Shown here: piece after piece, positions 1-55,591 of the stretch
How the letters are laid out: every line of letters begins with the position of its first letter
How positions within the stretch are numbered: the first letter of the stretch is position 1
Virus record (IMG/VR): IMGVR_UViG_3300025168_000106
Location: 1-55,591 of that record
Length of the DNA stretch: 55,591 nucleotides
Direction: 5' to 3' (one strand)
DNA from: a virus
Taxonomy: Duplodnaviria; Caudoviricetes
Notes under the pieces: generated by a model
What the model was told of the DNA's origin: nothing
The model's input: the letters and a program-made list of their open reading frames with translations, nothing else
Database searches by the model: none
Position numbers and translations under genes: made by a program

Positions 1-95
1 AGGTAGTTCGCTCCGATGTGGACAATGTTGCCTTAACTTTCAGCTCTGTTCCTACTACTAATCAATTTAAAGTACTTATAAGTGCAATCTACTAA
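1..95 (+). CDS. 3' end of a truncated structural/tail protein gene
   Basis: Open frame from position 3 (VVRSDVDNVALTFSSVPTTNQFKVLISAIY) to TAA 93-95, which overlaps the next ATG (TAATG). Confidence 0.6.
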   Translation, partial: VVRSDVDNVALTFSSVPTTNQFKVLISAIY

Positions 96-1435
96 TGGCA
101 ATTGAATTTCTTGACGATGTAAACGTTGAAGCAGACCTTACCGTAAAACCTGAAAGCGGAAATGGGCTCTTAACTATAAATAGTAGCGATACATATGGTA
201 ACACGACGATTAAAATGGGCAACGATACAAGTCCTGAAGCCGTTCTTCTGTCTGCTTACTCTAATCCGGGTGCTGATTATTTTGAAATTAAGTATGATAG
301 TGGAGCAACAGGAAGTGGAGAATTTAAAGTTGGCCAAACCGAAATAGATTGTTGTTTAGACGGGTCATCTTCCCCAATAACTCGCGTTTCTTCAACGGGG
401 CTTCAAATTACGGGAGGTCTTCAATTATCAGGTACATTTGAAGATTCAAGCGGAGATGTGGGAACTGCAGGACAGGTGTTATCCTCTACAGGTACAGGAA
501 CCGATTGGATATCTGCGGGTGGAGCAGATACAAATATTGCCAATACTGACCTTACTTCTAATGCTAATAGGACTCTTACACTAGGGACTTATTCATTATC
601 TTTTTTAGATAGTAATGCAGCTACAATAGCAAAATTTAATTCATTGGGGAATGAGGTGTATGCTTCCACATTCTCTGTAAGGACAAATAGTGCTACTACT
701 GCCCCCACATTACGATTGTCAGCCGGAACAAGTAGTCGTTATGTAGGCATTAAAAGTCCTGATACACTTGCTCTTACCACTAACTATATACTTCCCACAG
801 GTTATGGAAATGCAGGCGATGTATTGTCTGTGGAGACAGCGGGGGCTTTAACTCAACAGATGAAATGGACAGGAGGAGGTGCAGATGTTATTCTTTCCGG
901 TGGTGGGAAAGTAGAAATGACAACGTCTTCAGATGCAAGTGCTAGAGCCTTACTTTTTGGAGGAGCTGATGGGTTTAATGATTCTAATTGGAATGTTATT
1001 GCAGGTCCTAATAGCCCCGGTAGTTCTTTAGGAACTCCGGGAACAACTACTTTTTCTTGCGACCCTGTTAGTGTAATGAATGCTTTATTTCGTTCTCCTA
1101 AATCAGGAGATATTAATATATCCGGAACTGTAAAGTTTTCGGCAGGTACTAATTCTAGCACTAATTCATTTGTAAGAGTATATAAAGTTCCGGCAGCTTT
1201 TGTTACAGATATGGAAAATGGTGATGACCCCGGAACATCTATTTCTTGTACATTGGTAGCAGCTATTCAAGTTGACACTCCTTCTCTTAATGTTGATACA
1301 AGACCTAGAAATTATATCTCTATCAATGGAGTGTCTATTTCTTCGGGAGATTATGTGTTTGCAACTTATAGTTATAGAGGCAGGCTTACTTCAACAAAAT
1401 ATTTTACACACAACTTTCAACTTCTTGTAGGATAA
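95..1435 (+). CDS. Putative tail fibre / receptor-binding protein
   Basis: 446 aa, G/S/T-rich, with fibre-like motifs (DSSGDVGTAGQVLSSTGTGTDW; YILPTGYGNAGDVL); lies before the lysis genes. Confidence 0.65.
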   Translation: MAIEFLDDVNVEADLTVKPESGNGLLTINSSDTYGNTTIKMGNDTSPEAVLLSAYSNPGADYFEIKYDSGATGSGEFKVGQTEIDCCLDGSSSPITRVSSTGLQITGGLQLSGTFEDSSGDVGTAGQVLSSTGTGTDWISAGGADTNIANTDLTSNANRTLTLGTYSLSFLDSNAATIAKFNSLGNEVYASTFSVRTNSATTAPTLRLSAGTSSRYVGIKSPDTLALTTNYILPTGYGNAGDVLSVETAGALTQQMKWTGGGADVILSGGGKVEMTTSSDASARALLFGGADGFNDSNWNVIAGPNSPGSSLGTPGTTTFSCDPVSVMNALFRSPKSGDINISGTVKFSAGTNSSTNSFVRVYKVPAAFVTDMENGDDPGTSISCTLVAAIQVDTPSLNVDTRPRNYISINGVSISSGDYVFATYSYRGRLTSTKYFTHNFQLLVG

Positions 1436-1647
1436 TGGAATATGAAATAATAGCCCTAGGGATAGGGATTGTATCCGGTATGTTAGGAACATGGATTAAA
1501 ATGACTAACGAAGTAACGAAAATAAAATCTCGTTTATTCTCTTTAGAGAAATCTGAAACTAAGGTGGAACAAACTTTAGATATTCTAGTAGAGGGGATGA
1601 ACGAGATAAAACTTTTGCTTGCGGAAAGAGGAATCAGAAAAAAGTGA
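1435..1647 (+). CDS. Small membrane protein, holin-like
   Basis: N-terminal hydrophobic helix followed by a coiled coil; directly upstream of the endolysin. Confidence 0.55.
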   Translation: MEYEIIALGIGIVSGMLGTWIKMTNEVTKIKSRLFSLEKSETKVEQTLDILVEGMNEIKLLLAERGIRKK

Positions 1648-2069
1648 GAGACTTAAAAAGAATTATCCTACACTGCTCTGCTACCCCTGAAGGTAGAGAT
1701 GTTAGTGTAGAAACTATCCGAGGATGGCATTCAGACCCTCCTCCACAGGGAAGAGGGTGGTCAGATATCGGATATCACTACGTCATTCACCTTGATGGCA
1801 AGACAGAGATAGGAAGGCCCATAGAGGTGCAAGGTGCTCATGTATCCGGAGAGAATGAGGATTCCATCGGAATATGTTATATCGGTGGTGTAGACGCCTC
1901 TATTGAGCCTAAAGACACTATGACGGTTCTTCAAGAGATGGCTTTTGTAGAAATAGTTAAAAGTTTAAGGCTTATATTTGGAGAATTGTCCATCCATGGG
2001 CATAATGAATTTTCAACCAAAGCATGTCCTTCTTTCTCAGTCGAGGAGAAGTTCGGCTTCTTAAATTAA
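1644..2069 (+). CDS. Endolysin, N-acetylmuramoyl-L-alanine amidase (T7 lysozyme / Amidase_2 type)
   Basis: Motifs IILHCSAT, GWSDIGYHY, GAH, SIGICYIGG, HGHNEFSTKACPSF (His/His/Cys Zn ligands); GTG start. Confidence 0.93.
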   Translation: MRDLKRIILHCSATPEGRDVSVETIRGWHSDPPPQGRGWSDIGYHYVIHLDGKTEIGRPIEVQGAHVSGENEDSIGICYIGGVDASIEPKDTMTVLQEMAFVEIVKSLRLIFGELSIHGHNEFSTKACPSFSVEEKFGFLN

Positions 2070-2074
2070 TTAAT

Positions 2075-2236
2075 ATGGAATTTATAACATTAAATTGGTC
2101 AGTAATTGCCTTGGCCGTTATTACTGCAGCGGGTACTTTAACAGCCTTGACTGAAACAAAGAAGGACGATAAGATTGTAAATGTCCTTTCTCGTATTCTT
2201 CAAGCTATCGTAATGGGTAAGAATCGTAAGAAATAA
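2075..2236 (+). CDS. Putative holin / small membrane protein
   Basis: ATG 2075 after an AT-rich leader; hydrophobic helix WSVIALAVITAAGTLTAL and basic C-terminus; follows the endolysin. Confidence 0.6.
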   Translation: MEFITLNWSVIALAVITAAGTLTALTETKKDDKIVNVLSRILQAIVMGKNRKK

Positions 2237-2241
2237 AGTCG

Positions 2242-2249
2242 TATATTTG
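2242..2249 (+). promoter_or_regulatory. Bacteroidota-type -7 promoter element (TATATTTG)
   Basis: Exact TAnnTTTG match in the intergenic gap upstream of ORF 2276. Confidence 0.6.
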
Positions 2250-2275
2250 AGCTAAATTAAATTAAATCTATTATA

Positions 2276-2542
2276 ATGTCTGATACAATTAAAATGTCTC
2301 CTGAAAAGGAACTTACTGCTGAAGAACTTACATCTTTACAACAGCTTCTCTCTGCTTTTAACCAAGCTAAAATTCAACTCGCTGACGCGACTATGGCTCA
2401 ACAAGATGCTTTAGATGCGGTTATGGCTACTAAAACAGGATTTGCAGGTATGGAAGAGAAACTTGTAGAAAAATATGGCAAGGATGTTAGTGTTAATGTT
2501 CAAACAGGAGCAATAACACAAAAAGAAGATGTCGCGGATTAG
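2276..2542 (+). CDS. Hypothetical coiled-coil protein
   Basis: 88-aa helical ORF ending LVEKYGKDVSVNVQTGAI, preceded by a promoter box. Confidence 0.7.
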   Translation: MSDTIKMSPEKELTAEELTSLQQLLSAFNQAKIQLADATMAQQDALDAVMATKTGFAGMEEKLVEKYGKDVSVNVQTGAITQKEDVAD

Positions 2543-3098
2543 CACATACCCAATTGATACAGTTGTAGATACAGCTGATTTACTTATTGGAACCGATAGT
2601 GAAGACCAAAATATAACCAAAAATTATACTATTGCTAGTATTATTAGTTTGGCTACATCGGGAGGGTATATAAATGCCGCTGTTGCTGTTGATTCTACTA
2701 CGGCAACTACTATATCCGCTTTAGATACTTTTTATTTTTTAGAAGGAACTTTAGTTCTTTCTGTATCTAAGCTATGGGCTGTTGGAACCGGAGCTGATGT
2801 AAATAAAATTATTTATAGCGGAACGGCAAGTCAGGTAACAAACATCATGTCTACTGTTAACATTACAGGGACAGCTTCTTCTGTAGTAAAGATTGCTTTA
2901 TTTAAAAACACAATAGAGATAGCAGGAACTCGTCAAACTATACAAATCAATGCCTCAGGCACTTTGTATGCTTCAGTGTGTTTACAAACTATTAATACTG
3001 TCGCAACAAATGATGTTATATCAGTAAAGATTATGAATACTTCGAATACCAATCCTATTACTGCTGCTCATTTTAATCTTTCTGCGACCTTGGTATGA
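2529..3098 (+). CDS. Putative virion structural protein
   Basis: N-terminal RISTYP...DLLIGTDSED...TKNYTI fibre-attachment-like segment and beta-rich C-terminus. Confidence 0.55.
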   Translation: MSRISTYPIDTVVDTADLLIGTDSEDQNITKNYTIASIISLATSGGYINAAVAVDSTTATTISALDTFYFLEGTLVLSVSKLWAVGTGADVNKIIYSGTASQVTNIMSTVNITGTASSVVKIALFKNTIEIAGTRQTIQINASGTLYASVCLQTINTVATNDVISVKIMNTSNTNPITAAHFNLSATLV

Positions 3099-3325
3099 AC
3101 CGAGATATTCGAAAAATATCTGTAGGACCTGACTATAAAGGTGGAGCTATGCACTATATTGTAGGGCAAGTTGTTTTAAGCGGAGCATATAAGATTCATC
3201 ACATAAGGCACGAAGAAGATACCCATTCAATTTTAATTTGGATAGAAAGAGAGAAGACTGTTGTCTTGTGGAAAGAGTTTCGTGAGACGATGCCTGTTTC
3301 TATTGAGTACAACATAAACTTTTAA
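3095..3325 (+). CDS. Hypothetical protein
   Basis: 76-aa ORF coupled to both neighbours (ATGA and TAATG overlaps). Confidence 0.7.
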   Translation: MNRDIRKISVGPDYKGGAMHYIVGQVVLSGAYKIHHIRHEEDTHSILIWIEREKTVVLWKEFRETMPVSIEYNINF

Positions 3326-3894
3326 TGAAATCACCTTTTAATTTTATTGTCCAACCTTCTTTAGGTAGGCGTTACTCCAATACGAAAAAAATTGGAGGGA
3401 TAGACCTTATTATAAGTAGTTCAGAAGAAGATGCTTCCGCATCTAATCGTGAGGCTATAGTAAAAGAATTGCCTATAGGGTATAGTGGTCCTATTAAAAT
3501 AGGAGACACTTTGCTTGTACACCACAATGTCTTTAAGTTCTATAACGATATAAAAGGGAGAAGAAAAAGCGGGAAGAGTTTTTTCCGTGACGACCTATTC
3601 TTTGTAGATGCAGACCAATTTTTCTTATATAAGCAAGATGGCTCATGGCATTCGCATGACAGGTTTTGTTTCGTTAAACCTATTCCTATAGAGAAATCTT
3701 TATTGTCTAAACCCGGAACTGAAGAGCCTCTTATGGGTAAGATGGTATACACTAATAAATACCTCCTTAGTCAAGGAGTAAAAAAAGGAACTAAGATATC
3801 TTTCACCCCTGATTCGGAATATGTATTTAATATTGATGGAGAGAAGTTGTACAGAATATATGACCATCAGATAACTATGGCAAATGGAATCTAA
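3325..3894 (+). CDS. Putative tandem GroES-like domain protein
   Basis: Two halves, each with a GroES-like pattern (FIVQP...IKIGDTLLV; FVKPI...VKKGTKISF...IDGEKLYRI). Confidence 0.45.
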   Translation: MKSPFNFIVQPSLGRRYSNTKKIGGIDLIISSSEEDASASNREAIVKELPIGYSGPIKIGDTLLVHHNVFKFYNDIKGRRKSGKSFFRDDLFFVDADQFFLYKQDGSWHSHDRFCFVKPIPIEKSLLSKPGTEEPLMGKMVYTNKYLLSQGVKKGTKISFTPDSEYVFNIDGEKLYRIYDHQITMANGI

Positions 3895-4168
3895 TGAGCT
3901 TAAGATAAAAATAATTGCAGCAGGGAAGCGTGCTGTAGAGCAATTAATAAAGGTGGCTTTAGAGGATATTATAAAACCCGACCCTGAGGATGAGTTAGCT
4001 GCGGATAGACTTAAAAATGCTGCTGCTACAAAAAAGCTATGCATATTTGATGCATTCGACATATTGGCTAAGATTGAAGTGGAGCAAGAAAACATTAACT
4101 TAGCGAGTAGTAGCGGAAGTCGCACCGATAGTAAACAGGGATTTGCAGAACAAAGAGCAAAAAAATAA
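3884..4168 (+). CDS. terS: Putative terminase small subunit
   Basis: Small helical protein immediately upstream of, and overlapping, the terminase large subunit; positional call. Confidence 0.5.
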   Translation: MESNELKIKIIAAGKRAVEQLIKVALEDIIKPDPEDELAADRLKNAAATKKLCIFDAFDILAKIEVEQENINLASSSGSRTDSKQGFAEQRAKK

Positions 4169-6389
4169 GCTATATACGACGGTACATAAGTTAGTACCTA
4201 CTAATGTTATGTCCAATAAAAACCGTGCAAAAACATGGCAATATGGATATAATTCTAAATATGACATTATCATTATCTCTACTTCAGGAGAGTTAGGAGA
4301 GGTGATAAATGTATCAGGTATAAATATAGGACTTCCTCCTGTACCGAAAGATATATCTAAAGAAGAAAAAAAAGAGGCACAGTATTGGAAACGCACCCCT
4401 CTCCCAAAACCTTTATCTAGGATAGCTTCTATATTCCAATGGAATGAAATGCCTGCAGTATTTAAAGATAGGTGGATAGATTATATCGAAACGGAGTTTG
4501 ACCAAAGAGAGCATGGCTATTGGTTTATGAATAACGGTATACCTACTTATATCACGGGTGCTCACTATATGTATCTACAGTGGGCTACTATAGATGTAGG
4601 ATTTCCTGACTTTCGTGAGGCGAATAGGGTGTTCTTTATATATTGGGAAGCTTGTAAAGCTGACACCCGATGTTTTGGGATGTCGTACCTAAAAATTAGG
4701 CGTTCAGGATTTTCTTTTATGGGGTCTTCAGAGTGTGTAAATACCGGAACTTTAGCTAACGATGCTAGGGTAGGTATACTTTCTAAAACAGGTTCTGATG
4801 CCAAGAAGATGTTTACCGATAAGGTTGTTCCTATAGCCAATAGGTTACCCTTTTTCTTTAAGCCTATACAAGATGGTATGGACAAACCTAAAACTGAGCT
4901 AGCGTTTAGGATACCTGCCTCTAAGATTACAAAAAAGAATATGCATCTACTATCTATTGATGAGTTAGATGGATTAGATACCACTATTGATTGGAAGAAT
5001 ACAGATGATAACTCTTACGATGGAGAGAAATTATTACTTCTTGTACATGACGAGAGCGGTAAATGGATAAAGCCAAACAATATTTTAAACAATTGGCGTG
5101 TTACAAAAACATGTCTACGTTTAGGTAGCCGAATTATAGGTAAGTGTTTGATGGGTTCTACTTCTAATGCCTTAAGTAAAGGAGGGGATAACTTTAAGAA
5201 GTTATATGAAGACTCAAATGCAAAAAACCGTAATGGAAACGGTCAGACTAAAAGCGGGCTATACTCTTTATTTATTCCTATGGAATATAATATGGAGGGT
5301 TTTATTGACCGATTTGGAGAGCCTGTAGTAGATAAACCTACAAAACCTATTAAGGGTATAGACGATATGATGATTGAGTCGGGAGCGTTAACATATTGGG
5401 AGGCTGAGGTAGAGTCTTTAAAAAACGACCCTGACGCTTTAAATGAATTTTATAGACAGTTCCCTCGTACAGAGTCGCATGCTTTTAGGGATGAGAGTAA
5501 GTCTTCTTTATTTAACCTCACTAAAATCTATCAGCAGTTAGACTACGCTGAGTCTTTAATCCGAGAACAGTATGTTACTCAAGGGTCTTTTGGATGGAAA
5601 GATGGAAAGATAGATTCTAAAGTAGTTTTCTATCCTGACAATAGAGGTAGGTTTAAAGTAGGATGGACTCCTAACCCTACATTACAAAATAGAGTAGAGA
5701 CAAGGGGAGCGGTTAAATACCCCGGTAATGAACACCTTGGGTCTTTTGGGTGTGACTCTTACGATATATCAGGAGTAGTAGGAGGGGGAGGCTCTAATGG
5801 AGCTCTTCACGGAATGACAAAGTTTCATATGGACGAAGCTCCTACCAATGAGTTTTTTTTAGAGTATGTAGCGAGACCTCAGACGGCAGAGATATTTTTC
5901 GAAGAAGTCCTTATGGCTTGTGTCTTTTATGGGATGCCTATCCTTATAGAGAATAACAAACCTAGATTGCTTTATCACTTTAAGAATAGAGGGTACAGAG
6001 GGTTTTGTATGAACCGACCTGATAAGCATTTTAATAAACTCTCCAAAACTGAGCGAGAGTTAGGAGGGATGCCCAACTCTTCGGAGGATATAAAACAAGC
6101 TCATGCCTCAGCTATAGAGTCATATATAGAGAAGCATATAGGATTAGATTTAGAAGGTACGTTTAGAGATTCTGATGACATGGGTACTATGCCTTTTGTA
6201 AGAACACTTGAGGATTGGGCCAAGTTTGATATAAGTAACAGAACGGCATATGACGCTACTATTAGTTCAGGACTAGCTATTATGGCAAATCAAAAACATC
6301 TATACACTCCTGTACAAAAGACGAAAAAATTAAGCCTTACCTTCGCTCAGTATAAAAATCATGGAACAACAAGTGAGATAATTAGATGA
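4143..6389 (+). CDS. terL: Terminase large subunit
   Basis: Walker A-like LKIRRSGFS, Walker B LLLLVHDESGKW, coupling motif GST, nuclease GCDSYD and IENN; precedes the portal. Start uncertain (TTG 4143 or ATG 4209). Confidence 0.9.
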   Translation: MQNKEQKNKLYTTVHKLVPTNVMSNKNRAKTWQYGYNSKYDIIIISTSGELGEVINVSGINIGLPPVPKDISKEEKKEAQYWKRTPLPKPLSRIASIFQWNEMPAVFKDRWIDYIETEFDQREHGYWFMNNGIPTYITGAHYMYLQWATIDVGFPDFREANRVFFIYWEACKADTRCFGMSYLKIRRSGFSFMGSSECVNTGTLANDARVGILSKTGSDAKKMFTDKVVPIANRLPFFFKPIQDGMDKPKTELAFRIPASKITKKNMHLLSIDELDGLDTTIDWKNTDDNSYDGEKLLLLVHDESGKWIKPNNILNNWRVTKTCLRLGSRIIGKCLMGSTSNALSKGGDNFKKLYEDSNAKNRNGNGQTKSGLYSLFIPMEYNMEGFIDRFGEPVVDKPTKPIKGIDDMMIESGALTYWEAEVESLKNDPDALNEFYRQFPRTESHAFRDESKSSLFNLTKIYQQLDYAESLIREQYVTQGSFGWKDGKIDSKVVFYPDNRGRFKVGWTPNPTLQNRVETRGAVKYPGNEHLGSFGCDSYDISGVVGGGGSNGALHGMTKFHMDEAPTNEFFLEYVARPQTAEIFFEEVLMACVFYGMPILIENNKPRLLYHFKNRGYRGFCMNRPDKHFNKLSKTERELGGMPNSSEDIKQAHASAIESYIEKHIGLDLEGTFRDSDDMGTMPFVRTLEDWAKFDISNRTAYDATISSGLAIMANQKHLYTPVQKTKKLSLTFAQYKNHGTTSEIIR

Positions 6390-8821
6390 AAAATGTCAAA
6401 GTAAACATATCATCTGCAGGTTTTCCTAGCCAATTTGTGTCTGACGCAGAGAAAGCAACAGTGGAATTTGGACTACAGATTGGTCAAGCTATTCAATATG
6501 AGTGGTTTAAAAAAACGAGTAATCAATGTAGATTTTATACCCAAGCACGTGATTTCAATAGGTTGCGTCTGTATGCTCGTGGAGAACAGTCTATTGCAAA
6601 ATACAAAAACGAGCTTGCCGTTGATGGAGATTTATCTTATCTAAATTTAGATTGGACCCCTGTACCTATCCTTCCTAAGTTTGTGGATATCGTTGTTAAT
6701 GGTATGTCTGAACGCTTATTTAAAGTTAAAGCATATGCTCAAGATGCATTGTCTCAATCTAAAAGAAGTAAGTATCAGAATATGATTGAGGGTCAGATGG
6801 CCGCTAAACCTATACTTGAAACTATTCAACAAAAAACAGGGGTAGATACTTTTGTGATGCCTCCTGAAGAGTTGCCTACTTCCGATGAAGAACTACAGTT
6901 ATATATGCAGCTTAATTATAAACCTGCTATTGAAATTGCAGAGGAAGAAGCTATAAATACTATTTTTGATTCAAATCACTATGACGACATTAGGAGACGA
7001 TTAGACTATGATTTAACAGTTTTAGGCATATCGGTATCTAAACACGAATTTTTACCCGGCACAGGAGTTAAGTTAAGTTATGTAGACCCTGCGAATGTGG
7101 TCTATAGTTACACAGAAGACCCACAGTTTAAAGACTGTTTCTATTGGGGTGAGATTAAAACTCTTCCTATTACAGAGCTTTTAAAAATTGACCCTACCTT
7201 AACTAAAGAAGATTTAGAGGAGATTTCACAAAGTGGGCAAAGTTGGTATGACTACTATAATGTAGCTCAGTATTATGACAACGATATATTCTATCGTGAT
7301 ACTACAACTTTGATGTACTTTAACTACAAGACCACTAAAAAGATTGTCTATAAAAAGAAAAATTTAGAAGGAGGTGGCTCTAGGATGATTGAAAAAGACG
7401 ACCAATTCAATCCACCTGTAGAGATGATGGAAGACGGTAGTTTTGAAAAAATTGAAAAAACAATTGATGTATGGTATGATGGAGTAATGGTTATGGGAAC
7501 AAATATTGTTCTTAAGTGGGAAGCAGCAGAAAATATGGTTCGCCCTAAGTCAGCTTCGCAGTATGCTATACCTAACTATGTGGCTTCGGCTCCTCGTATG
7601 TATAAGGGAGTTATAGAGTCTTTAACTCGTAGGATGATACCTTTTGCTGATTTAATTCAGATAACTCACTTAAAGCTACAGCAAGTAATTTCTAGAGTAG
7701 TTCCTGACGGAGTATATATAGATGCTGACGGACTAAACGAAGTGGATTTAGGAACGGGTAATGCCTATAACCCTGAGGATGCTTTAAGGCTATACTTTCA
7801 AACAGGTTCGGTTATTGGAAGAAGCTATACTCAAGAAGGAGATTATAACCAAGCTAAGGTTCCTATTACACAGCTTACGGCTAGTTCAGGCGCAAGCAAA
7901 GCACAGATGCTTATCCAAAACATGAATCACTATCTTCAGATGATTCGTGATGTTACGGGACTTAATGAAGCTCGTGATGGCTCTACTCCTGACCCGTACT
8001 CTTTGGTTGGAGTGCAGAAACTAGCTGCTTTAAATTCTAATACTGCTACACGACATATCTTAGATGCAAGCCTATATATGTATAGAACTTTAGCTGAAAG
8101 CTTAACGTATAGGGTATCAGATATCTTACAGTATGCTGACTTTAAAGAAGAGTTTGCCAATCAGATTGGAAAATATAACGTTAGTATCCTTCAGGATATT
8201 AATAACTTGTATATATATGACTTTGGAATCTTTATTGAAATAGCTCCTGACGAAGAGCAGAAAGCGCAGCTTGAAGCCAATATCAATATGGCACTTTCTA
8301 AAGGAGATATCAACCTTGAAGACGCTATTGATATACGTGAGATACGTAACCTTAAGTTAGCTAATCAACTTCTTAAAATGAAGCGTATAGCTAAACAAGA
8401 CCGAGAGGAGCAGATGCAGATGCAACAGCAAGCTATGCAATCTCAACAAGCTCTTAAATCTCAAGAGATGGCACAGCAGTTAGCTATGCAGCAGAGTCAA
8501 ATGGAAATTCAAGGTAAGATGCAGCTCAAACAAGCTGAGGTAGCTTTTGATATTGAGAAGATGAATAACGAGGCTCAACTTAAGCAACAGCTTATGGATG
8601 TTGAGTTTCAGTATCAGATGCAAGTGAAAGGTATGGTTGAAAATAATATCCAAACTAGAGACACTCAAAAAGAAGCAGCAAAGTCTGATAGGATTAGTCA
8701 ACAGAATACTCAACAGTCTAAGCTTATCAATCAAAGGAAGAATAATTTACCTGCACAGAGTTTTGAATCTAATGAAGATAGCTTAGATGGTTTTGACCTT
8801 GCTCAGTTTAATCCAAGGTAA
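6386..8821 (+). CDS. Portal protein
   Basis: 811 aa after terL; PILPKFVDIVVNG, VDPANVVY, IRDVTGLNEARDG motifs and a Q/M-rich coiled-coil C-terminal barrel. Confidence 0.85.
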   Translation: MKNVKVNISSAGFPSQFVSDAEKATVEFGLQIGQAIQYEWFKKTSNQCRFYTQARDFNRLRLYARGEQSIAKYKNELAVDGDLSYLNLDWTPVPILPKFVDIVVNGMSERLFKVKAYAQDALSQSKRSKYQNMIEGQMAAKPILETIQQKTGVDTFVMPPEELPTSDEELQLYMQLNYKPAIEIAEEEAINTIFDSNHYDDIRRRLDYDLTVLGISVSKHEFLPGTGVKLSYVDPANVVYSYTEDPQFKDCFYWGEIKTLPITELLKIDPTLTKEDLEEISQSGQSWYDYYNVAQYYDNDIFYRDTTTLMYFNYKTTKKIVYKKKNLEGGGSRMIEKDDQFNPPVEMMEDGSFEKIEKTIDVWYDGVMVMGTNIVLKWEAAENMVRPKSASQYAIPNYVASAPRMYKGVIESLTRRMIPFADLIQITHLKLQQVISRVVPDGVYIDADGLNEVDLGTGNAYNPEDALRLYFQTGSVIGRSYTQEGDYNQAKVPITQLTASSGASKAQMLIQNMNHYLQMIRDVTGLNEARDGSTPDPYSLVGVQKLAALNSNTATRHILDASLYMYRTLAESLTYRVSDILQYADFKEEFANQIGKYNVSILQDINNLYIYDFGIFIEIAPDEEQKAQLEANINMALSKGDINLEDAIDIREIRNLKLANQLLKMKRIAKQDREEQMQMQQQAMQSQQALKSQEMAQQLAMQQSQMEIQGKMQLKQAEVAFDIEKMNNEAQLKQQLMDVEFQYQMQVKGMVENNIQTRDTQKEAAKSDRISQQNTQQSKLINQRKNNLPAQSFESNEDSLDGFDLAQFNPR

Positions 8822-8846
8822 GTATAAATCTAGAATATTTTTAGTG

Positions 8847-8854
8847 TAACTTTG
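8847..8854 (+). promoter_or_regulatory. -7 promoter element (TAACTTTG) for scaffold/capsid genes
   Basis: TAnnTTTG match 16 nt upstream of ATG 8871. Confidence 0.6.
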
Positions 8855-8870
8855 AAAAAAATCTAATCAT

Positions 8871-9956
8871 ATGGAAATGAAAGTACGTCTTGTAGAAGAA
8901 GGTGAGCAAAAGTCTGCTGCCGAAATTGAGTCTTCATTGCTTGAAAAGCATGAGGAAAGTTTAAATAGTACTCCTGAAGAGGTAGTTTCTGAAGAGGTTG
9001 TAGAACCTGTAATAGAGAAACCACAGATGGAAGAAAGCGAACTTCTATCTATTATTAGTGATAGACTAGGAAGAAATATAAACTCTCTAGACGATTTAAA
9101 AGAGGCGAGAGAAGAGTCCGGAGAAATGGACGAAGAGGTGTCAGCGTTCTTTAAGTATAAAAAAGAAACGGGCCGTGGTGTAAAAGACTTTGTTCAATTA
9201 AACAAAGACTATGACACTATGAATCCCGAAAATCTTATCAAGGAATATCTAACGGCAACGGAAGAAGGACTTGATGAGGAAGATATAAATGCTATGATGG
9301 AGGATTATAGTTTTGATGAAGACCTCGATGATGAGGGTGACATTAGAAAAATCCGACTAGCAAAAAAGAAAACTATTGCAAAAGCGAAGAGATACTTCGA
9401 AGATGCTAAAGAAAAATACAGCGTTCCCCTTGAGTCTATTGGGTCGCCTTCTTTAGAAAATTCCGAAGAGTATGCTGAGTATAAGCAATATACCGCTAAC
9501 GCGAAGACTGCTCAGGAAGAGCAAATGCGTAGAAAGACTTGGTTTGACGAAAAAACAAACGAAGTATTTGGAAGTGAGTTCAAAGGTTTTGAGTTCAATG
9601 TAAACGACCAACCCTACACATTTTCTCCCGGAGATAGGACTGAATTGAAGAAGCAACAGGAAACACCTATGAATTGGATAAACCGATACGTAGATGAGCA
9701 AGGCTTAGTCAAGGATGCCGTGGGTTACCACAGGTCACTAGCGATAGCAATGAACCCCGATAAATTTGCCAAGTTCTTTTATGAACAAGGTCAAGCGGAG
9801 GCAGTTGATGGAGTTATGCGTAAGACAAAAAATATCAATATGTCTGAACGTGGTGCTCCACAAAATTCAGCTTCTAAGGGGGGCATGCAAGTTCGTTCTG
9901 TAACCCCTGCATCAGGACGAGGCCTAAAAATAAGCAGTGCACGACGTACTACTTAA
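8871..9956 (+). CDS. Putative capsid scaffolding protein
   Basis: Very acidic helical 361-aa protein between portal and major capsid genes. Confidence 0.7.
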   Translation: MEMKVRLVEEGEQKSAAEIESSLLEKHEESLNSTPEEVVSEEVVEPVIEKPQMEESELLSIISDRLGRNINSLDDLKEAREESGEMDEEVSAFFKYKKETGRGVKDFVQLNKDYDTMNPENLIKEYLTATEEGLDEEDINAMMEDYSFDEDLDDEGDIRKIRLAKKKTIAKAKRYFEDAKEKYSVPLESIGSPSLENSEEYAEYKQYTANAKTAQEEQMRRKTWFDEKTNEVFGSEFKGFEFNVNDQPYTFSPGDRTELKKQQETPMNWINRYVDEQGLVKDAVGYHRSLAIAMNPDKFAKFFYEQGQAEAVDGVMRKTKNINMSERGAPQNSASKGGMQVRSVTPASGRGLKISSARRTT

Positions 9957-9979
9957 TTAATTATTAATTTAAAACTATT

Positions 9980-11419
9980 ATGAGCGTAAAAGCCGACCCA
10001 ACATATGCGTTGCAACCGAGTGCCCAACAGGTGCCGACCTCAACGAATTATATTACCAACTTCGATTTCTTGAATCAGTATCTTCCTGATACATACGAGA
10101 AAGAATTTGAACGTTACGGTAACCGAACACTCGCTTCTTTCCTACGTATGGTAGGAGCTGAGATGCCTTCTAACTCTGACCGCATCGAGTGGGCAGAACA
10201 AGGACGTTTACATATCAAGTATACTAACTGTACTACTACAGTTCTTACTAATTCAGACGTAGCTACGTTTACTATCCCGAATACCAACTTTGACCCTACC
10301 CTTTCAGGTGGAGCTACTCAAGCTATCCGTAAAGGTCAGACTGTATTTATTCAGTCTCAGGATGGAGCAAATACTCCTCAGTCTTTAAAGGCGATTGTAA
10401 CAGATACAACAGCAAACACAATTGTTGTGGCTTTTTATCGTGCAAACGGTATTACTACAACAACGGTTGCAACTCAGTACACTATCTTCATCTACGGTTC
10501 TGAGTTCAGAAAAGGTTCTGTAGCTATGGAAGGTTCTTTAGAAGCTGACGATGTATTCTTCAATAACTCACCTATTATCATTAAAGATAAGTATGCAGTA
10601 TCAGGTTCTGATATGGCACAGATTGGATGGGTAGAAGTAACTACAGAGAATGGAGCTAACGGATACCTATGGTACCTAAAGTCTGAGCATGAGACTCGTC
10701 TTCGTTTCGACGATTACTTGGAGACTGCAATGATTGAAGCCGTTCCTGCTGAAGTAGGTTCAGGAGTAGCTGCTCTTACTGCGACTACATCTGTTGGAAA
10801 CAAAGGTTCTGAAGGTGTATTCTACGTAGTTAATGAGCGTGGAAACGTTTGGACAGGAGGCCCTCCGGTAGATTTAGCGGGATGGGATTCTATCATAAGC
10901 AGACTTGACAAGCAAGGAGCTATTGAAGAGAACGTTGTCTTTGTTAACCGTAACTTCGGATTCCAAATTGACGATATGTTAGCTGCACAAAACTCTTACG
11001 GAGCGGGTGGTACTTCATATGGTCTATTCGATAACGATAAGGAGATGGCATTAAACCTCGGATTCACAGGATTCCGTCGTGGATATGACTTCTACAAGTC
11101 TGATTGGAAATACCTCAATGACCCAACTATGCGTGGTGGATTGAATGGAGCAGCAGGAAGCGGGACTATTGATGGTCTTTTAGTACCTGCAGGTTCAACT
11201 TCTGTGTATGACCAAATCTTAGGAAAGAACGCGAAGCGTCCATTCTTACACGTGCGTTACCGTGCGTCTGAGACGGAAGACCGTCGTTACAAGACTTGGA
11301 TTACAGGTTCTGCAGGAGGAGCGTCTAACAGCGGGCTTGATGCTATGGAAGTTCATTTCCTTTCTGAGCGTGCAGTATGCACTTTAGGAGCGAATAACTT
11401 CTTTATCTTCGAGCAATAA
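9980..11419 (+). CDS. Major capsid protein
   Basis: 479 aa, canonical position after portal and scaffold, codon usage suggesting high expression, followed by a strong terminator. Confidence 0.85.
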   Translation: MSVKADPTYALQPSAQQVPTSTNYITNFDFLNQYLPDTYEKEFERYGNRTLASFLRMVGAEMPSNSDRIEWAEQGRLHIKYTNCTTTVLTNSDVATFTIPNTNFDPTLSGGATQAIRKGQTVFIQSQDGANTPQSLKAIVTDTTANTIVVAFYRANGITTTTVATQYTIFIYGSEFRKGSVAMEGSLEADDVFFNNSPIIIKDKYAVSGSDMAQIGWVEVTTENGANGYLWYLKSEHETRLRFDDYLETAMIEAVPAEVGSGVAALTATTSVGNKGSEGVFYVVNERGNVWTGGPPVDLAGWDSIISRLDKQGAIEENVVFVNRNFGFQIDDMLAAQNSYGAGGTSYGLFDNDKEMALNLGFTGFRRGYDFYKSDWKYLNDPTMRGGLNGAAGSGTIDGLLVPAGSTSVYDQILGKNAKRPFLHVRYRASETEDRRYKTWITGSAGGASNSGLDAMEVHFLSERAVCTLGANNFFIFEQ

Positions 11420-11435
11420 TATATATATGGTAATT

Positions 11436-11472
11436 GGACGAGGGTTCAAACCCTCGTCCTTTTATTTTTTTT
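11436..11472 (+). terminator. Intrinsic terminator after the capsid gene, built on the GAGGGTT-CA-AACCCTC palindrome
   Basis: GGACGAGGGT-TCAA-ACCCTCGTCC stem followed by a T-rich tract. Confidence 0.85.
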
Positions 11473-11490
11473 AATTTTAATCTAATCTTT

Positions 11491-12234
11491 ATGAAAAACA
11501 AATCAGTTTCAAAAACTAGGGCTTATAAATTAACAAATAATGCAGCCCCTCTCTCCACCTACATTAGTCCCGGAGGAAACAAACGACAACCTATGCTTAA
11601 GTTTGACGATGTCAAAAAAGTTAATAGAGAGATTCGTTATGCAGCCAACCAACAATCTATCTATGTAGATGAACAAGACGGACACGTAGTAGTGGAACCT
11701 ATTGTTTTTATTGATGGCATGCTAACCGTACCTGAAAACAACCCTGCTTTACAAAAGTTCCTACATCTTCATCCTTTAAATGGAGGTAGATTCGTGGAGA
11801 TTAATCTTGAGCGCGATGCTGCTAAAGAGATGGAAACTTTAAACTATGAAGTAGACGCTTTAATTGAGTGCCGTTCATTAAGTATTGAGCAATCAGAAAA
11901 TGTCGCCCGTGTAATGTATGGTATAGACCCATCTACATTAACTACATCTGAGTTACGTAGAGACCTTTTAATTCAGGCTCGCCATGACCCACAGAGGTTT
12001 TTAGAAATTGTTAATGACCCGCATCTAAAGTTGCAGTCGAATATCCAAAATTTCTTTAGCAAATCTCTTTTAACTTATAGACGTAATAAGTCTGAGGTGT
12101 GGTTTAATACCGCAGCAAGCAAAAAGAAAATGCTTACCATTCCTTTCGGAGAAGAGTCTTTGACGGCATGTGAGTCATACTTTATTACCGATGAAGGTGT
12201 AGAAGCTTTAAAGATGTTGGAAACACACCTATAA
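11491..12234 (+). CDS. Hypothetical protein downstream of the capsid gene
   Basis: ATG 11491 preferred over TTG 11434, whose extension runs through the terminator. Confidence 0.75.
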   Translation: MKNKSVSKTRAYKLTNNAAPLSTYISPGGNKRQPMLKFDDVKKVNREIRYAANQQSIYVDEQDGHVVVEPIVFIDGMLTVPENNPALQKFLHLHPLNGGRFVEINLERDAAKEMETLNYEVDALIECRSLSIEQSENVARVMYGIDPSTLTTSELRRDLLIQARHDPQRFLEIVNDPHLKLQSNIQNFFSKSLLTYRRNKSEVWFNTAASKKKMLTIPFGEESLTACESYFITDEGVEALKMLETHL

Positions 12235-12294
12235 AGTCTTATCTTTACAGTAGCTTAATACTTAAAGGACAATATATTTCGGTCAATACTGTTT

Positions 12295-12324
12295 AAAGGG
12301 GACGCAATTTGCGTCCCTTTTTTT
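12295..12324 (+). terminator. Intrinsic terminator
   Basis: AAAGGGGACGC-AATTT-GCGTCCC followed by a T7 tract. Confidence 0.85.
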
Positions 12325-12329
12325 ATGCG

Positions 12330-12337
12330 TATATTTG
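12330..12337 (+). promoter_or_regulatory. -7 promoter element (TATATTTG)
   Basis: Directly after the terminator and upstream of ORF 12367. Confidence 0.6.
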
Positions 12338-12366
12338 GTTTTTATTAATCATCTAATTTTTTAAAG

Positions 12367-12663
12367 ATGCAAAAGTACCTTAAATTTAACACTACCGCAG
12401 GTGTTCATAACGTTCCCGTAGGGAGTGGCTTATTTGCGGATAAGGTAGATGCAACAGAAACAAGGCTTTATAACCAAAATGCTTTTCTGTATCACTACAA
12501 ATTGGTAACAACAGGAAGTAATACAGATACAGCAGTATTGCTTGTAAACATTAACACAGCTTTAGAAAGAGCTTCTGCAACTACTTGGCAAAACTCTGAA
12601 GTTGAAGTTCAAATACCTTCAGGAGTAGCCGTAACTTCAATCGCATTAACTGCATTCTCATGA
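12367..12663 (+). CDS. Small putative virion protein, paralog 1
   Basis: 98 aa; aligns by eye with the next ORF (KY...PVGxGLFA...YHY...A..T.W...V.+P.G..V..+A+TAF). Confidence 0.7.
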   Translation: MQKYLKFNTTAGVHNVPVGSGLFADKVDATETRLYNQNAFLYHYKLVTTGSNTDTAVLLVNINTALERASATTWQNSEVEVQIPSGVAVTSIALTAFS

Positions 12664-12953
12664 TAAAATATATTCGTATACAAACAGGCGCTTCTAAGCA
12701 ATCGCTAATACCTGTAGGACAAGGATTATTCGCTGAACTTGCAACCGCAAGTGAGGTTAAAATCTATAGCTCTGATGACGCTGCCTATCACTACTCTGTT
12801 ACTAACAGCGCTAATTTTACTTTTGCCATGGTTTCAGCTATTCAAGAGGCATGTGTACAAGCTGCTCAAACAAGTTGGACAAGACCTGTATGGGATGTAG
12901 CTGTCCCTGTAGGAGAAGAGGTTGATGATGTTGCAGTTACTGCATTTGCATAG
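12660..12953 (+). CDS. Small putative virion protein, paralog 2
   Basis: 97 aa, ATGA-coupled to paralog 1. Confidence 0.7.
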   Translation: MIKYIRIQTGASKQSLIPVGQGLFAELATASEVKIYSSDDAAYHYSVTNSANFTFAMVSAIQEACVQAAQTSWTRPVWDVAVPVGEEVDDVAVTAFA

Positions 12954-12978
12954 TACTTATTGACAATACATATTAGAA

Positions 12979-13008
12979 AGGAGCTGCTATTAGTGGCTCT
13001 TTTTTTTT
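12979..13008 (+). terminator. Intrinsic terminator
   Basis: GAGCTGCTA-T-TAGTGGCTC stem (G-U pairs) followed by a T9 tract. Confidence 0.8.
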
Positions 13009-13011
13009 GTC

Positions 13012-13019
13012 TATCTTTG
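13012..13019 (+). promoter_or_regulatory. -7 promoter element (TATCTTTG) for tail genes
   Basis: TAnnTTTG directly after the terminator, upstream of ATG 13035. Confidence 0.6.
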
Positions 13020-13034
13020 AGGAAAGGTTTACTC

Positions 13035-13781
13035 ATGATAAATTCCGTTAGAAACACAGTGTTGTCCGTACTCAATAAGAATAATTATGGGTATATATCT
13101 CCGGCAGACTTTAACTTGTTTGCTAAACAAGCACAGCTTACAATTTTTGAGAACTATTTCTCAGATTATAATAACGCTTTAAACAAAGAGAATGCACGTA
13201 GGTCAGGCACTGAGTATGCCGATGCTTCTAAGAGTATTTCAGAGTCTATAGATATCTTCTCTGTTACAAATGACTTGTCTATTGTTACTGCGGGAACTAA
13301 TGTATATAACCTTCCTTCTATAGCAACTACTTCAGATGACTTCTATCTTTTAAACAAAGTCTTATGTTTTACAAATGCAACTCCTGCGGTGTTTACAGGA
13401 GAAGCCGAGGCTGTTACACATAGCAAAATCACTATGCTAAATAACTCTATGTTACTAGCACCTACTACAGTTTTCCCTGCTTATACTATTGAAGGTAATC
13501 TTTTAACTGTTTTCCCTGCTACTATTAATCAAGCTGCTCAAGTACAAGCGCAATATATCCGCTATCCTTTTGACCCCAATTGGACATACGCTTTAATTAC
13601 AGGAGGAGAACCTGTGTTTGACGATAGTCAAGCTGACTTCCAAGACTTTGAAGTTCCTATTGATGATGAACCACAGTTAGTAAATTTAATTCTACAGATG
13701 TGCGGTATATCTATTCGAGAGATGGATGTGTATACATACGCACAAGCTGAAGAAACTAAAAACCTTCAACAACAAGCATAA
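13035..13781 (+). CDS. Putative head-tail adaptor / ring protein
   Basis: ATG 13035 (MINSVR); LNKNNYGYISPADFNLFAKQAQ and YIRYP motifs; position after the head genes. Confidence 0.65.
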   Translation: MINSVRNTVLSVLNKNNYGYISPADFNLFAKQAQLTIFENYFSDYNNALNKENARRSGTEYADASKSISESIDIFSVTNDLSIVTAGTNVYNLPSIATTSDDFYLLNKVLCFTNATPAVFTGEAEAVTHSKITMLNNSMLLAPTTVFPAYTIEGNLLTVFPATINQAAQVQAQYIRYPFDPNWTYALITGGEPVFDDSQADFQDFEVPIDDEPQLVNLILQMCGISIREMDVYTYAQAEETKNLQQQA

Positions 13782-14704
13782 TGCCGTATATCACAGATTA
13801 TAATTATTACGAGAATGAAGGTGCTATGCCTACTAATGAAAATTGGGGGTCGTATCAATTTGTCTCTCTCTCGGATATTGTAAACAACTTTATGTTGATT
13901 TACAGTGGAAACCACTCTCTTGTAAATAACGAAGACAGATTTAAAGTTCTCTTCCATGCTAAGAGAGCTATCATGGAGCTCAATTACGATGCCTTTAAAG
14001 AGGTTAAAATCCTTGAGCTATCCGTAGGTGAGGCTTTGAGGTATATCCTCCCTCAGGACTACGTTAATTGGGTTCGTATTTCAGAGTATAAAAACGGCTT
14101 GTTATTTCCTTTAACGGAAAATATTCAAACCAATTGGAGCAATGCTTATATACAAGACAATGCTTCAAAGATTTTATTTGACCAAGATGGAAACGTCTTA
14201 AAGCCTGAGTTCTCTGATATGTCTTATCAGCGTATTACAGGAGGTAAGAGAAGTATATACCTTAATTCTAATAGTCCTTACAACGGAACGGAAGGATGGG
14301 AATTTGAAGGTAATTGGTATTTCTCTTATGGAATAGGTGCAAGATTTGGATTAAATACTGAAACGGCAAATGTTAACCCTACTTTTTCTATAGACAAAAA
14401 AGGTGGTGTAATTAATTTTAGTTCAGGTATGAACAATAAATTGGTAACGCTTGAGTACGTGTCTGATGGTATGGAGAACGGAAATGACGCTAGTGTAACT
14501 ATTAACAAACTGTTTGAGGAATTTGTATATGCTTATATTCGCTACTCTATACTTAACTCTAAGTTAGGTGTTCAAGAGTATATTGTATCGAGAGCACGCA
14601 AAGAGAAAGCTGCGTTACTTCGCAATGCTAAAATTCGTCTAAGTAATATTCATCCGGGCCGTTTGTTAATGAACATGCGTGGCAAAGACAAATGGTTAAA
14701 GTAA
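13781..14704 (+). CDS. Putative tail ring / tubular protein
   Basis: ILPQDYVNWVRI motif and LEYVSDG; lies between adaptor and nozzle genes. Confidence 0.6.
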   Translation: MPYITDYNYYENEGAMPTNENWGSYQFVSLSDIVNNFMLIYSGNHSLVNNEDRFKVLFHAKRAIMELNYDAFKEVKILELSVGEALRYILPQDYVNWVRISEYKNGLLFPLTENIQTNWSNAYIQDNASKILFDQDGNVLKPEFSDMSYQRITGGKRSIYLNSNSPYNGTEGWEFEGNWYFSYGIGARFGLNTETANVNPTFSIDKKGGVINFSSGMNNKLVTLEYVSDGMENGNDASVTINKLFEEFVYAYIRYSILNSKLGVQEYIVSRARKEKAALLRNAKIRLSNIHPGRLLMNMRGKDKWLK

Positions 14705-14705
14705 T

Positions 14706-17700
14706 ATGGCAAATACTATAAGGAATTTCATTGCGGGTCGCATGAACAAAGTCGTGGATGAGAGACTTATCCCGGACGGAGAATATATTGATGCTTTAAA
14801 TATCCGACTTGGTTCTACTGAGTCTTCGGAAGTCGGGTCTGTAGAGAACTCTAAGGGTAATGACAGGCTTACTACTCTTGAGTATATAGACGGAACAGTT
14901 TTAAGCGTTGATGCCACATGTATAGGAGCTTATGCTGACGGAGAGCAAGAGACTATGTATTGGTTTATCCACGATGATAATTTTTCATCTGTAGGAGCGA
15001 CAGGAAAGTTAGACCTTATTGTTTCTTATAACACCGAGACTTTAATTCTTACCTATCACCTTGTTAGTATTGACGATGGAGGAGGTGTTAACACTACTCT
15101 TAATTTCTCTAAGACATATCTTATTACAGGGATTAATTTAATAGATAACCTGTTATTTTTCACTGACGATTTAAACCAACCACGCAGGATAAACGTTAAT
15201 AAAAACTATGCTGACCCTGTATCGAATATAGATGGTTTTTCTGCTGAGGATATCCTTGTTATAAAAGCACCTCCTATTGCTGCACCTACTATTGTTCCTT
15301 TTAATATTCAAGGAGAAGAAAACTACTTAGAAGACCGACTTATCTCTTTTGCATATAGGTATAAATATAAGGACAATGAATACTCTGCTATATCACAGTT
15401 TTCTGCTCCTTCTTTTGTTCCTGAGCAGTATCAGTTAAGCAATGAGTCTTACTTGAATGAAGGGATGGTAAACTCGACCAATGCTTGTCAAGTAACCTAC
15501 AATTCCGGAGGTCCTTTAGTAGTTGGTATAGACCTTCTATTTAAAGAGATGACTAGCGATATTATCAAAGTTATTGAGAAGATAAATAAAGTTAATGACG
15601 GTATTGCTAATAATGTTTTTGAGACATTCTCATTTTCTAACAGTAAAATTTTTACTGTACTTCCTTCTTCTGAAATACTTAGACTGTATGATAACGTTCC
15701 TCTTTTAGCTAAAGCTCAAACTGTTATGGGGAATAGGCTTATGTACGGGAACTATGTAGATGGGTTTGATTTAAAGAGACGGAATGCCCCAACTCAGTTC
15801 ACCTATCGCACAGACCTTGTTAGCGAGCCGATTGGACTTAAAGACCTTGCTTATAACCGAGAAAGCTCTTTATATACTTGGATAGCAAATGTAAACCCTA
15901 ATAACTCACAACTAAACCTTGACCTTACCAACGCAGTGGGTAATTTAAAAACGGGAGCGACTATAGACCTTACGCTTTCTTTTACTCACTATAATTTTGC
16001 AAATGGAAACCCTACTAGCCCTCCTGTTGAAGAGTCTACAGACAGGCAATTAAATTTTTTATATACCCTCACTCAGAATTACAACTCGGTAAGTGAGCTG
16101 TATGCAAGTGTTGATTTTCAAGAAAAGATAGGTACAGTTTCAAATATACTTCCTGTATATAGCGCTACCGTCCCTACTTCTTGTAGTGGGTTGACTTTAA
16201 CAGACCTTTTTAACTGTACTATAACTGACAGCTTGCAGGGAGGGAACCCAACTCCGATGTATAAGTATGCAAGTGGTATAACCGGGCCCGGAGAACCTGT
16301 ACTAACCACTCATGACAACGGAACTGACATTATTAGCTTTCAGTTTCCTGCTATGCAGTTTGTTTCCGATGTTTTAAATCCCGGTATTTTTATATTTGAG
16401 TACTATTCTGTTAGTGCTATTAGCACAAGTTTCTCTAATCTTGGAAGCCCTAAGAGCCTCCATAGTAACCGAGGATATGAAATAGGCATCGTATACATGG
16501 ATGAGTTCAATCGTGCCACTACAGCCTTAGTAAGCCCCGATAACACCATTCATGTTGGGTGCAGCAAGTCTGCTGCTAAAAACTCCATTAAAGTTACTAT
16601 ACCCACAACGCAAGAAGCTCCTGATTTTGCCAAGCGATATAAGTTTGTTATTAAACCTGATGAAGCTTCATACAACACTGTGTATACAAGTATATTTTTC
16701 TATGACCCTGTAACTGCAACTGACTATTTCTTACTTCAAGGAGAGAATGCTGCTAAAGTAGAAGAAGGAGACAGGCTTATTGTTAAAAGAGATGTTGATG
16801 GACCTTTAAATAGTTGTAAATATGTAACTGTCCTTGAGAAAAAAGCTCAAGAAGAAGACTTTATTCTTCCTACAGATTCTACAGGTACAGTTATTTCTGT
16901 TCCTCAAGGGGTATATATGCAGACTAGAAGCTCTGAATTTAATAGTTCTTTAACAGACGCTGCATCTTTAAATCCCGGTACGTTAAATTATTGTGCAGGA
17001 AAAGACAGTTTTGATAATTTAGAGTTTGTTCAAAGAGCTTATAATTTTTCTGCTTTATTAGACCCTGCGATTTCTGCTCCTGATGGAGATGTATATCCTA
17101 TTTATGATATACCTGTAGGTAGTAGTATTCGCCTTAGGTTCGAATTTTCTAGAAAAGGAACCGGAGATGGAAACAATGCTTGTGAAAGAAGGATATATAA
17201 ATTTGATGAAACATATATTTCTAGTGAAACATATGGTAATATAATTGATTGGTGGAATGGGGATAATGTAGGGGAAACTATTGATGACGGAGAACAAGAG
17301 GTGGGAGGAGATGGAGACCCTATTCAAAATGAATACATAACTCCGACTACAGCTTCTGTAGTAAATTTCTATGGTATTACACCCTCATTAAATACTAACA
17401 AATATAGATGGTACATGAATCCTGTTAGTAATGAAATAAGATTAGCATTAACAGGAACTAGAGCGTGTGGAAGTGTAAGTAATGACAATAAAAAGTCTTG
17501 TATCAAAGCCACAATAGATGTAGTAAGAGCAGAGAACACTATCGTTTTTGAAACAGAGCCTGTAGACGCTTTACCTGATGTGTGGTATGAGTCATCTGAA
17601 TCGTATTCTATTGACGCTCTTGGAAACCATAGCGGGAATGTTACTAATCAGAATATTGCAGGTAATGTTAGCGGAGTGGTTGACACCGCTTTCTTTAATT

Positions 17701-19397
17701 GTTTTGCTTTCGGAAACGGAGTAGAGAGTTATAAGATTCGTGACTCCATGTCAGGGCGAGCTCTTGCTCTTGGGAATAGAGTTACTACAGTAGCTGCTCA
17801 AGATTTTAAGAGAGCAGACCGATTTGCAGATATGACCTATAGCGGGGTCTTTAATAATGAGTTTAACTTAAATAAGTTAAATGAGTTTAACCTTGGTCTA
17901 GCAAACTATAAAACTTTAGAAGAGTCTTTCGGTCCTATCGAAAAAATGTTTGCTCAAGACACCAATATCCTTGTCCTTCAAGAGGATAAGATATCGTATG
18001 TACTTGCAAGTAAGAATCTTATCTCAGACTCTACGGGAGGAGGGGTAGTAGCTTCTATACCTGAAATTTTAGGTACTCAGATAGCTAGAATAGAAGAGTT
18101 TGGTATCAGTAATAACCCTGAAAGTTTTGCTCAATGGGGACCGTCTAAATACTTTACGGATGCCAAAAGAGGAGCTGTTATACAACTCACAGGAAGTGGA
18201 CCTTCTGAATCTCTTGTAGTGGTATCCGAAGCAGGTATGAGAAGTTGGTTTAGGGATATGTTCATCTCAAACTTTACTTCTCAAAAACTTGGCGGGTATG
18301 ACCCATATATGAACGAGTATGTTCTTGGAAATAACCTTACTTCTCTACCTAAAGAAATTTCATGTATACAGTGTGGAATAACTAAAACATATAATATAAA
18401 AGGTAAAAACATAAGTGCTTGCTACAACCTTGGAGGGACGGTAGGCGATGTAGTAATCTCTTGGCCTACTCCCTTTGTAAGCGACACTTTTTCTTTTACC
18501 ACTACTTATAACGGTGTTACGACTACTCATGCGGCTTTTAACTCTGCAGGTACTGTAACGATTGTAAAAAACTCTGTTGCAGCCGAACAGTTGGATATTG
18601 TATTCTCCGTTCCTTCATCATCCGATACTGCTTTGGTTAATTTTTCAGTAGCGTGTCCTGTAGCAGATACCATTAATATTATTTTAGTTACTCTAACTAA
18701 TAATTCCGATGCAGGCAAAACAATTCATAATCAATATCGTTGGACAGATGGAGTATTTTCTTCTCCTACTCATTCGAATCAGATTTCATTTTTAACCTCT
18801 ACATCCTCTCGTGTAGTATCTCAGTATTCTCAGATAACAGGACCTCAAGGAGCGGGGATTATACCTGCTCAGGGAGCTACGGTGTATTTAATTTCGGATA
18901 AGCAATCGACAGATGATTACAATTTAAACGTAGCTACAGATAAGTTTTTATGGCTAAGGAGCTCTACTTTATATCCAAATACTGAAGCAGGTATAGGAAA
19001 TTTACTTACTGCTGCAGCGACTCTTACCCCTACGGGAACTACGCCTACTTTCTCGGCAAACTTCCCTATGCCCGCAGCAAATGATAATGACTACCTCTAT
19101 CTTGTTTGGAACTACTCAACAGCTACGGAAGTAAGTTTATGTTACAGTACTACAAGCCCATTCGATGCTTGTTGTGATTGTACATGCGCTACCGGAGAGT
19201 GCACGCAGTGGTTAGTAAGTAACACCACCTCTTCTCAAGTAGTTTTACGATACACAAATTGTGATGGAGTAAAAGGAACAACTATTACTTTGGGAGCTAA
19301 TAACAGTACTACCTTGTGTGCCGATGGAGTTATAAGTATTATTTCAGGACCAACCACAGGAGTTAATTTTACAATAACAAAGTGCGATTGCACATAA
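14706..19397 (+). CDS. Tail nozzle/muzzle (DNA stabilization) protein with Cys-rich C-terminal extension
   Basis: N-terminal FIAGRMNKVVDERLIPDGEYIDALNI, LFFTDDLNQPRRIN, FAYRYKY, GIVYMDEFNR, GISNNPESFA and GGYDPY motifs, typical of Bacteroidota podophage nozzle proteins. Confidence 0.7.
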   Translation: MANTIRNFIAGRMNKVVDERLIPDGEYIDALNIRLGSTESSEVGSVENSKGNDRLTTLEYIDGTVLSVDATCIGAYADGEQETMYWFIHDDNFSSVGATGKLDLIVSYNTETLILTYHLVSIDDGGGVNTTLNFSKTYLITGINLIDNLLFFTDDLNQPRRINVNKNYADPVSNIDGFSAEDILVIKAPPIAAPTIVPFNIQGEENYLEDRLISFAYRYKYKDNEYSAISQFSAPSFVPEQYQLSNESYLNEGMVNSTNACQVTYNSGGPLVVGIDLLFKEMTSDIIKVIEKINKVNDGIANNVFETFSFSNSKIFTVLPSSEILRLYDNVPLLAKAQTVMGNRLMYGNYVDGFDLKRRNAPTQFTYRTDLVSEPIGLKDLAYNRESSLYTWIANVNPNNSQLNLDLTNAVGNLKTGATIDLTLSFTHYNFANGNPTSPPVEESTDRQLNFLYTLTQNYNSVSELYASVDFQEKIGTVSNILPVYSATVPTSCSGLTLTDLFNCTITDSLQGGNPTPMYKYASGITGPGEPVLTTHDNGTDIISFQFPAMQFVSDVLNPGIFIFEYYSVSAISTSFSNLGSPKSLHSNRGYEIGIVYMDEFNRATTALVSPDNTIHVGCSKSAAKNSIKVTIPTTQEAPDFAKRYKFVIKPDEASYNTVYTSIFFYDPVTATDYFLLQGENAAKVEEGDRLIVKRDVDGPLNSCKYVTVLEKKAQEEDFILPTDSTGTVISVPQGVYMQTRSSEFNSSLTDAASLNPGTLNYCAGKDSFDNLEFVQRAYNFSALLDPAISAPDGDVYPIYDIPVGSSIRLRFEFSRKGTGDGNNACERRIYKFDETYISSETYGNIIDWWNGDNVGETIDDGEQEVGGDGDPIQNEYITPTTASVVNFYGITPSLNTNKYRWYMNPVSNEIRLALTGTRACGSVSNDNKKSCIKATIDVVRAENTIVFETEPVDALPDVWYESSESYSIDALGNHSGNVTNQNIAGNVSGVVDTAFFNCFAFGNGVESYKIRDSMSGRALALGNRVTTVAAQDFKRADRFADMTYSGVFNNEFNLNKLNEFNLGLANYKTLEESFGPIEKMFAQDTNILVLQEDKISYVLASKNLISDSTGGGVVASIPEILGTQIARIEEFGISNNPESFAQWGPSKYFTDAKRGAVIQLTGSGPSESLVVVSEAGMRSWFRDMFISNFTSQKLGGYDPYMNEYVLGNNLTSLPKEISCIQCGITKTYNIKGKNISACYNLGGTVGDVVISWPTPFVSDTFSFTTTYNGVTTTHAAFNSAGTVTIVKNSVAAEQLDIVFSVPSSSDTALVNFSVACPVADTINIILVTLTNNSDAGKTIHNQYRWTDGVFSSPTHSNQISFLTSTSSRVVSQYSQITGPQGAGIIPAQGATVYLISDKQSTDDYNLNVATDKFLWLRSSTLYPNTEAGIGNLLTAAATLTPTGTTPTFSANFPMPAANDNDYLYLVWNYSTATEVSLCYSTTSPFDACCDCTCATGECTQWLVSNTTSSQVVLRYTNCDGVKGTTITLGANNSTTLCADGVISIISGPTTGVNFTITKCDCT

Positions 19398-19406
19398 TCA
19401 TATCTA

Positions 19407-20351
19407 ATGGCAACTATCGGAACTTATTATTTAAACGGGCCTAACCTATTAACGTCAACGGGAATCTTTACTACCCCTGCGTTTACTACTTCTGCCCCTA
19501 ATGGATGGTATAGCCAAGAGGGAATTGTACGTCAGTTACAAAACGGCATTCTTCTTCCTAGAGCTCAATGTCCATCTTGTGATAGTCCCTGTGGCTCAAA
19601 CGTAGTTGACGGTCTTGCAGGCTATGGTTTGTATTTAGTGCCTGTAGATTTAGGTGCGGCTCAGGGAGCGGTTAAAGTTACTTTTGACCCTAAAGTTTAT
19701 CCTCAGGGGATACGAGCGATTTATAATAACACTGTCTTTAATAAATTTAGTTCGGAGCAAGATGGATATCATGGGACTACCGTAACAGATGGGTTAACAT
19801 ATATGGGAAATTCTGCTACTGCACCTGCTCTTCCTCTTCAAATATTACTGACAAATGAATGGGAGTATTTTAATGGAGCTTTTGCTCAAAATGGAACTAA
19901 CGTTGATATATTTGTTACACAGATTTCTTCCACAACAGGTAAAAGTCCCGACGAGTGTATTGCTTATATCCCAAAACCTTTAAGTAGTCCTTCAACGGTT
20001 CAGTTGCAAGTAGCACAGGTTATTAATAATCAAACCACTCCTAGTTGGAATTTAACTGTAGAATGCCCTACTAAACTTACACCTATCCCTAGTACTAGAG
20101 GGCTTACAACAAACCAAACTTGCAGTACGCTAGAGGGGTTAGACTTCACGATATATTTAGGTAAAGTTAGCGGAGCTGCTGACGAGCCCGTAGTTCACGA
20201 TTGGGTTTTTCAAGATGAAGATGCAGTACTCCCTAGAACTCCACCTGTTGGAACGACGGTCGGATACTATAAAATAGGAACAGCAGCGCAATATTGGCTA
20301 ATAGAGACAGACGTAAATGGAGTCATTACAGTTGTTACACCATGCCCATAA
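19407..20351 (+). CDS. Putative tail-associated / adhesin protein
   Basis: T/G/P-rich 314 aa with Cys pairs, inside the tail module. Confidence 0.55.
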   Translation: MATIGTYYLNGPNLLTSTGIFTTPAFTTSAPNGWYSQEGIVRQLQNGILLPRAQCPSCDSPCGSNVVDGLAGYGLYLVPVDLGAAQGAVKVTFDPKVYPQGIRAIYNNTVFNKFSSEQDGYHGTTVTDGLTYMGNSATAPALPLQILLTNEWEYFNGAFAQNGTNVDIFVTQISSTTGKSPDECIAYIPKPLSSPSTVQLQVAQVINNQTTPSWNLTVECPTKLTPIPSTRGLTTNQTCSTLEGLDFTIYLGKVSGAADEPVVHDWVFQDEDAVLPRTPPVGTTVGYYKIGTAAQYWLIETDVNGVITVVTPCP

Positions 20352-20360
20352 TAAAAAGAT

Positions 20361-21185
20361 ATGTCAGTAACTAAAACCAACTATACTCTAACTTTTAGTC
20401 CTCCCGCACAAGGGTGGCCTTCTTTCTATTCCTTTGTCCCTGAGTGGATGCAGGGCATGAATCAATACTTCTATTCTTTTTCAGGAGGCAATCTATGGAG
20501 ACATAACACTAACGAGACAAGGAATAATTACTATGGGGCTCAATACAATGCTACCCTACAAAGTGTTTTCAACCAAGAGCCTGTAGTAAATAAACTCTTT
20601 AAGACCTTATCTTTAGAAGGAGACCACGCTTGGGCCGCTACTTTTGTTAGCGAGCTGCAGACTACAGGATTTATTGATTCAGATTACTTTGTAGAAAAAG
20701 AATCTGATTGGTTTGCTTTTCTGAGAAACCAAGGTACTACACCTGCTTCTCCTGCACAAGAGTTTCCCCTTCGCTCGGCTAATGGTATCGGGAATAGCGT
20801 AACTGCTGTACAATCACCTGCAACGGTTGTCACCTTTTCTTTCCCTTTAACTCGACCTATTGGAAGTATCCCTAGTATAGGAGATAGCATCTACTATGGT
20901 GTCCCTGTTGCATTCCCGGCTGTCCTTGCTCCTGTATACTTAGGGCAAATTACATCTATCAATGTTGATATTCCAAATTCAATAAACACTATAGTAGTAC
21001 AGCAAGAGGTTGGTGTGGGAGTTATCCCTACCGCACAAGTAAACTACGTCATGTCTCTTAAGAACCTTGTAGCGGAGTCTCATGGTATCCTTGGGCACTA
21101 TGGTGTGTTCACTCTTACTAACATAGATACAGAGGCTGTAGAGTTATTTGCAGTTAAGTCTGAGGTCATGAAATCTTATCCTTAA
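20361..21185 (+). CDS. Tail protein resembling the C-terminal part of nozzle proteins
   Basis: TLTFS...GWPSFYSFVPEWM...GNLWRHN...VFNQEP...KLFKTLSLEG motifs. Confidence 0.6.
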   Translation: MSVTKTNYTLTFSPPAQGWPSFYSFVPEWMQGMNQYFYSFSGGNLWRHNTNETRNNYYGAQYNATLQSVFNQEPVVNKLFKTLSLEGDHAWAATFVSELQTTGFIDSDYFVEKESDWFAFLRNQGTTPASPAQEFPLRSANGIGNSVTAVQSPATVVTFSFPLTRPIGSIPSIGDSIYYGVPVAFPAVLAPVYLGQITSINVDIPNSINTIVVQQEVGVGVIPTAQVNYVMSLKNLVAESHGILGHYGVFTLTNIDTEAVELFAVKSEVMKSYP

Positions 21186-21192
21186 AACACCG

Positions 21193-21200
21193 TATCTTTG
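21193..21200 (+). promoter_or_regulatory. -7 promoter element (TATCTTTG)
   Basis: TAnnTTTG 5 nt upstream of ATG 21206. Confidence 0.5.
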
Positions 21201-21205
21201 AATTT

Positions 21206-21745
21206 ATGAGTACCGTCCTCTCTCCTGCTATTGACTTTAAGCATCTCCTCAGCACTTCTCCTGTGGACTTACTTTCTCATGTGCACCAAAATAGGGGTTT
21301 GATATGGGAAGAGATAGATACGTTTTCTCAACAAATATCTTCTATGGAGGGAGCCGCTATTCATCACACTCAAGAGATGGAGGAATCTTTTCCTTTAACT
21401 CATCATTTAGATAATGGGCTTTATACTCGTGAAGTATTTATGCCTAAAGGTTCTTTGGTTGTAAGTTTTATACACAAACAAAACCATCCATCTTTTTTTA
21501 TGTCAGGAGAGATGTCTATCCTCTTAGATACAGGAGAGGTAAAAAGAATTAAAGCTCCAATGAAAGTCATGACAGAGATAGGTACTCAGAGAGTGGCTTA
21601 TATGCATGAAGACTGCACTTGGACATGTGTATACCGAACTGATGCCACGACTATTGAGGAGGCAGAGGAAGAGGTATATACAGTAGATTTCCGGGAGTTA
21701 CCGGAACATATAATATTAAATAAACTTTTACTATGTCAGGACTAA
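21206..21745 (+). CDS. Cupin-fold phage protein
   Basis: HHLDNGLYTREVFMPKGSLVVSFIHKQNHPSFFMSGEMSI beta-barrel pattern; precedes the ejection genes. Confidence 0.65.
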   Translation: MSTVLSPAIDFKHLLSTSPVDLLSHVHQNRGLIWEEIDTFSQQISSMEGAAIHHTQEMEESFPLTHHLDNGLYTREVFMPKGSLVVSFIHKQNHPSFFMSGEMSILLDTGEVKRIKAPMKVMTEIGTQRVAYMHEDCTWTCVYRTDATTIEEAEEEVYTVDFRELPEHIILNKLLLCQD

Positions 21746-22575
21746 TAACAGGCATTGTCTCTTTAGGGATTACAGCTACTACTACAGGTATTTCTATGAG
21801 TCAGCAGAATAAAGCTAAAAAAGCACAGGGAAAAGCTGAAACAGCCGCAAGAGAGGCTATGGCAACGGCTCGTAAGCGTCTTGATGTAAACTATCAAGAG
21901 GCATCGTCTATAAATAAAGACCCATACACTATGGCTATAGAGGCTTCTTTACAGCAAGGGGCTAACGCTACTCAAGCGGCAAAAGAAACTCAAAGGGGAG
22001 CCGCTCAAGTAGGTAGGATTCAAGGTGCACAAAACCAAATGCTAGAGGGGCAGCGTGTGGCTTACGGTCAAGAGTTACAAGCGAGAGAGCAGCGTATACT
22101 TGATGAGGACAGTCGCTTAAGAGACATCAATACTCAGTTAGATATGGGAGAGATAGAAGGGGCACAGATGGCCGCAGCTGCTGAGGCAGATAATGCAGCT
22201 ATGGCAGGGCAAGATGTCGTAGCAGGATTGGGGAGTATGGCTCAACAGGCTGCAGGGATGGCTCCTTTGTATGCAAAGACAGGGTATAAATCTAAACAAG
22301 CCGCTTTTAATCAGACTGACGTAGCTAAAAAATCTGCTATGTTAGACGATGTTAATAAAGGACCTACAGTAGATTATTTAGGAAACCCTATAGACCAAAT
22401 TGCTAATCCATTTGCAGGAGTAGGAGCGATGGACAGGGGAGATTTTAGAAGATTTCAAAAAAACAATCCTTTGTTATGGGGTGGAGTAGCTTCTAGTAAA
22501 CAATATCAAAACGCTCTCTTTCCTCAAAACGCACTGCTAGAATCCCAAAGGTTGTTAGACCAAAACAAGAATTAA
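21733..22575 (+). CDS. Putative ejection (pilot) protein
   Basis: N-terminal Gly-rich hydrophobic segment followed by A/Q-rich helices. Confidence 0.6.
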   Translation: MSGLITGIVSLGITATTTGISMSQQNKAKKAQGKAETAAREAMATARKRLDVNYQEASSINKDPYTMAIEASLQQGANATQAAKETQRGAAQVGRIQGAQNQMLEGQRVAYGQELQAREQRILDEDSRLRDINTQLDMGEIEGAQMAAAAEADNAAMAGQDVVAGLGSMAQQAAGMAPLYAKTGYKSKQAAFNQTDVAKKSAMLDDVNKGPTVDYLGNPIDQIANPFAGVGAMDRGDFRRFQKNNPLLWGGVASSKQYQNALFPQNALLESQRLLDQNKN

Positions 22576-22578
22576 ACG

Positions 22579-24657
22579 ATGGCTAATACTTATTTTAAAT
22601 ACGCAGAACGTAACGCTGAGAACAGGATAAATTGGGCTGACGTAGGGAAGGATATGACAGATATGCTTGCCGATGAAGCGCGAGTACGTGGAGAGAAAAA
22701 GGCTGCTATAGAAACAGATTTTAGAGAGTTTGGGAAAACATTAGCCGAGTCTCCTATGGGAAAAAGTGAAGGCTTTAATGAGTTCACCACTGACTTTTCT
22801 GATAGTGCTCAAGAGTATTCTTTGATGGTAAATAATATGCTTAAATCAGGAGATTTAAAACTGAGAGACTATAATAATATTCAAGCCAACTTAAAGCAAG
22901 GAACGTCTGAGGCATTTTCTATTGCCGAAGATTACAACAAAGCATACGAGGGTATGTTAGAGCGTGGAGAGATTGACCCTGCAACAGGTCTCCCTGCCGC
23001 TCAACTTTTAGAGCAGTATGTATTGGGTACAGTACAGGGTTTTGGAAACTACTCTAACCATCGCTTATGGATTAACCCTACTTCAGGACGGGTAAGTCTT
23101 GGGACTACACGCACTGATGAGGAAACGGGTGAGGTAACTATGGATAGGGATACCGGAAGTTTTATTGCTGTAAACGCTTTACGTAACCGTACACGAGCGC
23201 AGTACGATACATACGATTTGAATAAAATTAACGCTGCAAGGGTAGATACATTAGGAACGACTATTAATGCGGTTATGAGTGGTGGTGTAAAGACTAGAGA
23301 AAAAGCTTTAGAAAATGCTTCTGTGCGTCAAGTATTAGATGATTTTGCTGATGCTACTGTAGCTATACCTACTAACGTTAGCTCTATCCTTACTAACAGT
23401 TTAGGTACAAACCCTGCTAATGGACGTCTTTATGCTTTTACGGACAGCCCTGCAGACGCAGCAGCAGATGAGAACCTAATCCTCGTTATGGATAACCCTC
23501 TCCAAAAATCTGCGGGTTTACCTATGCCTGCATACTTGGATAGCCCTGAGGAACTTACAAAATATCTTAAGGAAAATTATACAGACCTTACTGCGGAACA
23601 GATAACACAGATTGTTGAGAACAATAAAAAGCAAGTAGACGTAGCTAGAGCTACAACAAAAACTTCTCTCGTAAGTATGCTAGACGATAAAGAGACTACT
23701 ATGCAAGAGTTTAACAATCAGGAGTATTATGGTGGTAAAGGTGAAAAGAGGAAGTCTGCAGCTGCGTCAGTAAAACGTATTGCCGATATCCATAACGGAA
23801 CTGAAAGTGAGTTTGATGCAGCTCTTCCATTTGTTCAAGGTCTTGACCCTAAAGTTAACAGAATATACATTAACCCTGACAACACTAATGAAGTTCTTAT
23901 AGATAGAATAGATAATGATGGTAATATAATTACCCTTGAGCCTTTCCTTAAGGGAGACAATACTGTAGATTTTGTAACAAGTATCTATACCACTCTTGGT
24001 CTTGATGAGAATCTTTTAGACCAAGCCCTTCTTGATTCAAAAATTTCTGAAAGGACCAATGCTGCGAGTACATTTGTAGGAGCAGCAGGAGACAGCCGGA
24101 CACGTAGTGTTATACAGATACCTAATTTTGACGACCCACTTCCCAATGATGAGAGTGACTATCCAAGGTTAGTATCTGACGTTCACAATGAAGCATTCGG
24201 AACGGACAAGAACGCTAAGGCGTACTCCAATGCGGAGCTTGAGTTCTTTTCTACAGTTGGTATTGAGAATGCCGAGATAAAGACACTAGAAGAAGATGAT
24301 ATTCAACAATATATTTCAGGTTCGAGAGCAATAGATTTTAATAACAACTCAGCCACTCAGCTCTTCATACCCGGTGTTATGACTATGCCTATCGTAATCC
24401 CTGATAACAACACCAAGGTAGAATTTGAAGCTATTAACCGCTTAATTCTTACTGCTAAAAGAAACGGAACTTTACTTACTCCGAATGATTTTGAAAATGT
24501 TTTTTCAGACTTTGAATACTACAATAACAAAGATATGGCAGACAAGGTACTAGGAATAGAGTGGAATAATGGAGATGGCCCTCAGCCCTTAACTGACGGA
24601 CAAGTAGATGCGGCTGTAACTGCACCTGTAACAACAGACACTTCATCATACAATTAA
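22579..24657 (+). CDS. Putative internal virion / ejection protein
   Basis: 692-aa acidic protein between the pilot gene and the giant virion protein gene. Confidence 0.55.
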   Translation: MANTYFKYAERNAENRINWADVGKDMTDMLADEARVRGEKKAAIETDFREFGKTLAESPMGKSEGFNEFTTDFSDSAQEYSLMVNNMLKSGDLKLRDYNNIQANLKQGTSEAFSIAEDYNKAYEGMLERGEIDPATGLPAAQLLEQYVLGTVQGFGNYSNHRLWINPTSGRVSLGTTRTDEETGEVTMDRDTGSFIAVNALRNRTRAQYDTYDLNKINAARVDTLGTTINAVMSGGVKTREKALENASVRQVLDDFADATVAIPTNVSSILTNSLGTNPANGRLYAFTDSPADAAADENLILVMDNPLQKSAGLPMPAYLDSPEELTKYLKENYTDLTAEQITQIVENNKKQVDVARATTKTSLVSMLDDKETTMQEFNNQEYYGGKGEKRKSAAASVKRIADIHNGTESEFDAALPFVQGLDPKVNRIYINPDNTNEVLIDRIDNDGNIITLEPFLKGDNTVDFVTSIYTTLGLDENLLDQALLDSKISERTNAASTFVGAAGDSRTRSVIQIPNFDDPLPNDESDYPRLVSDVHNEAFGTDKNAKAYSNAELEFFSTVGIENAEIKTLEEDDIQQYISGSRAIDFNNNSATQLFIPGVMTMPIVIPDNNTKVEFEAINRLILTAKRNGTLLTPNDFENVFSDFEYYNNKDMADKVLGIEWNNGDGPQPLTDGQVDAAVTAPVTTDTSSYN

Positions 24658-24662
24658 ATTAA

Positions 24663-27600
24663 ATGAACGAGCAAGCAATCAGAGATTCGTATGAGCTATT
24701 TAAGACAGGAGGATACTCTAAGTCTTATGAGGAGTTTGTAACTCTCATTAACTCTAACCCTCAAGCTCTTGAGGATTCGTATACTCTATTTCAAACAGGT
24801 GGATATACTAAGGGAATGGAGGAGTATGAGTTATTGATGGGAGTAAAAAAAAAAGACGAGCCTATGGAATCTACTTCGGAAGATGGTTCTTTGGACTTGT
24901 CCGAAGAAGCTCCTGAAGCTTTATTTCCAAGCCCGGAACAGCAGGCTGTTAAAGACGAAGAGGTTTTACAATCTATACAACAAGGTCTTGTAGATGACGA
25001 TGCAGGCCCTTTTGAAAGAGAGGCTGCTCAAGCTCCTATTACAGATGCAAGAGGTCAGCAATGGGATGGGGTACCATTCAATGAACAAGAGGCGAGGATA
25101 AAAAAGGAGAAGAGAAAAGTGGAGGATGCCTCTATGGTAGAGCGCGACTTGATGGAAAAAGAAGCTGAAGCCTTAGAGTTAGATAAGGAACGTGCAGTGG
25201 CTTTATCTACTCCTGAAGTAGACCGTCAATTAGCTGAGGTAAACTCACAACTTGTGGGGTTAGAGGAAGACGAAGTAGTGGAGAAATTGCAGAATTTATT
25301 CAAAGGAAGGGGTTTTACATTTGAGAAGATAGGTTTAGGGTTGGACAGAATGCGTGTAAGAACCACTGATGGATTACACTCTATAGATATAGAACTAGAT
25401 AACTTCTTAACTTCTACTGATGTAGCGGAATCTGCAGAGCTTCAGACTTTTTTACGTACACATTTTAACCCTACTCGCTTTAGCGAGAATCAGGATAGTA
25501 TAACCAAAGCTTTTCGAGCGCAAGAGATGCGCGATAGCGAAAGATGGAATGAAGATGGTACACGCTCCACAGTAAAGTTCATGTCCTATGAAGAGGATGG
25601 AGTTCATAAGGTAGCTCCCACCCTGTTCCCTAAGAGCACCGTACAGCGCTCTTCTCCTCGTGCAGAGGATTGGTTAGAGCTAGATATGGATGCGGCTATT
25701 GCTGAAGCTGAGAGACGCAATGAGGTATTTACATTCGACTCTCAAGAAGAGGCTGAGGCTTTTGCGGAAGGCTCTTGGAAGGGTGTAAACTCGGTAGACT
25801 TAGAAGGACAGAAATATTACAATCAATATGGGAGAGATTACATCTCTGACAGTCAGGCTTTCGATAACTATTCAAAGGCAAAAGAGACCCGACTGTTTCT
25901 TGAGGAGGAATTAGCAATTCAACAGAGCTCTTTCTTTGGTGACGAAGGACAGTACGGTGACCTTACCGCTAGTGAGCAGGAAGCTTACGGAGAGTATTTC
26001 AGAAAAGACGGAAGCCTGCGTGGTGATGCACAGGATATTATTAATTCTCTTGATGAAGAAGAAGCTAATCTTTGGAATATAATAGATAGCGAGAACTACA
26101 TGGAGGTGCAAGATAACTTTGACACCTACCTTGAAAAGCGACATCAAGCCTCGGCTCAACAGGCGGCTAATATAAACTATGAGGCTAAGGCTATTGAGGA
26201 TGGATTAAATAATGTATCCTTAAATGAGTTTGGTATTACCCTAGACCAACTTAGCACATACCAACCTAAAGATGAAGCTGAGAGAGTAAGGCTTAATGAA
26301 GTAATAGAGATTCAAAACGCCCTTGAAACAAAAAAAGAACTTGCCGCCCTTCAATATGAGACGGCTCTAACTTACTTTGACGCCAAGGCAAACAAGGAAA
26401 TTGGAGTAGAGTTTGTAGATAATCTTGAAGGATGGTGGGTAGCCGTTTCTGATGGTTTTGCAAACGGACAAGCAGGGGATGTTATCTTGAATGCAGCTAT
26501 GGGTATCTATGGGGATGAAGCAGAAGATATGAATAGGGCTGCACAAAAAATGACAGACTATATGAATAGCGTTGACGGAAGACAGTCGAGAGCTATGTCT
26601 AGATTTAACTCTGCAGAGGACGGGTTTGGTCGTGAAGTAAGAAGTGCTTTAAGGCGTGACCCTGCAGAGGTGATAGCTACGTGGGCCGGAGCTTCTTTGG
26701 CGCAGATACTCCCTTATGGATGGAAAATTATACCAAGCTTTATCGCCACAGGTGCAGCCACAGGTGCAACTATTGGTGCAACAGGTCTTGTTACAGGTCC
26801 CGGAGGTGTTTTAACTATGGGAGCAGGTGCTCTTAGTGGAGGAATGTATGGATTTCGTGCGGGATATGCAATGACTAACTTGGTGTTAGAGTATACCAAT
26901 GGTGTTCTCGATGCGGGAAGAGAGCTTAAGTATAATATGAATGACCCTGAAGAGGCAGGGTTAGCTCTTCAAGACCCTGATGTGTGGGAACGTGGTAGAG
27001 AGCGTGGATTAAAACGTGGTATCCCAATCGCTCTAATGGATTTCCTAATGACAGGTCTTGCCGGTAAGGTCTTCAAACCTATCGCTGTAGCAAGTAAAGG
27101 AAGAAAAATTGCAAACTATACAGCGGAAGCTTTAACACTTGCCCCGGCATTTGAGGGTGCGGGAGAGTTTCTTGCTCAATTAAATGTAGGGGACGAGGTT
27201 TCTATGAAAGAAATTATAGCGGAAGCAGGAGGGTCAATAGGTATGAGTACCCCTTTCTCTGCTGTTAATATATATAAATCTACTCGTGGAAATTATAATC
27301 AAAAGATAGCAGAGAATCTGATGAACATGAAGCTGATGGCTAGTGAGCGAGCTTCGGATAAACAGATTCAATCGTGGAGCAATAGGATGCTTAAGTTAGG
27401 GAAAATTACCACGGAACAAAACCAAAGGATATTAGAGAATATAGGTCTCAGAAAAGAGGCTCAGGAGATACTTGATATTACAGGGCCTTCTCGTTTAGGT
27501 ATAAATAAAAAAGTGCAGACTAGACTGATGGAGCTTTTAGATATCCGTGCAGGACTTGACGCTACCACTAACTCTAGGAGTATATTTAGCGAAGAGCTTG

Positions 27601-30600
27601 CTGCTGTTAATAAAGAGATTGCAGAGATAGGAAGAACTAATGAGTTATCGGAGTCCCCTGCAGAGAATATTAATTTTGATTTCGGTAAGATAGGTAAACG
27701 TACTACTGTGCCTAGCTACCGTATTGGGAATACTATGTATTCTAAGACACAGTTCCTAAGCTATATAGAAAAACTTTCTTTACGGAAAGCTCATAAACTT
27801 ATGAAGGATAGTGAGGTCGTTAATGACGAAGAAACCTCTATACTCCTTGACGAGAAATTACAACCCTTTGCCCCTGAGGAGGCAACACAAACTACAGAAG
27901 ATGCCATTCAAGAGTCAAGCCCAACGGAGGTGGATGTACAAGAACAATCCACAGATGGCGCAGCAGTGGGAGAAGGAGACGTCATCACAGAAACTACCGA
28001 AGAGATTACTCCCGAAGACGAAGTTACAGAAACGGAGGAGGTTGAAGAAGAAGCCATAGAGATAGTAGATAAAGGCACTAAAGAAGATGTTAAAGCCTTC
28101 CGAGAAGGAACGCTTGATGCTAAACGTAAAAAAGCTTTACTCGCAGGTATTGCTCAACGTATAAATGACAAAAAGAAGCTTACTAAATTTCAAGAGGAGG
28201 TAGGTAAAGATAATGATTTTGAGATTGCAGAACTGCAGGGGCAAATCATAGAGCAAGAGAAACTTATGTTAGAAGCTCGTGACTTAGAAGAGTCATTGGG
28301 ACCTGATACCTCTGTTAAAAAATCAAAGCCTGCCAAGATAGAAGGGAATATTAGTATAAACAAGGAAGGGAAGTATACCTTCACTCCCAAAGGTAAAGCA
28401 CAGCGAAATAAGGTCGTAGTAGCTGCTAGAAAAGCGGCTAAGGCTATAAAAAAGATTCTCCCTAAGACACGTATCTTACTCCACGAGAGTAACGAAGAGT
28501 TTTTAAAAGCTGTAGGCCGTGCGGGAAGAGCTGAATATCTACCTGCCGAAAACGTTATCCACGTAAATTTATCTTCAGCTACGGAAACCACCATGGCTCA
28601 TGAGGTTTTCCATGCTGTTTTTCTTAACTCAGTAAAGACAGATGCTCGTGCAGCTAAAGCCGCAGAGGTAATGATGCTATCGGTACGTAAAAGTCTTAAG
28701 GACGGTAGTGCGTTAGCAAAAAAGATTGATGCATTTGCTGCTAAGTATACAGGGAAACAAGCACAGTTCCAAAACGAAGAAAGGCTTGCTGAGTTGATTG
28801 GTATATTGGCGTCATCAAAAGACTACAAGCAACTATCTAAACCTGCTAAGAATGTAATTATAGAGTTCTTTAAAGACTTAGCTCTTAGATTTGGTATTGA
28901 GTTAGGGACGGACTTTGGTAAGACAGACGAGAGTGTAATAGACCTTATGAATACTATCGCGAGGAAGACTCGTGAGGGGAGGGAAATAGAAGAGTCTGAT
29001 GTGGAAGCTCTTAATGAGATACTACCTAAGGATTTAACTCCTGAGGAGTATATCAAGAAGCAGACAGAGGGAAGACAACAGAAGGTAATATCCGATGTCT
29101 TAGATGTAAATGAGCTAGAGGTGGTATCTAAAGGTGGCTCATCGAGAATCGTATATATGCACCCTGACGGGAAAAATGTTATTAAGGTTGCAAAAACTCC
29201 TAAGGGATTGGAGCAGAATATCGCTTTAGGATTTGGAGATGTAAACTATCTAGGTACTTTTGTACCTGAACTCGAAGAGCAGGGGTTAGATTATATTATT
29301 ATAGAGAACGTACCCCGTAATGATACGGAGGTTAATAAGTTCTTAAAGCCACTGAAAAAATTTACTGCTCAAGATTTCAAAAATAGAACGGCAGAACTTC
29401 AGGATGCCATGAGAGAGCTTGAGCTAGAAGGGTTTATGGATTATAATATCTTATGGAATGACTTTACCGCTACTAGGAATTGGGGTATGCGAGAGAATGG
29501 AGAGTTTGTATTGGTAGATGAGGGTGCTTTAGATGACAGCATCCACTTTACATCTGAGGTACAGGCGTGGTCTAAAGAGGAATGGGCCGAGGTGCTAAGT
29601 CGTAGACGAGAGAATAAGAAGAAGCCTGCTCCTCGTCAACAGATTATCGGAGAGAACGCTGAACTTTCCGCACAGGTAAGAGAGGATTTACAGTACGCTA
29701 AAATTGAGCATGAAGCTTACATGATGCAGAAGGAGGGTGTCCTTGACGCTCCTACAGAGAATATGATGAACCCCGCCGCTATTAAAGAGATAACAGGATG
29801 GGAGTTAGGGGCAGACGGGAAGTGGAAATATGAGATACAAGACGGAAGGTTGAAGGAGGTGAAGAACGGAACCTATAAACTTGGGGATATATACAATGCT
29901 CCTGAGTTCTACGAAGCATATCCCGAAGCAAAAGATATATCAGTAGCTATAGAGGTGAGGCCTCAGGGGAAAGAAAACTCTTGGTTTATGCCTGAAGATA
30001 ATAGTATTGAAATAAATGTAAAAGACCAACGTAGAGTTCTCCAAGATTTAGTCCACGAACTACAACATTTTGTTCAGTTCAAAGAAGGGTTTGCTATAGG
30101 GGGGAATGCGAATACCTTCTACCAAAACCCTGAGATAATAGAAAAATTAGAAAAGGAAGCGGGGAAAGAGGGATTAATTATAAAGAACGAAATGTTACGA
30201 GCTCTTTCTTTCACTATCGAAGAAGCTATGGATGAGCATGAGGGTGTGGCTTTAGATAAAATTATGACTAAAGAGTTTTTAGAGAAGAATATGGGCTTCT
30301 ATCTTGACACCTTTGATAATCTTGTTGAGCGAGAATTGATAGATAAGAATGCAGATTTCGCTCAGGCTTTAGAAGACTTCTATTTTGAGCTCCCTGAAAT
30401 GGACAGAAGAAAGCTTAAGATTGCACAGAGAGAAGGGGGGTTGGATGAGGCGTTAGATGCTTCGTCAGAGATATCTGTCCCTGTGAAAGAAGCTCTTTAT
30501 AAATTAAGTAATCACGCAATGTATGAGAGGCTTATGGGGGAGGTAGAAGCTCGTAACGTCACGAATAGATTATTTTCTTCTGCCGAAAGGAGAGCCCGAC

Positions 30601-33600
30601 AGACACTTGAGAGTACTGAGGACGTTAGCAGAGAAGACCAAATTGCATATTTTGATACGAGTGAAAGCAAGGAGGATGTAACTACCGAAGAGTCAAAGCC
30701 TGCCCCTCGTCAGCAGATGGATGAAAGAAGTGCTGCGGTGGTTAGGAAAGGAAGGTTATACGGGATGAATATGGATAGTGGATACTTTCCAAGACAAGCT
30801 TCTGTAGAGCAGATAAGAAAAGTATTTGGACCTATGGGCTTTGGAGTTAGGAGAGCTAAAGACGGTGGATTTGGAAGAGGAGGAGGAGTATATCTAACCC
30901 TAAATGGAAGAAAGTTTACCCCACCGAGTTATAGAGGGAGAAGACAACAGCAAGAAGAAGTTATGCCACCTAGTCCGGAGGACTCTATGGTTGAGGTGAT
31001 AACAAGGGGAAGAGCTGAGGGGTACTCTGAGGCTTCTATAAGAGAAGTTCTCAAGTCAAGGGGTCATAGCGTGAAAGATATTAAAAGAGTGATGGCAGCT
31101 ACCGTAGACTCGTTTAGCGATGTGCGGGTCCCATTTGAGTTTGGAAATATAGTAGGAGGGATGCCTGCAGGTATACGACTGTTCCAACAAATACAGTCTG
31201 AGATAGATACTTTTAAGGCACCTACCGTAAAACGTACAGGAGTACGTATGACACCTTTTGTGAGAGCGCAAAGACTTTCGGATTTAAGAGAGGCTAATCC
31301 TACCCTATCAGAGATATCTGATACAGCTTTATTAAGAAGGTTTCCTCGTAGAGGAGTACAAGCGGAGACAGTAGTAACCGAGAAGACCCCGGCAGAGGTA
31401 AGGGAGAAAGCATTAGAGATACTGCGTGATAACTCCGTTTTCCAAGAGCAAAGTGAGCAGGTTCAAATGGAGCTTGTTATAGCTATGGATAGAGCGCTTG
31501 GTATTACAGCGAATCGTTCTGTCTCTAAAGAGATAGCTGCGGTGAGAAGTTCTATTGTTCAGCGTAACAGGAAGGGAAGAGAGCTTCAAGCTATAAAAAG
31601 ACAGTTAAGGAATCTTATTCGTACACATATACCTACGTCAAAAGACTACAGTCAAGCGGCTATAAACAGATTGGTAAGAGCGACAGCGGCTGTAACAGAA
31701 GATAACTATAGGGTTCAGGTAGAGAAGGTGTTGCAAGTAATTGAAAAGCAGCGGGAGAATATGAGGGAGAAAGTTCTTAAGAAACTACTTACTGATGTAA
31801 CTCGTGGGGCGAGAAAAACTATTACTGATACCAAGAAAAACAGAGTAGGGTCTTTAGATATACAAGGACAATCTTTTGCAGAGATATTTAAGAAAGCTCT
31901 AACCTTAGCTATGGCGTCTGAGACGAAGCAAGAGAAAGCTATGGAAGAGTTTAGGTTACTTGCAGAGGAGTTAGAGACAGACGAAGGTATAGTAGCTTTA
32001 GCAAAAAGTGCGTCAGGAGAAACGCTTACCTCAAAAGAAGAGCGCCTAGTTAATATAGCTGTGGCTTTGGATTTAGTAAAGAACCTCCCGTCTATGTCGT
32101 TAGAAGAGGTAGAGAATTTAGCCAATGACTATGCTGTGGCTGCGTCTATGTCTAGACAAGAGCTCTCCGCAACAAGGAAAAGAAGAGCTTTAGAGACGGA
32201 TACTTTAAGACAGAAAGTTACCGATTCTTTACGTATGTCTAACCCTGAGATGTTTCATGAAGATGGAAGTTTCATAAAAGATGCAAACGAGAGAAGAGCT
32301 TTACTAGACGATGTTCGTAAGTATTGGGTAGAAGGGAAAGGCAAAGGGCTATCGGCTAGATTGAAAGGTCAGGTTAAAGCGGCAAAGGCATATGTAGAAA
32401 TATACAAGTGGATGAGTGGCCCCCAAATGGTAAAGTCTATGTTCGATAGCCTTAAGCACTTAGGGACATTTATGAACTCAGTGAATGATACTCTTTATGA
32501 AGAGGTGTTTAACCGTCTTAATAGAATGGATAACAACTCCTTAAAAGGTTACTTTAAGCAGCAGGACTTTTTAAGAAGCTTAGGGTATGACGCTGTATTA
32601 GAACAGTTGTTTGATACAGAGATGTATCAAGTAAAAGGAGTAAGGTCTACTGTGAGTGGGAAAAAAAGAAATGAATCGTTCAGTAAAGACCAACTCTTAA
32701 GACTCTATGCTCTTTCTCTAAACCCTATTCAAAATCGTAAGCTAGAAGCTATGGGTTTTACAAGGGTAAAGATGATTGAAATTGAAGAGTACTTAGGTAA
32801 AGACGTAACAGGGTTTGCGGATAAAGTAGTAGCGTATTTAAGCAACGAATATTATGAGGGAGTAAACGATGTGTATCGTGATGTAAACGACGTCAACTTG
32901 AACTACGTAGAGAACTACTTTCCTACTATGACTACGCAGTCAGATGTCAATCCAAAACAATTGTTTGAGGGAGACTTTAATGGAATCTTTAATGCGGAAA
33001 GTGCTCCTGCATTAAGGAACCGTAATGATATGACTAGCGATATAAACTTAAAGGGAGCGTCCTTCACCTCAGCCCTTGAGTCTCATGTAAAAACTATGGA
33101 GCATTATAAAGCTTATGCTTCTGATACAAAGAAGCTGAACGCGATATTTAATACCAATAGCGTTGATGGAACCTTAGCTATGTTAGGGGTGAAGACTATG
33201 GTAAAGCAATCGGTTAATAATGCCATCAACCCTGACTCCGGTAAAAATGCTCTAAACTCTTCAGGAAAGATATTTAATATTTTACAAACTAAGTTTACAT
33301 CGTATGCTTTAGCCTTTCGATTAGTTCAAATTGCAAAGCAGATGACATCGTTCATCAACGCTTTTGAGAACTATGCTTTCCGAAAGAGTGGTAAGCAAAA
33401 TGTATTGGTGGATATCATGCCTTTCCTTATGGACTATGCTGCTGTTATGGCGCAACCAAGGAAGTATATAAAGATGGCTACGGAAATGTCTCCTACGTTT
33501 AGGTATCGTTTAGCTCAAGGGGTAAAGGGAGACCTTGCGGGACTTGAATCAGGTTCACCAACCTTAACAGCGTTAGAGAATAGACAAACTCGTTGGGCGA

Positions 33601-34544
33601 AATTTGCAAGAGGGTTTAAAAAAGGAGGAGCAGCTCCTACTATAGTGGGTGATATCATGGGAGTCATGGGATACATGGCTAACTATAGACGTAATATAAA
33701 GAACGGGATGAGTGAAGAGAAAGCTGTCGAAGCTTTCAATGAGTACAACCAAACTCAACAAACGAGAAGACCTTCAGAAAGAGCTATCCTTCAGCAGAAC
33801 AGTAACTTTATCATTAGAGGATTCACTATGTTTGGCTCGACCCCCATTCTGTATATCAACAATGTGATGCAGGCTTCAACAAATATCTTGAGGAGTTGGA
33901 ACAAAGGGGGCATAAAGAGCATAAATCAAAAAGACGTAAGAAGGCTCGCCCTAAACTTAGGAGCAGCCAACGCAGCGTTTGTTGCGATGTCTAACCTTGG
34001 TCTCTTACTACGTGGAGATGATGAGGAACGTAAAGAGGCTATGAGGCAGATTAGAAATGCTATGTTGGGACTCAACCTTGTGTATATGACTCCTTTCGTA
34101 GGTTCAGCGGTTAAGGGTGTAGAGAATTATATGACAGGAAATAGAAGACCTGCAGACATGGGTGTGAATCCATTGACCTCTTTATTTAACAAGTTTAAAA
34201 AAGCCGCTGAAGATGATAAGGAAATGGAAGCTATGTTGCAGGTTGTAATAGAGATAGGTATCGGAGCACAGCTTGCTCCACTCCAAGCTCTTATTGAAAC
34301 AGCGGGTAACCTCGATGAGGCAGGTATAGAAGAGATATATGATATAATTGGATACTCAGAGTCGTATCGAGAGAAAGCAGCTAAAGAAGGTTACGAGAAA
34401 CCGACACGGGCATACCAAAGAGAATTGGACGCTAAAGCTAAAAAGAAGGCTAGTCAAGAAGCGAACGCTGCTTATGTTAGGAATAAGGAAAAAGCAGCCG
34501 AACAAAGAGAAAAGGAAAGAAACAAATACAGATACAACAAGTAG
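24663..34544 (+). CDS. Giant ejected polyvalent protein (two zincin-like HExxH domains, kinase-like domain, LPD23-like region)
   Basis: 3293 aa; Gly-rich TM-like segment near aa 690-730; HEVFH at 28599; kinase-like GGSSRIVY..VIKVAK..D....NWG....VLVDEG; TGWELGADGKWKYEI; HELQH at 30054; GEVEAR. Confidence 0.75.
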   Translation: MNEQAIRDSYELFKTGGYSKSYEEFVTLINSNPQALEDSYTLFQTGGYTKGMEEYELLMGVKKKDEPMESTSEDGSLDLSEEAPEALFPSPEQQAVKDEEVLQSIQQGLVDDDAGPFEREAAQAPITDARGQQWDGVPFNEQEARIKKEKRKVEDASMVERDLMEKEAEALELDKERAVALSTPEVDRQLAEVNSQLVGLEEDEVVEKLQNLFKGRGFTFEKIGLGLDRMRVRTTDGLHSIDIELDNFLTSTDVAESAELQTFLRTHFNPTRFSENQDSITKAFRAQEMRDSERWNEDGTRSTVKFMSYEEDGVHKVAPTLFPKSTVQRSSPRAEDWLELDMDAAIAEAERRNEVFTFDSQEEAEAFAEGSWKGVNSVDLEGQKYYNQYGRDYISDSQAFDNYSKAKETRLFLEEELAIQQSSFFGDEGQYGDLTASEQEAYGEYFRKDGSLRGDAQDIINSLDEEEANLWNIIDSENYMEVQDNFDTYLEKRHQASAQQAANINYEAKAIEDGLNNVSLNEFGITLDQLSTYQPKDEAERVRLNEVIEIQNALETKKELAALQYETALTYFDAKANKEIGVEFVDNLEGWWVAVSDGFANGQAGDVILNAAMGIYGDEAEDMNRAAQKMTDYMNSVDGRQSRAMSRFNSAEDGFGREVRSALRRDPAEVIATWAGASLAQILPYGWKIIPSFIATGAATGATIGATGLVTGPGGVLTMGAGALSGGMYGFRAGYAMTNLVLEYTNGVLDAGRELKYNMNDPEEAGLALQDPDVWERGRERGLKRGIPIALMDFLMTGLAGKVFKPIAVASKGRKIANYTAEALTLAPAFEGAGEFLAQLNVGDEVSMKEIIAEAGGSIGMSTPFSAVNIYKSTRGNYNQKIAENLMNMKLMASERASDKQIQSWSNRMLKLGKITTEQNQRILENIGLRKEAQEILDITGPSRLGINKKVQTRLMELLDIRAGLDATTNSRSIFSEELAAVNKEIAEIGRTNELSESPAENINFDFGKIGKRTTVPSYRIGNTMYSKTQFLSYIEKLSLRKAHKLMKDSEVVNDEETSILLDEKLQPFAPEEATQTTEDAIQESSPTEVDVQEQSTDGAAVGEGDVITETTEEITPEDEVTETEEVEEEAIEIVDKGTKEDVKAFREGTLDAKRKKALLAGIAQRINDKKKLTKFQEEVGKDNDFEIAELQGQIIEQEKLMLEARDLEESLGPDTSVKKSKPAKIEGNISINKEGKYTFTPKGKAQRNKVVVAARKAAKAIKKILPKTRILLHESNEEFLKAVGRAGRAEYLPAENVIHVNLSSATETTMAHEVFHAVFLNSVKTDARAAKAAEVMMLSVRKSLKDGSALAKKIDAFAAKYTGKQAQFQNEERLAELIGILASSKDYKQLSKPAKNVIIEFFKDLALRFGIELGTDFGKTDESVIDLMNTIARKTREGREIEESDVEALNEILPKDLTPEEYIKKQTEGRQQKVISDVLDVNELEVVSKGGSSRIVYMHPDGKNVIKVAKTPKGLEQNIALGFGDVNYLGTFVPELEEQGLDYIIIENVPRNDTEVNKFLKPLKKFTAQDFKNRTAELQDAMRELELEGFMDYNILWNDFTATRNWGMRENGEFVLVDEGALDDSIHFTSEVQAWSKEEWAEVLSRRRENKKKPAPRQQIIGENAELSAQVREDLQYAKIEHEAYMMQKEGVLDAPTENMMNPAAIKEITGWELGADGKWKYEIQDGRLKEVKNGTYKLGDIYNAPEFYEAYPEAKDISVAIEVRPQGKENSWFMPEDNSIEINVKDQRRVLQDLVHELQHFVQFKEGFAIGGNANTFYQNPEIIEKLEKEAGKEGLIIKNEMLRALSFTIEEAMDEHEGVALDKIMTKEFLEKNMGFYLDTFDNLVERELIDKNADFAQALEDFYFELPEMDRRKLKIAQREGGLDEALDASSEISVPVKEALYKLSNHAMYERLMGEVEARNVTNRLFSSAERRARQTLESTEDVSREDQIAYFDTSESKEDVTTEESKPAPRQQMDERSAAVVRKGRLYGMNMDSGYFPRQASVEQIRKVFGPMGFGVRRAKDGGFGRGGGVYLTLNGRKFTPPSYRGRRQQQEEVMPPSPEDSMVEVITRGRAEGYSEASIREVLKSRGHSVKDIKRVMAATVDSFSDVRVPFEFGNIVGGMPAGIRLFQQIQSEIDTFKAPTVKRTGVRMTPFVRAQRLSDLREANPTLSEISDTALLRRFPRRGVQAETVVTEKTPAEVREKALEILRDNSVFQEQSEQVQMELVIAMDRALGITANRSVSKEIAAVRSSIVQRNRKGRELQAIKRQLRNLIRTHIPTSKDYSQAAINRLVRATAAVTEDNYRVQVEKVLQVIEKQRENMREKVLKKLLTDVTRGARKTITDTKKNRVGSLDIQGQSFAEIFKKALTLAMASETKQEKAMEEFRLLAEELETDEGIVALAKSASGETLTSKEERLVNIAVALDLVKNLPSMSLEEVENLANDYAVAASMSRQELSATRKRRALETDTLRQKVTDSLRMSNPEMFHEDGSFIKDANERRALLDDVRKYWVEGKGKGLSARLKGQVKAAKAYVEIYKWMSGPQMVKSMFDSLKHLGTFMNSVNDTLYEEVFNRLNRMDNNSLKGYFKQQDFLRSLGYDAVLEQLFDTEMYQVKGVRSTVSGKKRNESFSKDQLLRLYALSLNPIQNRKLEAMGFTRVKMIEIEEYLGKDVTGFADKVVAYLSNEYYEGVNDVYRDVNDVNLNYVENYFPTMTTQSDVNPKQLFEGDFNGIFNAESAPALRNRNDMTSDINLKGASFTSALESHVKTMEHYKAYASDTKKLNAIFNTNSVDGTLAMLGVKTMVKQSVNNAINPDSGKNALNSSGKIFNILQTKFTSYALAFRLVQIAKQMTSFINAFENYAFRKSGKQNVLVDIMPFLMDYAAVMAQPRKYIKMATEMSPTFRYRLAQGVKGDLAGLESGSPTLTALENRQTRWAKFARGFKKGGAAPTIVGDIMGVMGYMANYRRNIKNGMSEEKAVEAFNEYNQTQQTRRPSERAILQQNSNFIIRGFTMFGSTPILYINNVMQASTNILRSWNKGGIKSINQKDVRRLALNLGAANAAFVAMSNLGLLLRGDDEERKEAMRQIRNAMLGLNLVYMTPFVGSAVKGVENYMTGNRRPADMGVNPLTSLFNKFKKAAEDDKEMEAMLQVVIEIGIGAQLAPLQALIETAGNLDEAGIEEIYDIIGYSESYREKAAKEGYEKPTRAYQRELDAKAKKKASQEANAAYVRNKEKAAEQREKERNKYRYNK
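27901..28059 (+). CDS. Candidate nested (+1 frame) small basic protein MPFKSQAQRRWMY...
   Basis: ATG with A at -3 after an A-rich stretch; the 52-aa product resembles, from recall, small MPFKS-x-AQ-rr phage proteins. Confidence 0.5.
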   Translation: MPFKSQAQRRWMYKNNPQMAQQWEKETSSQKLPKRLLPKTKLQKRRRLKKKP

Positions 34545-34571
34545 CTAGCGAGGGTTTGAACCCTCGTCTAG
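34545..34571. repeat. GAGGGTT-TG-AACCCTC palindrome at the convergence of the two genome arms
   Basis: CTAG-CGAGGGTTTGAACCCTCG-T-CTAG; core at 34550-34565. Confidence 0.85.
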
Positions 34572-34748
34572 TGAGCCTTCTACATCTTCTAAAATAGCTT
34601 TCAGTTCTTTTAAGTCTTGTCGGACAGAGTGGAAGTCTGTATCCATTAAATTCTCATACAGTGAATTTGCATGGTTATGAATACGATTCATCAAACTATT
34701 GATGTAAGCTATTCTATGCATCTCAAACACTGATATCTTTTGTTTCAT
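34545..34748 (-). CDS. Hypothetical protein
   Basis: 67-aa helical ORF, last gene of the leftward arm. Confidence 0.65.
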   Translation of the reverse strand: MKQKISVFEMHRIAYINSLMNRIHNHANSLYENLMDTDFHSVRQDLKELKAILEDVEGSLDEGSNPR

Positions 34749-34749
34749 T

Positions 34750-35076
34750 TTAATAAGAAAAGTCTGTTATTATTTTTTCTTCTAATAGAAGGTCTAGGTA
34801 GTCATCACAATAAATTTCTTCAATCTCTACAAATAAAGGGGTGTCCTCTGTCTGATGAAGGAACCTTACAATAAAAAAGAAAGGGTCGCTCCCCTTTAAT
34901 ACGCAACCTACCTCTTGAATCCATCCATCTTCTCGCGGTAAAAATTCCGCATTATCCTCCAATACAGTTACAATTCTAACGGAGGTTTGTTTATCAAAAG
35001 CCCTAAGGCTTTCTAAAAAGTCTACGTCAAAATCGTATGGTCTAATCTCCTCTGTATACCTCTGTCTTGATTCCAT
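34750..35076 (-). CDS. Hypothetical acidic protein
   Basis: 108-aa ORF in a tightly packed operon. Confidence 0.65.
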   Translation of the reverse strand: MESRQRYTEEIRPYDFDVDFLESLRAFDKQTSVRIVTVLEDNAEFLPREDGWIQEVGCVLKGSDPFFFIVRFLHQTEDTPLFVEIEEIYCDDYLDLLLEEKIITDFSY

Positions 35077-35284
35077 GTTTACTAAGTTCTTTAATTCTAT
35101 ATTCTTGCAGCTTTGACAACCTCCCTTTCGGTCTTTTCACCTCGCTAAACAACACTCCGCAGTCCGGAGGGATAGCAACCAAGTCCGGTATTCCGTTCTT
35201 GTTTGTTTGAATAAGCTTGATAACATAGTATCCCTCGGCTTCAAGTTGCTTGATTCTATTGCTTTGTATTTGCTGCTCCGTCAT
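35042..35284 (-). CDS. VRR-NUC / Holliday junction resolvase-like nuclease
   Basis: MTEQQIQ...GIPDL...FSEVKRPKGRLSKLQ PD-(D/E)xK motif; TATATTTG box at 35288-35295 on the - strand. Confidence 0.85.
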   Translation of the reverse strand: MTEQQIQSNRIKQLEAEGYYVIKLIQTNKNGIPDLVAIPPDCGVLFSEVKRPKGRLSKLQEYRIKELSKHGIKTEVYRGD

Positions 35285-35299
35285 TTTCAAATATAACCA

Positions 35300-35737
35300 T
35301 TAATACATTATCTTTTTAAAAGATGATTGTATAACGTACTCTACCATCACTTCAATATCATTAGAAGAGCCCTTTCTTTTGCTTCTCCCCCCTATATTAA
35401 CCTTACCTATAAGGTCTTCTATATTCCCTATAATGATACCATCGTCACATGCCCATATAATAAACGCTAAGTCTGTGTCAGGGTCATTTTTAAAAAGGTC
35501 ATGTATCTTCACTAGCTTCCTTGCCGCAACAGGTAAAGGAAATGCGTGTTCTATATCCGTGTGCCTTCCCTTAACCTCTACATAGGCATAGGTATCAGTA
35601 GTAGGAGAGTAAACACGAAAGTCTATATCAAAGCCCCCTAGCTTCTTATAACTCCCTTGAGGCAGATTCCTAGTCCATAGCTTAATGGCCCTCTCTTCTC
35701 TCTCTAGATTTTTTTCATTCTCAAATAACTTGCTCAT
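35300..35737 (-). CDS. PD-(D/E)xK family endonuclease
   Basis: DIDF...YVEVKGR catalytic motif. Confidence 0.7.
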   Translation of the reverse strand: MSKLFENEKNLEREERAIKLWTRNLPQGSYKKLGGFDIDFRVYSPTTDTYAYVEVKGRHTDIEHAFPLPVAARKLVKIHDLFKNDPDTDLAFIIWACDDGIIIGNIEDLIGKVNIGGRSKRKGSSNDIEVMVEYVIQSSFKKIMY

Positions 35738-36482
35738 GTTTTATTATTTTATAAACCATAGTAAGGGTTAGTTCCTTGTTATTATCAATCATATCTACTA
35801 ACAGAGGTTCTTTCCTGTGTACGAATATTAGTCTTGCCATCATACCATTGGAAACTTTATACTTATTAATAAAGTAATGTCTCTTCCTCACATATCCGTT
35901 AGGTGGTCTCTCCATCTCATTATATTCCTTTACTAAATTACCAAGAGTAAAGTCTTTTATTCTCTTATCAAATACTTCGTCCTTATCTAAAAATTTTGTA
36001 AGAGAATATCTTATGTTTTTTCCTCGAAAATTATGCGTTTGTGCATGGCAATTGGGACATACAACCTGAAGATTCTCATCAGTATTATTACTTAGGTCTC
36101 CATTCATATGATGAAGCTCAAGTGGTATTTTCTGACCATTCCATTTAGAAGTATCACAAACTTCACAAGTATGGTTCTGTATTATAAAATGGTATTTTCT
36201 AAGAGTATCCCAAGAATGAAGTTTCCCATTATCTCTTTCTTGTAGATACTTGTTAATCCATGTTAATTTACTTTTCTCTATCTTGTGTTTAGAGTTATTA
36301 ACCTCACTGAAATTAATCTTATCCATCTTCCCGTCCTCCCAAGCTTTTCGAGATTTGATTGATTTTTTTAGTTTTGCTTCCACACTAAACTCTCTTGAGT
36401 TTCTACACGATAAAGAACAAAAATTTAGAAGGCCCTTTTGAGGTGTAAACTCTTTATCGCATTTCTTACATGATTTAAGCAT
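35721..36482 (-). CDS. HNH endonuclease (homing-type) with N-terminal Zn finger
   Basis: CKKC...CSLSC finger; CEVC...LELHHMNGDLSNN..NLQVVCPNCH HNH core. Confidence 0.88.
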   Translation of the reverse strand: MLKSCKKCDKEFTPQKGLLNFCSLSCRNSREFSVEAKLKKSIKSRKAWEDGKMDKINFSEVNNSKHKIEKSKLTWINKYLQERDNGKLHSWDTLRKYHFIIQNHTCEVCDTSKWNGQKIPLELHHMNGDLSNNTDENLQVVCPNCHAQTHNFRGKNIRYSLTKFLDKDEVFDKRIKDFTLGNLVKEYNEMERPPNGYVRKRHYFINKYKVSNGMMARLIFVHRKEPLLVDMIDNNKELTLTMVYKIIKHEQVI

Positions 36483-37914
36483 CTTTTTTAAAGTGGGTTA
36501 GGGTATATGATTTCTTTTTAGTTACAGCTTTGTATATCTTATCTTCGATACCTCCTTTAGAGAATACCCAATACACATCGCTCTTGAGTCTATCTTTAGT
36601 AGTCATCCTATCTCTTGATTGCCAATAGCTCGTAGCAGAGAAGTCAATGTTGTAGTACACAAGGGCAGAGGCTTGTCTCAGAGAGATACCTTCCCTTCCC
36701 GATACAATCTGTAGGGCTATGCTTTTATCTGTGGTCTCGAACTCTTCAAGCTCTGTCGTCAGGGCGTCTCCGTAAACTTCTTTTAAGGCATTGAGCTCCT
36801 CCTTAAACTTATAGAAGATTCCAACCTTTTGTCCCTCGAAACTATCTCGTATGAAGTGAGCTTTGGTATAGTCAAACACCATAGAGTTCCCGCTTTCGAA
36901 TTTCACCGTACCTGAGTACATCTGATGTAGCTTCTGCATAAGTTTAACCGGAGTATCCGCAAGGATATCCTCAGACTTGCCTTCTAACACTAAATCTTTT
37001 GTGAGCTTATTGCACATAGCATAGGTAGACTCTTTCATATCTACATACAGCACATGCTCTTGAGTATCTACCTTAAACCCCGCTTGTTCTTGGGTGTAAG
37101 CTATCGTGTAAGGCTTCATGAGATTCATGACAGACTCAGGAGCATCGTCATAGTTCTTATGGAACATTCCGTTAATCTTTATCTCTTTAATCCTAACATG
37201 CGCTCGTGCAAATCCATAGAAGTTTTTGAATGAACGGAAAGGATTGTTAGGGATACCATACACCTGATGGTATATCATACTGTAAGACTCAGGAGTGGGT
37301 GTTCCTGATAGCAGGATGACATGGCTACCACATTTCTTAACCAACTCTTTCACCGCCTTAGCTCGATTGCTTGGCTTCGGGTATGACCCCATTCCGTGAG
37401 CCTCGTCACATATTATCAAATCCCACTTTACGTCAGGAGCTTTGTGTAGGCTCTCGTAGTTTATAATAAACAAGACGTAGCTTGGGCAGAGAAGGTCTGT
37501 GTCAGCTGTGATACTACTTATAGCTTTCTTCTTGGTTATGAAAAGAACATTCTTATACCCAAGTTCCTCAGCTATCCCTAAACTCGTCAGGGTTTTCCCT
37601 GTCCTAACCTCCATAGAGAGATACAAAAACTTCTTAGATGTAAGTATCTGTTTCCCTTTGGCTATTATCTCTGTTTGATAGTCTCTAAATTTTAAGGTGC
37701 TGCTCATGTTTTTCTTGTAATATTCAACGCTGTTATTAATCTTATCCAAAACGTCTTTAGAGATATTATTCTTAAGTATAGTCCTACTCTCTTTACTCTT
37801 CCCTCTTCCGGATGTTATGACTTTGGTTTGAGAAACAACCTTTTGAAGTATCAAACAACGTTTGTACATCATCTCATCGCTATAGCAGGGTCTTCTTTCT
37901 AAGATGTCCCTCAT
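36475..37914 (-). CDS. SNF2-like (SF2) helicase
   Basis: FRDYQ Q-motif, MEVRTGKT, DEAH, LSGTP, GREGISL, QSRDR. Confidence 0.88.
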   Translation of the reverse strand: MRDILERRPCYSDEMMYKRCLILQKVVSQTKVITSGRGKSKESRTILKNNISKDVLDKINNSVEYYKKNMSSTLKFRDYQTEIIAKGKQILTSKKFLYLSMEVRTGKTLTSLGIAEELGYKNVLFITKKKAISSITADTDLLCPSYVLFIINYESLHKAPDVKWDLIICDEAHGMGSYPKPSNRAKAVKELVKKCGSHVILLSGTPTPESYSMIYHQVYGIPNNPFRSFKNFYGFARAHVRIKEIKINGMFHKNYDDAPESVMNLMKPYTIAYTQEQAGFKVDTQEHVLYVDMKESTYAMCNKLTKDLVLEGKSEDILADTPVKLMQKLHQMYSGTVKFESGNSMVFDYTKAHFIRDSFEGQKVGIFYKFKEELNALKEVYGDALTTELEEFETTDKSIALQIVSGREGISLRQASALVYYNIDFSATSYWQSRDRMTTKDRLKSDVYWVFSKGGIEDKIYKAVTKKKSYTLTHFKKDA

Positions 37915-40337
37915 ATTTCCAATGATGACTGAACCTCTGCACTATGCTTAGTTACAATTTTAATCCATCTTCCCGTTGAATCTCTCCCTTCCTTAGGTTC
38001 AATTTGATGTTTGAATACACAGAACCGAATTAACCACTTATAGAACAAAGTTCTAGAGATAGTTAGTTTGGCTTTCGGTCCGTAGTCAGGGTACTCCGTT
38101 ATGAAGTCTAAGTAGATGTCTTGCTTATAAGTCTTGCAATCCATTTCGAGGTAGCTATTAGCAACCGTTCCCTTTAGCAATCCACACCACTCTATAAAAT
38201 CATGGCTCGTAGCGGCAGACAACTGTCTAACTCCAAGATTAACAAACGTGCTCTCTATCAATCCTGTATTAAGATATCCTTGAAGGCAGTATACCATAAA
38301 GTTATCGAACTTACACCAATCGGTATCGTCCCAATCTGCAAAGAAGTGTTTCTTAAACTCCATAAGAGGAGTGTTGTATTTATTGTAATGTTGGTGTAAC
38401 TCTAACTCCCACTTCCTTCGTGCAAAAGAGTTCCCGGCACCCTTGATAGCATAGTTAGTAGTGATGGCAATCTTTGGTGACTTACTGAATGGAATTTTAA
38501 TAGCATCCTTATTCTTTTTTTCAAGGGTCAATCCCTCAGTAACTACGCTGAACAGTCTTTCGAAATCAAAGTTCTTCTTAACGTCATCGAAACATAGTAT
38601 CTGAGTATCAGCACTGACTAATTGATATGGAAAAGAACGCTCGAAAGCAAATGCCTTTCCATCTATCACGACCAACTTCTTCATATGTCCTAGAGCGTTC
38701 ATAAACAATCCCTTTCCTGTACCTCCCTCAGGGTTGTCGCTAATGACTTCGTCATTAAGAATCACCGCAGGACAGTAGCTTAGGTTCTTATACCCATGCA
38801 TCATATATCCTATAGTAGACTCCATTGTGTTTACTCTTCCCTTTTCATTGTTACACACATTACCTATGAATGTAGCGTAATGACAATCTCCTATATCACA
38901 TATATTAAAGTTCCTATCTATAACGTGGTCTTTCCAAACGTAACCTCCTAAGTCAAGGTAGTCTATGATGGTAACACCTGTCTTGCTTATGCGTATAGAA
39001 CAGTTTAGATAGTAGAGGTATGAAGTGTCTTTGGTATCCTCCACAAAAAATATATCAATCGTGGCAAGTAGAGTAAGGAACTCCTCACGGAAATATCTTG
39101 TGCACTCCGCGAAGAAATTATATATACTTGAATCACCAAGTTCAAGGAGGTAGTCTAAGATAAAGTCTTTAATCTCTTTCTCTGAGGTATGGTCGATAAG
39201 GTTATTTGTTACCTTAACAAACACATAGTTCTTACTCCCTTCGGGACAAAACTTATAGAATCCATTGTCCTCTAAGAACCTCTTGAACTCTATATGCTCA
39301 ATCTTTATTACTCCCTTTTCACTCTTTGTCCAAAAGATTTGCTTCTCATTTTCTGCCTCTACTCTATTAAGAACCGCATCAATAACATCGCTCTCCAAGT
39401 TGGACTCCTTGAGTTGGGAGCGGATTTCTTTTTTTGATGCACCTCTCTTAAGTTGATTGCGAATAGAACTTATTCTTTCCTCATCTTCGTAGTACTTAGT
39501 TCCAAAGTTATCGGTACGACTATACGCAGAGTTTATAGTTCTGTCTATCTCGTTCTCATTAAAATCATCACTAGCATAATGGCGCAGGATATTTGTAGCT
39601 AGGTTTTTATATACCCCAAAGTCATTGAAGGCCATCGCTAGGACATAAGCGTGTTGGTTCCTTTGACCTTCGCTCATCGGGTATTTCTTTACCCACCACT
39701 TAACGAGTATGTCTACAATCTTATTCTCGTCTGTTATAGGTATAGTTGGAGGGTCTCTCTGTGTCACCTCCTCATAATGCTGTTCATCTATTTTCTCCCA
39801 TATAGAAGAGTTTTTGTTTAAGAATAACAAGGGGTCGTATGACTCATAGCATACACGACTGATATTCTTAGACGTCTTATCGAAGTGTGGGTTATCAAAG
39901 TACTTCTCAAGAGAGTTGAAGTAGTTGGTGTGATTTTCCGGAATTTCCGGAATCTTTATCAAAGCCTTTAGTCCGGCTCCTGATGGAGATATGAATACTG
40001 AATATACATATCTGTCTTTAGATAGTTTCTCTTTATCTGATACCAAATCTTTTTGTTTGGTGTATCCATCAAAGTCCAAACATATAAACCCACTATGTTG
40101 TTGTAAAGAGTTATCTGTTCTCTTAACAAACTTCCCGCTGAAACAAATAGCAGGTAAATCTTTCTTTAATTCATTACGTGTAGACTTCTCTTTCTCTTTT
40201 CTGATTTTCTTAACCAATGTCTTACTCGCTCCATTACGGATGCGGTCTAAAACAAATCCTACATGTCTATGGAAAGGTGTTGAAGTCTCTCTTATATTTT
40301 TGAAAATAGTTATTTCCGATGATTGTGTCGTGTCCAT
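37911..40337 (-). CDS. Primase-helicase (BT4734/VirE-N-like primase, PriCT-1, SF3-like helicase)
   Basis: SGFICLDFD, FISPSGAGLK, GQRN PriCT motif, GGTGKG Walker A, FDDV Walker B, ITTN motif C. Confidence 0.85.
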   Translation of the reverse strand: MDTTQSSEITIFKNIRETSTPFHRHVGFVLDRIRNGASKTLVKKIRKEKEKSTRNELKKDLPAICFSGKFVKRTDNSLQQHSGFICLDFDGYTKQKDLVSDKEKLSKDRYVYSVFISPSGAGLKALIKIPEIPENHTNYFNSLEKYFDNPHFDKTSKNISRVCYESYDPLLFLNKNSSIWEKIDEQHYEEVTQRDPPTIPITDENKIVDILVKWWVKKYPMSEGQRNQHAYVLAMAFNDFGVYKNLATNILRHYASDDFNENEIDRTINSAYSRTDNFGTKYYEDEERISSIRNQLKRGASKKEIRSQLKESNLESDVIDAVLNRVEAENEKQIFWTKSEKGVIKIEHIEFKRFLEDNGFYKFCPEGSKNYVFVKVTNNLIDHTSEKEIKDFILDYLLELGDSSIYNFFAECTRYFREEFLTLLATIDIFFVEDTKDTSYLYYLNCSIRISKTGVTIIDYLDLGGYVWKDHVIDRNFNICDIGDCHYATFIGNVCNNEKGRVNTMESTIGYMMHGYKNLSYCPAVILNDEVISDNPEGGTGKGLFMNALGHMKKLVVIDGKAFAFERSFPYQLVSADTQILCFDDVKKNFDFERLFSVVTEGLTLEKKNKDAIKIPFSKSPKIAITTNYAIKGAGNSFARRKWELELHQHYNKYNTPLMEFKKHFFADWDDTDWCKFDNFMVYCLQGYLNTGLIESTFVNLGVRQLSAATSHDFIEWCGLLKGTVANSYLEMDCKTYKQDIYLDFITEYPDYGPKAKLTISRTLFYKWLIRFCVFKHQIEPKEGRDSTGRWIKIVTKHSAEVQSSLEI

Positions 40338-40360
40338 GACAAATAAATGCTTATTTAATG

Positions 40361-40413
40361 TTTTGTAACTAATTGATTATTAAACCACTGCTTAAAATGC
40401 TTATTTTTTACTC
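40361..40413. repeat. Origin-like AT-rich element, copy 1, with IHF-consensus site
   Basis: TTTTGTAACTAATTGATTATTAA...AAATGCTTATTTTTTACTC is an imperfect direct repeat of 51268-51320; - strand AATCAATTAGTTA fits WATCAANNNNTTR. Confidence 0.6.
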
Positions 40414-40495
40414 TCATATACAAGGAAAAAAAAATATAGTAAATATATACAGTGTGGTAAAGTACTAACTTTTTTTCGACTTTCGACATAAGTGT

Positions 40496-40552
40496 AAAAA
40501 AAAGAAGGGTACGGTACTGTATCTTTTTGGATACGATACCATACCCCCTCTT
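40496..40552 (-). terminator. Long-stem intrinsic terminator after the SSB gene
   Basis: - strand GGGTATGGTATCGTATC-CAAAAA-GATACAGTACCGTACCC then TTC and a T8 tract. Confidence 0.65.
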
Positions 40553-40566
40553 CATTCACATTATAC

Positions 40567-40860
40567 CTAGAATGGTATTTCGTCTGTATCTACCTCAGCT
40601 ACTTTAGCTTTTGGCTTAGTAGCCTCAGCTACCTTTTCACCTTGTGGCTTAGGTTCCCAAGTATCTAATTGGAAGTAGTGCTTACCTCCCTTAGATTCTT
40701 TTAGGTCTAAATTCACCCATCCCTTTTTGACATTGTCTTTTAGGAATACGATGAACTCATCCACCTTGATTGATACTGCGCCCATCACGAATGATGGAGC
40801 GTTGTCTTTTTGCTTGAAGAAGATGCCTTCTCCAAAAATCTTGTCGTCATTTTGTGACAT
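40567..40860 (-). CDS. Putative single-stranded DNA-binding protein
   Basis: Small beta-rich protein with acidic tail DTDEIPF, next to the recombination genes. Confidence 0.65.
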   Translation of the reverse strand: MSQNDDKIFGEGIFFKQKDNAPSFVMGAVSIKVDEFIVFLKDNVKKGWVNLDLKESKGGKHYFQLDTWEPKPQGEKVAEATKPKAKVAEVDTDEIPF

Positions 40861-40862
40861 GA

Positions 40863-41027
40863 TTACTTATATTTAATTGTTTGCTCCAAATAAATTACCA
40901 TCGCGTCAATTACTTGTTGTTTCATTTGCGGTGATTCGCAGACAGTTGGAACTTCTATCTGCATTACGTCTAGCCTACGGACTTTCCGTATCCATACTTC
41001 TAAGTCATTATATATTCTAGATAACAT
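40863..41027 (-). CDS. Hypothetical 54-aa protein (not in ORF track)
   Basis: MLSRIYNDLEVW...IKYK fills the gap between the exonuclease and SSB genes. Confidence 0.6.
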   Translation of the reverse strand: MLSRIYNDLEVWIRKVRRLDVMQIEVPTVCESPQMKQQVIDAMVIYLEQTIKYK

Positions 41028-41766
41028 CGTTCATATAATAATCACCAATCTTCTGTGGTGCTTTATCATCAAAGAACTTATTATAAACCTCTATTGCTCT
41101 CTCAACTTTATCCTCTCCCCTTGCTATAAAATCGTCAGAAGGAGCGAACATGCCAAGCATATTTGAACCCTTGTCTATTGCATAGAATATGAGTGGTTTA
41201 CCAAATAGTTTTTGGTATATGTAACATTGACTATCATAGTTGTACTTACGAGCAGACCACTTGAAGTCAGCTATGTTACTCGTTGTCTTGAGGTCTATGA
41301 TACAATCGTTAGTAATGATGTCAGCTTTCCCTTTCCACATTACTCCTTTGATTTGTCCAATCGCAGGTTGCTCATACACATTTCCCTCTGCACGGATACC
41401 TTCATAGAAGTCAAAGTTCCCTAACATAGTCTGTACGTTTGATTCTATTCCCTCCTTTTCTTTGGTCAGCATACAGAACGAAAGTTTATTCTCCTCTAAG
41501 AAGTTTTTATATAGCTTAGTAGAGCGAGTAGACGCATCCACGTGAACCACGTTTTTAGCCTTCTCAGGCTCTAGTATCATCTGATGGAAGTATCTACCCT
41601 TAGCGAAGTTGATATTGTCCTCCTGAGGCACCCTAAATTCCTTCGGGTTCCCTAGCAGTTTACCTATGTCTGAATTTGAGAGGTAATTTTTACCTACACC
41701 TGAGTAATATTCATTATCATCCCTAAGCGTTTCAATTATATTGTGATGGTCTTGTACTTCTTTCAT
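41017..41766 (-). CDS. RecE/DUF3799-like PD-(D/E)xK exonuclease
   Basis: YLSNSDI, GRYFHQMILEP, KGKADI...IIDLKTT, YDSQCYIY. Confidence 0.85.
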   Translation of the reverse strand: MKEVQDHHNIIETLRDDNEYYSGVGKNYLSNSDIGKLLGNPKEFRVPQEDNINFAKGRYFHQMILEPEKAKNVVHVDASTRSTKLYKNFLEENKLSFCMLTKEKEGIESNVQTMLGNFDFYEGIRAEGNVYEQPAIGQIKGVMWKGKADIITNDCIIDLKTTSNIADFKWSARKYNYDSQCYIYQKLFGKPLIFYAIDKGSNMLGMFAPSDDFIARGEDKVERAIEVYNKFFDDKAPQKIGDYYMNDVI

Positions 41767-42368
41767 ACGTTCTTCTCTTCATTTGCCTCGTCATAAACTG
41801 CCTTAAGTTTATCTAGTGAAACAGTTGTAAACGTGTACTTAGCAGAGATTCGCTCAACAAGAGTGGCAAAGTCCTCATGTCTTGATGATATGATGTATTT
41901 CTCTACGGCTCCCCATGACTTAGACTTAGGAGACATTGGCTTTAGTTTAATTGGCTCAGGTGTTGGCTCAGGGATATCTTCTCCGGTATATAAACTCACC
42001 CCTAAACCATGCATCGCTATACTTTTAACAGTACTACGTTGGATAGCTTTGTTCACATCCATAGATGTTAGCTTATCTACTGATATAGATTTATTCCTAA
42101 AATCCATGACGGGGAGCATGTCTATTATCTCTTGCGTGTCGATAGTTATTCCCACCTTTACATAGCAAGTGTTCCCATCTGAGAAATAGTTTAGTCCGGT
42201 ATGCTCTGACTCATATATCTTCCTACTTGCGTTAGGATACTCTTTCTTTAGAAGCATCCATGCGTTTGCCCATGATACATATGATAACCCACCTCTCTTT
42301 TCGAGGTAGTCGTAGACGTTGATTGCAGATAACGTCTCAAAAACTGATTTCCTTTTGACTTGTGTCAT
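41763..42368 (-). CDS. Sak3/DUF1071-like single-strand annealing protein
   Basis: LSYVSWANAW, LPVMDFRNK, DVNKAIQRSTVKSIAMHGLGVSLYTGEDIP. Confidence 0.88.
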   Translation of the reverse strand: MTQVKRKSVFETLSAINVYDYLEKRGGLSYVSWANAWMLLKKEYPNASRKIYESEHTGLNYFSDGNTCYVKVGITIDTQEIIDMLPVMDFRNKSISVDKLTSMDVNKAIQRSTVKSIAMHGLGVSLYTGEDIPEPTPEPIKLKPMSPKSKSWGAVEKYIISSRHEDFATLVERISAKYTFTTVSLDKLKAVYDEANEEKNV

Positions 42369-42796
42369 AATTGATTGTTTTTTAATTGATTGATTTTATT
42401 TGTTATACGAAGATGTAGAGCTTTGGTTTTGGTTATTTGATTTTCAACACCTTCAATATATCTAGGTCTTCGCGGTTCTTTTATCTCTTCAATCTCTAAC
42501 GTCTCTTTTAGTTTGTCCATCTTTAAGATACAGTTAGACAGAGATAAAATATACACACCATGTATCCATCCAAAAACTTTGAACGAATCGTATTCACTTG
42601 GACTGACCTCTTCGTAAAAGGCTCCTCCCTTCTGAGTATTTAAAATAGTTACTTCATTGATTTTTTCCTTTATTCGATAGCAACTCACAATCTTAATTCC
42701 GTATAATAACCTACCCTCAAAAGGATGAGCATTTACATTGACTGAAAATCTATCTAATTTTGACTGTTCAAAAATTTCATTAAGACTGAATGACAT
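42365..42796 (-). CDS. Hypothetical protein
   Basis: 143-aa ORF overlapping both neighbours in the operon. Confidence 0.65.
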   Translation of the reverse strand: MSFSLNEIFEQSKLDRFSVNVNAHPFEGRLLYGIKIVSCYRIKEKINEVTILNTQKGGAFYEEVSPSEYDSFKVFGWIHGVYILSLSNCILKMDKLKETLEIEEIKEPRRPRYIEGVENQITKTKALHLRITNKINQLKNNQL

Positions 42797-43085
42797 AATC
42801 GTTTAGTTCTTGTATTAACATCTTATAATCGTTGTCATCTTTTTTTAAAGCCGTAACCCTCTTGATACCATAGAGTATCGTAGTGTGGTCAATAGTATAA
42901 CCTCTCTCTCCCATATACTGTTGGATATCTCTTGGGCGCATAGGTCTTTGGTTGCACATATAGTACAGAAGGTATCTTGCATCAACCACAGGTCTTACTT
43001 TGGTCTTTACAAAAAGGTCTTTATATGAAAGGTTGAATCGTTGGCATATTGCATGACAATAAGACTTAAATATTTCCTCTTTCAT
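42780..43085 (-). CDS. DnaA C-terminal (domain IV)-like HTH protein
   Basis: KTKVRPVVDARYLLYYMC...DHTTILYGIKRV matches the DnaA domain IV pattern. Confidence 0.75.
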   Translation of the reverse strand: MKEEIFKSYCHAICQRFNLSYKDLFVKTKVRPVVDARYLLYYMCNQRPMRPRDIQQYMGERGYTIDHTTILYGIKRVTALKKDDNDYKMLIQELNDYVIQS

Positions 43086-43266
43086 TATTTTCTTTTTTAC
43101 TCCTAAGTGGAGGAGATTTGATGGTTAATAAATACTCGAAAAAATCTGCTAAGACTATGTCGTAGGGTGAGGGTTTGAACCCTCGCTTAGATGTTGCTTG
43201 GTACTCATCGTCCAAGAACTTGTCGTCGTTCTGAGTTCCCTCAAGAAGTGTTTTGATTTTTGACAT
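43066..43266 (-). CDS. Hypothetical protein containing a palindrome copy (43169-43184)
   Basis: ATG 43266 downstream of a promoter box; the palindrome encodes RGFKPS. Confidence 0.6.
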   Translation of the reverse strand: MSKIKTLLEGTQNDDKFLDDEYQATSKRGFKPSPYDIVLADFFEYLLTIKSPPLRSKKENNERGNI

Positions 43267-43288
43267 TACATTTAATTTAATTGGTTTG

Positions 43289-43320
43289 TAAATATACAAT
43301 ATGTTTATTTATTGTGCAAA
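43289..43320 (-). promoter_or_regulatory. Bacteroidota-type promoter TTTG-N20-TATATTTA
   Basis: -33 and -7 elements at canonical spacing upstream of the replication/recombination operon. Confidence 0.6.
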
Positions 43321-43674
43321 TTATGTAGAACTTTTTATTTGATTATAAACATAACTCTCTACCGCTTCTAATTTTCTATCCTCATAGGATATCTTACTGA
43401 AGATACTTTTGTATAACCACATATCGTTTTTTAGTAACTGTATGTAATACATCTGAGGATACATCATAACGTGTAAAGCCTCATCATCTATATTGTAGAT
43501 AGACGTATCGTGGGTTGCAGTGAAATCTTCGCGAGTCATTAGTTGTCCGAACTGAGTAAAGTCTTTGACACTCCACTCAGTTTTATCTGCCATTTGCTGT
43601 AAAGTTTGTATCCGGTCTCGGCTATCTTCAATGCGTTTTGCATGGTTAGACGCCTTTAAAAAAAAAGTTTTCAT
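43321..43674 (-). CDS. Hypothetical protein
   Basis: 117-aa ORF on the coding strand. Confidence 0.65.
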   Translation of the reverse strand: MKTFFLKASNHAKRIEDSRDRIQTLQQMADKTEWSVKDFTQFGQLMTREDFTATHDTSIYNIDDEALHVMMYPQMYYIQLLKNDMWLYKSIFSKISYEDRKLEAVESYVYNQIKSST

Positions 43675-43685
43675 GGTGTTTGGGG

Positions 43686-43925
43686 TTAATCTATTTCGCT
43701 AGAGTCAGTAACTATTACATCACCAACCAATATGGTTCCGTACATCTCTGTTGCGGTTTCATTTATAGGTAGAGAACGTAGCAGTCCTTCCTCGTTTACT
43801 ATAAAAACTTTATCGTCCTTATATACATACTCTATGTATCCATCAACAAGGTCTTGTTGTTTTGCTAAAGAGTCTATTGCAATATCTTCTACGATAGTGC
43901 CATCTGTTTTAATTAAAATAGCCAT
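43686..43925 (-). CDS. DUF3846-like protein
   Basis: ATG 43925; SLAKQQDLVDGYIE...VNEEGLLRSLPIN..AT....LVGDVIV. Confidence 0.75.
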   Translation of the reverse strand: MAILIKTDGTIVEDIAIDSLAKQQDLVDGYIEYVYKDDKVFIVNEEGLLRSLPINETATEMYGTILVGDVIVTDSSEID

Positions 43926-43929
43926 TGTT

Positions 43930-44178
43930 TTAATATTGAAGGTCAGTGTACTTACCGTACCAATAACCTTTGTGAATAATCTTCTCAACTCCACCCCACT
44001 TAAGGGTGTGTACAGCTTTGGTACACTCCTTGACTTGTATCGTCTCGTCAAGGGTAGCACCAACCTTCTTTGCCTCTGCCTCAATAGAGTCAAGACAAGC
44101 AAGATACATGTCATCCTCTTTAAAGGATGCAACATGCACTCGCGTCTTGTCCGGCATAACGAAGTCTATCTTAATCAC
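43930..44178 (-). CDS. Hypothetical protein
   Basis: 82-aa ORF with a GTGA overlap to the upstream gene. Confidence 0.6.
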   Translation of the reverse strand: MIKIDFVMPDKTRVHVASFKEDDMYLACLDSIEAEAKKVGATLDETIQVKECTKAVHTLKWGGVEKIIHKGYWYGKYTDLQY

Positions 44179-44432
44179 AGCACCCTCCGTTTAATTCTAT
44201 TCCATAGAGAAGGCTTAGGGTGACATACACATAGCTTAGGAAAGGAGTCCTTGCCTTCTAGCTTAGTAACTAACTTCTTATACTTCTTTACCTTAGCATC
44301 GTAGCGTAACCCGATAAAATCTTTACGTTTAAATCGCTTGTCTTTCCCTAGAAAGTTTCCCGCATAAATTGATGTAAACTCTTGAACACGCTCAGGTGTC
44401 CATTCAAAATGGTTGTGTCTTGTATATGACAT
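44175..44432 (-). CDS. Hypothetical basic protein
   Basis: 85-aa ORF in the operon. Confidence 0.6.
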   Translation of the reverse strand: MSYTRHNHFEWTPERVQEFTSIYAGNFLGKDKRFKRKDFIGLRYDAKVKKYKKLVTKLEGKDSFPKLCVCHPKPSLWNRIKRRVL

Positions 44433-44437
44433 AGTTA

Positions 44438-45514
44438 TTATATATTAAAATGATTACTTGAAACTTCTTCTGCTGTGTACTCGCTTCCACATCCTATGCA
44501 CTGAAATGTATCCCCTAGAAACTCCTCCTTGATTAAGTCGTTGTAACACTCAATGCAATAAGGCTTTTCATCCACATCATGTCCCTCATCAGCGTATAGG
44601 TCATCCCATAAGGGCGTTTGGTTGCACTCTGCCTCGTAAGGTACAAAGGAGAGTTTCTTCGCAATGGGTTTAGGAGCATACGTCTTGTGGTATTCCTGAC
44701 TGTCTAATGGTTGTGAGTCGTTGAAGTATATCCAACACGTTAGCACTCTCCCATCGTCCATCTTAATAGGCACCTCTCTTCGTTGATACCATTGAGGGTG
44801 ACCCTCCAACCTGTCAAGGTCGTCAAAGGTCGCGTCATTGACCTTAAATACATCAACCTCTACATTGTGTCCTACTCCCTCAGAAGATAGAAGGAAAGGT
44901 AACCCGCTTATAATTAAAGGGTATTTAGTCTGTGTCTCTCCACTGCCTAAAAATCGCGCTGACCTTAAGTAGTTATTGTAGTTGTTATAACCCTTCTTTA
45001 ACGTGCCGTAAACAGCGACTACATTCTCTTGTAAAACGTTTGACTTAGAATACCATATACCGTCTCTCTTGGTATAGGCATCTCGGTTATAAATCTGAAA
45101 CGACTTGTCTTTCGTATTGATAGAGACGAATCTTGAATCGTGCTTCTCTAACTCTGCCTTCCATTGGGCGCGAGGTATATCCCCTAGACTTTCCGCTAAG
45201 ACTTTGCTGTCGCACTTCTCCTTCGTTCCCAATCCCTTAATCGTTCCGTTCTGCATAAGTAACTCATGCTCTAACTCACCGCATACAAAAGGGTGTGTGT
45301 TGGATAACCCAACCTTCCCAACCGTAGCATATCTAAAGTGAGCAATAAATGGTCGCTCGGTTAATAACGACTCGTACTCTGATGACTTGTGATAGGTGGT
45401 CTCGAATGTATCGAGGAAAGTAATCCCAAGTCCATGAGGATTAATTCGTGCCGAATTTTCTAACGTCTCTTTCGAAATTATGTTAGACTTTTGTTTGATA
45501 ATAATTACACACAT
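44438..45514 (-). CDS. Class II glutamine amidotransferase fused to gamma-glutamylcyclotransferase (AIG2-like) and a C-terminal Zn ribbon
   Basis: Catalytic Cys2 (MCVII), NPHGLG, HFRYAT, NTHPF, QNG, DS; then VAVYGTLKKG and LDRLEGHP; then CIEC...CIGC. Confidence 0.88.
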   Translation of the reverse strand: MCVIIIKQKSNIISKETLENSARINPHGLGITFLDTFETTYHKSSEYESLLTERPFIAHFRYATVGKVGLSNTHPFVCGELEHELLMQNGTIKGLGTKEKCDSKVLAESLGDIPRAQWKAELEKHDSRFVSINTKDKSFQIYNRDAYTKRDGIWYSKSNVLQENVVAVYGTLKKGYNNYNNYLRSARFLGSGETQTKYPLIISGLPFLLSSEGVGHNVEVDVFKVNDATFDDLDRLEGHPQWYQRREVPIKMDDGRVLTCWIYFNDSQPLDSQEYHKTYAPKPIAKKLSFVPYEAECNQTPLWDDLYADEGHDVDEKPYCIECYNDLIKEEFLGDTFQCIGCGSEYTAEEVSSNHFNI

Positions 45515-45530
45515 TGTGTTTTTGTTTAGC

Positions 45531-45546
45531 GAGGGTTTGAACCCTC
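45531..45546. repeat. GAGGGTT-TG-AACCCTC palindrome in the GATase leader
   Basis: Exact 16-mer between the promoter (45568-45600) and ATG 45514. Confidence 0.85.
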
Positions 45547-45567
45547 ATTGATTGTTTACTTATTGTA

Positions 45568-45600
45568 CAAATATAGTGTATATATTGTGCAATTCCTAAT
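45568..45600 (-). promoter_or_regulatory. Early promoter GAATTGCAC-N10-CTATATTTG
   Basis: Same boxes and spacing as 47134-47166 and 50475-50502. Confidence 0.65.
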
Positions 45601-45611
45601 TTATTGATTGA

Positions 45612-45731
45612 TTATTTTTCAGTTAACCAATCCGCGATGTACTCATCACGACATTCTTTAGAGCAAGGCTGACCTTCAACCTCGACTTCTCTCTCTCCAC
45701 AGTTTGCGCACATAGGCGTTTCATCTTCCAT
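45612..45731 (-). CDS. 39-aa Zn-finger microprotein (not in ORF track)
   Basis: MEDETPMCANCGE...PCSKECRDEY... with CxxC...CSxxC. Confidence 0.6.
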   Translation of the reverse strand: MEDETPMCANCGEREVEVEGQPCSKECRDEYIADWLTEK

Positions 45732-45738
45732 GTCTTTT

Positions 45739-45939
45739 TTATAAGTGAGTTAAGGGTGCTGTATGATGAATAAAGGAGTGAGTGAATTTAATGGGCACCA
45801 CTGACCATAACTCTAATTTTGTGGCGGCTTTGTCGTCTGCTTGTTCTTTAGTTTTGAACTTAGCAGTCCTGCCCCCAAACCCCTTCATCGTATTTAAAGT
45901 CCTCTCGTCTATAACGATAAATATATCTGTGTTTTTCAT
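45739..45939 (-). CDS. Hypothetical early protein
   Basis: 66-aa ORF in the operon. Confidence 0.6.
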   Translation of the reverse strand: MKNTDIFIVIDERTLNTMKGFGGRTAKFKTKEQADDKAATKLELWSVVPIKFTHSFIHHTAPLTHL

Positions 45940-45941
45940 GA

Positions 45942-46331
45942 TTAATAACTTAATCGAGATACAATTATCTCATATTCATAATTACCCTTACTCACTATAG
46001 ATATTTCATAATCGGAAGTATAGGTTTGATTACCAAGAATAAACTGACTCCCATTGTTACTTATTGATGCACCATCTTCAAGCGCACCACTAAGCCTTTT
46101 TAGATACATTCTATCTCCGAAAGTTTTAAAGTCTATCTTAATGGCAAAGTACCTATCGTATAACTCTTTTGAGCATCTCTCTGCTTCGCTCTTGAACCCC
46201 AATGCTAATGTGTCTTCTCTATAGTACTCTTCGTTTTCTGAGAAGTCGCAGTCTATCTCAAAGAATGGTATAAACATTCTTTCGTGGCATCCTTTGATGC
46301 TGATACGGTGTACGTGCAAGTTATTGCTCAT
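45942..46331 (-). CDS. Hypothetical early protein
   Basis: 129-aa ORF in the operon. Confidence 0.65.
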   Translation of the reverse strand: MSNNLHVHRISIKGCHERMFIPFFEIDCDFSENEEYYREDTLALGFKSEAERCSKELYDRYFAIKIDFKTFGDRMYLKRLSGALEDGASISNNGSQFILGNQTYTSDYEISIVSKGNYEYEIIVSRLSY

Positions 46332-46752
46332 CGAGATATATATTTGCTATTGTGTCTGAAATTTCATTGTTGATATACTCCATCATAGAGTCGTTATCTT
46401 TGAACGTAGCTAGGAGGATGCTCAAGGCTTGTTCCTCAGTTAGCTTGATTTCTAAGTGTTCTGCGTTACGCATTACATCCTCAGTACTCCATTTTAGTTC
46501 GCTTCCGGTGTAATAGGTAAGAGGGTTAAAACGAGGGTTCAATTGAACCCTCGTTAAACGAGGGTTCAAACCCTCGTTTTCTATCTTCCACTCCTCATGC
46601 TTTGCAGTGAAGTAAAGTATAGATTCTTTACATCTCTGTTCGCTGTATTTTGGTCGTTCAATAGAGTCTATGTCAAATTGTGATTTGCGTAGTTGCTCGT
46701 TCCAAAAAATTAACTTGTCGGCATAGCCGTTTTTGTAGGATTGTGTGCCCAT
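46321..46752 (-). CDS. Hypothetical early protein with an internal palindrome cluster
   Basis: 143 aa; central ENEGLNPRLTRVQLNPRFNPL is encoded by tandem palindromes. Confidence 0.65.
   Translation of the reverse strand: MGTQSYKNGYADKLIFWNEQLRKSQFDIDSIERPKYSEQRCKESILYFTAKHEEWKIENEGLNPRLTRVQLNPRFNPLTYYTGSELKWSTEDVMRNAEHLEIKLTEEQALSILLATFKDNDSMMEYINNEISDTIANIYLDEQ
46521..46579. repeat. Tandem cluster of GAGGGTT/AACCCTC palindromes
   Basis: Half site 46521-46527; perfect palindrome AACGAGGGTTCAATTGAACCCTCGTT 46530-46555; AAACGAGGGTTCAAACCCTCGTTT 46556-46579. Confidence 0.85.
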
Positions 46753-46859
46753 TATATGTTGACGTTATCGTGTATGTAACACGTGGTTATGATTAGTAAA
46801 ATGAATAGAGTAACTAACCCTATTCCGAAAATTAAATCTGTTAATTCTTCCTTATTCAT
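46752..46859 (-). CDS. 35-aa single-TM microprotein (not in ORF track)
   Basis: MNKEELTDLIFGIGLVTLFILLIITTCYIHDNVNI; ATGA and TAATG coupling on both sides. Confidence 0.65.
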   Translation of the reverse strand: MNKEELTDLIFGIGLVTLFILLIITTCYIHDNVNI

Positions 46860-47107
46860 GCTTTCTTAGGAGTTAAGTATAAATTTTTCAGAGTACGTAT
46901 GTCGTCTGTAAACTCTTTGTAGAGTACATCCTCACCTCTCCCCTCCTCACCTTCGCCCCTTAGAACGCTAATCACTTGGTCTAACCAATATGATTCAAGG
47001 TGATTTTTTTTGCATTGATACCTAGCTTTTAGCACTTCTTCGGCTAACTTCTCACGTGTCCAATCGGACTTCGCAAGGTCTGTAATCATGTTTTTTCTTA
47101 TATTCAT
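46856..47107 (-). CDS. Hypothetical early protein
   Basis: 83 aa, first gene after the promoter at 47134-47166. Confidence 0.65.
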   Translation of the reverse strand: MNIRKNMITDLAKSDWTREKLAEEVLKARYQCKKNHLESYWLDQVISVLRGEGEEGRGEDVLYKEFTDDIRTLKNLYLTPKKA

Positions 47108-47133
47108 TCTTTCTAGATTGTAGATTAATAGTG

Positions 47134-47166
47134 TAAATATAGGGTAATTATTGTGTAATTCCTAAT
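47134..47166 (-). promoter_or_regulatory. Early promoter GAATTACAC-N10-CTATATTTA
   Basis: Conserved with the two other early promoters. Confidence 0.65.
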
Positions 47167-47205
47167 GTATTGCAATAAAACTTATAACTCGCTGTCAGTG
47201 AGTGA

Positions 47206-47239
47206 GTTATAAAGGAGTGAGGGTTTGAACCCTCACTCC
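47206..47239 (-). terminator. Putative terminator of the ribozyme-containing operon, built on the 16-bp palindrome
   Basis: - strand GGAGUGAGGGU-UCAA-ACCCUCACUCC followed by UUUAU, just downstream of the stop at 47252. Confidence 0.6.
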
Positions 47240-47251
47240 CCACTTTTTCTC

Positions 47252-47656
47252 TTAGTTGTTTAATTCGTTAAGAGCTTTATGTAGTCGCAGTCTATCCGCT
47301 TCGTCTTGGTCAGAATCAAAAAACTCACCATTTAAGTCTATCCAATTCCCATCCCACGCCACACCATTCAAGTACCATTGAAAGTTTCGCTGCACAATGT
47401 TCACGCCCTCAATTCCGTTTAATCTTTCTTTGGTGGTGGTGGTTTGCCATCCGCAAGTTGTGATAGATATAGTTCTGTTTAACCCATGAGAGCGCGATGC
47501 GATTACGTTATCATGTAATAGCAATTCTGTTGATACTGAGCGTCTAGGTTCTCCGCTGTTGCTTCTGTGTATTAATATTCTTACTCGCATGTTTTGTCTC
47601 TTGAAAGGTCTGTCGTTCATAAAGGCATTGATTGAATCTCTTGTTATCTTTCTCAT
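47252..47656 (-). CDS. Hypothetical early protein
   Basis: 134 aa with LHDNVIA...ITTCGWQTTTTKERLN, a pattern recalled from phage early proteins. Confidence 0.7.
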   Translation of the reverse strand: MRKITRDSINAFMNDRPFKRQNMRVRILIHRSNSGEPRRSVSTELLLHDNVIASRSHGLNRTISITTCGWQTTTTKERLNGIEGVNIVQRNFQWYLNGVAWDGNWIDLNGEFFDSDQDEADRLRLHKALNELNN

Positions 47657-47657
47657 T

Positions 47658-47885
47658 TTAGTTTCGGATTATATTATAGTTATACTGTGAAGCGTTGAAA
47701 AAACTGTCATCTTTTAACAGTCCTTCGCGTCTCTCAAATTCCTTGTAGTCATCGACATACAAACTTTCGCTTAATTCATGTCGTGTACTCTCAGGCGTTT
47801 CGAATCTGTATTCCGACAGCGTAGAAGAAAATAATATCTTTCTTTCTTTCTGTTCTTTTAACAGGGGTAAATAAATCTTTGTCAT
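47658..47885 (-). CDS. Hypothetical early protein
   Basis: ATG 47885 chosen because it aligns exactly with the start codon of the homologous spacer at 49626. Confidence 0.65.
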   Translation of the reverse strand: MTKIYLPLLKEQKERKILFSSTLSEYRFETPESTRHELSESLYVDDYKEFERREGLLKDDSFFNASQYNYNIIRN

Positions 47886-47923
47886 AACATTTTGATGGTG
47901 GGTCATCACCCGTTAATTGATTG

Positions 47924-47977
47924 GCTGTTTCGACTGTTTTCAGTCATCGTCAGGGGTGATACACATCACCCGACAGC
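47924..47977 (-). ncRNA. Type III hammerhead ribozyme D (extra U after the CUGACGA core)
   Basis: GCUGUC^GGGUGA-UGUGUA-UCACCC-CUGACGA-U-GACUG-AAAA-CAGUC-GAAACAGC; predicted cut between 47972 and 47971. Confidence 0.9.
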
Positions 47978-48007
47978 AGTGAGGGTTCAAACCCTCACTT
48001 CTAGCTG

Positions 48008-48223
48008 TTATCCTTCCCATCCGTTTATTTTGCCCTCTTCATTGTCTAGGGTATTCCATCCGGTAGGGCTCTTCCCGAAAAACCGAACAGAGTCAGCCTC
48101 GTAATCATCTCGCACTTTTTCTAACTCCTTCCGGACAGAGGTTAACTCCGTGCGTAACTCCTCAATTTTTTTGAGCATCAGTAACTCATCTTTACTCCAA
48201 TCTTTAATAATCATAACACACAA
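48008..48223 (-). CDS. Hypothetical coiled-coil early protein
   Basis: Lies between ribozymes C and D; start TTG 48223 or ATG 48214. Confidence 0.65.
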   Translation of the reverse strand: MCVMIIKDWSKDELLMLKKIEELRTELTSVRKELEKVRDDYEADSVRFFGKSPTGWNTLDNEEGKINGWEG

Positions 48224-48235
48224 TTTTGTTGGTTT

Positions 48236-48284
48236 CTGTTTCGTCCTTTAGGACTCATCAGGAGCAGTACACACCGCCCGACAG
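48236..48284 (-). ncRNA. Type III hammerhead ribozyme C
   Basis: CUGUC^GGGCGG-UGUGUA-CUGCUC-CUGAUGA-GUCC-UAAA-GGAC-GAAACAG; predicted cut between 48280 and 48279. Confidence 0.93.
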
Positions 48285-48320
48285 CGGAGTGAGGGTTTGA
48301 ACCCTCACCCCATCACCCCC

Positions 48321-49256
48321 TCACCATTGTGAGGATAACTGTAGCTCTCTCGCACATCTCGTGTAAAGGTCTGTATTACGTCCATGCCTATCAACGAAGG
48401 GTAACACCTCCGCGTTAATTTTGCCGGTCTTAATGAACTTGCAAAACGCCTTCGCTAACTGCATAACCTTGTTAGCCTTATCAACATCGCCATCGTACAT
48501 GGCTAACACAATCGGGGCATATCTCCTTTGCGCTTGTGAAAGCGTGTGACCTTTCATTGCGCTGTCTACTAGGATGTACATGAGCTCGTAACGTCGCTTC
48601 AACGTGTTCACGTTTTGGATGCGTGAAGGGATACGAAACTCAACCGTGTCACCTTTGACATTAGCTACACTGCTACGGCCTGAGCCGTTGTACACGTTCT
48701 CGTGGCCACGTGGTAACATGGTCATATTTTCATTGCAATAGTGATGGTTTAGACGTTTACGATATAACGCAAGTATAATGCCCGATATCGGTCGCATTTT
48801 TTCAAGTAACTCAGCACCGCTGACACCCTCAGCCGCAACGGTCATATGACCTCCGCAACGGTAATCCGTTGGACTCCATTGGTCATCTATAACTCTCTCA
48901 GCCTCATGAAACATGTTGTACACCTTAGTTCGCCACACACACGCCCCGATAAGCGGTAAGATATTCGTGACGGCCTCATAACCGCAGCTGCTATCAGTTT
49001 CGAACCCACAGAACAAAGGATACGGACGAACTGAACCGCGACCGAGTCGGGTTTTTTCAATCTCAAAACCGATTGTAAATTTTGCCCTCACTTCTAAGGC
49101 TGAACTCATGCGCATCGCATCCCGGTCCATTGGTTTCACGTTGGCTATGTCACCGAGTGACGCCCCTCCGTTGTAGTTTCTAAAGCTAGGCTTTCTGTGA
49201 TAGCTAGACATTTGACCGCGATTTCGGTTGCTGTCATTTTCAAATTTTACACCCAT
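48321..49256 (-). CDS. Putative amidoligase (COOH-NH2 ligase, Amidoligase_2-like)
   Basis: TIGFEIE, ETDSSCGYEAVT, RCGGHMTV and TVEFRI motifs of the glutamine synthetase-like ligase fold. Confidence 0.8.
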   Translation of the reverse strand: MGVKFENDSNRNRGQMSSYHRKPSFRNYNGGASLGDIANVKPMDRDAMRMSSALEVRAKFTIGFEIEKTRLGRGSVRPYPLFCGFETDSSCGYEAVTNILPLIGACVWRTKVYNMFHEAERVIDDQWSPTDYRCGGHMTVAAEGVSGAELLEKMRPISGIILALYRKRLNHHYCNENMTMLPRGHENVYNGSGRSSVANVKGDTVEFRIPSRIQNVNTLKRRYELMYILVDSAMKGHTLSQAQRRYAPIVLAMYDGDVDKANKVMQLAKAFCKFIKTGKINAEVLPFVDRHGRNTDLYTRCARELQLSSQW

Positions 49257-49280
49257 AATAAAAGTAAATTAAATTAAATT

Positions 49281-49331
49281 GCTGTTTCGTTCTTTTGAAC
49301 TCATCAGGAGTGACAAACATCACCCGACAGC
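49281..49331 (-). ncRNA. Type III hammerhead ribozyme B
   Basis: GCUGUC^GGGUGA-UGUUUG-UCACUC-CUGAUGA-GUUC-AAAA-GAAC-GAAACAGC; predicted cut between 49326 and 49325. Confidence 0.94.
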
Positions 49332-49356
49332 AGTGAGGGTTTGAACCCTCACCCCG

Positions 49357-49626
49357 TTAAAGGTTAATCGTTCTAACTGTCTTAATTGTTTGTACTGTCT
49401 TATAGTCTAAAATAGTATCACAATATTCAGTCACCATTATCACCGCTAAATCTTCGAATTTGATTAATAACGTGTCATATGAGTCTATAATGACATGCTT
49501 TAAACCTATTTCCTTAACTGTATGCAGGTCGCATAATTCGGCATCTTCTGAAATTACAATCTCTTGCCCTTCGCATAGGTTTTGATTAAGACTAACTAAA
49601 ATAGCTCTTGTGTTAGAGTAATTCAT
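49357..49626 (-). CDS. Hypothetical early protein
   Basis: 89 aa, between ribozymes A and B. Confidence 0.65.
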   Translation of the reverse strand: MNYSNTRAILVSLNQNLCEGQEIVISEDAELCDLHTVKEIGLKHVIIDSYDTLLIKFEDLAVIMVTEYCDTILDYKTVQTIKTVRTINL

Positions 49627-49664
49627 GATATTTTAATGGTAGGCCATTACCCGTTAATTGATTG

Positions 49665-49715
49665 GCTGTTTCGTCCTCATGGACTCATCAGGAACGGAAA
49701 ACACCGTCCGACAGC
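49665..49715 (-). ncRNA. Type III hammerhead ribozyme A
   Basis: GCUGUC^GGACGG-UGUUUU-CCGUUC-CUGAUGA-GUCC-AUGA-GGAC-GAAACAGC; predicted cut between 49710 and 49709. Confidence 0.95.
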
Positions 49716-49746
49716 AGTGAGGGTTTGAACCCTCACTTTATAGCTG

Positions 49747-50415
49747 TTATGCTGCGACCTCCATAGGAGTACTAAGCATTTGCATAAAGGCCGCAAGGGA
49801 CTCCGATATGGCTTCGTCGCTGTTAGTAGTCGTGACGGCTCCATGTTCGTCTATGTTCACCACGACATTGCCGTGAATAGGATGTTTAAAACGAAACTGT
49901 GCCATGTTCGTGCTATTCGTTGGCTCCGCTGTGGCTTCAACCTCAGCACCCTCCACAACGTCCTCAATAGTTTCGCCCGTTTCGGTGGCTTGGTCTAATA
50001 AAGCGCGACTCCATTTGTCAAAGTGCTGAACGCTTCGCGGGGCTTTCTGTCCTGCTGTTGCTAGTCGTGTCTGTTCGCGCTTGTATTTGGTTATGAGTTC
50101 GGGGTGCGCATCGTTTCGGTCAGCTATTCTTACAAGCAAATTAGCTTGTGAACGGTCTGAAAATCTTAACGCTTTTTCCACAAATTCGCTTTTGTTCCAT
50201 GATAGACCGGACTCCGCTAGCTGCCTCTGTCCATCCTTAGATGTAAAATGAATTAGGGCGGCTCTCACTTGTGGGGCTTGGGCTAATGATTTTTCGAACT
50301 GCTTCTTTTTCAAATTTCCTTCAGCATCTTGTAACGTGTGTAACTGTTGTAAACTCCCTCCTTCATAGGTAAAGCCGTTAACAAACTGTGTTTCGATTGG
50401 TAATAAATTAGGCAT
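49747..50415 (-). CDS. Hypothetical protein, first gene of the early operon
   Basis: 222 aa downstream of the promoter at 50475-50502. Confidence 0.75.
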   Translation of the reverse strand: MPNLLPIETQFVNGFTYEGGSLQQLHTLQDAEGNLKKKQFEKSLAQAPQVRAALIHFTSKDGQRQLAESGLSWNKSEFVEKALRFSDRSQANLLVRIADRNDAHPELITKYKREQTRLATAGQKAPRSVQHFDKWSRALLDQATETGETIEDVVEGAEVEATAEPTNSTNMAQFRFKHPIHGNVVVNIDEHGAVTTTNSDEAISESLAAFMQMLSTPMEVAA

Positions 50416-50474
50416 AACTTGTTGATTTTTAGCGTTTTACGCTGTTTTACGGAGCATTATTGCTGCCGCGTGTG

Positions 50475-50502
50475 TAAATATAGTACAATTTTAGTGTAAT
50501 TC
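50475..50502 (-). promoter_or_regulatory. Early promoter GAATTACAC-N10-CTATATTTA driving the ribozyme operon
   Basis: Conserved with the 45568 and 47134 promoters; extra GTGYAAT boxes near 50512 and 50546. Confidence 0.65.
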
Positions 50503-50648
50503 AACAACGTTGTGCAATTAATTTACATTCTTAGTATATTAATAGTGTAATACTAATTTGAACGTATCAAAGCAATGAAATAATGACGGCTAATTGTTAA
50601 GGGTGTAAAGGAGGGCTGAGGGGTAAAGGGAAGGTTCTAAACACTTGC

Positions 50649-50664
50649 GAGGGTTCGAACCCTC
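50649..50664. repeat. Perfect palindrome GAGGGTTCGAACCCTC
   Basis: Fully symmetric copy of the 16-mer in the non-coding divergence region. Confidence 0.85.
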
Positions 50665-50718
50665 ATTGCTTTCTTGCTTGGTCGTGACAAAGCATAGGAG
50701 CGGAGCGCGAAGGATGGA

Positions 50719-50767
50719 CGGACAGACAGCCGGACAGACAGACGTACAACGGACAGACAGACGTACA
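50719..50767 (+). repeat. Short direct repeats CGGACAGACAG(ACGTACA)
   Basis: 18-mer at 50731-50748 and 50750-50767, 11-mer at 50719-50729. Confidence 0.8.
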
Positions 50768-50971
50768 TCGATACGGCTCTATTGGGTGCGGTGCAGGTCT
50801 AGAAAAAACGCCAAAAATTAGGAACGTGCGCAAAGGTTTTTGACTCAGAGCGCAAAAAAGAAATCGGTTTGGGAATCGCACCTCGTCGCGCGGAACGGGG
50901 GGGAACCCAAATACTCTAAACATCTAATAAAATTTTTTAGCGTACCTTAGCGGGGTACTAAAATTACTATT

Positions 50972-51154
50972 ATGAAAGGAGAAGGACTTACAATAAAGGA
51001 TGGTCGTTTAATTAACAACCGTCCTGTTGGGGAATCGGGAATAGCTGAGGCATCTCGTTTACGCCAACAAATGAAGCATCGTTATAAGGCTGAATGTATT
51101 GCTGACGGAATCGGCATTGCTGAAAGGCGCAAAGAAATGTTTAGATTGATGTAG
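50972..51154 (+). CDS. Hypothetical protein
   Basis: 60 aa, preceded by a TACCTTAG box (50943-50950) and followed by a hairpin. Confidence 0.65.
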   Translation: MKGEGLTIKDGRLINNRPVGESGIAEASRLRQQMKHRYKAECIADGIGIAERRKEMFRLM

Positions 51155-51175
51155 TCCATGCATTAATTGATTGGT

Positions 51176-51216
51176 AGAAAGGGGCATTCTATTTATAGGT
51201 TCCCCTTTCTTATTTC
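51176..51216 (+). terminator. Putative terminator
   Basis: AGAAAGGGG...CCCCTTTCT stem followed by TATTT. Confidence 0.55.
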
Positions 51217-51267
51217 ACTTAATGTCGATTATCTGTCATTCTTATGTCGATTATACGACGATAATTT

Positions 51268-51320
51268 TTTTGTAACTTATTGATTATCAATCTCAATGTT
51301 TTAAATGCTTATTTTTACTC
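51268..51320. repeat. Origin-like AT-rich element, copy 2, with IHF-consensus site
   Basis: TTTTGTAACTTATTGATTATCAA...AAATGCTTATTTTTACTC; - strand AATCAATAAGTTA. Confidence 0.6.
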
Positions 51321-51400
51321 CTCTCCTATAGGGGGAAAAATATATACATATAGTTTTCTCTCTCTCTCTATATAGAGAAGAAAGTTTGACACTTCTGTCA

Positions 51401-51408
51401 TACCTTTG
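51401..51408 (+). promoter_or_regulatory. -7 promoter element (TACCTTTG) for groEL
   Basis: TAnnTTTG upstream of ATG 51430. Confidence 0.6.
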
Positions 51409-51429
51409 AATTAAATTAAATCCAATCTT

Positions 51430-53064
51430 ATGTTTAAAGACAATTCGGGATACTCTCCCAAAGACTTACAGTTTGACGACGAGGGTCGTTTACGATTAAT
51501 ATCGGGCGTCACTAAGATGTCTAAAGCTGTAAAGAGCACGTTAGGTCCAAGCGGTCAAACGGTACTCATTGAATCTCCCAACCACACGCACGGCATTACG
51601 GTCACCAAGGATGGTGTTACTGTAGCTAAGGCTGTTGACCTAATTGACCCGGTAGAGAACCTAGCTGTTAGGATGATGAAAGAGGCATCGGACAGGACTG
51701 CGTCTGAGGCGGGCGATGGGACGACTACTGCTATTGTCCTTACGGAGGCTTTGGTGTGTTCTTTTTACGACAATATAGATAGACATGGTTCAGCAAACAC
51801 AACTGAGGCTTTGCGTCATCTTAGCAAATACACTCAAGATATCATCAAGCATCTAGAGGGTATTAGTGAGCCTTTAACTGACAAGCGTCTTCTTGACGTA
51901 GCTACTATCTCAAGTAATAATGACGCAGCGGTGGGTGAGATAATTGCCAAAGTATATAAAGCTGTTGGTAAGGATGGGATTGTTACGGTTGAGAACAGTC
52001 AATCTAGCGAGACCACTTTCGAGACCACTCACGGTATCAAGATAGACAAGGGATATACAGCTCCTTTGTTCATTAACGACCACTCTCGTGACGAGTGTAT
52101 TTTAGACGACTGCAACATCATGGTCTCTGACGCTGAGGTGAGCAGTGTACTACAGATAGAGAAAATTTTAAACCACATTATCCCCACGGGGAAAAAGCTA
52201 CTTATCATAGCTCCTGTCTCTCAACAAGTTACGAATACTTTAGCTGCTAACGTTATGAAAAACGGGTTAAAGGTTTGCATTATCTCTCCTCCTAACTTCG
52301 GGTATAAGCAGCACGAGTTGATGCAAGACATTGCGGCAGCTGTAGGGGCGACGTATTTCAGTGAGAAGACGGGTGACGATTTAAGTCTTATGGAGCCTAC
52401 TGACTTGGGGATTGTTTCTAAGGCTGTTATTGGAAGAGAGTCTACTATCCTTCTTCAATCTTCTGACAATGCTAGTGAAGAGTTATCTAAGCGTATCTCT
52501 CAGCTTCGTGTAGCTGTTAAGAAAGAAAAGAAAAAAGTTGAGAAGGAATTTATCCGTTCTCGTATAGCTACCCTTACGGGTGGTATAGGTGTCATCCATG
52601 TAGGTGGACAAACTGACCTAGAGCAGAAAGAGTTATTTGACCGTGTTGACGATGCGGTGTGTGCTGTACGTTCTGCTTTAGAGGAGGGTATCCTTCCGGG
52701 AGCAGGTATGGCTTTATACAATTCTATACAAGCTTGCTTAAGTAAGGAGTCTGATATTGACCCTAAAGAGATGGCAAGACAAGTGCTTTCTCAATCTCTT
52801 GTAGCTCCTATTGAGCAGATTCTTATTAATGCAGGTACTTCTTTTGATGATGTGTACTATAGAGATTGGCACGCAGGTGATAAGGCGCATCCTAAAGAAG
52901 GTTATGACGTAAAGAATAGTAAGTATGGCCACCTGATAGATATGGGTGTTATAGACCCTCTAAAGGTTACCAAGGTAGCTTTGCAGAACGCTGTCTCGGT
53001 AGCTACAACTATCTTGAGTACTAATGCCATTATTACTATGGCTCGTTCTTTAGAGAAAGAATGA
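51430..53064 (+). CDS. groEL: Phage-encoded chaperonin GroEL
   Basis: AVKSTLGPSG, VTKDGVTVAK, AGDGTTTA, RVDDAV.A, GVIDPLKV; no GGM tail. Confidence 0.97.
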   Translation: MFKDNSGYSPKDLQFDDEGRLRLISGVTKMSKAVKSTLGPSGQTVLIESPNHTHGITVTKDGVTVAKAVDLIDPVENLAVRMMKEASDRTASEAGDGTTTAIVLTEALVCSFYDNIDRHGSANTTEALRHLSKYTQDIIKHLEGISEPLTDKRLLDVATISSNNDAAVGEIIAKVYKAVGKDGIVTVENSQSSETTFETTHGIKIDKGYTAPLFINDHSRDECILDDCNIMVSDAEVSSVLQIEKILNHIIPTGKKLLIIAPVSQQVTNTLAANVMKNGLKVCIISPPNFGYKQHELMQDIAAAVGATYFSEKTGDDLSLMEPTDLGIVSKAVIGRESTILLQSSDNASEELSKRISQLRVAVKKEKKKVEKEFIRSRIATLTGGIGVIHVGGQTDLEQKELFDRVDDAVCAVRSALEEGILPGAGMALYNSIQACLSKESDIDPKEMARQVLSQSLVAPIEQILINAGTSFDDVYYRDWHAGDKAHPKEGYDVKNSKYGHLIDMGVIDPLKVTKVALQNAVSVATTILSTNAIITMARSLEKE

Positions 53065-53216
53065 CTTGCCCTTCTTGCGCCACCGAGATGATATGGGGTG
53101 GTGACCATTCGTATGAGGACTATGGCTTTGTAGATGAGGATGGTATCGTCTCTAACCTAGCGTGTCCTAACGAGGATTGTAAACTTGAAACAATAATAAT
53201 TTATACTAAGATATGA
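53061..53216 (+). CDS. 51-aa Zn-ribbon microprotein (not in ORF track)
   Basis: MTCPSCATEMIWGGDHSYED...SNLACPNEDC; ATGA overlaps with both groEL and groES. Confidence 0.75.
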   Translation: MTCPSCATEMIWGGDHSYEDYGFVDEDGIVSNLACPNEDCKLETIIIYTKI

Positions 53217-53470
53217 AACCTATAGGAAAATATATAGCCATCAAACCTATTGAGGAGAAGGTAAAGACTTCGAGTGGGTTAGTTCTCTCGGCACAAGATG
53301 TTGGAGACTTCCGTTATAGGAAGGGAACGGTTGTAGCTCCGGGAACGGAGGTGACGCAGATTAAAGCGGGCGACGTTATCTTCTACGACAGGGGAGCGGG
53401 ACACAGTATGATGATTGATGAAAAAGTCATTACGATTATTCGGGAGCCTGATGTCGTCGTTGTCGTGTAG
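53213..53470 (+). CDS. groES: Co-chaperonin GroES
   Basis: MKPIGKYIAIKP, KTSSGLVL, GTVVAPG, IKAGDVIFY. Confidence 0.93.
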   Translation: MKPIGKYIAIKPIEEKVKTSSGLVLSAQDVGDFRYRKGTVVAPGTEVTQIKAGDVIFYDRGAGHSMMIDEKVITIIREPDVVVVV

Positions 53471-53876
53471 CGGCATTCATCTCCTCTATCATCTGTCGGT
53501 ATATCCGGTCAGTATATGAGACATTTTTTGCAAACAAAGGATTAGAAGATTGGGTGGTAGGGATTTCCTCTCCACTCAATTTTTTGTATATAGAGTTTAC
53601 GACTCGTTTTCCTTTGTACGATATCTCGTACAAAGTTCTTCTCTTCCCACTTCCTTTTCTGAAAACGTCTATCCAACCATCTCTCAGGAGCCTATTAAAC
53701 CTATTCAGGTCCCAACTGACGAGTCTATCAAACTCTTTAAACTTTGCTTTATCGAAGTATGATTCTGTGTATAGGAATAGCAGAGCGTCTAGGTCTGACT
53801 GTGAGAGTCCGTACTTTGCTTTTATAAAGTACCGTATCACTCTCCAAAATTTGAGGTAATCGTGAGGTAAATTCAA
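53436..53876 (-). CDS. MarR-like winged-helix DNA-binding protein
   Basis: YGLSQSDLDALLFLY...FNRLLRDGWI.......RRTLYEISYKG pattern; TTG start. Confidence 0.65.
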   Translation of the reverse strand: MNLPHDYLKFWRVIRYFIKAKYGLSQSDLDALLFLYTESYFDKAKFKEFDRLVSWDLNRFNRLLRDGWIDVFRKGSGKRRTLYEISYKGKRVVNSIYKKLSGEEIPTTQSSNPLFAKNVSYTDRIYRQMIEEMNAATRQRRHQAPE

Positions 53877-53893
53877 TTAGATTTTTTTTATTG

Positions 53894-53910
53894 TAACTTT
53901 GACAAAGTTA
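53894..53910. promoter_or_regulatory. Palindrome TAACTTTG-A-CAAAGTTA: a -7 box on each strand, possible operator
   Basis: Perfect 8-1-8 inverted repeat between divergent genes starting at 53876 (-) and 53922 (+). Confidence 0.6.
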
Positions 53911-53921
53911 AACACATTACT

Positions 53922-54131
53922 ATGGCTGACGAAGAAAAGAAAAAAAGTCCTTTATCAAAAGTTTTGTCTGACATAACTAACGCGAACAAAAAGCGTAACT
54001 CTGTCCGTAAAGCTGCTATCACAAAAATGCGTAGCGATAGAGCTATTGCTCGTCGTAAGAAGCGTCAGGCTTCTAGGGGTAGCGTTACGGGGTTACAAGG
54101 CTTGCAGGGCTTTGGCCGTAAAAAGAAATAA
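53922..54131 (+). CDS. Small K/R-rich protein
   Basis: 69 aa, strongly basic. Confidence 0.65.
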   Translation: MADEEKKKSPLSKVLSDITNANKKRNSVRKAAITKMRSDRAIARRKKRQASRGSVTGLQGLQGFGRKKK

Positions 54132-54134
54132 ACT

Positions 54135-54254
54135 ATGGCTATTAAGAAATTTAAAGCTCATAATATGTACAGTAAAACGGGCATCAAGAAAGTTGCCTCT
54201 ACTATGAAACAGCATTTATCTTTAAAGAAAAAAGGCTATACTCATAAAAAATAA
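54135..54254 (+). CDS. 39-aa basic microprotein (not in ORF track)
   Basis: MAIKKFKAHNMYSKTG...HLSLKKKGYTHKK; AACT-ATG leader, TAATG coupling to the next ORF. Confidence 0.65.
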   Translation: MAIKKFKAHNMYSKTGIKKVASTMKQHLSLKKKGYTHKK

Positions 54255-54379
54255 TGGCTAAAAAAGTAACATGGACATACGGTGGTAAAAAGTATAGTGG
54301 AACTTTTATTAGGGAAACTAAGACGCATACTTATGCTAGAACTACTAACGGTAAGTTGAAGACTATCAAAAAAAAATAA
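54254..54379 (+). CDS. 41-aa basic microprotein (not in ORF track)
   Basis: MAKKVTWTYGGKKYSGTFIRETKTHTYARTTNGKLKTIKKK. Confidence 0.65.
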   Translation: MAKKVTWTYGGKKYSGTFIRETKTHTYARTTNGKLKTIKKK

Positions 54380-54382
54380 ACT

Positions 54383-54652
54383 ATGACTAAAAGAAAAAAA
54401 CCAAAAAAGAAGTCTACTCCTCCAAATTTTAATCAGCCGGGTTTTAAAGCTTCCTCTATCAGTAGGGAGACGGCAAAAAAAATGGTTCGCCAAAAACTTT
54501 CTGTTCAGGGAATTACCGGGGCTGACTTAGGTAATGCTATGAACCGAGGCAAGTTAACTCAAAACTCTGCAGGGAAATATACTTTTAGCACTAATGCTCA
54601 GTCTCCTGCTTCCCCTTCCGGACGCGACGTTCCTCTTCCTCCTTCTAAATAG
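54383..54652 (+). CDS. Basic protein, paralog 1
   Basis: Shares SS.S...AK..V..KL...GITG...G..TFST.A with the next ORF. Confidence 0.65.
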   Translation: MTKRKKPKKKSTPPNFNQPGFKASSISRETAKKMVRQKLSVQGITGADLGNAMNRGKLTQNSAGKYTFSTNAQSPASPSGRDVPLPPSK

Positions 54653-54660
54653 AATAAGCT

Positions 54661-54909
54661 ATGGCTAAGAAAACTAAAGCAAAAAAGAAAGTTCCGCAGA
54701 CATTCACCAAAGTCGCTGTTGTATTTACTTCTTCTGCGTCTTCTCTTAAAGAGGCTAAAATAGGTGTTGGAAAGAAATTATTTTCTCACGGAATTACAGG
54801 TAAGGAAAAATCTACCTGTATGGAAGCGGGCACAGAAAAATTTAAAGAATTTACCGGAGTACACACCTTTAGTACTAGCGCTACTATATCTGTCCCTGAC
54901 TCTAAATAG
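54661..54909 (+). CDS. Basic protein, paralog 2
   Basis: 82 aa; aligns with 54383-54652. Confidence 0.65.
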   Translation: MAKKTKAKKKVPQTFTKVAVVFTSSASSLKEAKIGVGKKLFSHGITGKEKSTCMEAGTEKFKEFTGVHTFSTSATISVPDSK

Positions 54910-54911
54910 CT

Positions 54912-55184
54912 ATGGCTCTTAAAACAAGAATGTCTAGACCTAGGAAGGGTAAAGCTAAAGTAAAGGTTACTGCTAGCGGAAAGAAGGTTAGCTATGGACA
55001 GGCGGGCAAAGCTAAGGGTGGCGGTCCACGAGTCAGACCGGGCACTTCTAAGGGTGACAGTTACTGTGCTCGTAGCTTAGGCATCAAGAGAGGATTATCT
55101 AAGAAGAAACAAAGCAATCCTAACACTCCCAACAACTTATCTCGCAAGCGGTGGAAATGTGTGGGAGCTAAGTCTAAGAAATAA
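54912..55184 (+). CDS. Basic phage protein (YCARS...W-x-C motif)
   Basis: KVSYGQAG...GDSYCARS...SRKRWKC, recalled from small basic phage proteins. Confidence 0.7.
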   Translation: MALKTRMSRPRKGKAKVKVTASGKKVSYGQAGKAKGGGPRVRPGTSKGDSYCARSLGIKRGLSKKKQSNPNTPNNLSRKRWKCVGAKSKK

Positions 55185-55213
55185 ACCAAACTTTATATAC
55201 CTATATTTGTAAC

Positions 55214-55411
55214 ATGAAAAACCAAGGATACAACTCAAGACTCGATGAGTCACTAGGCGCACGTAACGGAAAGAAGTCTCAATCTATGCATTCTCGCAGA
55301 GATGAGTCTAAAGCTATGTCTAAAAAAATGTACGGCCATTCTTATGGTGCAGACAAAGGCATGGAGTACCGTAGTGATAATTTAAAATGGCATAAGCACA
55401 ATCTAAAATGA
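55214..55411 (+). CDS. Small basic protein
   Basis: 65 aa; TATATTTG box at 55202-55209 just upstream. Confidence 0.65.
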   Translation: MKNQGYNSRLDESLGARNGKKSQSMHSRRDESKAMSKKMYGHSYGADKGMEYRSDNLKWHKHNLK

Positions 55412-55591
55412 GAGATTTATCTAAACCTTTAGCGGAAACATTCCCTACTAGAAAGAAGCGTACAGAAAGACGCACTACAGTTAAAACCCCTACCTATGAG
55501 CTAGGCTCAAATAAAAGGTTGGCGATGAATAAGAACACTGTTACTACAGATAAAAAAGGTAACGTTAAAAAATCTCGTGGAGTAAGTAAAT
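55408..55591 (+). CDS. Basic protein, truncated by the window end
   Basis: ATGA-coupled ORF MRDLSKPLAETFPTRKKR... open to the end of the window. Confidence 0.55.
   Translation, partial: MRDLSKPLAETFPTRKKRTERRTTVKTPTYELGSNKRLAMNKNTVTTDKKGNVKKSRGVSK

What the first reader, a model, noticed from the sequence alone, without database searches (positions are those of the whole stretch)
47883..49749. Four hammerhead ribozymes punctuate the first early operon: a self-processing polycistronic mRNA
Seen: four consecutive intergenic spacers on the coding (-) strand each hold a complete type III hammerhead (49665-49715, 49281-49331, 48236-48284, 47924-47977). All have the GUC cleavage triplet, CUGA(U/C)GA and GAAA cores, and 6-bp stem I. 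Stems I and II differ in sequence between copies but keep pairing (GGACGG/CCGUUC, GGGUGA/UCACUC, GGGCGG/CUGCUC, GGGUGA/UCACCC; GUCC/GGAC, GUUC/GAAC, GACUG/CAGUC), which indicates selection for structure. Established: this is the topology of the sTRSV hammerhead used in the synthetic RiboJ insulator; loop 1 starting UG and loop 2 ending in A fit its loop-loop contact. Inference: the transcript from the 50475-50502 promoter cuts itself into gene-sized RNAs (about 760, 384, 1046 and 308 nt, plus a final two-gene piece). That would be a protein-independent analogue of RNase III processing of T7 early RNA. Isolated phage hammerheads have been reported, but I do not know of a one-per-junction array in an early operon.
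Basis: partly seen in the sequence, partly recalled or inferred. Interest (0 to 1): 0.97.

Follow-up and report, generated by a model that had tools for sequence, protein, structure and literature searches.

The report
Four hammerhead ribozymes between phage genes
An uncultured marine phage carries four well-formed self-cutting hammerhead RNAs, one in each gap between the genes of one operon; this layout was described for phages in 2011, so it is a clean but ordinary example.

Summary
Four type III hammerheads lie on the - strand at 49665-49715, 49280-49332, 48236-48284 and 47924-47977, one in each spacer of a six-gene operon. A model built from 28 related hammerheads scores them 49-75 bits; the next best match in the 55.6-kb window scores 10.8. 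Rfam RF00008 gives 36-43 bits for three, below its 48.5-bit cut-off, and misses the fourth, which has an extra U after A9. In relatives, 98% of cells pair and 11 of 16 pairs show compensatory change.

Self-processing of the operon RNA is the best reading, but no RNA data exist. The novelty claim fails. Perreault et al. 2011 (PMC3088659) described clustered hammerheads flanking single phage genes, proposed this processing and showed cleavage in vitro. This scan has also noted such arrays often on other DNA.

Three things are added here:
- A strong hairpin abuts 38 of 45 related hammerheads.
- Related ~60-kb phage records carry 1-4 copies each, and two cultured Flavobacterium elemoviruses carry one.
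- Two small genes are insertions bounded exactly by these modules, and a natural variant lacks one of them.

Verdict: a new member of a known kind.

The parts
49665..49715 (-). Hammerhead 1 (type III). Cleavage is predicted between 49710 and 49709.
   Evidence: R1 65.8 bits; RF00008 39.9 bits; scanner gives stem III 5, stem I 6, stem II 4 bp.
49280..49332 (-). Hammerhead 2 (type III). Cleavage is predicted between 49326 and 49325.
   Evidence: R1 75.0 bits; RF00008 42.8 bits; scanner.
48236..48284 (-). Hammerhead 3 (type III). Cleavage is predicted between 48280 and 48279.
   Evidence: R1 72.1 bits; RF00008 36.2 bits; scanner.
47924..47977 (-). Hammerhead 4 (type III variant). It has one extra U between A9 and a 5-bp stem II. 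Cleavage is predicted between 47972 and 47971.
   Evidence: R1 49.2 bits with the U as an insertion. Not listed by RF00008. The same variant, with compensatory stem II changes, occurs in L021, L022 and L026.
49717..49736 (-). Hairpin abutting hammerhead 1. It would form the 3' end of the upstream cleavage product.
   Evidence: upstream fold -14.1 kcal/mol.
49333..49352 (-). Hairpin abutting hammerhead 2.
   Evidence: -15.1 kcal/mol.
48286..48311 (-). Extended hairpin abutting hammerhead 3.
   Evidence: -19.1 kcal/mol.
47979..47998 (-). Hairpin abutting hammerhead 4. Its centre is inverted relative to the other three.
   Evidence: -14.1 kcal/mol.
49747..50415 (-). First gene of the operon, 222 aa, unknown function.
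   Evidence: ORF list. No Pfam or PHROG family at E up to 0.01.
49357..49626 (-). 89-aa ORF, bounded by hammerheads 1 and 2. It is absent from relative G001 and from a contig of run X8.
48321..49256 (-). 311-aa ORF between hammerheads 2 and 3, unknown function.
   Evidence: No family found.
48008..48214 (-). 68-aa ORF, bounded by hammerheads 3 and 4. It is absent from relative G001.
47252..47885 (-). Last piece of the operon: a 75-aa ORF (47658-47885) and a 134-aa ORF (47252-47656), with no spacer between them. The 134-aa protein matches Pfam Kyano_Gp96.
   Evidence: PF23790, E 4.9e-11.
47214..47239 (-). Extended copy of the same hairpin after the last gene. It is a likely operon end.
   Evidence: This is inference: no T-run follows it on the - strand.
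50477..50504 (-).
   Evidence: A 9-of-12 sigma-70-type match only. It is unverified.

Best explanation
The leftward six-gene operon (50415 to 47252) is transcribed as one RNA. Four active type III hammerheads cut it, probably during transcription, at every spacer. The pieces would be about 760, 384, 1046, 308 and about 720 nt.

Each upstream piece would end in a strong hairpin plus a 6-8-nt tail carrying a 2',3'-cyclic phosphate. Each downstream piece would begin with a 5'-hydroxyl and the folded ribozyme, 21-38 nt ahead of the next ATG.

This would uncouple the genes' RNA stability and translation and shield each start region from upstream sequence, as the synthetic RiboJ part does.

Shown here: the motifs, their placement, their structural conservation and the linked hairpin. 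Inferred: co-transcription, cleavage in vivo, and the effect on stability and translation.
For: Motifs and placement:
- Complete cores and three helices are present in all four copies.
- R1 scores are 49-75 bits against 10.8 for the next match.
- All four lie on the coding strand. Each is 24-34 nt after a stop codon and 21-38 nt before the next ATG.
- No terminator-like site on the - strand lies between the genes. The one - strand pattern match in that span, 49719-49702, lies inside hammerhead 1 itself.

Structural conservation in 28 related hammerheads:
- 98.0% of cells pair, against 78.3% when shuffled and 38-50% when slid.
- 11 of 16 pairs have changes on both sides.
- The covariation score is 0.617 against 0.223, with 0 of 500 shuffles as high.

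The fourth copy:
- An extra base at the same core position is known from an active viroid hammerhead, CChMVd(+) A10 (PMC1636495, passage seen).
- The variant recurs in three other records with compensating stem II changes.

Loops: loop 1 starts with U in 45 of 45, loop 1 fits UNmYN in 39 of 45, and loop 2 ends in A in 44 of 45. This fits the published contact.

Linked hairpin: 38 of 45 hammerheads have a hairpin of -11 kcal/mol or stronger directly upstream. Only 3.1% of 3000 random 35-nt windows do.

Precedent: comparable tandem phage hammerheads cleaved in vitro and in E. coli (PMC3088659).
Against: - No copy reaches Rfam's curated score, and one is missed altogether.
- The relatives were found with a hammerhead pattern and a pairing-based scanner. 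The high share of paired cells is therefore partly built in, and related sequences can beat shuffles without any structure (tool caveat).
- In MFE folds of the spacers, only hammerhead 1 is predicted in the full three-way form. For the others the fold gives stems I and II and a shorter or alternative stem III. Upstream ACAGC can pair with the 5' strand of stem III at copies 1 and 4.
- The promoter and the 'early' timing are unverified.
- The closest GenBank relative, MW202828.1, has no hammerhead, so the element is dispensable in this phage group.
Confidence: 0.7

Rival explanations
1. The hairpin-plus-hammerhead modules matter mainly as repeated boundaries at which gene cassettes are gained, lost and swapped by homologous recombination. 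This would resemble the promoter-stem-loop (PeSL) cassettes of T4-type phages. Cleavage would be a secondary or cassette-autonomous function that lets any inserted gene be expressed in any context.
For: - Against relative G001 (84-93% identical flanks), the window has two extra units. One spans hammerhead 1 to 2 (89-aa ORF) and one spans hammerhead 3 to 4 (68-aa ORF). G001 has one mosaic hammerhead at each place.
- A contig of run X8 (depth 37.5) joins 49262 to 49665, skipping 402 bases. A depth-5.8 contig in the same run holds the skipped gene.
- Many contigs end or branch inside the modules, at 48222-48286, 49307 and 49717.
- The module from stop codon to ATG is duplicated at copies 1 and 4 in front of unrelated proteins.
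- PeSL precedent: PMC2839356 (abstract seen).
Against: - Repeats of any function become recombination sites, so boundaries do not show purpose.
- Stems I and II are kept paired by compensatory change. That argues for selection on the RNA fold, not only on DNA identity.
- The variant form rests on one relative and one contig of one run.
Confidence: 0.15
2. Cleavage is a decay or timing device. The 5'-hydroxyl piece downstream of each cut is degraded or translated differently. The array would then set a gradient or a shut-off of expression along the operon and would not yield stable single-gene mRNAs.
For: - Reviews state that the role of bacterial and phage hammerheads is unsettled, and that different stabilities or translation efficiencies of the pieces have been suggested (PMC6765202, passage seen).
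- Perreault et al. raise regulated cleavage for phage variants.
- Alternative pairing of the stem III strand at copies 1 and 4 could tune the cutting rate.
Against: - Each piece is flanked by structures expected to protect it: a 3' hairpin and a folded 5' ribozyme.
- RiboJ-cleaved mRNAs are more, not less, abundant in E. coli (PMC6206723).
- Nothing is known about the host's RNases.
Confidence: 0.1
3. The pieces between two hammerheads circularise. The 3' tail of each piece pairs with the stem III strand left at its own 5' end, rebuilds a hammerhead, and is ligated by the ribozyme or by a host RtcB-type ligase. The result would be circular mRNAs.
For: In the window, the stem III strands of neighbouring copies are cross-compatible (5/5, 5/5 and 4/5 pairs). 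Across relatives, 19 of 23 neighbour junctions have at least 4 of 5 pairs.
Against: - Stem III varies little in the whole set, so cross-compatibility is expected anyway.
- 4 of 23 junctions have only 2-3 of 5 pairs.
- Perreault et al. looked for circular or spliced products of tandem phage hammerheads and detected none.
Confidence: 0.04
4. The motifs are inactive relics or chance look-alikes.
For: All copies score below the threshold against Rfam RF00008.
Against: - All four cores are complete.
- R1 scores are 49-75 bits against 10.8 for the next match.
- Compensatory changes occur in 11 of 16 pairs.
- The motifs recur at gene junctions in 15 related records.
Confidence: 0.01

Closest known systems
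Clustered hammerhead ribozymes flanking single genes or short gene blocks in prophages (Perreault et al. 2011, PMC3088659; passages seen)
   Same: Several hammerheads lie close together, in gene orientation, between phage genes. Processing of long phage transcripts into gene-length mRNAs was proposed. Tandem sets cleaved in vitro, and one set cleaved in E. coli.
   Different: Here all four are type III with an sTRSV-like loop pair. Each is fused to a strong upstream hairpin. They lie in an uncultured marine phage related to Flavobacterium and Cellulophaga phages, not in a prophage. The passages I read do not contain the word 'terminator' and do not describe an upstream hairpin. The paper's figures and supplements were not seen.
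sTRSV(+) hammerhead and the synthetic insulator RiboJ (PMC6206723; loops from PMC2632901)
   Same: Both are type III, with a UNmYN-type loop 1 and a tetraloop 2 ending in A. At copies 1 and 4 a small hairpin follows the ribozyme and precedes the start codon, as in RiboJ (ribozyme plus 23-nt hairpin).
   Different: These copies are natural and lie in a DNA phage. There are four per operon, not one behind a promoter. The dominant accessory structure is upstream, not downstream. That sTRSV belongs to RF00008 is recalled, not tested.
PeSL cassettes of T4-type phages (Arbiol et al. 2010, PMC2839356; abstract seen)
   Same: Short repeated regulatory modules between small non-essential genes mark the ends of insertions and deletions between close relatives.
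   Different: PeSLs are a promoter plus a terminator stem-loop acting on transcription. The modules here are a hairpin plus a ribozyme acting on RNA. No promoter was found in them.
RNase III processing of T7 early RNA (recalled textbook knowledge, no call)
   Same: A polycistronic early phage transcript is cut at intergenic hairpins into gene-sized mRNAs with protective terminal structures.
   Different: T7 depends on a host protein enzyme. Here the RNA would cut itself.

Membership tests
Hammerhead ribozyme, type III (Rfam RF00008, clan CL00010) | Conserved core C3-U4-G5-A6-N7-G8-A9 and G12-A13-A14 | tested here: met
   All four copies have it. Copy 4 has one extra U after A9, a position where an active viroid hammerhead also has an extra base.
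Hammerhead ribozyme, type III (Rfam RF00008, clan CL00010) | Cleavage triplet N-U-H with an A15.1-U16.1 pair | tested here: met
   GUC in 4 of 4 copies. The U-A pair is invariant in 28 of 28 related sequences.
Hammerhead ribozyme, type III (Rfam RF00008, clan CL00010) | Three helices around the core, stems I and II closed by loops, stem III open | tested here: met
   Scanner. 98% of cells pair and 11 of 16 pairs have compensatory change.
Hammerhead ribozyme, type III (Rfam RF00008, clan CL00010) | Score at or above Rfam's gathering threshold (48.5 bits) | tested here: not met
   42.8, 39.9 and 36.2 bits; the fourth copy is not listed. E-values in the 4.5-kb search were 3.7e-07 to 2.8e-05.
Hammerhead ribozyme, type III (Rfam RF00008, clan CL00010) | Loop 1-loop 2 tertiary contact motif (5' U and penultimate pyrimidine in loop 1; 3' A in loop 2) | tested here: met
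   Loop 1 fits UNmYN in 4 of 4 window copies. Loop 2 ends in A in 3 of 4 and in 4 of 4 if copy 4 is read with a 5-bp stem II. Loop 2 fits RNnA in 2 of 4 and in 3 of 4 on that reading (motif).
Hammerhead ribozyme, type III (Rfam RF00008, clan CL00010) | Site-specific self-cleavage giving 5'-OH and 2',3'-cyclic phosphate ends | not testable with these tools
   This needs a bench assay or RNA end mapping.
Clustered phage hammerheads (Perreault et al. 2011) | Several hammerheads in close proximity, in gene orientation, flanking single genes or short blocks in phage DNA | tested here: met
   Four copies lie in 1.8 kb, all on the - strand like the ORFs, one per spacer.
RiboJ-type insulator | Hammerhead directly followed by a hairpin ahead of the translation start | tested here: inconclusive
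   Copies 1 and 4 have a small leader hairpin with one compensatory change. Copies 2 and 3 do not. RiboJ is a synthetic part, so this is a likeness of function only.
PeSL shuffling cassettes | Early promoter plus terminator stem-loop in each repeat | tested here: not met
   No promoter-like site lies inside the modules, and no T-run follows the hairpins.

The most novel reading that the evidence does not exclude
The hairpin-hammerhead unit may be a portable, self-sufficient 'gene socket'. It would supply a stop codon, a 3' protective hairpin, a self-cutting site and a leader, so any ORF dropped between two units is expressed on its own RNA. The shared stem III might also let excised gene-sized RNAs close into circles. 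The units would then drive both cassette shuffling at the DNA level and the formation of decay-resistant, possibly circular, mRNAs in Flavobacteriia phages.
Probability: 0.08. Interest if true: 0.75.

Novelty: new member of a known kind. Interest (0 to 1): 0.3.

Why it matters
The biological role of bacterial and phage hammerheads is still unsettled (PMC6765202). This locus does not change the concept, but it offers a compact and regular test case:
- four ribozymes in 1.8 kb;
- a fixed hairpin partner;
- natural variants with and without two of the flanked genes;
- a related single hammerhead 14 nt ahead of the first gene of a leftward operon in cultured Flavobacterium elemoviruses.

In those cultured phages, cleavage and its effect on mRNA fate could be measured in a real infection.

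Tried and rejected
- Rfam gathering scan of the whole window: 0 families.
- RNA evidence: no RNA holder was listed among the 20 runs for 47600-50500. RNA ends, strand and expression could therefore not be examined. The single read-laying run used DNA contigs only.
- GenBank phages: blastn of the hairpin plus hammerhead 2 gave only two weak 30-nt matches in Streptomyces phages, at E 0.7. I rejected these as chance.
- Region-level blastn against GenBank phages: one distant relative only, MW202828.1, with 7% of the query covered. That record has no R1 match.
- Gene functions: no Pfam or PHROG family was found for the 222-, 89-, 311-, 68- and 75-aa proteins.
- The 89-aa and 75-aa proteins share a leader but are not alike (E 1.5).
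- Bacteroidota-type -7 box TAnnTTTG (consensus recalled, not from a call): there is no exact match on the - strand between 45575 and 53249. This neither supports nor excludes internal promoters.
- The script's downstream start distances are crude. For 7 of 45 hammerheads no ORF start was called within 66 nt. In 6 of these the caller took an earlier start that overlaps the ribozyme; for the seventh (L021) no downstream ORF was called, the hammerhead lying close to the locus end.
- The supplements and figures of PMC3088659 were not seen. They may show hairpins or type III arrays like these.
- Tools not used: protein homologue searches, structure prediction and complex prediction.
Full report
WHAT THE WINDOW IS

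The window is a complete IMG/VR virus record of 55,591 bp, estimated 92% complete. Genes run rightward from 95 to 34544 and leftward from about 50415 to 34750.

The 544-aa ORF at 51430-53064 is a phage GroEL. Its relatives, and those of the 808-aa primase-helicase-like ORF, are mostly phages of Flavobacterium, Cellulophaga, Polaribacter and Maribacter. The closest GenBank record is an uncultured podovirus, MW202828.1, at 57-68% protein identity. DNA of the region occurs in seawater, marine and brine metagenome runs of 12 studies.

THE OBSERVATION

On the - strand, the operon has ORFs of 222, 89, 311, 68, 75 and 134 aa. The last two abut. Each of the other four junctions holds a complete type III hammerhead, at 49665-49715, 49280-49332, 48236-48284 and 47924-47977.

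Each copy has GUC, CUGA(U/C)GA, GAAA and the A15.1-U16.1 pair. Stem III is 4-6 bp, stem I is 6 bp plus a U-G or U-A pair, and stem II is 4-5 bp.

Two details were missed. No copy reaches Rfam's gathering score: the gathering scan gives 0 hits. In E-value mode RF00008 gives 42.8, 39.9 and 36.2 bits against 48.5, and the fourth copy is not listed. That fourth copy carries an extra U between A9 and stem II.

IS IT MORE THAN CHANCE?

- The loose core pattern occurs 6 times against 0.72 expected, and 0 of 100 shuffles reach 6.
- I built covariance model R1 from 28 related hammerheads, three from the window and 25 from other viral contigs.
- Run over the whole window with filters off, R1 gives 75.0, 72.1, 65.8 and 49.2 bits for the four copies. 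The other 12 listed matches score at most 10.8 bits, at E of 1.1 or more.
- The fourth copy was not in the training set. It aligns with its U as a single insertion.

STRUCTURAL CONSERVATION

One scan of IMG/VR with a hammerhead pattern bearing this stem III returned 24 loci.
- In 21 of them the match passes my pairing scanner.
- A 22nd (L019) has one stem I mismatch but scores 76 bits with R1.
- Two (L013 and L028, same sequence) have no stems, and I dropped them.

On the 28-sequence alignment:
- 98.0% of cells form standard pairs, against 78.3% in shuffles and 38-50% with the partner slid;
- 11 of 16 pairs show changes on both sides;
- the covariation score is 0.617 against 0.223, with 0 of 500 shuffles as high.

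Caveat: the sequences were collected with a motif and a pairing filter, and they are related. The paired share is therefore inflated. The compensatory changes are the informative part.

Loops, over 45 hammerheads of which 41 are distinct: loop 1 begins with U in 45 of 45, loop 1 fits UNmYN in 39, and loop 2 ends in A in 44. This is the loop-loop contact motif described for sTRSV, CChMVd and other natural hammerheads (PMC2632901, passages seen).

The extra base after A9 has a natural precedent in the active CChMVd(+) hammerhead, where it lowers the rate moderately (PMC1636495, passage seen). The same U variant recurs in L021, L022 and L026 with compensating stem II changes.

THE HAIRPIN PARTNER

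Each window copy is preceded, at 0-1 nt, by a strong hairpin built on a 16-bp palindrome. That palindrome occurs at 11 sites in the window. At 11440 it is followed by a T-run and looks like an ordinary terminator. At the hammerheads it is not.

The association is general.
- Of 45 hammerheads in 22 sources, 38 have a hairpin of -11 kcal/mol or stronger within the 35 nt just upstream.
- Two more have a weaker copy of their phage's own hairpin.
- The remaining five are all the first hammerhead of an array or the only one in the record, and each lies 189-657 nt from the previous ORF.
- Only 3.1% of 3000 random 35-nt windows from the same DNA reach -11 kcal/mol.

The hairpin sequence differs between phage lineages while its position stays the same. 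In 40 of 45 cases a stop codon lies 9-51 nt upstream. In 38 of 45 an ORF start lies within 66 nt downstream.

DISTRIBUTION

I searched whole records for 15 of the 24 loci's contigs; the other nine were not searched whole. All 15 have hits, which follows from how they were chosen.

| Copies | Records |
|---|---|
| 4 | G006 |
| 3 | G008, G009, G011, G012 |
| 2 | G001, G004, G007, G010, G015 |
| 1 | G002, G003, G005, G013, G014 |

The copies in a record always lie on one strand and within about 3.1 kb. The closest GenBank relative, MW202828.1, has none.

Two cultured Flavobacterium elemoviruses each have one, at 35.5 bits. In NC_062741.1 it lies at 19025-19079, 14 nt ahead of gp62, the first gene of a leftward operon, and it has no hairpin.

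CASSETTE BOUNDARIES

Relative G001 is 84-93% identical to the window in the flanks. It lacks exactly the unit between hammerheads 1 and 2 (89-aa ORF) and the unit between hammerheads 3 and 4 (68-aa ORF). At each place it has one hammerhead, with the window's upstream neighbour sequence on its 5' side and the downstream neighbour sequence on its 3' side.

In run X8, a contig of depth 37.5 joins 49262 to 49665, skipping 402 bases with 17 other letters between. A depth-5.8 contig in the same run carries the skipped gene. Many contigs end or branch inside the modules.

These are contigs, from one relative and one run, so the evidence is modest. It does fit recombination between modules, as shown for PeSL cassettes in T4-type phages (PMC2839356, abstract seen).

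MECHANISM

The best reading is self-processing of the operon RNA at each spacer. The upstream piece would end in the hairpin plus a short tail. The downstream piece would start with a 5'-OH and the folded ribozyme, ahead of a short leader.

Against an easy picture, MFE folding gives the full three-way junction only for copy 1. At copies 1 and 4, an upstream ACAGC can pair with the 5' strand of stem III. That could slow cleavage, or it could sequester the tail after cleavage.

No - strand terminator-like site lies between the genes other than a pattern match inside hammerhead 1. The proposed promoter is a 9-of-12 consensus match only. Cleavage, co-transcription and timing are all inferred.

WHAT IS KNOWN

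Perreault et al. [quoted passage not shown] They propose processing of long phage transcripts into gene-length mRNAs, and they show cleavage of three tandem arrangements in vitro and of one in E. coli. They also looked for circular or spliced products and found none.

A 2019 review still calls the purpose unsettled (PMC6765202). Two further literature searches turned up nothing specific to Flavobacteriia phages or to a hairpin-hammerhead unit. The passages I read of the 2011 paper do not mention a terminator or an upstream hairpin, but its figures and supplements were not seen.

This scan's own notes list many phage hammerhead arrays on other DNA: 427 notes hold the search words, with arrays of 10 to 33 copies. 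One note describes a hairpin plus a type III hammerhead in every gap of a Saccharibacteria operon. These notes are unchecked leads, but they agree that the layout is common.

VERDICT

The novelty claim is not supported. This is a new member of a known kind, with three modest additions: the fixed hairpin partner, the module-bounded gene insertions, and a cultured-phage relative that makes the question testable.

Noticed in passing
window 11440, 34550, 43169, 45531, 46560, 47219, 47981, 48291, 49335, 49719, 50649: A 16-bp palindrome with invariant 7-bp arms and a variable 2-bp centre occurs 11 times, against 0.16 expected, all between genes. Only the copy at 11440 is followed by a T-run. Related phages use a different arm sequence with the same TT-NN-AA centre. 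The invariance of the arms within one genome hints at a sequence-specific partner.
   Followed up: partly
window 49634-49649 and 47893-47908 (- strand): A small leader hairpin lies between hammerheads 1 and 4 and the next ATG, after an identical linker. It has one compensatory change between the two copies. It also follows hammerheads in L011, L016, L022 and L026. The downstream proteins (89 and 75 aa) are unrelated. It may be a translational operator or a RiboJ-like spacer.
   Followed up: partly
window 49737-49745 and 47999-48007 (- strand): The repeated module begins with the upstream gene's TAA stop codon followed by CAGC. This ACAGC can pair with the 5' strand of stem III, enclosing the hairpin (MFE folds). 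It could compete with the ribozyme fold, or it could tuck in the 3' tail after cleavage.
   Followed up: no
L064 1501-1555 = NC_062741.1 19025-19079 (- strand); same in MT497078.1 28913-28967: Cultured Flavobacterium elemoviruses carry one type III hammerhead (GUA triplet, CUGAAGA core; R1 35.5 bits). It lies 14 nt ahead of the first gene of a leftward operon and is not annotated in the records.
   Followed up: partly
L010 4506-4558, L018 2745-2797, L066 2335-2387, L067 2046-2099, L068 5282-5334, L069 4768-4821, L070 3198-3250, L075 2185-2237: A sub-type of the related hammerheads has U opposite U at the first stem II position (10.1/11.1) where G-C is usual. Four of the eight (L010, L018, L070, L075) lack the upstream hairpin and are the first copy of their array; the other four have it.
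   Followed up: no
window 51430-53064 (+): The phage encodes a GroEL chaperonin. It is 35-57% identical to those of Flavobacterium and Cellulophaga phages and to that of MW202828.1, where a GroES gene follows.
   Followed up: partly
window 2242, 8847, 12330, 13012, 21193, 51401, 53894, 55202 (+ strand): Exact TAnnTTTG boxes (the Bacteroidota -7 consensus, recalled) lie a short way upstream of gene starts on the + strand. Several directly follow terminator-like hairpins. This fits a Bacteroidota host.
   Followed up: no
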